Shown piece after piece: positions 1-64,000 of a DNA stretch of 64,000 nucleotides. Source of the stretch: Adineta vaga (Eukaryota > Animalia > Rotifera). The notes below the pieces were generated by a model that ran no database searches, was not told the origin of the DNA, and was given only the letters and a program-made list of their open reading frames with translations. The translations under genes were made by a program, and so were the position numbers. Where the stretch lies: assembly GCA_021613535.1 (NCBI GenBank), contig CP075495.1, positions 12,958,001 through 13,022,000 of the forward strand, given 5' to 3'. How positions within the stretch are numbered: the stretch's first letter is position 1; the number at the start of each line of letters is the position of its first letter.

Positions 1-1651
1 TGCAGAAAATATTGATAATGAATCAATTTCATCTGAACTTGATCAAACAAGTGATGAAGAAACAGCTGAACTCGATGAAATTTTTAACCAGTCAAATTTA
101 TCTAATCATCATTTGACATCATCCGAAACTTTATTAGAATGTCTTATTTGTTACGAATTAAAACGTCTTCAAAAACGAACATGTTGTGATTTTCTTGCTT
201 GTTCCGCGTGTTTAAATTCCTATGTTGAACAACAAATCAAAGAAGGAATTATTCGTATTCAATGTCCAAATCAAGATTGTCATATTTACATGCATCGCGA
301 TGAAATACATAAGCGTTGTTTATCACCTGAATTACGACAGAAATTTACACGATTTCTAATTGATAATAATCGTGCAATAAATATTAAAACATGTCCAAGA
401 TGTTCGAACATTCATGAAATCGGTAAATGAAAAGATTGCAAAGAAAAATGAATTTGTTTGATGTAAGGAAAGTTTTATTTAGATCTTGAACTTTGTCGGT
501 CAATGCGACGAGCACCGACGAAAGTTCAATGTGTGGAATGTAATTTAATCTGGTGCTTTCAATGTCATTCACCGTGGCATGATGGTATACAATGTAAAGA
601 ATTTCGTCGCGGAGATCGAATGTTAAAAAAATGGGCACGAGAAGTTCATTATGGACAACACAATGCACAGCAATGTCCTTCTTGCAAAGTACAAATTTCT
701 TCACTATTATTCTTTTCTTGACTTTCATTGTTTTGTTATTATGATTGAAGGTATATATTCAACGAACGAAAGGATGTGATCATATTGTTTGTCTTCGTTG
801 TAAAACAGAATTCTGTTATAAATGTGGTGATCGTTTTCGAGATATAATCTTTATCGGTAGAACTTTCACTTTTTTCTTTCAAAACTTTGAGATTGATTTC
901 ATTCGATATTTTCCAGGTGATCATTACAGCGAATTGAGTGTTCTCGGTTGCAAATATCGTTTTTGTCCCGATGATCCATTGAAACGTCGATTAATTCGTG
1001 GCTCAATTTTAGGAGGAAAAATCTTAGCTGCACCAGTACTTCTTTGTTTAGCAGTTGTTGCTGGAGCAGTTTGTGCTGGAATTGGACTTCCAACTTATTG
1101 TTGTCTTGCACTTGTTCGACAAATAAAAGTAATGATTTTCTTTAGAAAATTGAGAGATGTTTTTCTAAAGATTTGTGATTTTTTAGGCACGACGACGAAG
1201 ACGACATCATGCAAAATTAAAAGAACCTGTTTTGATGAGCTGTAAGTCATCGAATAAGAAATTCTTATTTTTATATTTTGATATGAATTAAAGATAAGAC
1301 ATTGAATACTATGGTTCCACAACTAATTCCACGTGAGCCAGTTAATATTATGGGAATGAAAGCCGGATTTAATTCTATTCGATCAAATATTCAAGATAAT
1401 CTCCAAATAGAAATTGATCCAACTAGCGATGCTCCCATTGCTGTTTTTGATGGTAACAATATTGTTTTATTCTTTCTTTCTCTCAAAATTTTTATTTATT
1501 TAGAATGTGATATAAATACTAAACTAAATCAACCAGGTATGTTTTCACGTTAATCATCAGACATATTCAAACTATTTTATCATTTGAACCTTTAGATTCA
1601 ATAATTTCATCTTCATTTACTTTTACACGATTAGATTTGGGTACTTCTTAA
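1..1651 (+). CDS. RNF217: RBR-type E3 ubiquitin ligase, RNF217-like (RING1-IBR-RING2 plus C-terminal TM); 5' end lies outside the window; multi-exon
   Basis: RING1 CLIC...CSAC...CPNQDC; IBR CPRC...CVECNLIWCFQCHSPWHDGIQC; RING2 CPSCKVYIQRTKGCDHIVCLRCKTEFCYKC; DHYSELSVLGC motif followed by a hydrophobic TM. The spliced last exon reads DSIISSSFTFTRLDLGTS* (TAA 1649-1651). Confidence 0.88.
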
Positions 1652-2378
1652 GATTGACGACATCTTCACCTGATCGGTGAACTGTATAGGGGAAAGGATA
1701 GAAAATTTATCGGCTTATTCTCTTTAACAGATAGAATGACGGATAGAAAGCGGGCGCTTGTTTATAGACTAAATTAATACTAATTTGTAGCAAGATCAAA
1801 TAATTATATCCAAATAAGATTATTAATCATTTAATTACTGATGTTCTATAAATAGCACTCCCTTGAGGTAAGTGACATCATTCACAATGGCTTATTCTCC
1901 ACTTCCAGCTCTTGATGATTTATCTGTTCGTCAGTGGAACAACTTAACAGATGATTTAGAAAAAAATTATTGATTTTTGTTAACACGTTGGATTATTACA
2001 TACTTATCCAACTGAACCTTGTCCAAAGTTACATAATAATTGGTACTTAGGCTCGTGTTCAAAATCGATTGATTAATGTAAATGACGATGCCGAACATGT
2101 AAGTCATCTCGTTCTATACGTAAAGGTACTTTCTTTGAGTGTAGTCAACTAGAACTACAACAAATATTAGATCTAATGATGTATTGGTGTCAGGGCTTAG
2201 ATTCTCATAAGTTCATTGAAAGCATGTTTGCTAAAAACAAGCGCCCTCTTTCTATCCGTCATTCTATCTGTTAAAGAGAATAAGCCAATAAATTTTCGTT
2301 TCTTTCCTCTTATACAGTTCACCAATCAGGTGAAGGTGTCTTCAATCTGATTTCTGAATCTGAAGAAGTACCACCAAT
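1635..2378. mobile_element. Non-autonomous DNA transposon/foldback-like element with about 130-145 bp imperfect terminal inverted repeats
   Basis: 1635-1767 is the reverse complement of about 2232-2378 (e.g. ggcttattctctttaacagatagaatgacggatagaaag vs ctttctatccgtcattctatctgttaaagagaataagcc). TTAG flanks both sides (1631-1634, 2379-2382) as a possible TSD. No internal ORF. Confidence 0.75.
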
Positions 2379-2551
2379 TTAGTATTCTCCTAGTCATTTT
2401 TTTGTATTTGATTACATACAAATATTTCCTTTCTATTTTTATGAACAGTATGTTCAGCTTTTGCTGTTGTATTCGATCTGATTACATTTAGAAACACAAA
2501 TATATATTTTAAGAATAAAATAATTATTTCACGTGTTTTTTTTATATAAAG

Positions 2552-4493
2552 ATGATTTTTTTGAAATATTTCTCGAAAATAAAATATGCTCGTTATGCAT
2601 CAACATCATCCACTATATTTGCTTTAGCAACTGGTCAACAGATACGAAGTGGTGTAGCAATTATTCGTGTATCGGGTTCGACAGCAACACAATCATTGTT
2701 AACATTAACAAAAGAAATCAATTTAGAAAAATTTCAACCAAAAAAATTATATTTAAAAAAACTTTATCATTCGAAAACAAATGATCTCATTGATCAATGT
2801 ATGACTGTATGGTTCAAAGGTAAACGAATCGATTTATCGATAAAAATGAACGAGATTTTGTTTAGGACCAAAAAGTTTTACTGGAGAAGATACAGTTGAA
2901 TTGTAAATATGAGAAAATACTTTGATTTCATTCTCTTCTATTGTAATTTAGTCATATTCATGGATCAAAAGCTGTTGCAAGTGCAATGTTTTCAATACTT
3001 GCTTCATTACCAAATTATCGGTTAGCTGAACCAGGAGAATTTAGTAAAAGGTAATGATGATTTTCAATGTGATAGAATTAAATTCAATCAGATCGTTAAA
3101 GATATCTTTAGAGCTTATTTAAATGGTCGTTTGGATTTGACTGAAGCAGAAGGTTTAATTGATTTAATCAATGCTCAAACTGAACAACAACGTAAACAAT
3201 CGTTATATCAAATGCAAGGCTCTTTGAAAGATCTTTATGAACGTTGGAGAATTGATTTAGTTAAAGTATGAAGAATACGAAATAATTAATGAAAAGATTT
3301 TTCTCTTTTTCTTCTCTCAAGTCTTTAGCACATGCAGAAGCTTATATTGATTTTCATGAAGATCAACATATAGAAGCTGATATTTTGAAAGAAGGTATGA
3401 AAAAATGATTTCAATTCGTAATTGTTTTTGTTTTCTGTTTTCAGTTATTAACAAAGTTAAAAGTACTTATGAGAATATTTCTCGACATTTACAAGATCAT
3501 CGTCGTGGAGAAATTTTACGAGATGGTTGTCGAATTGCAATACTTGGTGCACCAAATGCCGGAAAAGTAAAATAAAAGTTTCTTTAATTTAAAAAATCAA
3601 TATTGGTTCAAATGAGTTTTAGAGTTCATTGCTGAATATTTTGAGTAAGAAATGCTTTTTCACTTCATTTCTTACGCTTTAAATAACTTTAGCCCAGAAA
3701 CCAACAGCTATTGTTTCACCTATCGCAGGCACTACTCGAGATATTATTGAATCAACGATTGACATGGGTGGATATCCCGTAATTATTTCTGATACAGCAG
3801 GATTACGATTGACCAATGATCCAATTGAACACGAAGGAGTATCGAGAGCGTTTGATCGGTTTGTTTTATTTTCGAAGAAAATAAATATTCTTTTTCAAAA
3901 GTAAACTTTCTTCTTTTCTCTAGCGCAAATATATGTGATCTTCTGATTGTTGTAATTGATGTGAATATGTTATCATTAAATGAAGATTTGAATGAACAAA
4001 TTAATCAACATACATCGAATTTATTTACTATGAAATCATCATCATTGAATTCTTCGACTAAATTAATTCTATTGAATAAAATTGATTTAGTTAATGAGAA
4101 GATACCGATGAAATTCAATGATAATATTATACCGATTTCATGTACTTCAGGTAGAAATATTCAAGAATTTCTTGAAAAATTAACCGAATATATTGCTGAA
4201 AAGTACAATCATTCTTCTTTCTACTTTCAATCAAACAATTTTTTAAAATCTTTTCAGATGTTCTGAACCAACTTTTACAACACCATCTTTAACTAGTGAA
4301 CGTCATCGAATCTATTTAACTCAAACAGTTGAAGATCTCAATATTCTTAACGTTCATCAATAACAACACTGATCTTGTTCTAGCTGTCGAATATCTTCGT
4401 CTTGCTATTCGATCACTTGGTACAATAACCGGTATTGTATATACCGAAGAATTACTTGATGTTATATTTCGTGATTTTTGCATTGGAAAATAA
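2552..4493 (+). CDS. GTPBP3: Mitochondrial tRNA modification GTPase GTPBP3/MnmE (TrmE); multi-exon; apparent frameshift at about 4340
   Basis: TIFALATG...[42 protein letters not shown]1 GAPNAGKSS, AGTTRD, DTAGLR, NKIDL, C-terminal IFRDFCIGK*. Confidence 0.93.
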
Positions 4494-4575
4494 AAATCAA
4501 TTGTGTTTTTGTTTTGTTTGTAAATTTCTTCTCAACTACTTTTCTTTTGTTTCATTTAAGAAAATCAAAATAATC

Positions 4576-5463
4576 ATGTCGTCGATGATATCTCATCTAT
4601 TATCCATGAGAACATCGACTTATTTAGCAAGAAATATTCTTCGATGCACACAGAATCGTTTATTATCAACAGCTGTACCATCATCGAATAAAACACCGAA
4701 TACAAATGATCATATTCTACCTGAACAATTACCTTTATCTGAAAAGAAAAAAAAGGCAAGATTTAATATTTCATGGAAAAGTAAATAAATATAGTTTAAA
4801 ACAATGAAAGATATTCAAGTCGTTTCTTTTTTCTTGTTAGCTGTATCTGTAACAGTTTTTGGTGCTGCATCTCTAATGGCTTTCATTTATTATCTTGATC
4901 AACGTAAAGTACAAAAACGTAAAGTTCTTCAACGTGCTGCTGTAGGGAAAATGGCAATCGGTGGACCATTTTCATTAATAACGCATGAAAAAAAACCGAT
5001 AACTGACAAAGATTTTCATGGCCAATGGTTATTGATTTATTTTGGTTTTACACATTGTCCTGATATATGTCCAGAAGAATTAGAGAAATTAGCTGAAGTA
5101 ACCGAACTACTTCATCGACAGAAGAATAACCAAAAACATCCATTCCAACCTGTATTTGTTTCTGTTGATCCTGAACGTGATACACCAGAATTAGTTTCTA
5201 AATATATCAAAGATTATTCGCCACATTTCATTGGTTTAACAGGAACACGTGATCAAGTTGCTGAAATGTGTAAACATTATCGCGTTTATTTTAGTCAAGG
5301 ACCTAAAGTTGGAGATGATTATATTGTTGATCATGCGATTATAATGTATTTGATCAATCCAGATGGAGAATTTGTCGACTATTATGGTCGAAATAAGAAT
5401 GCAAAAGAAGTTGCTTATGCAATTGAACAACATATGAATGCTTTTAAAGAATCGAATAAATAG
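4576..5463 (+). CDS. SCO1: SCO1/SenC cytochrome c oxidase copper chaperone; 2 exons (intron about 4781-4840)
   Basis: Mitochondrial-type N-terminus, single TM, IGGPFSL, YFGFTHCPDICPEEL (CxxxC), SVDPERD, YIVDH. Confidence 0.95.
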
Positions 5464-5570
5464 TTTGTTTTAAAAACTAGACAGACAAAAAATAAACTTT
5501 AGTTTCATTGTTTAGTATTATTAAACTATTTTAGATATAAAAGAAAAGAAAAGAAAAGAAAACATATATA

Positions 5571-7501
5571 ATGGCATCAATGTTAAAGAAAGGAAAAATA
5601 AGTTTTGGATATAAACGAACAAATCGGCAACGAAATGCTTTAAATCCACCATCGAAAGAATTTACTAATTATGAAAATGAACAGTATATTGATTTTAGTC
5701 AATTGAATAGGAAACGACCACGAGAGTAGGTTGAAAAACATAGAGTTATGGAATTTCAATTTATTCTTTTAAATAATTAGATCACACAGTCCAAAAATGA
5801 ACAAATCAAAGAAATTAAAACAAGATTTCAATCATGTTGGTTCTACTTCAGCAAATTTTGAAATAGTAATTAAAGCAAGGAAAGTATTTGATAATCAAAT
5901 TTCTGTTTAGTTGACCAATGAACTTTTAAATCATTATGATAAAGCCAAACAACTTGAATCAACTTATGCATTGAAATGGAAACTTTGTCAAGATCTTTTT
6001 TCCATGTTTATAGGAATTGTTCCAAGTAAAATCCGAAGAAAATTAATTTTATATTGACATATTCTTCTCTTTCTTTGTTTAGATTTAGGTGTTTATCTCG
6101 TAGGATCAAGTGCAAATGGATTTGCTACAGAAGATACAGATGCTGATATATGTATTGTTATTTCATCTTATCCAGTGAAGAAATGAAACACAAATATCGA
6201 TCGATACATTATTCCTTCCTTTTTTTTCTCTCCTTTAAGATTGATCAAAAACGTGAAGCAGTCAAATTTCTTGAAATAGTTCGACGTGCATTACGAAAAA
6301 AGATTTGTTTGTATTTTCCTTCTTCTATAATTTCGATTGAATTTTATTTCTTATTTAGTTGCTGGTTCCTGTGATTTGATACGTGCTCGTGTACCAATTC
6401 TTCGATTTACTGATTATGCCACGTAAAATTTTAAGATTTCGATATGGTATTATAAAAATTGATTTGTTTATTTAGTCGATTAAGATGTGATGTAAATATT
6501 AATAATTCAACTGGAATTCGAAATACAGATTTATTACGATTTTATGCTGAAACAGACGAACGAGTAGCTCCACTTGGTTAGTATTGAACTATTCTTATAG
6601 TCGATAAGCTTTTCAAATAAATCATGAAGAGAAATTTATCGATTGATATTTCTGCAATTAAACCGATTCTTTCTTTTCTAGTCTTAACAATAAAAACATG
6701 GGCAAAATATCATAATGTACGACAAACAAAAACTATTTGTAAAATCTGAATTACAGAAATAGCGCTTTTTTCTCTTTCATAATAGATTAATGATGCCAGT
6801 CAAAAGACGTTATCAAGTTATTCTTTAACATTAATGTGTCTTTTCTTTTTGCAAAGTAATTCATAATCAAATTTGTTTATCTTCAAATTATTTCAAATCT
6901 TTTCTAGGTGTTGTCAAACCAGCAGTTGTACCAGTTTGGCAAGCATTATTACCGGTATATTAGATCTAGTTTGAAAGATAGTAATCTATTGATAACATGC
7001 TTCATTACAGGATCGTTTTGATGTTAATATTCCTGTTTCACAATTGAAACGTAATGATGAACCAAAATTAATTTGGAAATCAGAAAATCATCAAACAATT
7101 GCCGAACTATTTATAGGTTTTTTAAAATTCTTTTCAAAAGATTTTCGGTAAGAAAGATCATTTAAATGAGAAAAACTTATATCAATATAATTCAGATATG
7201 AAAAACATGCAATTAGTGTACGTACGGGTTGTCTCATGGACAAAGAAGATTTTCTTGATAATGATTCAACAAATTATGGAGATGTTCTATTGGCTATTGA
7301 AGGTAAATTTGATAAGTTTGACAGAATATCTTGTGAGTGATTCGTTTGTTTATTTCAGAACCATTTGATTTTACTAATACAGCTCGATCAGTGTATGATG
7401 ACAATGAATTTGAACGTATCGTTCGTGTATTTCGTCGAAGTTTTTTTACGATTGACAAAACCAAATCTTTTTCTTCTATTCTCATTGAACAATTTGATTA
7501 A
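5571..7501 (+). CDS. GLD-2/TENT2-like non-canonical poly(A) polymerase (nucleotidyltransferase plus PAP-associated domain); many short exons
   Basis: VGSSANGFATEDTDADIC (GSS...DxD), RARVPILRF, CDVNINNSTGIRNT, INDASQKTLSSYSL, IEEPFDFTNTARSV; stop TAA 7499-7501. Confidence 0.85.
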
Positions 7502-7693
7502 TCTATGCATATGTTTGTTTGTTTTTTGTTTCTTTTTGTTATACTTTTTGTCGCTCAGGACTTTTGTTTCTATAAACTTCGTTCGAAATATTTTGTTGTT
7601 ATTACTATGATTGTTATTAGGATAAATCCATGTGTATTCTACCAATTATTGTAAAAAAGTATTTTTTTATTGAATTTCTTGTGTTGATTAGAC

Positions 7694-7957
7694 GTAAGGT
7701 AGATGACAAATAAGTTTGATCAAAAATAATTCGCAACTTCTACCTAAGATACAGCAGATTGAGGTCGTTGTTAAGGAACATTTAAAAAAAAAGAAGAAGA
7801 TTATTTTTATTTTTACAACTCATTTTTTGAAAAAAAGAGAGAAGGTCATAAGACTTCTTCTGTCGATGTTACTATACACAACGATCTGTATCTCCTCCTG
7901 TATTTCAAGTAGGAGTCGCAAATTGTCCTCGGCTAAAACTATCTGCCGTCTATGTAC
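7694..7957. mobile_element. MITE-like element, copy 1
   Basis: Imperfect terminal inverted repeats (gtaaggtagatgacaaataagtttg ... aaaactatctgccgtctatgtac). The interior aligns by eye in reverse complement to 11535-11766. Confidence 0.6.
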
Positions 7958-8984
7958 TGTCTAATCACCACAAGAAATTCAATAAATAACACTTCTTATC
8001 AAATGTACTAAAATACACGTGGATTCAGTCACAAGCATGTAACTTGCTTTAATTCTCTTTTGGTATATTATAGTTAATCACAGATTTAAATTTCAACTTG
8101 AACCAAATGAAAGTTTTCTTAACGTATGCAATTGAATAAATGTCGATATTTAGGAACAAATTTCTTCTATAACTAATATTACAGTTCATCGAATAATACG
8201 TATGCAAGCATCATGATACGTTTCTTTTTTGTCTTTTTCACTTGATTATAATAAGAATTTGATGAAAGCAATAAATATTTCCATTTTGCATAGCAAAATA
8301 TGCGGAAATCGGTTAACTATTCCTGACAAGAATTCTACCAACTTTATCAATGATTTGTTGTTCTTTTCCAATGAAGTTATCCTTATTTTGCGCTGTTAGC
8401 TATAACATTGAATTCATACTTTCCTCAGTAATAATAATGGTTCATGGAAAATTATGAAGTTTAATGATAATAAAAATATACAGTAAAAACAAGCAACTCG
8501 AAGGTGAACAACAATTTGAACAGAAAGAAAAACAACGATGAATCCACGAATGACTAAACAAAGCAACAACAAGATATAAACTAAAAATAGTAGTGTTTTT
8601 GTGAGTCTCTTGTATTAGGGAACGAAAATAAATCTCTAGCTACCGAATATATCGTAAGCTGAACAACTATATGAACATATGATCTGATGTGAAATCAAGA
8701 CTCACGTCAAAAATCCTACCGGAGATGGCTGGAGTGGATGAGGAGATGAAGAAAATGAATGTGGATGAGATGAGGAAAGATGATAGTGATGTTTTATTGG
8801 ATGAAATCGAATAAAACACTGAAAATAAACGATAACAAAAGACTGACTAGAGAAAAAGAAACACAATAATATAAATACAGATCAGAGATGATTTGAGAAA
8901 AAAAATAGAAAAGAGAAGAAAACAAAGAAGAAACACAATCACAGAAATCATCATGAGAACGGACATGATAATCAACGAAAACTA

Positions 8985-9112
8985 AAAGGCGCGGGAAAAT
9001 CACTGGATCGTGCAGGAAACAACTGGAAAAATTAACGTCTGGGATACTGCTTCTATGAAATCACAGGAATTTTACGGAACCAGCCGTTTCCGGGCGTACA
9101 ACTCGACCTGGA
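8985..9112. repeat. GC-richer interspersed repeat remnant
   Basis: Local GC/CCGG-rich patch in an AT-rich intergenic region. Shares a short motif in reverse orientation with 10600-10765 (gtgatttcatagaagcagtat vs atgattcctggagcagtat). Confidence 0.35.
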
Positions 9113-10599
9113 TTGAAGACGAAGATGTAAAAAGACCATATTCATTTCTCAGTACATCCAGGATTTTTGTATTTTGAGTGACGAAACTAAAATATACAGA
9201 TAAGAATATGTTTTTCGTTTCATTTGTTAAGAAAGCTTCAGTTTTTTATACATACAGAATATTTTGTCAATTATAGTCGATTTTGCGTATGTTGTGCTGC
9301 ATTCGACTGTACTAAATCAGAACTTTCCGGACGAATCTATGAAATGAGTTTAGTCGGTGAGTAGTAAGTATATAGAATCTATAATTGTTTGACGCTGATG
9401 CCATGTTTATTTGTCAATGATCTCAATCGAAAAATATCATGTATTAATTTATGAAAGTCATTTTATCATAAAGTGTGTGAAAAATACAAGAAGATATTTT
9501 TTTCAACAGAATATAGTCACGATCTGTTAATTTAAACTAAAAAATATTTCTCAAGAGTTTAAACTCATTTTTCATCTTCTTCATTCCTGGCATTTCAGAT
9601 AGGAGTATTATTCTAATTGCCAACAAATGAATTTGTTTGCTAAATTTGCCTTATCATTTACTACAAATTTCCATATAATATTATGCATAATTCTGAGTCT
9701 GTTCTGTTTCTTGTCTATTCTTCGTGAACTACTTTTTCTACAAGTCCTTGCAGTAAACATTTGACAGCACAGTCAAACATAAATATAAGAATTTCTAGTG
9801 TAAGAAACGGTAGAAAGGTTACTAAACGATTTGATAACTATTCGCATACAGTAAAATGTGATAGAATAAACGGAGATAGCACTTATAATGAGGAGAAACA
9901 CAGATACAGACATCAGAGATTAACTAATTAGATTAAACTAATACTATCCGCTGTTGTTATAAGATTGAACATTTCTATGAAATAATATTATGTAAATATA
10001 GAAGAGTCACACAATCTTGGTTCAACCTAATGTACGATTACTTGAGTAACTAGCTAGAATATCTGCTTTCTATTTCACTTCTTCTTTCTGAAAAGTCTCC
10101 TTGATTTTAAGGAGTTGACTACAGCAGAAGTTTATACTCGCTTAAAAACGCGCATATTTGTGAAAAAAAAGAGATACGAAAAGAAATCAAAACACCGTCT
10201 TGTGCAAAAAGCTGAACTTTTTCTTCAAGCGATTGACAATATCTTACCAGAGATGAATCGAAGATAATACCATACGTCTTAGTCAGGTTCTAAAACAAAC
10301 AAATAAATAAATAAATATAATCAATTCTTATAAAAGTCATTTGTCGAAGCTCGAAGTATTCAAATTTTAGTTAACAGGGAATAAAACTAGCATATTGTCT
10401 ATTATCCGTAGTATAAAGCTGAAAAACATTGACTGCGGCGTTATCAAATATGAAATATATTCTTTGAAAATCATGTAAAGTTTATATGCAAAGTTAGCTT
10501 ATGTAATTATAATAAAGATACTCGCTTTTGGTCATTTGATATGGTTTGAAAAAGTTTTAAATACGATAGAAAAAAAGTAGTCTTATATTATACCTAATG

Positions 10600-10765
10600 C
10601 GTTGTGACTCAGGACGATGATTCCTGGAGCAGTATTGCGTGATTTTTCGACTGAAACCTTCAGGAAATGCACCGGCTTGGGTCGGAACTCGAAAGAATCC
10701 GATGATCGTATCTGACTGCCGGTTTTTCCAGGTTTCTGTCGAGTAGATGTCCAATTCGGGTTCGA
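10600..10765. repeat. GC-richer interspersed repeat remnant
   Basis: Compositional outlier with no splice-consistent coding potential; weak similarity to 8985-9112. Confidence 0.35.
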
Positions 10766-11534
10766 ATATAAATGGAGATTTCAAAAACAATCTTAATATA
10801 AAATTAATTCTTGAGGAAGACGTAGTTTTAATTGTACGTACGTCTGATTCATATTCGGACATAGATATATCTGTATGTGTAAGTTAGAATTAAAAAGGCC
10901 AAAATAAATTTATTCCTAGTAGTTCCTATTTTCACAAAAGGACACAGAAATGTGCTATAAATGTATCAAATTAAAACTACATCTACTCCTACATTATCTT
11001 CAAGTTATAGTTGTCTTTTTACAATTGTTTTTCGAAGTTATAACAAACAGCTGAATCTTCATTTATATTCTAACTCACATTAGGCAGCTAGTGGATCATG
11101 CAGAATTCGCCTTCGTTTCTTGTACTAGCACATCGAATGAGTTACAGTCTATAATCAAAGAGTTGCCATGCAAGAATAAATCAAGTTTATTCTTACTGAA
11201 AAAGAATGCGTACGAAAAACATGACACAAGTTAAATGAGATGTTATAGTATAGTACACGTAAAACCATAAAACAAATACTTCGTTATCCAACTATATGTG
11301 ATTTGATCAAGTATATTAATATTTTAAAATAATTAGATGATCTTTATAAGTTTAAATATACTTATGTAATGGTTTGTAGATTATTTGTAATATAAATAAA
11401 ATTTGTTTTTAGTTCTAATAGTTTCCTTTATCATCCGTGCTCTGAAAACATCAGAAATAAGTTCGTTTTCAGTTATATGAGTATTATGGCTTGTATGAAA
11501 GAATGAATGCCGACTATTGTCTATGAGTAAATCC

Positions 11535-11766
11535 GTGAGGATGGTAGCAAGTAGGTCTGACAGAAAACAATTTGCGATTTCTACTTGAAATACAAGAGAT
11601 TCAGATCGCTGTTTAGAAATATCGACAGAAATAGTCTATTAAACTTCTATCTATATTCAAAACATGTGTTTTAAACATAGGAATAAGCCTCTTCCTCTTT
11701 AGGTATTCTTAAATAACGATCTGAATCTTCTATGTTTCAGGCAAACCTATCTGCCGCTTACCTTAC
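11535..11766. mobile_element. MITE-like element, copy 2 (inverted relative to copy 1)
   Basis: acaatttgcgatttctacttgaaatacaagagattcagatcg is the approximate reverse complement of cgatctgtatctc...ctgtatttcaagtaggagtcgcaaattgt (about 7883-7926). The end caaacctatctgccgcttaccttac is TIR-like. Confidence 0.6.
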
Positions 11767-12056
11767 ATATAAAATATCCAAGGATTCATCATTATTGTTT
11801 TTCTAAAATGATGTTTATTAAACTACAAAACAGATCATTGACATAGAAAGAAAATTAAAAGACAATGAGAATAAAGTAAAAAATTTTGTTCAAAGAAATA
11901 TGCTTTCAATTGATGATTTCCATCACAGAGTAACACTGTAAAACGAGCAGGAAATAGACAAAACCTCTTGTAGGTTTATGTGTACGTTGCACAAGACGAA
12001 GAAAATACAACATGAACAATTGCTTATTTACTAATACGAAGAGAAGAAAAGAAATT

Positions 12057-15000
12057 TTATACATAACTATCATTTGAATCATCGCGTTTTGTCGATGGAG
12101 ATGGTGGTGCTGGTGCTGGTCTTAATGGTGCACGAGATTTAATATGAACTCGAGGTATATTTCTATCATTTGTTGTTTGAAAAGAATTATTATTGTTATT
12201 TTCAGGAACTAATGGTATTGTTTCATCACACATATTTCCTACAATTGTTCGTTGTGGTTGATTGCGATTATTCTTATTTGTTGTTGGAATTAAATATGAA
12301 TCATTTCTATCTTGAGGATAATCTTGATCTGATTGAGACAAGTATGTATGAGTTGTACCTTCACTTGCCGTTGGATAATATTCATTGTTGGTGGTCGTTG
12401 TTGGACGAAAAGTGACATCATTCGTACGACGAGAATTTAATGGACTATTATTTGCATCAGGATTATTTTCACTATCAAATGTTGGTAAATCACTGACACC
12501 TTGGACTTCACCAAAACGTAGAACATTTTCGTCCGTTGCATTTTCTTCTTCATAACGATTGTATTCGGATCGATAATACTAAAAGAAAAAAAATCACATT
12601 ATCAGTAATGAAATAATTAAATAAATATGAAATCTACTTCAAATGCTTGTTTTGATAATGTTTTGGAATGACATAGAAGAGCACGTATTCGTGTCATTTC
12701 TGGCCGACGATTTTCTTCAACAAGACATTCACATATAATGGCATAACTAAATGAATGAAAACAATAGAGAAAGATGGCTTAAACAAAAAGTTTTCTTTAC
12801 ATGTTTCCAGGTATTTCTTTTTGATAATCAATATATTGAAGAACACGACCTTCACTAACTACACGAGCTAATCGATGAAAAAAACTTTCACCATTATTTC
12901 GATGTTGCATTTCTTCCACAAGTTTATGAAACGGTCGAATACGACCTTAATAAACAATCAAAAAATAGATCAAATAAAGAAAATGAGATAATTATATAGT
13001 TACATTTAAGAAATAATGTCCAAAGAAAGATTCCAAATGACCATCTATTCCATAAAACAAGAACATATTCTTATATAGAAGGAAATCTAAGATAAATTCG
13101 TCTTACACATCAGATTTGATTGATGATTTATTTAATAGTAAACGTTCATCAGGAGTTGATGCACGTAAAAATGCTCGAGCAAGTTCGGGTGTTAAATTAT
13201 GAGTAGCTAATTCATTCTAAATGTAAAGGAAGACATGTAGATTCTCAACTCTCTCTCTTTCAAACTAATAGCATACATTTTTCTTTTCAAGTTGTACACT
13301 ATCATGTTGAGCAAGTTGTTCTCGATAACTTTTATATGTTGTCCATGTTGCCAAACTAAATCAAATAGAATATTTCTCTTTTCAAACAAAAAAATGTGCA
13401 AATCATTTCTACCCAAAATCACATATTTTCATGATAAATCTTGAACTAACTAAAACGTTTCTTGCTGCTATATCACAATGTGCAATTTGTCTTCGATTCA
13501 AATAATCAACACCACAAGCAACTTGATAAGCAGCTAACACTAAATCATCATCTGTCAATATACATAGATCAATTGCTTGAGTAACAGTCATTCCCGAATC
13601 ACTTTGTTTAGCTAATGTTTCATATAATGAAAGTTTACCATGTGATGGAGTTGATGATGGAAGAATAAAACGTTTTAACATCGATTCAAGTGAACCATTC
13701 GAACATAATTCCATTAGATAAAATGAATCTTCATCACGTATTAATCCACCAGTAATTAAATATTTAAATTTCGTTTCGGGATACGCAACTTTAATTAATG
13801 AAACAATATTAACATGTTTACCAGCTTTATGCATAACTTTAATTTCATCTATTAACATTTCAGCAGCTTTCTTCTTTTGTAATTCTTTTTTTGATAGCAT
13901 TTCTTGACTTTCTTCCATGTCATCACTTTTCTTATGTTTTTCTCGGCGACGTTCAATATTACGTATACTATCAGGTAATAATTTCGCAGCAACAAGACCA
14001 ACTTCAGGTAAACGTACTTGATAGACAACACCAAATTGACCATGACCAAGTTCTTTAAAATCATCTTTTAATGGAGGTAAACTATCGCCATTAACATAGT
14101 TCAGTAATGTACGAACTTGTTGTGTTGATGCAAAATTATCTGGTAATGGTATTCGAGTTAATTGTGTCATTGGTGGTTGAGATTTATCTTCAGGTTCAAC
14201 AGGTTGTTCAGCATGAAAGATACTTTTATTAACAATTTTCTTCATTTTATAATATTTAACAGCAACGATAATTAGTAAAACAAGAAGAAGAATTATTAAA
14301 CAACCTGAGATTATTATAAAAATTAATGTCAAACGACGAAATCTTGTATGTAGATTAGGACCTATACGAACAGAAACAGTAAAGAATAGAAAAAACAATT
14401 ATAATGATATAGTACCTTTAACTCGTAAATCAAAACTTCGACGTAATATTGAATCACGACCATTTGTTAATTCACAAGTATAATAACCAGTGTCAGACGC
14501 TTGAGCTCGAGTAATATGAATACTGAAATTAAACAATCATACGATTAATTAAATTCACATACTTCAAATGACTCGAATCTTACTTCTTCATATTTCAGTT
14601 CTAGACTAACGTTTCCTCAACTGAAAACTCACTAATCATTCTGTTAACACTATCATATCCTATTGATATCGAAGTCAATTTTTACCTTCCATTATTATCA
14701 CGTAATTGTAAAGTTGAATTATCACTAATCAATGGCATATTTCCTTTTAACCAAACTATTTTTGGTTGTGGTTTTCCATAATATGTACAATCAAATTCAA
14801 CATCAATACCCGTTTTTCGATCTATTTTAATAACTGATGATAAATTAGTTTTGAATTTCAATGTTTCAGGATCTAAATACAGAAGAAAAGATCGAAGTCT
14901 CATTTAAATCTCATCATATCTATCAATTTCTATTTACTATCAACATCAATTATATATGTATCATTCATATTAACAATTACATCTGGTCGTTTTGACAAAG

Positions 15001-17905
15001 CTGTACATTTTAAATATCCATTTCTTCCAATTCTTTTCAATGGTGGTGTTTTGACTTCAATAGCTGTATCTCGAATAAAATCACTAATAAAAACAAAAGT
15101 AAACTCGTTAATAGAATAAATAGATTCTTCAGAATAAACCTAGTTGGTGATAGCCAATCGATATCAACTTGTCTTGGTTGATGTGTTTCAATTAAGCGCC
15201 ATTCTGGATCAAATCGATTTCTTTCATACGTCGATGATCCATCATTATAAGTCATTCGTAGATCATCATAAATTAAATCATGTCCCGTACATCGATACGT
15301 CAAAATATCACCAGTAACTAAACCAAATTCGGGTTTACTAACAACAAACATACTTCGATTACCTTAATCAAGAGAAAAAAACAAATGACATATAAATCAA
15401 ACTTTGGTGTTTGTTTCTTACGTGCTAAAACTGTTAAAGCTTTTGCAAGTTCAATTGATCCATTTTGTTCATAACAACAAATATATTGATAACCAATCGA
15501 TGGATCACGAAGTGTTTGTGATTCAATACTAACAAATTGTGTTTCAAAATTATTAATACGAGTTGCTTTTGTTGTTGATAAACGTTGACTTGAATATGTT
15601 TGACATGTTTTATCAATAATATCTGATAAACAATTATCCATTGAACATTCAATATGTTGAATAAATACGTTTAATGATCGTTCAATGTCAGCTCGATGAC
15701 GAACAGTACAAACGACTCGATACGATTCATTCTCATAGATACCATAGGGATAAATATTCACTTTATTTTTAAAATTTTCTTCACGCCATGGAATATAACG
15801 TGGAATTTGATTCGGTACAAAAGCAAGTTGTCCAACAGGTTTTCCAATCATTCGGTTTAATCATTTGATTTTTTTCTAAAGCAGAAGATTTTGCTTTTAT
15901 TTTAATATCGCGTTCATCTTCGAATGTAATATTATAAATTGTTAAAGTAAATTCATAGAATTGATTTTCACGATCTGCTCTAAATACACATATAAAATTA
16001 ATTAGATAAACATGCAATACAAACACAAATAGTTTAGCTGAGGTTTATTTTTTTACACAATTATATTCATGCTAAACATACACATGCAAATACCTTTAGT
16101 CGGTTCTGTGAATAAATGAATAGAAGAGAAGAAGAAGAAGTACATATTAGCTACTTGTGAGTGTTGTAATCAATTTAGCGATGAATACTTACGTCGATAT
16201 GATTTCAAAACGTTTGTCATTAGCTAAAGAAATTCCATCACGTGTGATTTCCAAAAGAATTTTTGAACGTGGAATTGTAAATATGGATATATCATAACTA
16301 CTATCTGATCCGTAGGAGGCAGGAATAAAAGTATTCGAACCAGTTGAAGTTACTTCAAGATCAAGTAATGGTGCTAAAAGACAGATGATTGGATATATTT
16401 TTGAAAAAATATGAAAAATAAAAACCTACTATCAGCACATTTTATATCAACAGAACGTGAATAAATGCCTTGTTCGGATACACGCACACAATAAAATCGA
16501 TAAACTTTATTTGGTTTAAAACCACGTAGAGTAATTGAACTATTACGACTATAAAGTTGTGTCAACGGATTAAATACAGCTCTTTCAGTTTCATTTGCAA
16601 TAAGGTTAAGCTAAAATATAAACTATAAATGAAATGAAATAATTTTCGAGAATAGATTTACATCAAAAATATCTTCAAACCAAAAGATACTGGGTATTTT
16701 TCGAGCAAGTTTTGTCCCATATTGAATTTCACAACTTAATTTAACTGTTTCATCTGGCATAACATTTAGACTTGGTTGATGAATTTCAATATGATCAGCT
16801 AGAAGAAATATTCGAGATAAATACCTATGATTAAATAGAATTGTAAATAACAAAAAACATACGATCAAATGAATCAAATGGAACTCGAGATATTTGACTT
16901 GGTGTATAATTACTCATACAAGTAAATCCATTTAATGCAGTTGGCAACTTTGGATTTTCTATTGCAAAACCAATTTGTGGATCAAAGAAAACTTTCTAAA
17001 CAAAATATTTCACATGCATGAAAATCTTCTTCGTAGAAACTGATTAATACGAACTGAAGCTTGTAAATCTGATGGATTAAAATGAACTGGAATACATATA
17101 TCTTGACCAGTACATATAGGTATATTACATTTCAATTCATTCACTTGTCGTTCTCGTGCACTACATTGCCGAGTTGGACATTGACTAGAATTAGTTGGTG
17201 TTGGACATGACATTCGAGGATACCAACTTGTTGTCTGACATGGTAGATTAAAAAAATGAATACCTGTTTGCTGTAAGACAGTTGGATAGAGTCTTTTAGT
17301 AAATACGGAAGTTCCATCTATGAAAGTGAGTTATTGATGACTTTGATTTTGAAAGAAAAAAAAAGAACTATATACCTTGAATAAATACATGAACACTCGT
17401 TTCTTGTTTTTTATCATTAACTGTTTCTGAACATGTATAACGTCCGACAAGTTCCGAACGAAGTTGATTTCTCAATGTTGCTGTTACTATTTTCGATTGA
17501 TAATCTCGATTTAATGCTAAATGCTATTAAAAAAAGAGAGACTTTTTATCTTTCTATCAAGTATCAAATTATATTTTCATACACTGTTTGCTGCTGGTGG
17601 AGGAATCAATGTAATCGAATCTGTTTTTCCTTTGCATCGTAAGAAATATGATAATCGACCTTGTAATGCATCAGCATGGAATTGAATTTCTCGTGGAACA
17701 AGATAATATCGAAATATTTCATCAATTGAATTTATATCTTCACGTTTTCTTTCAACAATATGTGCACTTTCTGGATATTCAATCGTAACACCTTGATAAC
17801 AAAAAAAAGGTATATTATATTAAATTTTAATAAAAAAAGAAAAATGATTTTACTTTCAATTTGAGAATAAGTTAACAGAACAATGATTCCTAATATTCGT
17901 AACAT
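12057..17905 (-). CDS. Receptor tyrosine kinase with multiple Ig-like domains (VEGFR/PDGFR/FGFR-like, divergent); apparent frameshifts at about 13330 and about 15855
   Basis: Signal peptide MLRILGIIVLLTYSQIE; Ig motifs (VEFDCTYYGKPQPKIVWLK, DTGYYTC); TM LTLIFIIISGCLIILLLVLLIIVAV; kinase LGHGQFGVV, VAAK, HCDIAARNVLV, KICDFG, SDVWSFG; Tyr-containing tail. Confidence 0.85.
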
Positions 17906-18164
17906 CCTTTCAAAATGAAGTAAGAGAAAAAAAAACCACGACAGTAAAAGGTAAAAGAATGAATGAATCATTTGTTACCTTTTACAAATCAGATGATAGA
18001 GAGACTTTACACCTGACATCTAGTGACCTTTAACATTATTCGTTTATATATGTCTATGAGAATCTCTCTAGTCGTCTAACTTGATAAATTTGAATTCTCT
18101 TCGTTTTTTTTGTTAAACTTTTATCTTTATTTCATATATCAACAAAAGTAAAAGTATCAACGAG
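17906..18164. promoter_or_regulatory. Putative bidirectional promoter between the RTK (-) and Wntless (+)
   Basis: Head-to-head start codons only about 260 bp apart. Confidence 0.5.
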
Positions 18165-20428
18165 ATGGTTTATCTCGTTCTATTAGAACAATTAACACGC
18201 CAAAAGCTTCTAAGTTTTCTTATTTGTTTAATAATTCTTCAAATTATCTATTTTCTTCTCGGTGGTCTCATCGGTGAGATTGAAAAAGGTTAATAGATCC
18301 ATTCATATACACCGAAATGTTTATTTTTCTAGCAACAAAACCAACCTATGCTACCAATCATGAATTTAGTTTATGTCAATCGAAATTTAATCAACCATGG
18401 ATTTATCATCATCCACAAAGCAATTGTATTGAACAACATCTAGAATTTGGAACTGTACGAGAAGAACTTCAAAAGTTATGATCTTTGATTTTTTTTGTTT
18501 CTATTGCATAGGGAAAGGCTTGGAAAGATTTTGTTTATGTTATGCAATTACCACGAATATCACGATGGTTTCAAACTTTAACATCCATTGTAATACCAAA
18601 AATTGATTATGATTCACGAGTTAATCTTAGTAAGTTAGTTTTTGTTTATCTTGAATTGTGAATTTCTTATCGAATATTTAGGTTCAAATGCAATCGTAAC
18701 ATATGATGTTCGTCTTGCTTATAAAACAGATGAAATGTATGATGATCCAAATTCTGAATGGAAATTATTAGTTCAATCTCGAGAATCACGTTCGATTCAA
18801 TGTGAACCAATCTATTACCATAAAACTGAAAATAAAGTAAAATTCTTATTCTATTGAAAAGACAAATAATTTCGTTTGCTTCTTTGAGAATATTCCTGAT
18901 ACATATTCGTGTGAATCATTTGCTTTTCTTGAATTATCAACATTAAAATACCCATATTATTTAATTAATTTACAAATTATTGATAAAAATGGTCTTTCAC
19001 AAAATATTGGCAAATTAAAAACATTTGAATTTGTTGTTCGTACTTTTTCTTCAAATCTATCTTTTCATTCATATTTTGAATATTTAGGGTATTTATCAAA
19101 CGGAAACATTCACTAAAATGTGGTACATATTGAAAAGTATTACATTTCCAATTGTTCTTCTCGCTTTACTTTGGTTTTGTCGACAAATGAAACGTGCAGA
19201 AAAACCATATACAAATCTTGACAAGTAAAGATTGATATTTAAAACAATCAAATATCTTCTTTCGTTTTGTTTTCATTTAGATTATTATTCTTACTTGGTC
19301 TAGCAACATGCATACTCAATGGTCTGTCTTATTTAATATTGACATAACCTTTGTATTATTGTTCTGGTATTTTCTATTTTTAGCTCCAATTGAATGGTTA
19401 ACATTGATCGTACCTTTCAATGGTTTTCAAATTTATAGTGAAATTCGACAAGGATTCTTTCTTACAATTCTTTTGACATTTTGGTTATTTTTTGCTGGTG
19501 AACATATTGTTGTAAGATTATTTCATTTTAACATGAGATATATTTTTGATTTTTTTTTTCGTCTAGGATAAAAATCAAAATGGAATGTTTTGGTCTTATG
19601 GAAAATATATTGGTTTACTTTGGTTTGCTTCAGGTATTTTACTGATTTTTGCTTTATGCCAAAGGTAAAACAAGAAGAGATAATATTATCTGAATGACTT
19701 AGTATTCTATATAGAGGATTTCAACTTTGGAATCCATTTCATTCCATTTGGTCAACCTCTGCTGGTCGAAATGCAAGTTTAACATTTCTTATACTTGCGG
19801 GTCATCGGGTTTTATCTATTTAATTTGTCTTATGATTCTTGTCGTACGTGTTTTTTGGAATATTCGTAGTAAACAAGGTGAATTAGCAGCAATGCGTCGC
19901 ATACGACGTTTAATGTATCAGGTTAGTGAAATATAAGATTGAATTAGAAAATGTGTTCATACTCTTCTAATTCTAGGGTGCATTCTATCGATTTCAATTT
20001 TTGTTATTATCAACAATTTTATGTGCTGTATTAACTATTGTTTGGTATTGTTTAAGTCAGATTTATGAAACAGAATGGGTTTGGGATGCAGAAAAACGAC
20101 CAAAAATTCATTATTCAGGTGCATTTATTACTGGTAAGAGAATCAATTCCCTCAAGTTTTTTTTCTTCTCATAACCTAAGATTTTATTCAAAGGTATTTA
20201 CGGTATGTTAAATATCTATGTATTTTCTGTTTTGATATTATTCTCACCAATCATTTCAAATGTTGATGATATGGATGAGTTAAGTAAGTCAAAAATAAAA
20301 ATATATATTAAATTCAAAACATAATTCAATTTCTTTTAGCATTAACTGATGATGATGGTAATACTATGCATTTAACAAATAATCAAACTTCAGCTTATCA
20401 AATGATTACAAAAGCAGCAATCAGTTAG
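18165..20428 (+). CDS. WLS: Wntless (Wls/Evi/MIG-14) Wnt secretion carrier; multi-exon; apparent frameshift at about 19800
   Basis: N-terminus LEQLTRQKL...LQIIYFLLGGLI, ISRWFQ, DVRLAYK, PYYLINL, FTKMW, PIEWL, EIRQGFF...FWLFFAGEH, RGFQLWNPFHSIWST, YQGAFYRFQFLL, GIYGMLNIY. Confidence 0.9.
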
Positions 20429-20615
20429 AAACTCTATGTAAAATTATGTAGTGACAATGTCAAATAATCTCATGATATCTCTTCAATAATGATCTATTTG
20501 TTTTTCTTTTTTGTTATTATACGAATCTTTTTTCTTGTATAAAAATCTTCGTAGAAATTTTGTTAGACTATGACATTAAATTCTTCTTACTTGTATCTGC
20601 TTGTTTATATTGTAG

Positions 20616-23323
20616 ATGATGATTAATGATACAAATAACGCGGCTATGGCCATTGATCAAGAACTTTATCCCGCTTTAATTCAATGTTTCTTTATCATCG
20701 GTTTTGGTTATGTTGCTGGACAATTGAGTTTATTAACGAATACGCAATCTATAGGTCTTTCACGTTATATCAGTAATTTTGCTTTACCTGCTGTGATATT
20801 TAAAAATCTTGTCAGTGTACACTTTCAAAGTGTATCATGGGGATTTCTTGCATCTGTATTTATTGCTAAAGTAACTGTTTTTCTTTGCACGGCTATTATA
20901 ACTCTAATTGGTGAACGTCCACGAAATTTTGCAAGTATGGGATTATATGCAATAATGACATCACAAAGTAATGATTTTGCATTAATGTTACCGATCATCA
21001 GTGCTGTCTATCGACAAACTCATCCTGATTATGAACGATATATTTATTTAATTGCACCGATATCATTAGTTATACTCAATCCAATTGGTATTCTTTTAAT
21101 TGAAATACAAAAACGTTTTAATGAACAAAATCAACATCGAAAAACAAATGCACGTGATCGTTTGCAGTTATTGAAAATAATATCGAAAAATATTAGTCGA
21201 AATCCTATTGTTATATGTACATTACTTGGTGTTATATTTAATCGAATATTTAATGAACATTTACCTTCAATTCTTGATCATATATTGACACCAGTTGCTC
21301 AATCATTTAGTTCGACTGCATTATTTTATCTTGGTTTAACTATGGTCGGAAAATTAAGTCGACTTCATGCACATTTAGTTATAACTGTATTTACTTTGAG
21401 TATGATTAAATTAATTATCTTTCCATTAGTTTTACGTCAAGCAATATTCTTTTTTCTTAAACCAATTAATGGAAGTTTAAATAGTACTATTGATTATTCT
21501 AATTTTGGTTTTCTCTATGGAACAGCACCAACAGCACCTTCAGTGATCTTTTATGTACCAGAATCAAATGCTGCATTACAAGCAATTGCTTCGACGGGTT
21601 TAGTTGTTTCAACATTACTTGCAGGACCAATCATGTTAATTTCAGCGAAAATGATTAATTTAAAAACATTGGATTTAATCAAAGCTCAATCATATGATTC
21701 AATCTTATTAAAAACTGCATATGATTTAAGTTTCATGTCATTACTTTGTACTCTTATTGTTCTGATTGGATTTATTTTACGTCATCGTTTATTAAAAATA
21801 TCATTTATACATCAATATACATTTATTTTCGTTGGTCTTCAAATGATTCATGCAATTTGGACACTTGCTATTCAAAATATACCTACATCCATCGTAACTA
21901 CAGTTGGTAAGAAGATAGCTTTAAAAATTCTTAAAATATGAAATTTATTAATAATCGATTTCGATTTTGAAATACAATTTCTCGTATTTTAGGTAGTATT
22001 CTAACAGCTTTTCTTACTCGTGCATGGGCAACAAGTATTTCACTTGCTCTTATGGTAACAATGTGTTATTCGAGAGAACGTGCTCGTCGATACTGTTGGT
22101 TGTATCATTTATTTGGTTGGCTTTTACCAATTGTTACAACTCTTGCAATTTATTTAATATCAACAATAAGTACTAAAAATGAAGATTCAACAGCAGGACT
22201 TCGAAAAATTGAAACAATGCAATATAGTGCTGCAATAGTTTTACTTGCTCTATGTATTATTATCAGTACAATTAGTCTTCTTCTTATTGCACGTCGTACA
22301 TATCAATCAAAACGAAATAGTGAACAAAATCGTCGTACAAATTCTCTATCTGAAGAAATCCGACCATTAATGGAAACTGAAAATGAAGATAATGATTCTC
22401 ATCATGCATCAATCAATTCTGCATCAACAGGTAATTTATTATTTACTGAAATATATATATATCATCAAAAGAAGTTTTTCTCGTAGAAGTAACATCCGTA
22501 GAAGCAGATACACAACTATTTCGCCATGCGGTACTTGTTGGCCTATTGAATATAAATGCGTTTGTTGTAAGTTTATTATTTTTGTTTTCAATGTATAAAA
22601 TTAATACCTATTCGCTATCATTTAGTGCATATCAAGTTTATTATGGTCAATTGTAGTTACAGATCATGATGGTATCTACTATGAATTACAATTTCTTGAT
22701 ACTTCATTATTACATGGTCAAGTAAGATACGCATTTTTATGATGGTTTTTTTTTAATACTCTATTTCATATTTGAAATCTTCAGGGCATTATAACATTTC
22801 TTGTTTTTGCATTGGATGCTGAATTATTATTACCTATTCGTCGAAAGTAAGATATGAAAATAAACTCAAATCATTCGATTTTCTTTCTAATAATAATTTT
22901 TATAGGATTATAAAATTATTAATTCGTTTTGGTTGGAAAGTGACCTGTTTGTCAGATGGTACAAATCATAAACCAATACATAAACAACGATCACTTGATT
23001 TTGAACGTCGAATTCGACCAGATTTCATTCGATATTCTGTATCAACACAGAGGTAAAGGACAAAAATTTATCTTTGAGAAATTATTAGTTTAACTTTTTT
23101 GCTTTGTTTCAGTATGAATAGTTCATTAGACACGATGGAAACGATTTTTAATGGAAATGATTTTTGTCAATGGCTTGTATCAAATAGTTTTGTTGACAAT
23201 GATTTGAAAGCACAGGATTATTGCCAAGAATTGATCGAAATGAAACAAATTGTTTGTATTAATCGTCAGGCAAAAGAACAAACTCTTGATTCAATCAATC
23301 ATTGGTATGCTTTTACCAAATAG
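20616..23323 (+). CDS. GPR155: GPR155/LYCHOS lysosomal cholesterol sensor (PIN-like transporter domain, GPCR-like domain, DEP domain)
   Basis: LYPALIQCFFIIGFGYVAG, FALPAVIF, TSQSNDFAL, YIYLIAPISLVILNPIG, FLYGTAPTAP, GWLLP, ELQFLD...GQG, DEP-like FNGNDFCQWL. Confidence 0.9.
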
Positions 23324-26300
23324 AAATTCAATAGATAGATCGATATATATTCATCTATGTATGTTCTTTTTTTATTATATCTTTATATTTTGTAATTGTC
23401 ACTCTGAATATAAATACCGGTGAAATGATGTGTTTATATTTTTAATAATTTTTTTTTCTTTTCAGTACTTTGATTTATTCGGCTTTTTCTTTTGTACAGG
23501 TTTATTTGTACTTTTTTATAAATTTTTTTTTATTGAGGGAACGATTTCCTAATTAAATGATAAAATAATGAGATGGTTTTTTTTATAACATGTATTTAAT
23601 GAATTGTTGACAACGATTCAGCGTAATAAAACTAATGACAGGTAGTTAGTCATTCTATTCTTGATTAGAATAAAAGCTTTCTACATTGCTTGTATGTTCT
23701 GCAAAAAGAAATTATCCTACTTTGAACAATCTTCTTTCAGCTAAATAAACTACCAAGCATTACTTGCGCTTCATCTCACTGGTATTGAGGAGAAAGCTTC
23801 TGTTCTAAGACAAGAAAGGGTTTCATCTAAATACTATTGGATACGTAGACTATGAAAATCCTTTGTTCTTGCACGTTTTTTTTCCTATCTATAACGTTAA
23901 TAAGCATTTAACAGTCATATGTCCTTGTATAAATTTTTTCTATTCGTAGTAACTAGGTCTCTTACAACATGACGCAAATGATGACGTGTAAGTATTTCGT
24001 TTGATGTCATTTTATATTATTTTACTCGATGTACTGAATCCTATTAGATACGGTATTTGTAAGTTTAACGGAAATAACTATATAGATGGAAATAATATAG
24101 AGAAGAATAAAATGTATTTTAACGGCATGACATGTTTTTTTGTTAGTCAATAGACAGATGTATTCGAGTCTTTCTAATTAAATAGATCATCATCTACTGA
24201 TATTCTCGCAAGGATAAAATTTCTGTTCTGTAAATGTTAAGTGGTAAAAATTGAATATGATGTGGTTTATTTTCGGATAATAAATTGAATTAGATAAGAG
24301 ATGAAACCGTCGTGACTTTACTCTCTTTCCTTTGAGAATTACTACATCTGTTTTTGTATCTTCTAAATGATCGTAAATTGTTAAAAGCAGCTGTTTTGTT
24401 AGGTATTGTTTTCTCATACAGCAACCAAATTAGAACAGACAGAAAATTGTCTAAAATGAATTATGATACAAGTAGTATAAAAGAGAGTAGTAATGACGTA
24501 AGTAGACCTGAAAAGTTTAAATTTGATAATAAATCAAAAAATTCTGCCGGACATAGTTATCATATTTAATCAGTAAATTGACACTATCGTTCACTGTTCT
24601 GATAATAGTCATTACGTAATCACAATGTTTGCTTGTATACAATGTCACCGTAAAAAAGAAACAGCTTCTTCCGTTGATACTCCCACTCTTCGAGAAGTCG
24701 TGTACCATTTGCAAAGTACATATTATTGAAAAAGAAAAAAGTTGAACTATAGTCGACCTGAAAAGATAAGTACTTTTTTCTTAAAGGTGAAACTTTGTTT
24801 TTAAATCTGATAGCACATTTATCATCGAGTTTGTTTTAGTGAAGAGAATATTTGCTTATATTTATTATTTATTTCGAATTTCGACCTTATACGTTTCTAT
24901 TATTGTTCTATTCGATTTTGAAATATAATACAGATAGATTGCTCGATTTCCTTTATTAAGAACTATGTATGGCTAAATATCATTTCTCTTGAAGTAACTC
25001 TTATAGTACGTAAATATACGATTATTAGTAGAGGAACTACATAAATATGTAAATGAAGGATGTGTTGTTATTCTCCGAGTAAAAGAATCGACTACAAACA
25101 GAAACGGCAGACGTTTGTTTTGAGAAAAACATTTATAAGTTGAAAACAATCTTTATCTATACATCAATAGACATTTCTTTTCATTTTTCTTCACATTATA
25201 GTTCCAGGCAAGGATAAAAATAATAATAATAATAGTTCTTCGTCATTTTTTTGTTAAATGGCATCGATGAATTTTGTATGCATCATATACATATACCTTC
25301 TCTATGAAAATAAAAACGGAAGAAAAAATACCGATGGGTGTAAATGTTTGTCTTCGTTATGTTGTTTTCTTTTAAATAGTATTCTTTAGGGATGGATTGT
25401 AATCAGGTTTTGACATGTATAAATGTATATATTCAAGGTCTTTTGTGTTTGCTTAATATAAGTTTTTTTTTCATTTTTGGACTAATCTAGTTCTACCGTA
25501 GAATTGATGAGATTATTTTATTTTCTATACACGAATAAAAAGAGATCTGTCAATCGAGTGTTAGATAAGAATAAATCGACATTGATAGAGTATAATAACA
25601 TGGACATATGGCAATTTTGATATATTCATTGTTTAAATAACTACCTATCATAAAAATCCAGACACTGATGTTAGACTAGAGATAGAAAGTACATTTCATT
25701 TGTGAGAAGAAGAAGAAGAAGAGGAAGGAGAAAAAAAGCGGATATTTGTTATAAAAACAAAGAAAGAAAGAATAAGTAAGCCTTGATGGAGAAGTAGATA
25801 TGTAGTTGACATCAACAATTTTCTCGTTGTTTAGCAATGAAAATAGACATTTTTGTGGTGTGAAGTATTTCTATTAATCGTTTTCTTTATTTTTTATTTG
25901 AGTTTTCTTATGAAAAGAATCGATAAAGAGCATGACAGGAAACGAATTAATTCTCTGATTTGAACATGAAAATCATCACATATAGAAAATAAATGAGCAG
26001 TTAAAACATTACATTTTTTGTCATACACACTATCAGATGACGATGATGTAACAACGATTCTACTTATCATAAACGTAGCAGCTGCATCAGAATATTATAA
26101 AGTCAAATTAGAATTTTCTTCTGCTATTTTTGTTTCTCTTTGACACTTACGACGATAAACACGAGTTTTGTTCTCAATCTACTCATTACAAATCCATCGT
26201 TTAAACATAGAGACAAAAACGAACTTTATCGTACTTTTCGTACTCGTATAACGAAAATCCGTTTTGTTAATTTATTTTTTCAACTAAATTTAAGTTCTTG

Positions 26301-26759
26301 TTCATCAAACTACTCAAATTTTTCCGCTTGAAAACATATTTCATATCTTTTCAAAGTTATAACTATACATACTTGACTAATATGCAATTAAATAAAGCTT
26401 TAACTTTTCATCCTTGTCTAAAGAACACGAATATTTCTTTTTTTCTTCTTCTACTCCTCTATGTTACTGTTCTTTGTCTCATTCTTTTTCTTCTCTTTAT
26501 TCTCTCTCAGCTCGATATGTGTCGCAAACATCCATGTGTATGTTGTTGTGTTGTCATTACATTTTCTACGTGTAGTCATTGCAGATTTTGGTAGTAGTTG
26601 TCGTTTTTCTTTCTTCTCTTTTCATCATCTCTCTCACTTTTTTTTCTTCTATGCTACTCGCTTTTCTTTTCTATTCTTTTAAATACCTTCTAAAGACATT
26701 TGTTAATAATACTCAATGTTAAAACAAATTGGCTGAATTTTCTTCGTTTCTCTTAGAGA

Positions 26760-28618
26760 ATGGGTTCCAAATCATCAAAACGAAATACTGTTAATGATCA
26801 GCCATTAAGTCGAGAAACAATTGAAGAACTTTGTCAAGATACGGGATTTACTGAAGAAGAATTACTCGCATGGCATACGTAAATCATTGATTGATTTGGT
26901 TGTTCTTTGAATAATATTAAAAATTAATTTGTTTGATTTTAGAAATTTTTATAAAGATTGTCCGGATGGAAAACTAACATTGAAACAGTTTGAACAAGAA
27001 TATGCAAAAATTATGGGTAAACCAACACAAAAAACGGCAAATTATGTTAAACATATGTTCAGTGTTTATGATCAAGATAAAAATCAATTTATTGATTTCA
27101 AGTATGAATAGAAAACTTATAATCTCTCTCTCTCTCTCTCTTGACGTCTTCTATCTTCTTTCAAATGCATTCACATAACAAGATCCTTTTCAAGGCCATG
27201 ATAACAAAGATTAAATCAAATGTTATCTGATGTATATATAAATATGGAATTGACCTAGACATTCAAATAGACTTTTCCATCAATTTCTTATTGATTTAAA
27301 AAGAAAACGAGATATAAGTGGAGGAGAGACATATGAGCGATATACATGAAGGATAAAACAGGAAGAATATGTTGAAAAACTAATCGATGCAGTTAGAGAT
27401 GCTAATATTACTATTTTATTTACCAATTGAAGAAGAATAATGTTTTAGAATAGTAAACATTGAAGCAAAAATCGTTTTTATAGTCATCTTTTAACAGAAC
27501 TCTAAAATCCAATTAGAAAAACGGATATATCTCAATGAATGTAATTTACTCAACTAAATAGATTATTAAAATTGCGTTTTTTCTTCTTCATTCCATTGAA
27601 CTAAATGATAAATATTTCTTTTTTCTTTAGAGAATTTGTCATGGCTCTATCAGCTGCATCAGTTGTCAACCGTTTACGTCTTGTTGAAACACTTTTTCAT
27701 GTCTTCGATTTAGATAATGATGGTAAAATAACGAAAGATGAAATCGCAAAAATGTTACATACGCTCGTTGATGTAACAAATTCGAATCAAAAACGCCGTC
27801 AACGACGTCATCCTAATCTAAATCAATCTGGACAGACGAAAACGATGGATATAAAAAAACGTGTTGACGATGCATTTAATGAATTAAATTCGAATGATGA
27901 TGATCATATAACTAAAGATGAATTTATTGAATGGTACATGAAATCAGGTTTAATATCAGATGTTCAATCAGATGAATTGAATGTTCCTGATACATCACGT
28001 ATTCAAATATTAGGAAAAAAATCTCGAAAATTAATGAAACAATCGTCATATTTAAAATCGAATCATGAACATGAAGAAAATGGTCAACGTTTTCCCCAAC
28101 TCGTTCGACATATGTCAAGAATGACAGAACGAAAAACGCCAACAAAATACGACGATAGTGATGATGATGAGTATAATACGCATTCTAGTAAAGTTAATAA
28201 CAATCCAACGACCGTTTCTTCATTACATTATCGTGATAGTAATGATATTGATGATGAACGAAAAATGGATCGACCTACTATTCGTATCACATCGAGTTCG
28301 GATGATAATGATTCGCATGCTTCGAAAGAAAATGAACGTTGGCAACATTTATTTAATTCTGTGCTCGGAAATATTCGTTCACAACGTTCTCTTAATACTC
28401 AACAAGCGACAACAAACGGATTAACTACATCAAATGGTTTTCAATCGTGGAAACGTGAAGGTGAAGAAAAACTCAAATCCGAATATGTTCGTCAAAAATC
28501 TGAGGAAAATTCAAAACGTCCATATTTATCGACAAACAATGATATAGAACTTAAAACAAGCTCGAAAACACATGAGATACTACCACCCTCTCCGGATGTT
28601 GTGACTGTTCGATTGTAA
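26760..28618 (+). CDS. Neuronal calcium sensor (recoverin/NCS/hippocalcin family) with a long C-terminal extension; 3 coding exons
   Basis: Myristoylation-type start MGSKSSK, TGFTEEELLAWH, FYKDCPDGKL, EF-hands DQDKNQFIDFK, DLDNDGKITKDE and NSNDDDHITKDE. Confidence 0.85.
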
Positions 28619-29536
28619 TCAATGTCTTCCGACAAAATTATGTTTTATTTTTTTTGTTTTCGTCTTCCAAAATGATTGATAAATCAATTCAATTTGTGAT
28701 AAACATGCGAACTTGTTTTGATTGAAACATTTTTTGATCTTTTTATCTTAATAATTATTTTCGTATTTGAAATGATGTATTGTATATTTCATGTATGTAT
28801 GGGTGTGTGTTTTCTATTTTACAAATACATCAGGTTATGAACTGATTTTCTATATCAATATTTTCGAGTAATTAACTTTTCTTTAGAACATCATCGTCAA
28901 AGAATGATATTGATGATTTAAAGTGTTTTTTTTTATCTTGTAGGTATATAGCATCATTAATTCATACTATGTAAATAACAATCAACTTGATAAGAATATT
29001 TTCTTTTGTTTATGCAACGTCTCGTTAGTAAGAACATGTTTCTTTCAAATCAATTCCATTGCATGTTCCTATATGCTTAAATATAGAGAACTGATGTTGC
29101 TTCTCTTTTCGAATAGAAGAAGAAAGGTTTATTTCATTTCACAATAATCAAAGCAGTCATATTTCCCTCTAGGCATTTAAATCTTCACGGAGAGAATTGA
29201 TTTCGCCAATCTGACCTCGAGCTGTACTTCTCGTCGAGTCAAGTTAAATCATATGACGTGTACACTCGAGGGGTTCATAAAAACAAAAATGAAAGAAAAA
29301 GAAAAGAACGTAAGAACTAATTTCAAATAGAAATTAAGCATTATAGAACAGATGTAGGTGGTTGTTCTTTCATCCAAAAATATTTCTTTATTGTTGAACA
29401 TCGTGATTTCATATGTCAATATTTGCTAAGTATACGAAACAATTGAATTAAACTTGTTGTATAAAAATTAACAGGTTTTATTGTTGATATTTGTATATAA
29501 AAGAGAAAAAGAAATAAGAATATATTTGTTATGCTT

Positions 29537-30139
29537 TTAAATTCTTGCAAAGAATTCTCCATTCTTAATAAAAAAGACAATATCATCGTTAGACATTAAT
29601 TGTTGATTCGCACAAATATCATCAATCCATTGATGTAATAATGCTTGAGAGTCAGATGGAGCATTAGTTCGATGTGCTGTTCGAGAATGATTTTCTCGCT
29701 CCTGATGATATGGTCTTTGTTGAGATATGGATGATTTTGGTATATGTAAAGATTGACTGCGTGTTGGTGGCGATGAACGATGATGTTTTGATAAATCATC
29801 CGAATCACCAAAAGCTATTCGAAGTTTTTCAATAAATAAATTTGTTTCAGGATTATTATGAACAATAATTTGTGAACGAAATTGAACAGGTTTAAATTGT
29901 TCAGTCATTGTATATCGAATTGGTTGTAATGATGAATTGAGTTTATATGATGAAGAAGAAGAATCAGTAAGAAAATGTCGTTCTTCTGCTTTACATTCAA
30001 TTCGAAATGATCGTGAAGGTAAAAGACCTGAAGAATACCATCGATTATGACTTTGATTACCTGTTCTGTTCTTTAAAGGAGATTGTTGATGATGTGTTGA
30101 AGATTGTGAATCAACTAAATCTCTTTCACGATACGTCAT
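29537..30139 (-). CDS. Uncharacterised S/Q/H-rich protein with a short conserved-looking C-terminal helix module
   Basis: 200-aa ORF with host-like codon usage, preceded by a splice acceptor (ttttctcttccag at about 30148). C-terminus LLHQWIDDICANQQLMSNDDIVFFIKNGEFFARI. Confidence 0.65.
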   Translation of the reverse strand: MTYRERDLVDSQSSTHHQQSPLKNRTGNQSHNRWYSSGLLPSRSFRIECKAEERHFLTDSSSSSYKLNSSLQPIRYTMTEQFKPVQFRSQIIVHNNPETNLFIEKLRIAFGDSDDLSKHHRSSPPTRSQSLHIPKSSISQQRPYHQERENHSRTAHRTNAPSDSQALLHQWIDDICANQQLMSNDDIVFFIKNGEFFARI

Positions 30140-30645
30140 TTATTGATCTGGAAGAGAAAAAAAAACGTTTTCAACCTCGTTTCATTCTGTTTCAATAGTT
30201 TATTATCTTTGAATACGACCAGTATTTGTCAATAGAGAGAAAAAAAAAGAAAAAGAAAACTTCTTCGTCTTTCGTCACATCTGAATAAGATAAGTATTTA
30301 GAAGAAATTTGCTTGATGAATATTATTTATCTTACCATATTTGTTACTGATTAGAATATCATTTTATTTAAACAATCATTGTAAGATGTATCTTTCATCA
30401 ATTTCTTGTTCAACATCTTAGAAATGAGGACCAAAATTTCTTTTTTTTTCGTTCGTTTCTTTCTCAGGTTTACTTTCATTTCTTAATTATCAGCATTCGA
30501 CATTGTTGACAGACACATACTCACACATACATATATATGTATACATACATGCTTTGCATTGGATGACAGTAGACATAAACCACTTGTGTATTTGTGTAAC
30601 TTTCAGGCTTCAAAGATTATTAGGTAGCAATCTTAATAGTTCTCC

Positions 30646-30647
<2 letters not shown>

Positions 30648-30683
<36 letters not shown>
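30648..30683. repeat. (TTTC)n microsatellite
   Basis: tttctttctttc... run seen directly. Confidence 0.8.
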
Positions 30684-30684
<1 letters not shown>

Positions 30685-32103
30685 TTCATAATACATCTCG
30701 ATCGAACTCAAAAGAGATCACATACAAGAAAGTATAGGATATGTAGAGAGCGAAGGTCTTATTTGAAGATCATCAGATGCTCAAGATTTTGTTTTCTTAT
30801 TCTTCACTTGAAATTATTAGATCAATTTGATCCGATTTCTCTTTTCATCTATTCGTAAATATTGTGTAAAATTACTGCTTTTGAAGTATGAAAACAATTT
30901 ACTTGTCATAAAAAACGAAACCAATAAAGCCGTTGACCTTGGTTTCGAGTTTCTCTTCCAAAGAATATTGACAATAATTTGTATAAATTGTACAGTAATG
31001 GAAGAATATTTCTGAATAGCTAAAAATAGTTTCTCAGTGCTTTACGTTCAAGTCAAATTTCATTCTACATGAAAATCTCGTTCTATTATTAATTGATATT
31101 TGTCCGTTTGTCGTGAGATTTGAGGAAAGAAAAATAACTTTGAATGAAACACTTTATGTTGGAAAATGTTTGTTGTTCTTCAATTTGAAGAGTAAATAAA
31201 AATAAATTCAATAGAATATTTTCGAGCTCTTTCGCATATGAAGTAGTGCCGATTAACAGAATGAAACATGATAGAACTGTATAGTGATTTATTCAGTTTT
31301 TATGGTATTAAAACGACGAAGATACTTTATTAGAACGAATTAATGTTGATTTAACTCAAAACATTGTAGAAAGAGAGATAAAGAAGTTCTAATGATTTCG
31401 TTAGTTTCGTACAGGTTATTTGAGAAAGATATATCAAGAATGCAAAGAACATGTATTTATTTCTACATTCAAAGAAATACCTTCCACGTCGTCTCTACAA
31501 AAGTTCTGTCAAAAATTCTCCTATTTGACATCGAATCTTATGTAGTTGTTGTTGATTGAGCATAGAGATGTGATTTTTTTATCTTTGTTTTCCATAATAC
31601 TATGGAAAAAAATTGAATTTAAAATAATTATTAAACTAAATGATTTAAGTTGTATCCATGATTTTTTTTCAAATCTTGAAATTTTCCTGTTGCGAATTGA
31701 GGAGAAGTCTTGTTTTTATTTCAAATGACATTGACAATAATAATATTATCATAAAAAATTCATCATCAAACTTTTTTATCATCACAAATTTTATTGAAAC
31801 ATTATCAGACAAATTGTCATATAAAAAAAGACATCAGTTTATTGTAGAAACTACCATTTGAAACAGAAAAACATACACCATTACTCTGTTTCAGTATGAA
31901 ATATATAATTATAGATATATATGGATGAATTAGCATAGATGATTAATCAGTTCATCTAAGCAAGCTTGCTTGTTACATATAATCAAAGTTAATCAATTTG
32001 TATTGTGCTTGAATCATTGAGATTTTCATACATCTATAGAACTTTCCTATTTGTTTGTATATCACGCATTGAAATACTTCTTATCGCGATTGAATTTTTG
32101 TTT

Positions 32104-32873
32104 TTAAACAATTTGCCGAAAAATCATATCACTTGGCATTGACATAAATTTATTAAAGGAAGGATTGTCATGAAATGTCACATGTTTAACCTTTTTCATA
32201 GACGGGATTGTCGATGATTGATTACTGCTACCTAAATTTGATAATGATGACGATAATAGGTTTTTGTTGTTGTTTTCACTTTCGATCACAAAATGTAACC
32301 GACTTCGCAAATCAATACGTCGAAGGTCATGGGGATCTTGTGATGAATCAAAGTGTATATTTGAGTATGAATTGTTTGGTGTAGAAGATTTTAGTATTCC
32401 CTAAAACGAGAATCAAAAGTGAAATAGTAACAATTAGTTTTTGATACACATACTTTTGGTTTTAAATGAGCATTTACTGGTAATTGAAAATCTTGGGGTG
32501 TTGTTTTTATCGATTGGCGTCTCGTCAATGCACCTTGAATTAATTTTGGTACAGGAGATAGTCGATTCTTTCTTTCTTCAACAATATTATTGCTAGTATC
32601 ACTTAATTTTCGATCATTTTCACTAACTAATTTTGATGGATGACGAATTTTACGAAATTTATCTATAAGTTTATGAGATTGATAACGGAAATTATCATCA
32701 ATCTTTTTCATTGTTTCGGAATATTTAACACTGCCGCTTGTCATAGTCGGTAATTCTGCTTTAAAATTCGTCGTAATAGATGTAGTATTAATACTTAAAT
32801 GATAAGATATCTAGAGAGAAAAACGAAAATAACTACTGGTTATATACACCTGTCGATAATAAAGTCCACCCAT
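32104..32873 (-). CDS. Uncharacterised protein with GILK and KHVTF (SILK/RVxF-type) motifs; 3 exons
   Basis: In-frame splicing MGGLYYRQ|ISYHLS...MTSG...HLKPK|GILKSS...KKVKHVTFHD...RQIV* with canonical GT-AG introns. Confidence 0.65.
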
Positions 32874-33536
32874 TTTATCAGTTTGTTAATAGAAAAATAA
32901 TAAAAAGACAAATATTTCTATTTTATTTCTTTCTCTCTCTCTCTCCCTTTTTGTTTATACGATGATAATATTAGGAGTAGCTGATTTCTATAAACAAAAT
33001 CAACTATTCATTTAATATACTAACCTAGAAATTTATGCATCATTAATTTGACCTGGAAAGAAAAATTAAAAAAACAAGTACCTTGACAGCAAGTGCGCGC
33101 AACTAGTTGACGAATTATGGACAAAGCAAAGAAAAGCGTTTTTTTTTCTACTTCACTGGATGTACGAGTAAATCGATTTATGTCATATGATCAAATGATG
33201 ACAGAACGGTAGAATATGTATCTAAAGCTGAAAGGATAGACAGATCAAATTGTATTTCAAACCTAATCTTAGTGTGATATCTAAATCGCATACCCTGCTT
33301 GTGTGGATTGTCCAATCATGTTTTTTCCTATCTTTAGAGTAAAATGTTATTCTAATTATATATGGTAAATAATTTTGAAATTATTAAAAACAAAAATAAT
33401 TCGATAGAATATTTTCCTATTGAGATACTATGACTTATTAGAACATGTATGCAGCAAGATAGAAAGAAATTTGATTCCATATTTATTTACATTCAGTATA
33501 AAAGGCATACATAAAAACAACTAAGAATGTATCGAT

Positions 33537-34517
33537 CTAATAGATTTCCAATACAAAGACGTAATCTGAAAGAAAATAATAACTTCGTTCCATATCACCT
33601 TCACATAGATATGGTAATCGACTTAATTTTTTTAAATGAAAACCTAAAGGTTGAAAAACATTTAAAATAAATTCATTGATTTGTTCTTCGGGTAGACGAG
33701 TTTTAATATGAATCGATTCATTTGGATTATGATCATGATTATATTCTACATATGGTTTAAATGGTAAAACAAGTGTAAGAATAAGACGACCATGATCAGG
33801 ATTCAAATGTTCACGTATCTTTTTTAATAAACTTAATGGTTTTTCACAACGATCAAGAACATTTAAACATGTTATAACATCAAATTTCAAATCACACCAA
33901 TCGTCTATACCGAGTACAGTATAACCAAAATTTGAAAGACGCCATTGCATAATTGAAGACATTTCCGTTGTATAAACTTTATCGAATACACTAGCCATTC
34001 TTTGCGTTACAGAACCATCACCAGCACCAATATCAAGAAGAGATGTTAATGTAGATTGTTGAGCATCATTAAGATCTAGTAATATTTTAAATTGAGCAGT
34101 TGAAAAGACAAACATACGACCACGACCAATTAAACCATTAGCTAAAAGATATCATTTAATATAAGATTTTCTCTTTTCAATTAACAGACCTGATGTTCGT
34201 GCAATGAATACAGTTAGTAAAGTACTGGCAAGACTATGAAAGATTTGTATTGGAATATTGTCCGATTTTTCTTGACTTTGTTGAAGAAAAGCAGTTGTTT
34301 CTTCATCTTCATGTAATTCATGAAATAATTTTCGGTATTCCTCTCGTAATAAATCACTACGTATCAATTGGTACCAAATACGTCGATCAATCGTTTCTAG
34401 ATCTCGATCATTTTCTATTTTAGATAGAACAGCTCGCGTCCAATATGAACGAGCTGGTAAATATGATGATGATGATGATTGTTGACAATACGAACAACAT
34501 TCCTTATTAGTGGTCAT
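33537..34517 (-). CDS. METTL9: METTL9 (DREV) protein histidine methyltransferase; 2 exons
   Basis: NGLIGRGRMFVFS, LLDIGAGDGSVT, TEMS, DVITCLNVLDRC, LPYLCEGDM. Confidence 0.93.
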
Positions 34518-34674
34518 CTAGAAATAAAATATTACAATCAATCGAAATTTTCCTAATTAAATGTAATCTTTTGTGTATTTATTATAATCTTCAAATAAAA
34601 CAAAAAAACAACAACAGAAAATAAATATGTTATATGAATATATTTAATGGAATAGAATGATCTATGACAATAAT

Positions 34675-37225
34675 TTAATTTCCTTCACAAATAACAGTAA
34701 TAACACTAGCTTCCATAAGAACAGGATCTAAACATCTCATAGCTGTACTACTAACGATTTCTTCTAATAGATTTGTTATAAATCGATCATCATTATTAAC
34801 AAATGACCAAAGATAATTATATAAATAATTGATATCAACTTGTACTTGTTGTAAACCATAACGTGAAAATGTTTTTAAACGTATACATTCTAGATAAGTT
34901 TTTAAAAGTAATTTAATAATACTAGATAAAATCGATGTTTTTTGAAATTGTAGATCAATAAAGATATCTAATTTTTCGTTGAATACTTTATGAAAATTCA
35001 GTTGAAGATTACCAGTTGAACCACCTGAACTACCTGGGCCACCACTTGTTGCACGATCAAGTGCAGAACTACGTGGCATAATAATCGTACGACGACCTCC
35101 ATCAGAACTTCGACCACCACCAGTTAAGTTTGAACGATGATGATATCGACCATATGATGATGACATTGATGTTAACGTGCTGATGATTGCTGATCATTAT
35201 AAAGCATCATAACTTGTTTATCTATTTGTGTTAAATCTTCAATAATACGTTTCATAACTGAACGAACATGTCGCGGTTCAATTGTATTAAGCCAATCACG
35301 AGTTTCAATTGATTTACGTAACATTTGAGAAAGTGTATAACCTTGAGAACAGATGTATTGTTTAAGTAATTGTTTTGCAATAATATTAAATTGTTTTTGA
35401 ATAGCAGTTAATTTCGAACGATCAAGTGATAAACTATTTCCATTATTTCGTTGATTATTTTCAAGAATTAAATTAAATTTCTCTTCAAATACTGTACATA
35501 AATATGGAATTGAAGTTGCATCAAAATTTAATATTAATTTACTTAATATTAATAAAAGTATCGGTGGTGAAGATTGTTCATGTCGTGTTAATGTTGAACA
35601 ACTACTTGCTGTTGTATATTCATGTTCAAAATAAGTAATTAAACGATTAAGTAAAGTTAAAAAGAATCCATTCCATACATGATTAATTGCAAATTGTCTT
35701 GTAAATATATTTTTCTTTCCTGTATTTCCAATCATTTCCGTACCATGAAGAAAGACGGAAAGATTTTGAAATGTAGATTTAATATCATTCGTTAATTGTT
35801 TTAACATTTTATCAACAAAATTTGTCAGATTAATTTGTGTTTGTTGTTGTTGATGATGTAAATCAGATGTTTGTTCATTTGGTGATGGTTGTATAATAGT
35901 TAAAGATTTTCGTAATTCAAGAATTTGATCATGAAAATGTCGATCAAGATTTGTATGATAAAATTTCAATCGACATTCGATTGTAAATGTTAAAAATGTA
36001 TCTAGGAGAAAACGAATTTTTTCAATTGCATTTTGTGTAAATAAATATTTATAAATATCATTTGATGAACGTCGTAGAAATCGATCAATAGCTCGAACAT
36101 ATAATTCTGTATCATCTTCTTGTCCATAAAATTTCGATTGAAAAAGTTTATGCATAAAATGAATATATGTTGAATAGAATTCTAGAAGATATTCTTCTAA
36201 ATAATATTTACAACGTTCTTTGGTTTCATCTTCAAGATTTGGTGACGATGCGATTATTGATGAGTGACGAAGAAATAATAAATCATAGGATTCAACAAAT
36301 TCATGAAGAGTTTTTATATAAGAATTATAACTTGTATCAATAAAATCAAGAATATCCATTGGATACATCTCTGAAAATAAAGAAAACATTATGGAATGAT
36401 TTAATCTTATGAAAAGATTTTCTTACGTTGTGTAGAATGATTTGTTGATCCTGAATTCGATTGATTTTCAGCCATAAATAATTGTTGTTTCATTAATTCC
36501 AAAGATTGTTCAAATCTTGATCGATTTTGAAGAAGATATTGTTTAGCAAGATAATCTGATGATTCACCTAATTGAAGTAATAATTTAACAACATCATTAG
36601 AAGCCGTTTGCTGTTGGTCAAATCGAGATTTTAATTCATCACGTATAATATTCATCGTTTCTGTACATGACTGTTGAATATGATTAAATGATGGTATATG
36701 TTCATATTTGTGTAATGCTTTTGATGCTTTTGTATAAGTATTAACAGCTAAATCATATTGATTATCATCAGCATATTCTTTTAATTTTGTTGGTAATTGA
36801 AAAAGATATTGAAGTTTATGTAATAATAAATGAATACTTGTTAGTTTTCGTATTTCACTACGACTGCTATCTAATTTATGATGAATTTGATCATTATTGG
36901 TATTAATGGTACTCATTGTTGACATTAAACGTTTCATTTCATCTTCCATTGTTTTAAAATCTTTTTTCATTTGACGTATTGTATCGGTAGCTGATATGAA
37001 CTTATTATAATTTTCATAGATAAGTGTTTGCATTTCATTATCTAATGTTTTGATTTGTTTCGTTAATGTTTGTTCTTTTTCAATTAAATTTGTTAAACGT
37101 GATTCACGTAACAATTTTGTTACATACGTTTCAGGATCAAAACCTGGACTATCTATGTTTGTTGGATCGTATGTTGATGGAAAAGTAGTCGAATGTGATG
37201 CAGATGCTGATTTGGAAGGATCCAT
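34675..37225 (-). CDS. VPS51: VPS51 (Ang2/fat-free) GARP/EARP subunit; one short intron at about 36372-36425; apparent frameshift at about 35172
   Basis: IDSPGFDPETY, LDNEMQTLIYENYNKFISATDTIRQMK, SQMLRKSIETRDWLNTIEPRHVRSVMKR, LKTFSRYGLQQVQVD, RCLDPVLME. Confidence 0.93.
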
Positions 37226-39652
37226 TCTCCAAATAAATAAATAATTTTATCTGTCAAAAGAAAAAAACTAGTTCATTTCATTCAATAGTAGAGTAGACTC
37301 GAGAATCGTTTTCTTTCCACGAGTAAATATCTTCTCTGAATTTTCATCCAATATCTAATCGATATAAATAAACAATCTATACTAGCGACATCTTTTTTCT
37401 TTCAATAAGAATAATTGTGATTTTGAAAACTATTCTTACAAGTTAAAATGATTGTATTATTTGCGCACTGTTGATGTTAAAACGAAAATTAGCAAAATTA
37501 ACAGTATTCAGTTATAGAGAAAGATGAATTAAATTTTCTAATTGAAGCGATGGAATATATGATTTATCCCTAATATTATTAAGATTATGTAGAAGTTTCA
37601 AATAGCGAAGTTTTAATGTGGTGCAACAGACAATTCCACTAACTTTTTCGAATGTACAGTTAACAATCGATAAGAAGATATATTGTCGTGAACTCGATTC
37701 ATTCGTAGGAATTTGTATGGGATGGCTAGCTTTCTTTCATATAGTGTAATTTGATAATCTCAACGCGATGAATACAACCTCCGTATACGCGCCAAAATAC
37801 GGCGAAAAACGTTGTAAACGTTAGTGGTTTACTAGCAGCGATGAGTACAGGTAGCTTTTTCATATAATATTTGATTATTCTAATTAACAAAGTTCAAGAA
37901 TAAAAATAGTTCTAGATTATATTGTGTTAAAAATCATTTGCATACATTCAAACGATTATAAAACGTTCTAGAAGAATATTAAAACTTATAACATGTTAAA
38001 TTCCATCAGAATTTGTTTCCAGGTATTTTATCATTATTTAATATGAAAATTGTGTATCGTATCTTTGATAGGCAGTAAAAGCTTATCACTTACTTATCAT
38101 CTTGAGCCTCACATCAGTTCTAGTTCAAACTAAAAATCATGCCATTTTATTTAAACTCAACACAGATTAGTAAAACCGTGATCGTCACGTTTCTTAAATT
38201 TTATGAAGCAGATGTTTTATTTCTTCATTTTCGTATTCTTTCTTTTCCTATACGGTATATGCTTTGTGAATTTAATTATTTCCATCATAAATGTCATCAT
38301 ATTGAGATGCTCAAAATCAGATTAATATTATTGAAAACTCCAGAAAACCGATCATGAAAAGATTAGTAAGCTAAATATGTATAGCGATTATCTTTGCTGA
38401 AACACGTCTTTAGTTATTTAAAGATACGATTTCTATTGTCAACATGCTGTTTCTCACAAAAGGTCATTTATTGTAAACGATTTGCATTCTAATCAAAAGT
38501 AGCCTATTTCCGGTTGCATGATCGCGTAATCAGATTCGAAAATAACGAGAGTAAAACGATCTTTTGATTCTAGAAAGGGCACTATTTTTGTTTGACATAT
38601 ATTAGTTCGCACTTGGACTTTCAGTGAATAGTAATAAAAATAGTAATAATATCGAAACGAAGCGAATTAACGGAACAAAGAAGTAAAGAATATTAAAAAT
38701 GTCAATTCATGAAACGTACCTTGATTAGATAGAAATATATATATATATATATGTTAGTGCATCTGAGCACGTTCATCATTCTTCTTTTTCCTCTTCTTCT
38801 TTCAATATAACGATGAAAGGTAATGCCTTATTCTTTATATGAATCACAAAATTTTTAAGAATTCTTCATTCTCTTATCATTCATTATCTCAAATTAGCAA
38901 ACAAAAGACTGCAATCTATAGATCCAGACATTTTTATTTATCATTTTATGTCACTAACTATGACGAAAAATACCAGATGAAAGACAAAATATCGTTGATG
39001 AAAAGACACGCTTAGAAGATATCAATTATATTTCTGTACATTTATATCTTTCATCAACCAATCGTATTGACATTAACAAAAGACTTCTTGTATTATTATC
39101 ACTATGCATATTCTCGAAAAGTCTTGCTTGATAGAATTCTATTAACAACATCTCAACGATATTTTGCTTCCGATATATTTTCGTCTATCGTATAATAACT
39201 GTTTAGCATTATTGATGCTATAAACAGTCATAAACTATAAAATTGTCTTGCAAACAAAGCAGAAAAAAACGAGCAAATGTTTTCCTATATAAAAAAATCA
39301 GTGTGCTGTCGAATGTGTCAATCTGCTTATTATTCTTATCAAGTAAAGCAAAATAGAAATAGATTATTGTTTATTTGTTTTTTGTGAACGAGAAAGTCGA
39401 TATCTTAATTTCTCATGGAAAAATCAATATTACAATTCGAAGTAAATTTAATTGAAAAATGAATATTTAAAAAGAAATTGATGAGTTCTTGAATAGATAC
39501 TTTTCTTATGTCTTTGACGATCGTTATTATAAAAGACAAAATTGATTCTGAAAGAAAATATTTTCTTAACCTTTAGTCATCTGTTCACTTTTTCTGACAT
39601 TTATTTTGATAGAAATGTTAATCGTATCCAATATTTTTTAGTTAATAAAAAA

Positions 39653-41475
39653 ATGGCAATGAATGAGAGCAGTAATCTTCTCCGTAAGTATATATAACAA
39701 TCTATCGAACTATTTGTTAATGTTCTATTTTTCTCTTCTTAATTTGAAATCAGTTGGTGCTACTCATTATAGTCGTCTTCGACCACAATATCGTCATCAA
39801 AATTCTTTAAATGATTCAGTTATACAAGTCATTGATAATACTTATTCGACTAATCGTCGAGCATCGTCTGTTCAATCACTTCAAACATTATTTTCAACAT
39901 CAAAACCATCAACATCAATATCTTATCCACGTTTACAACATATTATTCGAAAACAAGTTTCACCATCTGGAACGACTGCTGCTTCCGATGTAACACTCTC
40001 ATTATTAAAACAAAATAAGGTTCCCATTCATACAAGTCACCATCGTATAGATAATCTTTCAACGTATTCAAAAGGTCGTACACAAGATGAAGATGAACAT
40101 GGTATTTCGATTCATTTATCAAACGCAACAACAGCATCAATATGTGAAAACAGTGAATATAATGATAAAAAACAACCAATTGAAATTCGTGTTCGATGTA
40201 TATTTTCTCGTGTTGGTGAAATTGATACGTTGAATGAACGATATACAGCGGAAATTTTCTTCGAAGCTTCTTGGCATGATGAAAGTTTTAAAATTGGATC
40301 AAAATATGATCCACAAATGGGTCATTTTAATCCTCAATTAGTTGTACTTAATCATATTGGAGATTCCTTACGACATGAAGTATGTAGAGCATTTCAAGAT
40401 TCTTAATGTTTATTCTTTTTGCGTATATAGAAATGGTATTCGATCAATAAAACAAATGAAGAAAACTTGATTGAAATAACTGAACATCATAAGATTCGTG
40501 GTGTTTTTTGGGAACGTATGGAATTAAATCATTTTCCTTATGATGTTCAAGAATTATCCTTATCAATAACAACTCCATTAACACAAAATGATCTTTGTTT
40601 TATACAAAATCTTGATAAACCATCCGGTGTCAATCGAACAGTTTTTAGTGATCAACAATCTTGGCATTTATATGAACATGTCGAATTTACATGTGAAGAA
40701 CATCGAGAAGAATTTTCATTAAATTACAATGAAACTCATCCAGTTGTTGTTTGTACATGTCATGTTGGACGTAAATGTGGTTATTATATTTGGTAAATGA
40801 GAAATCGAAATTTTCTTCTCGTTAAATAATTAAATTTATTTGTTTATGTTTTTGTTTTTGTAATTCAATAGGAATGCATATTTTTTAATATTTCTGATTA
40901 CATCGGCATCATTATGTACATTTGCAATTCCACCATCAAATACTCATGGTCGTCTTCAAATAACGTGTACTCTTCTTTTAACATCTGTAACTTTTCGATG
41001 GGTTGTTAATAAATCTCTTCCGTAAGTCAATTGAATTATACATTTTAATATAAATTATTCATCTTTTTTTTCAAGTACAATATCATATTTAACAGCATTA
41101 GATGGTAAGTACGCGACTCTTATTTATTTTTATCAAAGTATGTTACTTCTTTTTTTAGTTTATGCTATATCGTCTATTGTTGCTTTATGTATAATAAATG
41201 TTTTTCATGGTGTCATTAGTTACATTTATTATAATCAATTATATTCAGCCACATCACAATCACCAGTGACAACAAATGCGCTTCATCTTTCACTGTATCC
41301 AGAATATTCACTTTGTCGTCTTGATCGTTATGCATTTTTTATCTTTTTAACATTATTTTTTTTGTATCAAATCTTCATTCTTATATGGACTTTCTGGGTA
41401 CCTTATAAACGACGTTATGCTATGAGTAATAAGGATGAGGAAAATAGAGCAAAATTTCAAAATAAAATTATATGA
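39653..41475 (+). CDS. Cys-less (Pro-loop) pentameric ligand-gated ion channel-like subunit; 6 exons
   Basis: FSRVGEIDTLNERYTAEIFFEASW, GVFWERMELNHFPYDVQEL (FP-x-D-x-Q loop with no Cys pair), pre-M1 RKCGYYIWN, M2 GRLQITCTLLLTSVTF, LPTISYLTALDVY, M3 and M4. Confidence 0.82.
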
Positions 41476-42724
41476 TTTGAAAAAGATATGAAAAATTTTC
41501 ATGATTATTTGTAAAAAAAAATATATCAATCAATTATATTCTAATAAATCTCTTTGAAACGTCGAAGGATATCTATGTACATTGTTCGATAGCTTTCAAA
41601 TTGAAATGAAAAGAAGATCTTGAGATTTCACTTTAACCATCTATATCATTATAGGAAAGATGGATTCTTTGTTTATTTGATTGACAATATTAAATTAATC
41701 TACTATTCATTCTAGGTTTCATTATTTTCCTTATAGAATGTCAAGATTTCGTTGTCAATTTTCTATGATTCAATAAACAGTAAGCATATCCTTCCTGTTA
41801 AAAAAAAATACACAGTTACATTCATATTTCATAGTCGCATGTTCGAGAAATAATCATCGATAAAGCTGTTCATGCATCGGAAATAGTCGACCTTGCTCTT
41901 CGTCTCTTTCTAAAATCCTCTACGAATATTCTATACAACTTAATATTGATATTCTTTTTTCTTTACATTTTCATCTTCAAATGCATTATTGACTTTTCCG
42001 GTTTTCTTTTGAATTTTAACTAATATTTATTTTCATTCTGTTGACATACCATTACTTTGTGCGTCAATAGTTTTTTTTTTCTGTAAACAACTATACAAGT
42101 AAATCGTCCTAATAATCGATTATATTATCAAAAATGAATACTTTCATTTCTCTTCCTAGTATTAGATTGTCCTTTTAGTAATAAGAAGAGAGATAGAAAA
42201 AGAAATATCGGAAGAACGGTTAGTTTAACCTAAATCTGAACTTAACGCAAATATGACAAGGACATGTCATACGATGAAAAGCAAGATAATTAAGATTAAC
42301 GGATAAGTTTTCTCTCATTAAGTAGTTGTCTATCTTCTATATATATATATATCGAAATATTTGTTTCGTTTTCTATCGTATTATCATTGAATTCGAATAT
42401 TTTCATAAGTTGTCAAAAGAAGAATGATCTTATTTGAATATTCTTTTTTCTCAAAATATGTAATACATCCATCATATATCACAATTAAAAAAAAAGAAAG
42501 AAAAAGAAAACATATTCATTTACACATACTGTTCGATGATGACTATTACAAAATAAAAAGAAAAACAGAGAGAAGGGAGAGAAAGAGAACAAAGAAAATA
42601 AAACCAGGGTAACGAAACAACAGCTTTATTATTAAAAAAAATTAAGTAAAGATTAGACTTATGTTTTTGTTTTAAAGACAAATCTATATACTCATCATTA
42701 TTCATGCATAGTTACGCGCTAGTC

Positions 42725-45700
42725 CTATTTCAGAACATACTCAACTTGCATATTAAGATAGACCATCCTAAAGAAAAAGAAAATTCAAATGAAAATAGTT
42801 TTTCACTAAAGATCATTATTCATTTACCAATAGATTATATTAAATACAATAAAGGCAACGGGAAAGAGAACTGCAGAGATTATATCTACCTGAAAAAAAT
42901 AAATCAATGGTAAACATCGAGAGAGATTTTTCCGTTTAAACTTACAAATTGTGCACTGTCACGAACAGGTTTAGCTGCTTTTGCAATCATTGCTGGTTGT
43001 GGTAAAACAACTTGTGGCAATGGATTTGATTGTGTTGATGTTAGAGGATTAGCATTTGACATAGCTGAATATTGAACATGTGAACTTGCATTTCCACTTG
43101 TATTTCTATCACCACCACTTGATTTATGAACAAGTGCTTCCATTGTTTCTGCACTATCATTTGCATCATCTTTTTTATAGAATTGTACTTGAGCAAGACG
43201 ATTTCCGATAACCTAAATCACAGACATATTCATTAATATTAATTTTCAATTAAAATCAGAAAGAAAACATTGAACAACAAATAAATTTCAGACTAAACAA
43301 AGAAAAGAGAACAAATGTCGTGAAAATAATATTCATTCAAAAGAGGAACAACAAGAACTAAATAATGTGCATTTAGTGAGAATGTGATTGAAAAAGAAGA
43401 AGAACGACGAAACTGATTTGTGATAGTTTATGTGCATCAGTGATAAAACAAGATAGGTAAAATATTCTAGTGAAGGAATTACTCTCTCAGCAGCAAAAGT
43501 CGAGCCATTCTGGAGTTTTTGTATTAAAGTTAATTTCGGTGGTCTGTCCGGACCTTTTCTCTATAAAATACAAGCATTTCAAATATCTCTAATTCACATC
43601 AACAATGATAAACACAAAAAATAAAATAAAATATAATAAAAGATTCCAATTCAAAATATTCATTTTCGATGTTTCATTTCAAAACAAATCACTTACTTCT
43701 TTGGAAAATCGAACTTGTTGTCTTAATTCACCTTTTCGAGCAATAACATTGACTAAGGCGTATTCAAGTAAACCAGCAAAGACAAAAACAAGACAAGCTG
43801 ACATCCACACATCAATTGCTTTTATGTAAGAAACACGCGGGAGTTGTGATCGTATACCTAATGAAAAACAAACATTCGTAGAAATTAACATACTAATTTT
43901 CATTATAATTTACAAATTAAGAAAACGAACAAATAAAAGAGTAAACAGCAAAAGCCAGAATGAAGCAAAAGGTATCGTGGGGTATGGTTTTGCTTACCTG
44001 AGCTTTGAGTAGTAACCGTCAAAACAGTCAAAAGTCCGACAGAAATTCGGGCAGGAACCTGATTATGGGATATACGTAGGATAAAAATGTATCATATATG
44101 TTGTTTCTCATCGATCTTACCGATTTATGATCGATCCAAAATGAAACGAAAGAAAGGATCACAATAAGCATTGATGGAATATAAACTTGTACTAGAGAAA
44201 TTCATTGAATTTTCTTTTTTTTTAAACAAACAATATAATTGAAAAAGTAGAAAACTCACCGAGATAATAACCAAACAAACGTTTCAAATGTAGAACAACA
44301 AGAAGGCATGTAAAACTGCCTAGAAAATCAATTGTTTCAAACAATGATAAGACAAATATACAAAGTTTTCTGACTTCATATATAATATTAATCAAAAAAC
44401 AACTTTCTTCATTTGAATATCTTTCTTTCTTTCTCTTTTTGCTGCTTATATAGGATGTCTGAATGAAGCGGAAAAGGCAAATAATGATATAGACAAAGAA
44501 AACACAACGAAAAAAAAAAGAAATGTCAATCAAAGCATTGAGATGAAAACTAAAATGGATTCATCAGTGCAGAAATAATAGTCTGTGCTAAAATGGATTG
44601 TGAAAGCGAAATGCGCGTGACAATTAGCGTTATAATCAAAATAACACAACATAGACAACTATAGATATTAAATGAAAAGCAAGCAAGCAAGAGATTTGTA
44701 TTTCTTATACCTGCAGCTTGTGTTGATATAGTAACAATGCTCAATAAACTTAATAGAGTTCTTGCTGGATGAGATTTATAATCGACCCAAAAGCCGAGAA
44801 ATGATATTGTTACAATCAATGTTGACGGTAGATAAAGTTGTTGAATATATAATTCAAGATTTCGTTGTAATTGTAAATGCACTTCGATACAAGTATATAC
44901 GCCTATGAGCGGAGTGAAGGAAAGCTTAGTTTAAATAAGAAAATCAAGAAAAATTTTCTCTCTATATAAGCAGCAATAACAGCAACAGCATTAATGACAA
45001 TATTAGACAAATGAAGAAAGATGATTTTTGTTTAAATTAAACTATAAAAAAAGATTTTGTTTTTATCTAACCTGTTGCTGTTGTTCGATTACAATATTTT
45101 GCTTCATGATTGCTTAAAACAAAATCAGGCATTTCAAGATCTTCATTAACACGAATAGCGCTGACATTTTGAGATTCATCCCAATAAAATGCCAAATCAT
45201 TGGTAGAAAATGCATCTAATTAGAGATGAAGATAAATTAATCAATAATAACATTTTCATTGAAAGCAAAGAAAAAGAAGCAAATCACACATACAACTGCC
45301 AATATTAACTACACATGTTTGATTATCAAGTGGAAACTTCTGTAATTTCATTTGGCAATCAAGTTTAAGTAATAGCCTAAAAGAATGAAGATAACAACAA
45401 AATCTTCTATTTAATTTCCTTAACAAATCGAAGAAACGAACCGTTGACTGTAGAGTACTTTACCATCACGATGAATACGAATTAAACGATTGGGTACGGT
45501 TATATCACTACGTTTACCTTCTTTGGCATTACGAAAAAATGAATCAGGCACCCATATACGATCAATAAGTGAATAATGGAGAGTAATTTGTGGTGCTTTT
45601 GCTGCCCAATCTGTTCCGGAATAATTAAGTCGAGGATCATACCATGATTGACGAAAAATAATGTCAGTATTATAATCCTAAGTTTATGATAAATATTCAT

Positions 45701-48700
45701 TTGTAAAAACGAATAGTTATGATTTCCTTAATGAATATGTCTTACCATATTAACTTCATTGATAGCTGAAATTGTATTAATATGAATCGTCATTGTCACA
45801 TTGCACGGTTCTAGAAATATGAGCATGATCAAAATAGAAAAAGAAAAGAAAACAAAACCAAACAAATCTACTCACTATGTTGATCGAAAAATGGCCGAAT
45901 ACGCCTATCATAACGACTTGAATTAATGAGAGTATCGAGAAATTCTTCAACGGTTTTTATTGATGCATCATTGCGTTGTAAATTTGTACTAGAAATGAGT
46001 GTGAAGATTGTTGTTAAAACATGCAAATCAATACGTAGACGCATAGTGTTTTGATAATCACGAAACAAGATAGATAATTCAGATTTATCGTAGCAGTGTT
46101 TTCAACAATGATAGATAGCATCGATTAATATATGTAGAAAGAAGAGATAGAAAAAACCAAAAAAACGTCTTAGCCAACCAAGATGGTATAACAAACACAT
46201 ACGTCTTTTTCAAAAGAGAATCAGTAACAGAAGATGTTGACAGTGTATTGATAGAAATAATGATGACAGTATACTGATACTGATACTGGTAATAATAGCA
46301 TTTCTTTGGGTTAAAAAGAAAGGATAAATAAACACTTATGAAGAATATATCGACGTAAAAATTAAGTTGATTTGTTAGTTGTTTTGCTCCACTGATAAAT
46401 CTATAGGTTTTCTTCTTTTCTTCTATATCGAGATTGAATTAAGTTTTATCTGACTGTTTGACTGACACTCAATAACAGTAATGCGTGCGTGTTATGCTTG
46501 GTAAAAGACACGCACAGATGCGGCGATTGACGGCAATAATAATGACGAGCACATAAAATCGGCAAGAAATGAAAACGAGAGCGATAGACAGAGATAATGA
46601 CAAAGATAGAATGAGAGAGAGAGAGATAGAGAAAGTGAAGGAGAGCGAACGGCAGAGAGAGAGAGGGAGCGGGAAAAGACGAAGGAGAAGCCGACAGAGA
46701 AAAGAAAACTTGTCTTGTCGTCATTAAACGGAAATATTAATGCAAAAAAATCTTTTCTCGGCCTGTTTTTCTCGTACAAGTTTTAAAAACTGTTATTGAA
46801 GATCTAACCATCTATTCATGTCAAATTCAAACGAACATACATTATAATTTATATAACAAACACGCGATTTTCTGTTTCTTTCATCATCTGACAAACAAAA
46901 TCTAGATTCGTTATTATTAATAAACAAAAATCAATAATGAATATCTGTTTATATCATAAATTTAGCTTTCGATTTGTTTGAATATCAAAATCATATGGTT
47001 TCAGTTAGATATATTATTTCAGTGGGAATAGAATTCTTCATAAGCTGGAAATATTGGACGCAGAATACAGGTTTTAGTTCAACATATTTCCGTTGTTTCA
47101 ATCAAGGCAGTCAACAGGAAACTTCGGCTATGCTGTTAGTTTATAGGCTACTTGTCAATCTCTCCTGTCTCTCATTGATGAAATAACTGAACTTCTAGAA
47201 ACTATTTTATTACAAGAGCAATCAATGTAATAACAATGCTTGATTTCATGCATGAAATACTTCCTTTATTATCTCTTCACCTTTGTCTTTCTTTTTCTTT
47301 TATAAATAGACAATTTCATCATTAGTCAAGATTATTTGACAAGATATTGTGCAGAAAAGTTATCAAGATATTGATGAGTAAGATGTCAGATAGTTTTTTA
47401 ATTCATTATAATCTATAGATGTTTACGTCAATATATTCTGAAACATCGATGAAAGAATGTCTATCATTTCCTTATGTTATCTGAAAACTATGCAAAATGT
47501 CCATATGTGACATAAAGCATTTACAATGAAGACGAAAATGCCATTATAATCCTTTCTATGATAGAAACGACAGAAGTAAATGGTCTCCTAGGGTGTGATG
47601 TTTTTTTAATCTGGAAAGACGATAAGTTCGTTTTAGATCGAATTGCTTCATAATGGTCAAGGACCTGATGTTTTCCGTCTATGTGAAGATTTTTTTTTAT
47701 CCGAAAGAAAGAAAATGATCTTGTATTAATTCAAGTCTAGAATATGAAAACATCCGACATGTGGCAAACAATGACAATCTTCTAGTGGTTCGTTGGTTGC
47801 TTTGAACATCTTCCTGCTTTATATTTGTAGAATTCATGAAAAACATTGTATTTTCTTTCTAAACGTCCGTTCTATTCTATCTCTAACATCTTGTTTACTG
47901 TTGTTCTTCGATCAACTAATGTCGATACTAGATTAAATTACAAAGAAAACGTTGAAATGAAAGAGGGAGAAAAAAGGAAATTTTACTCTTGAAGAAATCT
48001 AAAGTGAATGCAATTAAGAAAAGAAAGCAATCAAAAACCCACCCGATGAGATCATTAGTGATCAAATTGTTCTTATTGGCTGACTGTTCTTCACAAAACA
48101 ACGGATATTGAAAGAAAAGTGCAGCAAGAATAACTATGATTATAATATTGGATAGAATCATGGATAAGACTGATGAACATGACAATCGAAAAAAGAAAGA
48201 AAGCTTCGATGAAGCTAGATAATAATCACTCTCCTACAACAGTTGTTCCATTGTTAACGTCGTCGTTTCTATACATTTAGTTTTCTTCTCTCTCCGATTT
48301 TTTTCTCAATTCTGTTCTTATTTACTAAGATTATTCTGTAACAATTTTTGCCTTGCAATTGTTCACCGCATCGTAAACTCGATGCATGAATTTTTAGACG
48401 TTGCTAGTCGATTAAGGCCTTGCCTGTGCCCTTCTTCATTTTTTTCTATTGTTGTCTTTCTTTGCCCTCATCTCTCCCTCTCTCTCTCTCTCTCTTCCTT
48501 CATATTCTCGTTTTTTTCAAATTTTTCTACATCATTGTATTCGCTTGTCATGCTCAAAACCAATTTACACCAGCACTATTCTATTCATGGCAAGGAGAAG
48601 CTATAATAAACGATTACGTTCTTTTTATCGACACCCTCTTACAGTGTTCACTTTCCTATTGTTGGCCTTCATCGATTGGGATCAACGTCGCTTTCGCTTA

Positions 48701-50619
48701 AATAGAGTGGGAGAAAGCAACGACAAAGAATCATCAGTTCGATTTGGACTCGTTTTAATGAATAGAATGCCGGCAATGGCAAGGAGAAAAACAGACGTTA
48801 AGACTGAGAGACTCATAAAAATCATCATCATCTTTTCACATTTATTTACACTATAAAGGCAAAACACTGTTTGCATGTAAAACATTTCTTATATAATTAT
48901 AAGGATTAAGTGCGAAAGACATTTATATATTTATTTCTAATATCGTGTCAAATATATATATATATGATTGCTCTTTTTATTATTAATGTTAAGTGAAAGA
49001 CATCAATAAAACGAGTAAGAATTCCCTTAGTTAGTCCTAGTTTAATCATGTCTTAATACAATGTTTTTAATAATCTAATTTCAGTTTGATTTGTTCTTTA
49101 TCTATTCTGAATATCCCTGTCATCAATACACACATACAAGTTTCATTTCATGTCATCTTGTCTATCTATCTATCTATCTATCTATCTGTTTCTCTCTTTC
49201 CGTCAAAACTTACTGCTCTATACTTGTCATATGTTTGTATATCATGTCATGATTACTGCAATGTTTAGTTCTTAGACTAATTAGCATAAGAATGTGTATC
49301 CATATTAAAGAGCCGTAATTGATTCAATCATATGACAACAAAATAGATGAATATTAACGAAATGTCTAAATATGCTGGATATTTTTTTTTATTGAATTTC
49401 TCTTAAATATAACTTCGTTTATAGTTTCTCGATGAAATATAATAATCATAGTCCAAAAGAAGCAAAAAAAACAAGATATATGTTTCTAAGAGACTTCCAG
49501 AAAAGAAGAAGAAAAAGAAACGGAAGGAGAGAAGAAATTAATACAATCCGATGATGCTTATGTGAACACATCGAATACAAGCGTATAGAGTAACTACCGT
49601 TAACTGCAGGATTACAAGAAAAAGATTTTATGTTAAAATGTTTTTAAATAGCACTATAAATGGAATGAACGAATAGAATAAGTCGTTGGCATCATCTACA
49701 TTTCATCATTACTTAGATTGTATAACAAAGAGTAATGCATTGCCGCTATTAGATTTCATGCTGAACAAATTCTTTGCTCTCTTTCTCTCTTTTAGTAGCT
49801 ATCTTCGAGGAATCAAGATAGGAGCATTAGTTAGCAATGAATTCACTGATGTTGAATATCCGGATCGTATGCAAAAAGAAATTTCAAGGCATGATTCCTA
49901 TCTAAAAAACTTTCCGTTTTTCTTCAATTTATTCGATGTAAGAAAGATAATTGTCAATTTTATTTCTATTAATCTACTTCATTTATTGTTGACAATCGAT
50001 TAAATCGTTATTCAAAATTCATTTTTATCGATTAAGAATATATCTCTATTCTTTCTCTCTTTCTTTCTCATTAATTGTAGGTGTTAATAATAAGACATTC
50101 AAAGAAATAGTAAATAAATAAGAGTAATATAACGCAATGATTTAACTGAATAAGACAAAGAGAAACGAGAGCAAATATAAATTGAGATCGTTGTTATTCT
50201 ATTGTTCGTCTATCTTGATTTTACAATAAGTTTCTTATCGAAAGGTTTAAATACTTTTTCCCGACAATAATACGAATACCATTAATTTCCATGTACCTGT
50301 CATTCATCATTCTTCTCTATTCTATGCGTAGGTTTAATTAAAGTACAAAGTTCTTGAATCGGAAGCCAAGAACAAAAAACTAAAGAAAGCGAATATCTAC
50401 ATAAATAACATACCAATCATGAGATGATGCACGTTCTGTATCAATCATTTTCTGCCATAGCCGATGATTTGGATGACCATCTTGCAAATCAATTACATCT
50501 GATAGGAATTTCGATGTTGCTGTACTAGTCGTACTTGTAATTATTTGTACGGCCAATGAGTAAATTTGATTGTAGATTGAAAGGAAAATAACTGTGGATA
50601 GGAAATGTATGAGGCGCAT
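42725..50619 (-). CDS. Cys-loop ligand-gated chloride channel subunit (glycine receptor/GluCl-like) with alternative first exons and a duplicated M1-M2 cassette
   Basis: [29 protein letters not shown], Cys-loop [15 protein letters not shown], loop [15 protein letters not shown] anion filter, [15 protein letters not shown]4 [20 protein letters not shown]. Proximal ATG at 46044, distal ATG at 50619. Confidence 0.92.
43998..44319 (-). other. Alternative exon cassette B (loop C end-M1-M2), three exons 44260-44319, 44121-44191 and 43998-44058, total 192 nt
   Basis: [20 protein letters not shown]|[24 protein letters not shown]|[20 protein letters not shown]; canonical GT-AG sites; phase 1 at both outer ends. 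Confidence 0.9.
44711..44902 (-). other. Alternative exon cassette A (loop C end-M1-M2), intronless, 192 nt
   Basis: actaag...ccgctcatag|[64 protein letters not shown]|gtataag; phase 1 at both ends. Confidence 0.85.
49161..49187. repeat. (TCTA)n microsatellite
   Basis: tctatctatctatctatctatctatct seen directly. Confidence 0.8.
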
Positions 50620-53283
50620 GGCATATTACGACATGTATTTAGACTGACTAAATGTCAGCCAGGAGGTGAATTATTCATCCATATCATTGCATCTGATTGT
50701 CCATCTGACACTTGTTTTGATGAATTTCTATGAATATATGTATATTGCGATGGAGATTTCGTATCGTTATGTAAAATAGTCAAAAAGAAAACTCGATGCT
50801 GATAGAAACAAAATGAAGCAAAAAAAAGAAAGTGAAGAAGAAAAGAACAGACGAGCCGCAACGATGTATTACATACAACGTAGCAGATTTGTTATTTTTT
50901 ATTTTCAGTTTTGTTCATTTCCACATTATACTTCTGCTCCCTTTCTCTTTCTCTCCTCCTTTTTTTTCTCTTCTTTCTTTTCTTTGCGTGTGTCACGAGT
51001 CATCTAGCAAGAAGAAAAGATCTTATTTTTCCTTCGTCTTTTTCTTCTGATAATGATAATGGAGTAGATGGTGATGATGAGCCGTCTTCCTTTCTCTCAT
51101 CTTCACTTCTTACTGTTATTAGAATATGTCTTCCGTTTCTTATTTTATCGTTCTCTTTTAGTTACCGTGTCATCAATTTTGTTAAGCCGTTTTCTTTTCC
51201 TACAAAACATTAATAATTCATTGGACATGTTATGTTTCGCGATGATCCTTACATATAAATGGATCGCTCTCGACTAAATCCTTCTCCTACCTGAAAGATA
51301 ACATAAAGAAACATTCAGAGATTCTATTCACAGAAATTATTATGCCGGAATACATATTACTTAATTTTCTTCTTTTCGCTGGCAAATATTCAATACTTAT
51401 ATATGAAAACATAAAAGGCAGTAAAAAGAAAAGAGAATAAGAAGAACATAAGTATATGCAGTGCTCGAGCAAACCTATTCAAGTACAAACAAATGAATGG
51501 AAGAAAGAAAGAAAGAACTTTTTTTTTGAGAAAGTTCATCGAAATAACTTAATCATTCTTGATCAAAAAAAGACTGGGATAGAATAGTTTTTAAGTTGAT
51601 GTTCTTATTTTTTTGAAGAGAAAAATGGATGGCTATTATCATAAAGATAAATAGAATACTTTGTCATCATTATTTATAATCAATTGCTAGAAATACAATT
51701 AATGTATTCATATTCCACTTATTTAAAATAGAATATTCTTTGTTTTTAATAATTAATTAAATAGTTGTCGATAAATCAGTCGACAATTGGTAACATTCAT
51801 TTTTCCTCTTTCTTTTTTAATTAAAACCATGAGGATGTGGGATGGCACAAAGAACGACAAGTACATTTATAAGATGAACATAGCAAATCAATGACAGTAA
51901 TTCAAATGAAATATGACAGAACTTCTCAATATATCAAACTAAAAGAGATTCTATTAGAATACATTCAATGACATGAATTTATGTATCTATGCACACCGAA
52001 AAGTCATCTTGAACAACTGAAATAAGAATTTTTCATACTTGTTGTCACTTTGTGAGTAAATGACAAAATTAATTAGAAAACATAGATCCAGAGTGCGCTT
52101 TCTTAAAGGGCAAGATCAAATGAAAATGCAGATTATTTTCCTTGGAATAAAATGAGAGTTTCTCTTCTTTTCTTTTTTTGTGTGACTATTTTAAAGTTGT
52201 TATCATTACCACCAGCAAGCAAAATCAATCATTTGTTCCGTTTCTAATAATTTCTGTTGAATAGAGCGGAAATCAATAGGCGTTTGATAATATTCACTCA
52301 ATCAAGTTTTTAGTCTAGAGGAGAAAAATATTCAAGGGTAACAATTGAAACGAATGGGGGGATAGGAAAAAAAGCACAGTTCATAAAGAATTCCTTTCTT
52401 TTTTCTTCATCAATCAATTATTTAACATTGAACATCGGTATCGACGTTCAAAAAAGAATAAGCCTTTTTTCTTCTTCTTATTCGACTAAAACGATCATTG
52501 AACTATTCTCTAAGCAAAGAAATTTAAACGCTCTATTATGAACGATCTCAGGAGAATTCGAACGAACCAACAAGTAATTGACATATGATTAGATATAGCA
52601 AAGAAAGAGAATTAAATTCAATACAGAAAATTTGTAATCATATTTTGATTCTCAACATCTGTGTCAACTCCTCAAAGACTAATAATCACAGTCTGATTAA
52701 TCAGTTGACCTTGAGAGTATTACAAATATCTGATCCGATGTTTGTTTGTGTTTTTCCTATTTTATGGAAAATCAACATAGTTAAAAGTTAGTTTTCTTAT
52801 TTTCTAGAAATAGAAATAATATTCAATCTTATTAGAAAAAATGAAAATATATTTAATAATTTATATATTGAATATCAAATATGACATATAATCATTCAGA
52901 ATCAATTTAATCTAGTCGAAATGATATGATCTTTACTTCCTTTTTCTCTATATATTAATTATAATCTATTCTGAATGAATAAAAAGAATGCTTCTCATAT
53001 AGAATAAATTGATTATAAGAGAATGTTGATCATAGTTTTGAAAAAGTTGATGAAAGCAAATAATTTATGATTATGTTAAAGAACTAAATATGGATTATAA
53101 CAAAAGAAAAAGTAAATATTAGAATTGCTGCATAACCAACCAAGAAAAGAAAACGAAATATGTAACATCAAAACATATTTAAGCGTAGAGCGAGAGAAAA
53201 GGAATGTAATAGAACATTATCTGTAATAAAATAATAACGAAAGAAATAATATGCTCGAGAGAAAAGAATTGATCACAGAAATG

Positions 53284-56166
53284 TTAATTATTATTGTTTT
53301 GTTCATTTTTATCGTCAGTGGAATGTTTGATTTCATCATTTGTTGATGAAGATATAGTAGTATGAGTTTGATCATCATTATGTGTTGGAGCATGTGGTGA
53401 TTGTTTATTAATTTGCATTCGATAAGCATAAGTATTTTCAGTAGATTCAACACGACCAGAATTCAAATCAAATGATCGACCTTTTGTTGCGAGTGGTGAT
53501 GCAGTTGGTGATGGACTCCACCAAGACATTATATCTAAATATGGAGAAAAGAAAATAGAAATGTATTATCATGAGAATCACAGAAGATCTTACTTGAAAT
53601 TACGGGTAATTGTCGCAAAAGACCTTCTTGTGCAAGTATTTGTTGATTTTCATTTTGTAAATCATTTTGAACTTGTTCAATACCTTGTTTTATTTTTTCG
53701 GCCATATCTTCGACATATTTCAATGCAATTTCAGTTTCTTTACCACCATCAGCTATTTTCTGTAATAATACATCAAGATCATCACGTTTTCGAATCATTC
53801 CTAAACGTAAATAAAACATGGTATCTTGATCATTACTACTGCCACCACCTAATGAAAATGCTGAATCATTTGTTTGTAATTTTCGAGCTAATTCAGCTTG
53901 AATTGTATTGATTTCATTTGAAGATACTTCATCTTTTTCATGACTAGGAATATAACGAACTGCTCCAATACCAGCCCAATGTGGCATTGGAATCGATACA
54001 AGATTTTCATATTTTTTTACAATTGTTACTAGACGTGCACGTGCAGTCATTGTTGCAAGAAGTATATCAGTATAACGTTGAAGATCATCGAGAAACGTTT
54101 CCATATCATGTTCATCGATATCATCAAGTGAATGTTCTAATGGAGAAAAACAAATACCATGTGCTGCTGTTTGATGTGATGAATTTTCTGTTGAATTAAT
54201 CATTTTAAATTGAACACGTTCTTGTATATCTAAATTCATTTTCGGATATTGTTGACAAAGTTTGTCGAATAACCAAAGATTGAGAAGATCAACATAATCA
54301 TAAAGACCATCCAAAGATTCAATCTAAATTGCAAAAAAACAATACTTAAGTCTCTTCTTTTTCGTCCTAATAGACATCATCTCATTATTCTAGTCTATTT
54401 TCGAACAATTGTGTCACAATGTACAAACAGTATTTTGATTAAAAAAAATGACAGAGATAAGAATAACATTGCATGCATACAAAATGAAATTTATCATTCT
54501 TTTGAGTATATCAAGAATTCAAATATGAAAATGTGCAAGAACGTAGAATCGCAATTTCTTTCAAATGTATTATGTCTCTAATGGTTATAGTTCACAATAA
54601 CCTGAAAAAGACGTCTCAAATTTCAGATTATAGATATTTATTATAGATTATTGCATTCAGAAATATGACTTTCATATTTGATCGTTTCTATTTTAAACAA
54701 ATCTAAGTTGTAGACTTACTTCTGGTATATCTCTTGTTTCAAAACGGAAAATAACGGCAGATTTTAGTAATAAATCATCTGGCGCATCACCTTCACAAAT
54801 ACGTTTATAATTTAAAAGTCCTTGATTATCATCATCATTAAGAATGCTATGGATTTCATGTGTTTTAGACGTTTTAATAATAAATTCAATAGATCAAAGG
54901 AATGTTTCATATGATAAAGTACATTCGCTTTTGAACATCGTTGACTTATTGACCAAATACTTAGAAAACCAATTGATGGACTACGTAGAATATGTTCATA
55001 AAATAGTGGAATTATTAATGAATTATTATCATTTGTTGTAGTTGAAGAAGAAGAAGCAGATGATGTTCGGTTTGTACTTATTGTTGATGAATCATCATTT
55101 TTGATTTGTTCATTGTGTACAGAATTGAATTCGATTTGTCTATTACTTGTCATTGATACAATCGGTCGAATAAAAAATGTTAAATACGGTAAATTTTGAA
55201 TTCCAAATAATTTTGATGTATCGATAGTTAAACTATCGCAACTAATATTCACATTATCTTTTACATTTGATACTAAGGCTAATGAACATAAGAGATCACC
55301 AATAACATGAAGCCAAAGATTATTTTGATGGGAAAATTCTTTCAATTTGGTTAATTCATCACAACGACCATAGTCATTCGTACCTAAACAATGATCACAT
55401 TCTCAAAACACGTTTCATTTATTTGATTCAATAAATCTTACCGGCATTTGCAATAATCATCAATGGATAAGAATTTATATCATTGAGATCTCTTCGAACT
55501 AATTCCTTAAGCTGATCAACATCGATAATATCTTCAAATAGAATATCTTTTCGAACATGTTCAAATCTAATATTCGATATCGATGTTAACAACTCATTTT
55601 TGAGATCTATATTAAAATTTGCTGGAACATATACAACTGCTTTTCGTCCGGCCATTTCATTATTCGAATTCGCTTGTTTTAATACATAACGTATGATTTG
55701 TGAAAACGTTTCTGAATAAAGTGTCGAATAAATCACTGTATGACATGAAATATGTAATAAATCTCGACACCAATCGACAATTTCATTTTGATATTTTGGT
55801 AGAACAGATAATTTTGTATCATAAGGAAGTATATCGAAAAACGCAGAAATCTAAATGAAATAATGAAAGAAAAAAAAGGATGAATTTGATTTGAATACTT
55901 ACCATTGATACATCACCAACACATTGTAAATATTTATTCCAGACACTATGAGCACATTCTCGAGCTTCTTCATCTTCTTGTAAAAAGGATAAACAATAAG
56001 ACATAAAATCATTTTTTATTCGATCATTTAATTCAACGAGATGAGTTGAATGATCATCGATTTCTTCTTCTTCATCATCTTCATCCTCATTATCAACAAT
56101 ACGAGGATTATCTAAAGATTTTGTTCGAACTTGTAAATCTGTTATTCCGTTGACTTTTTGTTCCAT
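53284..56166 (-). CDS. PDXDC1: PDXDC1 pyridoxal-dependent decarboxylase domain-containing protein 1; multi-exon; apparent frameshift at about 54845
   Basis: YPLMIIANAG, CDEL...LWLHVIG, HWAGIGAVRY, YVEDMAEKIKQGIE, QEGLLRQLPV..SWWSP, KGRSFDLNSGRVESTENTYAYRMQ. Confidence 0.85.
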
Positions 56167-57758
56167 CTTTTTTTTCAATCTATAACGAAAAAAACCTATG
56201 ATCATATCATAATCCTTCTATAGGAAAAAAAGAAGAAAAAAAACTTCGATTGTATATAATCAGTTGAATGTTATGCATATGTTTTCAACGAGTTACCTTA
56301 ATATGTATATGATGAATGCCAATCATATTGCATATAACCATGCATGTTCGGTCTCATTTTCTTTTTTCTTTCTATTTCTCGTCGTTCGGTTTTTTATTTC
56401 TATTTTGTTAGCAAGTAGGATGTAAGGACGTGGCAGTCTAAAGAAAAATAAAAAAAAGAAACAGACGCATGGTATGTTTGTCTCGCTTCGCCTTATGATT
56501 GGTAGAATAAAAGTAAAACAAAATTTACGTCATCATCGTCTTCTATTGAACATTCGAGAGAAAATCAGACCAGTCTTTTTCAGAGTAATCGAACGATCGA
56601 AAGTATGAGAATTATGAAAACGAATTTCGAATGTCAAAAATGGAGAAAAAGTCGAAGAAGAAGAATATAGTCTACTACTCATGTAGAAAGTCTTAAATCA
56701 ATAAAATATTCGCCTCAAACAAAGCAGATGAACAATAACTCATTGAGATAATAAATAAGAAGTGTCATTAATAATGTAGACAAATGAATAGTAGAGAAAT
56801 TTCTTCGATAAAAGTGAATATAGTGGACTTCTATCAGAAATATTAATGAAAGAAATTCAAAACATATATGCTTAGTTACATAGAAATATGCAAAGTATTT
56901 CAATTTTTCTCTCATTATTTTAGACTAGAAAACAATGCACATATGCTTAATATTATACACTCGTTTCCGTTCTATTATAGACAAATGTCTACGATGAATG
57001 TATTTGACGTTTTTATAGATACTTAAACTTACTTCTTCTTCTTCTCTGTCAGTTTTATTGTTGTCAATATGTTGTATGAATGATACCAATCGGATTCTTG
57101 CAAGCATACTCTGTGCATTTAGAACTTCAACAGATGTCATCCATTGTTATTATTTGTTTCGAGTGAAAAAAAGTCATCTTATCATTTTATCATCGAAGAA
57201 TTGAAGACAGAATCTTTTTTCTCTCTCGGCATAGACATAACGAAGAAATATTCTGACATTTTCATGTCATTATGATCTGCCGTGGTCAAAATTACAGATC
57301 TGTATGAAAATGGATTCGAAAATCGACTTTAGTACGTATTTCTTTCGGCCAAGAGTTAGAATAAATGAAGAGTGTATAGTGATTTCCAATCATTCTCATC
57401 ATTCAGAATCTCACTGATTGAGTTGCACAGATCTAATTTATCTTTATCACAGATGAAGTCCGCTTCTATCATTTCGATTATGAATTCTGTTCTTGTGTTT
57501 ATTTTAAAAATATAAAATAAACGTCTTGTATGCTTTAAAGCATGTCTAAAATTGGATATTTCACAATACATCAGAAGTATGTCGTCATTCGATGTGTCAT
57601 CGAAACTAAAATGTATAAAAGATGAATAATGACGACATGGTGTTTCGTTGCAATATAATGTTTTTTCCTAAAGTTACTCGGCAGACATCAACAAAAGAGA
57701 CAACTTACTTTCTATTTGAATTTAACCTCGTTTAAAACTTATTACAAACAACCAAAAA

Positions 57759-58468
57759 ATGAACGATGAATGGAGTCGATGTCCAATTTGTTTCGAGGAT
57801 TATTCACGAGAGCACAGACCAACAACATTTACTTGTGGTCATTCAACATGCATTGATCACACAATAGGTACTCGACGTTTACAAAATTGTATGTAATTAT
57901 ATCTTTCTATTATAATTTATATATGATACTTTGTACAAAGGTCCTATTTGTCGACAGCCATTAGGATATAGCAGAGAATATCATATATCATATAATCTCG
58001 AAGAAGCTTCACGTTTTCTTCAAACGATTAAAAATGCTATTGATTGGTCAAAAATTGAACTTCCTTCTGGAACAGCTATTGATGATAATGAGCGTAATAA
58101 TTTAGAAATGATTCATCGTGATGAAGTCTATGCTCGTCGATTACAAGCAGAACTTAATCGAAGACAAACTAGAACAGTAAATCAAAATGCACAAGCAAAT
58201 GAAGCAAGAGTCAGACCAAATGAACCTGTTGGTTACGCAAAACAATGTGGTCACCGATGTGATCTTCTTTCGACCACACGATGCTGTACATGTTCAGGTA
58301 AAAACATTGTCTGCAAAGAAAAGATTCTTTTTCTTTCAATTTATATTTTCAACAGATCATCGACCCCCTAGACAAAATAATACGTATCAAACCTATGTTG
58401 ATGGTCAAGGAATTGTAAATAGTGCGGCGCGTAATCAATTTTACTGTTCGACTTGTAAACAACAATGA
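57759..58468 (+). CDS. RING-finger protein with an MIU-like motif and a C-terminal Cys/His cluster; 3 exons
   Basis: CPICFEDY...TCGHSTCIDH...CPICR; DEVYARRLQAELN; CGHRC...CCTCSDHRP...YCSTCK. Confidence 0.8.
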
Positions 58469-58882
58469 TACGATTATTGATAGTTCGATCAAAAATAGTT
58501 TTCTACATTTTGTGATAAGAAAGTTCTGATAGTTTCGTGTTTATACACAATAATTTTTTAAAGATGTCGAACAAATACAAGTTTATATATACTATAAAGA
58601 AAGTCGATAGAAATCTATGCAAGATCATCACTAATTCCAGCAGAAATTTTCTTGATGATAATATCGTTGATGTGTTTCGTTTGAAAAAAATTATTTCAAA
58701 TTAAAAAAAGTCATTTAAAAAAAAAGCTAATTTGGTTATGTTTGTTTCATAAAAATAGACGAAATGATAAATAAGAAATAAAGAAGTCCTTATGTTCTAT
58801 ATAGATACAATGAGATCGGTTCTTTTTCTTAGGAAGGATCTGTTTATGTCTGTCATTGAAGATTGTGTTTGTTGAGATTTGT

Positions 58883-60987
58883 CTAAGTATATTTTGTGAA
58901 GGATGACGATTGATTCATGTTATTACCACCATTTTGTCCAAGGCCATTTCGTAAAGCATATTGATTTTTATATGATGAACGGTATGTTGTTGTATATGCA
59001 CCTGAAAAGAAAGCACATTTATTTGAATGGGAGTGAAGATTTTTCGTTAAAATCATGCAAGAAAAATCAATTACCTGGATAATTATTTGTTGTTGAACGA
59101 TTTTGTTGTGTTGGTTCAGTTGTACTAAATTGTGGTTGAACTACTTGTGTTTGTTGTTGATATTGATTCGAATCATACATATTTGATGATGATAATGAAT
59201 TTGTGGATGAACGACGATTTGTTAAATATTTCGAATAATTCACTGGAAGATCAGTGATTTTATCAACAATACGTATTTCACTGAAAAAAACAAAAGAAGC
59301 AATGAAATATTGAAAACATCTTTTGATATACATCATACCCGATTGTACTTGTAGCGTTAGTGAATGAGGATCAGCACGAAAAACACCTTCATCAATGATA
59401 ACTTGTTCATGATGTGCTCTTGGTTGTTCATATTCGATAATCAAATTTTTCGCTGATCTATTCCTATAATTGATTTATGTTGACGAAAACATTGATTATC
59501 GAATGAAAGATAAAACTTACATTTCAACAGGTGGTGCTCGTTCGACAATAACTGGTCGTTCCTTTGTTTCTTCATAAGGTAACCATTTTTCGTAGATAAC
59601 TTGTCGTGGTTTGGGCGGTGGAGCTGGAAGACGTTCGACAATAACTTGACGAGGTGGGGCTGGTGGTGCTGGTAAAATTTTTTCAATAATTTGCGGTTGT
59701 TGTTGTACCGGTGGAGTTGGTGGACGTTCACCTAACCACCCAAGAAAAACAATAGAATACAAGAAATACGCAATAATCCTACGAATAATGAGAGGAGGAG
59801 GTGTTGGTGGTGTTGGTGGACGTTGTCGAATAACCAATGGTGGTGGTGCGGGTGGAGCAGGTGCTTGTCGTTCCTTTAATTGATATCAATGAAAATGAAA
59901 ATGAGACAAAAAAGAAGAATTTCCATATACTTTGATAATGATAGGTGCTGGTTCAGGACCTGGTGGTGGTTCTAAAAAGCGCACGTTGACCTGTTGTTTA
60001 TAATGAATATTTTGATCAGTTGGTTTAACAACACGTAACGGTTCATTATCCGATTGAACATTTAAATTCTCCAATCGACCCTCTGGTGCAATAACTGCAT
60101 GGAATAATGAAAAGGAATCGAATTACAAACATTGAAATCTAGAAATTAAGTTGTCTTTACCTTCATGTGTTCGATATTCCGAACGTTGATATTGATGACT
60201 TGGACCAGCACGAGCAAGTATTTCATTGCCAAAACGTTCATCATGAAAAACATTGCCTGTTGCACGCAATGTTGATGTATCAACATTTGCTCCATAGTTT
60301 TGCGAATTTTGTTGTGATGTAACATAACGAGTTTGTTGTTGAAAATTATTATTACCACTAGAAATGCACATGTTAGGAAAAGAAATTTAATCAGCAAAGA
60401 AGAAATAAGCTACAGAGATGCTTCTAACAAACCCGTTAAGAAGATTAGTATTATTATTAATTGCTTTTCTTTTCTTTCTTTTTTAATTTACCCTCGTGGT
60501 GAAGTACATTGACAACAGCTAAATCAGAATAAAAGATATAGAAAATGTACTCAGAACTGTCTCAACCGAGAAAAAAGAAGAAATAGAATGTTTAGTAAAA
60601 GTAATTAGCGTAAGAAAAAGAAAAATAAGGATTTGATATTTAACACACATGCTTACTTTGGTGGTACGTAGCCGGTTGGACTATAGAATTGGAAAATATT
60701 AGAATAAAAATCTTTGAATAGAAAGATGATGAAAAGGACTAATGATCAAGTATTATTTCTATAAGAGTATAAAACTATATTTGCGTTCTATTCGTATTGA
60801 TTTAAAACTATTAAATTTTCTGTCGCTGTCCTTCTCTTTCATGTTATTCGATCTTATTTTATGAAACCGTACATATTCATTAGACACTAGTAGAAATAAC
60901 TTACCCACGTGGTGTATTCAAATTGGAACGATATTTATCGAGAAATGAATTATAACCATTATTATCTTGTCTGGCTGATGCGGCCAT
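58883..60987 (-). CDS. Proline-rich repeat protein (IIIKER/LVIRQRPP/QVIVERLP repeats); about 9 exons including two microexons
   Basis: Spliced ORF MAASARQDNG...YKQQVNVRFLEPPP...IIIK|ERQAPAPPAPPPLVIRQRPPTPP...RQVIVERLPAPPPKPRQVIYEKWLPY...KNLIIEYEQP; stop TAG 58883-58885. Confidence 0.8.
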
Positions 60988-62342
60988 TGCTTATTTTGAT
61001 AATCTGAAACAGTAAACATTTTCATTTATTAAAATTAATTTCTATCAATGAAAAACAATATTGCTCTTTTCAATAAAAATCTAGTAAAATGATTTGAATT
61101 GAGAGAGTGCATGAGGCTATTATTACTCTCAATCTATCGGTAGTGATGTTAGAAATATTATAGTTGGTTGCTATTCAACGAAAGCATCCTTTTAACCAAT
61201 ACGAAGTTAACTAGTAACTTGCCACTCCCTGCATATTTCATGCTCTGCATCTATTGTTGTTGCCAAGTGATCAAAGAAGAAAAAAATTGAGAGAAATAAT
61301 CAAATCTTATATTTTTTTCTACCGTTGAGTGTCATTGCTTTCTTTTTTTATTCTCTTTCTCTAACTTATTAACAAAACGTTCTTTTCACAGTCTTTGAAA
61401 CTGTTAAGTATATTTTCTCGAAGGAAAGAGAGAAAAACACGTCTGCCATCAGTTTCTATTGTATGTCACACACGACAACATGAAAGCAACGAAATTGTTC
61501 ACTGTAAATGACAACATCAACAAAAAAACAAAATTATTAAAATAACAAACAGAAAAATGATGTTTCTTAGTAACTAAACATAATAATATAGTTAGAAGCA
61601 TGTACAAATGTTTTCGAAGAGAAAATTAATATCTGGATATAGAATGGTTATTTATTTATCTTAAAATAATATTCAAGTTTACTTTGATTAACACAATGGT
61701 TTTCAATCGTATAAAGTAGAAAAATGAATATAAGTTAATTTAATTTCTTCAATTTCTACAAGTCTCTTCGAAAAAAAGATGTTATTTTATCTGAATAACA
61801 ATATCCTATAATGACATTTATAAGACTTCTAGAAAAACAAACTTCATTGATTATATTTTTCATGATTTGAAAAAATAACCATCGTAGTAAGTTCTCTTTT
61901 CTGCTATTCATCTCAGACAACAATATATCGATATGTAGATGTTAATGTTCAATCACTTTTTTTCTTCGGAATCATTCGTTGTCATAGGAAACAGTATATA
62001 TATATCAATATGTTAGTAACCAGAATATAAGAAAATGAATTGAAATAATCGAAGCACTCTTCAATCAATTAACTGGAAGATCTTCAAAATAATACATCGA
62101 AGTTTCATAGTAATTGAAAACAACGTTTCAAACATGTATACAAAACGTTTTTGTATTCCATTGACATTTTTTGTTCATATTATAATTCGATTTATTGTCT
62201 AATACATTAAATACTTAAAATTTGAACAGAAAAAAGAAAGAAATGAAGAATGAATGAACAAATAATTAGATAGAATAGGGACAATGTATGTATGTATATA
62301 TATATATATATATGTATACACGAAGAAAGTTCAGAAACATCT

Positions 62343-64000
62343 TTAGATTTTCGATTGACCAATTAGGAGCATCAATGCTAATGCTAATCCAAAAGCGATT
62401 ATTACATGTAGTAAAAGAAAGATTGCTTTAATTCGATCTTTGATAGTATTTTCTTCTGGTTCAATCTTTGTCGTATCAGTTCCATTTCGATCATGCATTG
62501 CAATTGTATTTGTTTTTGTCATTTTTAATGCTGTTTTTTCGAAATAAACTTCAATCATTTCAAAAATTACAAATATGACTGGTAACCAACATGACCAGGC
62601 TGCAACAATTGCCCATTCTTTGTTTGTTCGAAAATCAAAATATCCAAAAAACATTGCTAAGAATATGGCAGCAATGGAAAGTATAAAAGCACTGAAACCA
62701 ACAGTTGCATGAGCATAATTAAATATAAAACGATAACGATCATCAGGATTACATCGAAATAATGCCATAAATGGTTGAATAATTGCAAAACATATAACTA
62801 AAATTCCGATGATAGAATGAGCAAATTCACGTCGATTATCTCGTGAAACCCATTGACCTTTTTTATAGACAAGAATGAGAACGAAAGCAATTAAGGTTAA
62901 TATGGCAACACTTGTCATGATAGTACGATGAATAGCAAACCATACTGCTTTACCACATATTTTTCGATCACTCCATGCCTTTTTGAAGTAACGTGCAATA
63001 AGAATACCAGTTGAAACAAGAACTATCCAAGTAAAAATCATAATAATACCATGAGCTTTCATAAGACCGACAGAGTTCGATGTGTTCGGTTGAGCATTTA
63101 CAGTAATTGTTTCTGCACGATTTAATACAACCGTTTGCGAAAGTGCTTCACGAAATGAATGTCTAATCAATAAATCTATTGAACAGAATAATAAGGAAGT
63201 ACATATATATATATATCGAAAGTTCAAAGACTTACTGGAGCCATCCAGATTTCCAATTGCTATCAATGGATAGTAGTTAGTCGTTTGAGAAAGAGCAGGA
63301 AATGTAATCTGACGAGACTGACGTGTTGTATTCGCAAAGTTAGATAGAGTAAAATCACAATGAATAACGCCATCATCTAGTCTTTCTCGAGTTGCGCTGA
63401 AAATACCACCCAAATCTGAAGTTGAATCAGGCAATTCTGGTCGGTTGTATTCACCTGGATTAATGAAACGTTGAAGAGATATTGTTTCATCAGCCAGACG
63501 TCGACATATGAAAACATGATCCTCTCCCTATACAAAAAAGCATTATGCATAAACGTTGTTTTGTGCGAAAAACTTAGTTGATACCATTTTACGATCACCT
63601 GAAAGTCCAATTGCTAGCCATTGTGATGCTTTTAGATTATTTATTCTCATATTTACAGTTGTAATACCTGCTATATATGTCCAAGTAATATTCACTGCTA
63701 CATCACTCGATTGTGGTGTACTAGTGGTGGAACCAGTACTTGGTGTAGTTATCTATCAAGAATAAAATACATATACTTTTATTGTTTCTTTCCTCATGGA
63801 AATAACTATGGTCGATCAATGTTAGAGAAGTAGAAACATTTCTGAAAGAAGATGTAACAGCTCATACAAATCATTTTAATAGTTAAAATACGGTGTGCTA
63901 TCTAGACATATCTTTCATGTAAAACTTACCATCGATGGATCAATCTGGATTGCTTCTGCTTGATTTAACATAACAGTTTGAGGAAGTGCCTGGCGAAATG
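62343..64000 (-). CDS. FRRS1-like ferric-chelate reductase (DOMON plus cytochrome b561); 5' end lies outside the window
   Basis: DOMON WLAIGLSGDRKM...VFIC; b561 KAHGIIMIFTW, GILIARY, WFAIHR, HSIIG, IQPFMALFRC, FNYAHATVG (four heme His). Confidence 0.88.

Follow-up and report, generated by a model that had tools for sequence, protein, structure and literature searches.

Splicing that exchanges channel domains is not a new concept, as it has precedents in unc-49, avr-14 and the insect nicotinic receptor subunit nAChR alpha6. In the unc-49 gene of C. elegans and H. contortus, one N-terminus is spliced to one of three tandem C-termini, giving the GABA receptors UNC-49A, B and C; according to the available text of the same source, UNC-49B works alone and UNC-49C only in heteromers, in which the picrotoxin IC50 goes from 0.9 to 166 uM (PMC8841521). 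The nematode avr-14 gene produces alternatively spliced subunits, GluCl alpha3A and alpha3B, with differing ion-channel regions, of which the A form is silent as a homomer (PMC8841521, available text). As for insect nAChR alpha6, the available text of PMC2064938 describes internal alternative exons (8a, 8b and 8c) that change residues of TM2. More generally, mutually exclusive exon events are reported to be enriched in ion channels (PMC9741552, available text).

RNA pairing that governs the choice between exons has also been described, in the available portions of the following sources. In Drosophila srp, where pairing is bidirectional, the second exon is chosen through an upstream helix and the first through a downstream one (PMC4691838), and in human ATE1 (R1/R3/R4) a single central element lying between the exons has two competing partners (PMC7797038). 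Left, right and bidirectional dockers are catalogued in PMC6071210, the available text of which does not include a single docker with partners in the two outer introns, the layout described below.

Here, we analyzed a Cys-loop anion channel gene on the minus strand of a 64,000-nucleotide stretch of the genome of the bdelloid rotifer Adineta vaga (this whole stretch is the window in what follows). The gene contains two versions of one 64-residue segment, cassette A, which is a single exon, and cassette B, which is split into three exons (B1, B2 and B3), both preceded by a shared exon that we call e5. Like unc-49, it joins a common N-terminal half to alternative channel-coding copies, which makes unc-49 a model for an alpha/beta-like reading; unlike unc-49, which swaps whole C-terminal copies, the bdelloid gene swaps 64 internal residues and shares M3, the loop and M4. 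It differs from avr-14, in which C-terminal halves rather than an internal cassette are alternative, and from nAChR alpha6, a cation channel with single exons of like structure, for whose exon 8 neither the inclusion of loop C, beta10 or M1 nor a change of the 9' Leu is described in the available text of PMC2064938. Moreover, srp has two separate central elements where the bdelloid gene has one, both ATE1 partners lie just upstream of exons where the bdelloid partners lie in two outer introns, and neither srp nor ATE1 has a three-exon block as an alternative, as the bdelloid gene does. The original prediction, made from this DNA alone, held that the mutually exclusive exons known in such channels mostly affect extracellular segments and knew of no whole M1-M2 swap between one exon and a three-exon block. 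This novelty was overstated, since unc-49 and avr-14 swap channel halves and nAChR alpha6 exons change M2 (PMC8841521 and PMC2064938, available text). Our literature search, which had subscription journals mostly outside its reach and supplements unread, found no paper on the bdelloid gene or its layout; this pore-swap gene, which is real, conserved and spliced, is apparently undescribed.

Results

The A. vaga protein P0016 (I4U23_009804) matches cassette A at 100%. The best solved relatives are glycine receptors and the C. elegans GluCl (GlyR alpha, E 1e-93, then GluCl, 1e-84), and both A-only and B-only proteins score over the cut-off for PF02931 and PF02932. The Pfam ligand-binding domain of P0016 spans residues 55-268 and the cassette begins inside it, at residue 254. 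A predicted structure with four membrane helices (mean pLDDT 78.6) places a strand (254-267), M1 (269-292) and M2 (298-322) within the cassette; because it rests on an alignment of 74 sequences, mostly ordinary subunits, this model says little about A itself. The species has a further copy of the gene, P0059 (I4U23_024058), which is found on a different contig and carries a B-form annotation. Genome-contig and viral-contig collections were also searched and contained no relative.

When P0016 is aligned with Loa AVR-14, R148 stands opposite the loop A Gln and N89 opposite the loop G Arg. All residues of the GluCl agonist motif are present, namely R108 (loop D), S176 (loop E), Y206, T253 and Y/F256; P0016 has the loop A arginine, the loop B and loop C aromatics and the loop C Thr, and no loop G arginine. 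In the available text of PMC4338433, a loop A arginine without a loop G arginine is the pattern of lophotrochozoan GluCls, and those of SmGluCl-2 type resemble the bdelloid protein in both respects as well as in the full amino-acid-agonist motif and in PAR; avr-14, by contrast, carries the ecdysozoan loop G arginine. By alignment, the bdelloid gene bears the lophotrochozoan GluCl arginine signature, and since it pairs a loop A Arg with a loop G Asn, gating by glutamate is predicted. The likeness to SmGluCl-2 is one of sequence, and the bdelloid agonist is a prediction.

As can be seen in Table 1, the two cassettes lie between e5, whose donor serves both A and B1 from upstream, and a shared exon encoding M3. 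Cassette B (60+71+61 = 192 nt) is equal in length to cassette A, every exon edge of both is AG/GT, and both are free of stops and phase 1/phase 1. Their alignment is gap-free, with identity at 30 of 64 residues and at 108 of 192 nt (34, 48 and 26 of 64 at the three codon positions). A and B are homologous alternatives of equal phase, as expected of mutually exclusive tandem-duplicated exons. The coordinates, lengths, phases and residue identity agree with the original prediction.

Table 1. Features of the channel gene, given as positions in the window
Feature	Position	Strand	Basis
Proximal-ATG coding exon (signal peptide, start of extracellular domain)	45876..46042	-	Translation; N-terminus same in P0002/P0003/P0017; RNA-type contigs span 45876-46472
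Shared extracellular-domain exons 45810-45746, 45677-45442 and 45376-45294 (loops G, D, A with Arg148, E, Cys-loop)	45294..45810	-	GT-AG joints in 4/4 runs; alignments
Shared exon e5 (loops B, F, first half of loop C)	45072..45215	-	Joints e5 to B1 and e5 to A
Core of upstream selector, S1 (CTTTCTTCATTTG), 51 nt past e5 donor	45008..45020	-	Invariant in 5/5 distinct loci with the intron
Second arm of upstream selector	44962..44975	-	14-nt complement of 44453-44440
Cassette A, single 192-nt exon (end of loop C, beta10, M1, PAR, M2 with 2'L, 9'V)	44711..44902	-	Splice bounds, e5-to-A joint, selection, tree
Docker, 5' arm	44440..44453	-	Complementarity, duplex energy
Docker core D (12-nt AAATGAAGAAAG and preceding base), 83 nt before B1 acceptor	44403..44415	-	Invariant in 6/6 distinct loci with the intron
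Cassette B, exon 1 (end of loop C, beta10)	44260..44319	-	Joints, phase
Cassette B, exon 2 (M1)	44121..44191	-	Joints, phase
Cassette B, exon 3 (PAR, M2 with 2'S, 9'L)	43998..44058	-	Joints, phase
Candidate downstream selector S2, weak and degenerate	43942..43970	-	Best docker partner region in the intron; 31/300 shuffles as good
Shared exon (M2-M3 loop, M3)	43697..43857	-	Contig joints, tblastn
Shared 3' exons (optional exon about 43560-43483, M3-M4 loop exon, two M4 exons)	42740..43560	-	Joints in 4/4 runs; tblastn

Both cassettes carry the PAR motif before M2. Residues 2', 6', 9' and 13' of M2 line the pore, the 9' Leu being the gate and 2'/6' the picrotoxin-binding positions. In M2 numbering taken from a gap-free alignment to GlyR alpha-3, B has 2'S and 9'L, and A has 2'L, 4'S, 9'V and 15'A, as originally read. 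The leucine gate is present in B and absent from A. Because the cassette includes the second half of loop C and beta10, the binding domain is nearly but not fully shared, which qualifies the original view that both forms have the same one. Divergence between the cassettes is complementary (44259-44319 versus 44711-44902, minus strand), B being changed in beta10, where it has Leu/Ile at a position that is Glu in all 21 A variants, and A in M2. A consistent difference in the loop C aromatic was ruled out, A having Phe in 15 of 21 variants and Tyr in six. The intron after A opens with a GIR look-alike, which was weighed as a trace of a retro-copied origin and set aside because other loci do not keep it.

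Two further variations affect the shared parts of the gene. For a 26-codon exon in the M3-M4 loop (43483-43560, minus strand), inclusion and skipping both occur in 4/4 runs; the exon is kept in L003, L006 and L007. There are also alternative first exons, at 48042-48161 and 45876-46472 (minus strand); the public model P0016 begins at 48161, versus a start at 46042 that is backed by RNA-type contigs and by the models of other species.

Cassette A is conserved among bdelloids. Of 55 candidates in a protein search with A, 32 passed and all 21 that are named are bdelloid (Adineta, Rotaria and Didymodactylos), with 74-89% identity across the three genera once P0016 itself is set aside. The order A, B1, B2, B3 was found in five of seven metagenome loci (L001, L002, L003, L006 and L007), four of which are distinct, the introns of L002 and L006 being identical; L005 stops before B and L004 is a spliced transcript. 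The dN/dS of A is 0.06-0.33 in 15/15 pairs, next to 0.08-0.37 for shared exon e5 (10 pairs) and 0-0.13 for B (10 pairs), and A is therefore under purifying selection. Within M2, positions 1'-6', 8' and 10' are invariant among the 21 distinct A variants, 2' is always Leu and 9' is Val in 20 and Ala in one; 14' Lys (17/21) and 16' Glu (16/21) are common, neither being found in the copy in the window. Among 91 non-bdelloid M2 segments, a set biased toward B because B served as the query, 9' is Leu in all, 2' is Ser/Thr in 90 and 6' is Leu in 88, as it is in both A and B, versus Thr in vertebrate GlyR. A tree of 38 rows and 64 columns, with numerous unresolved forks and a bootstrap that had yet to stabilise, gathers the 21 A variants in a single branch (100/100) whose stem is very long and places B close to the outgroups. 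Together with the outgroup 2' and 9' residues, this topology indicates that A is the derived copy, having undergone one strong divergence and then been maintained. In its gene model, the monogonont orthologue P0071 has a single B-like M2.

The distance of A from every outgroup M2, and its faster evolution than B, are what one would expect if A were a dead duplicate, or an artefact of assembly. This is scarcely credible, given the same layout in independent contigs, an identity of this level across three genera, a dN/dS well below 1, spliced joints, and the conservation of its acceptor context and of the pairing elements described below. Of the outcomes that would have told against the original prediction (A missing or decayed in relatives, A always in tandem with B, or mis-assembly), none is seen in the contigs, the conservation or the dN/dS, and A was found conserved when it was looked for in relatives.

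Elsewhere, the Ridgeia model P0057 contains two different beta10-M1-M2-M3 blocks and is possibly another alternative-pore gene, the Elysia model P0056 repeats an identical block and is likely an assembly artefact, and Soboliphyme P0070 resembles two fused models.

Splicing was followed in five of 24 runs (X1-X5), as contigs rather than reads, the RNA nature of which is a guess; such contigs drop rare forms, and a gap in them proves nothing. They join across GT-AG introns throughout. For the copy in the window, the joints of the B form, e5 to B1 (45072 to 44319), B1 to B2 and B2 to B3, are present in 4/4 runs (15/18 joints listed), and B3 to M3 (43998 to 43857) appears as matching loose ends. 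The joint from e5 to A (45072 to 44902) is present in X1 and X3 (6/6 joints listed). The joint from A to M3 (44711 to 43857) is not among the joints of this copy listed in the five runs and is seen for the second copy only. There, a 249-nt record (X1 and X3) consists of 27 letters of e5, a diverged A and a loose end (27+192+30 = 249). Its A differs from that in the window at 18/101 aligned letters, the eight differences listed all being silent, and its loose end matches the M3 exon at 20/23 letters versus 6/23 for the intron after A. Judged by its letters, this record is an A-only transcript, e5 to A to M3, of a second gene copy, presumably that of P0059. The A-only contig comes from two of four runs, both from one study, and was not seen in X4 or X5; X5, from a second study, shows only the B3-to-M3 side of the second copy and nothing on A. 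Each cassette is consequently found alone in RNA-type contigs, B in the window's copy and A in the second. In another bdelloid, P0052 is a full-length B-only protein (505 aa, from a 1946-nt contig) that has its first 269 residues in common with P0026/L004, in which e5 is spliced to A and followed by intron. The mutually exclusive splicing originally proposed is supported in part, by the contigs with A alone and B alone; for A in the window's copy, the A-to-M3 joint is not seen.

In that copy, A contigs end at 44710 (X1 and X3) or at 44706 (X4). These ends would be branch points of the assembly, the paths from A to B1 and from A to M3 parting at 44710, and those from A to M3 and from A into the intron at 44706, which makes minor tandem or intron-retaining products of the copy possible. 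Another reading is that a real fraction of transcripts, most plausibly those of the window's copy, includes both A and B, which would yield a subunit of six helices, one M1-M2 hairpin being additional. The product would be in frame and 391 nt separate the donor of A from the acceptor of B1, so that neither frameshift nor crowding forbids it; the contigs ending at 44710 stop where the two paths would part, and the strong downstream helix described below is absent from this copy. Among the 47 stored gene models of at least 300 aa, 11 are A-only, 14 B-only and 22 tandem or mixed. However, all of these except P0052 are predictions, and the tandem ones disagree within species (P0002, P0004, P0008, P0017 and P0018). 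No A-to-B1 joint is found among the joints listed in two comparisons (15/18 and 6/6), e5 joins B1 in 4/4 runs, the second copy has a clean A-to-M3 contig and, in the protein, a repeated beta10 strand would find no sheet to pair with. More broadly, no joint indicating double inclusion or double skipping is listed, in contigs that drop rare forms. We regard tandem use on this scale as unlikely. A single-sequence fold of the tandem model P0003 was uninformative (mean pLDDT 38.7), and short proteins crossing the A-to-M3 or A-to-B junction were discarded, 6/6 matches being genomic read-throughs.

It is also conceivable that A in the window's copy mainly gives intron-retaining transcripts, the truncated or decayed product of which would lower receptor output without making a second pore. 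L004, in which e5 is spliced to A and followed by 106 nt of intron, fits this reading, as do the contigs that include the intron beside A in X1, X2 and X4 and the missing own-copy A-to-M3 joint. The same contigs are nevertheless explained by partly spliced precursors, a truncating exon would not need an M2 nearly invariant across genera, the read-through peptides are unrelated among species, and AATAAA and ATTAAA are absent from the intron after A. This makes retention as the main fate of A quite improbable. The frame running from A into this intron (44550-44710, minus strand) is open for at least 37 codons and contains a hydrophobic run.

The introns flanking the cassettes (169, 391 and 140 nt) contain pairing elements, most other introns of the gene being 55-78 nt long. 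These conserved elements are new here and absent from the original prediction. The S1 core is the exact reverse complement of the docker core, and both are unchanged where the surrounding introns align poorly. The S1-docker duplex has an energy of -34 to -46.5 kcal/mol, beats 300/300 dinucleotide shuffles in 5/5 loci and, in whole-region folds, forms with a probability of 0.99-1.00 in 4/4. It encloses A and brings the distance from e5 to B1 from 752 to about 135 nt. Own-locus pairing is the best in three of five loci and covariation is weak; the core helix, being invariant, shows no compensatory change. The helix around A is, on these folds, a well supported and conserved prediction.

The evidence for a second docker partner differs among loci. 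Behind B3, S1 recurs in L006 (a 16-nt perfect match, 0/300 shuffles) and in L001 (1/300), and docker-S2 pairing is no better than shuffles in the window (31/300), L003 (48/300) and L007 (141/300). The second partner is thus significant in two of five loci, the window's copy not being one of them. When S1 is removed in silico from the fold, the docker pairs behind B3 with a probability of 0.97 in L001, 1.00 in L006 and 0.44 in L007, versus 0.01 in the window and 0.00 in L003. A competing helix around B is consequently predicted for some gene copies only; the weak S2 in the window's copy fits, without proving, the missing own-copy A-to-M3 contig. From these models, conserved intronic pairing likely steers the choice between A and B.

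Other features of these introns were noted. YGCY, which we take to be a Muscleblind-type motif, occurs 15 times in the 700 nt of the cassette-flanking introns (45071-44903, 44710-44320 and 43997-43858) versus four times in 928 nt of ten other introns, a lead for presumed Muscleblind-type control that is partly confounded by the helices. The acceptor context is CGCTC(N)TAG before A (44903-44911, minus strand) in all six sequences with the site, with no plain pyrimidine tract, and ATTTTCTAG before B1 (44320-44329, minus strand) in all six. By eye, there appears to be a local hairpin downstream of S2 in L001, L006 and L007, with arms that differ yet are complementary.

Discussion

Two duplicated loop C-beta10-M1-M2 cassettes are conserved in this gene, appear singly in transcripts and are most likely mutually exclusive. 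We think it rather probable that this exclusive use comes with a functional A protein. B-only splicing and splicing of e5 to A exist for the window's copy, and A-only splicing of e5 to A to M3 for the second. How one of the two cassettes might be selected can be pictured as follows. The introns within B are short (68 and 62 nt) and would be removed locally, so that B acts as one 192-nt unit opposite exon A. The S1-docker helix is predicted to loop A out, making B the default form. If the intron between e5 and A were spliced first, or if a protein sat on S1, the docker would be left free to pair with S2 behind B3, and this second helix would loop B out, giving the A form. As the second helix is predicted to be strong in some copies and degenerate in the window, A-only output may be lower there, or dependent on other factors.

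Judging from its residues, B would form a normal glutamate-gated chloride pore. Five 2' Leu would crowd the inner pore, and A, with its 2' Leu and 9' Val, would therefore most likely act in mixed pentamers with B, in which it may alter gating, conductance and sensitivity to pore blockers, as UNC-49C does with UNC-49B. By this analogy, we give A about an even chance of being a modifying subunit in particular. The fullest form of the model, which is possible and which we hold only tentatively, is that one central element toggles between partners in the outer introns and thereby swaps a one-exon for a three-exon pore module; that A has preserved a different gate, 2'L with 9'V, across bdelloid genera, one gene supplying both a conducting subunit and a partner that rewires its gate; and that the two copies tune their A:B ratio by how strong the downstream helix is.

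The gene is a natural pore-swap, its two subunits differing only at 34 of 64 residues in loop C-beta10-M1-M2, and one version replaces the gate leucine that is invariant in the 91 homologues retrieved with B. For annotation, the 22 of 47 stored models that fuse both cassettes probably describe a wrong six-helix protein. In the literature searched, no report of long-range pairing control in rotifers was found, and the locus offers a compact (1.2 kb) test case for such control, with natural strong and weak second helices. If the choice is indeed steered by pairing, a single bdelloid gene could supply a main channel subunit as well as one that modifies it.
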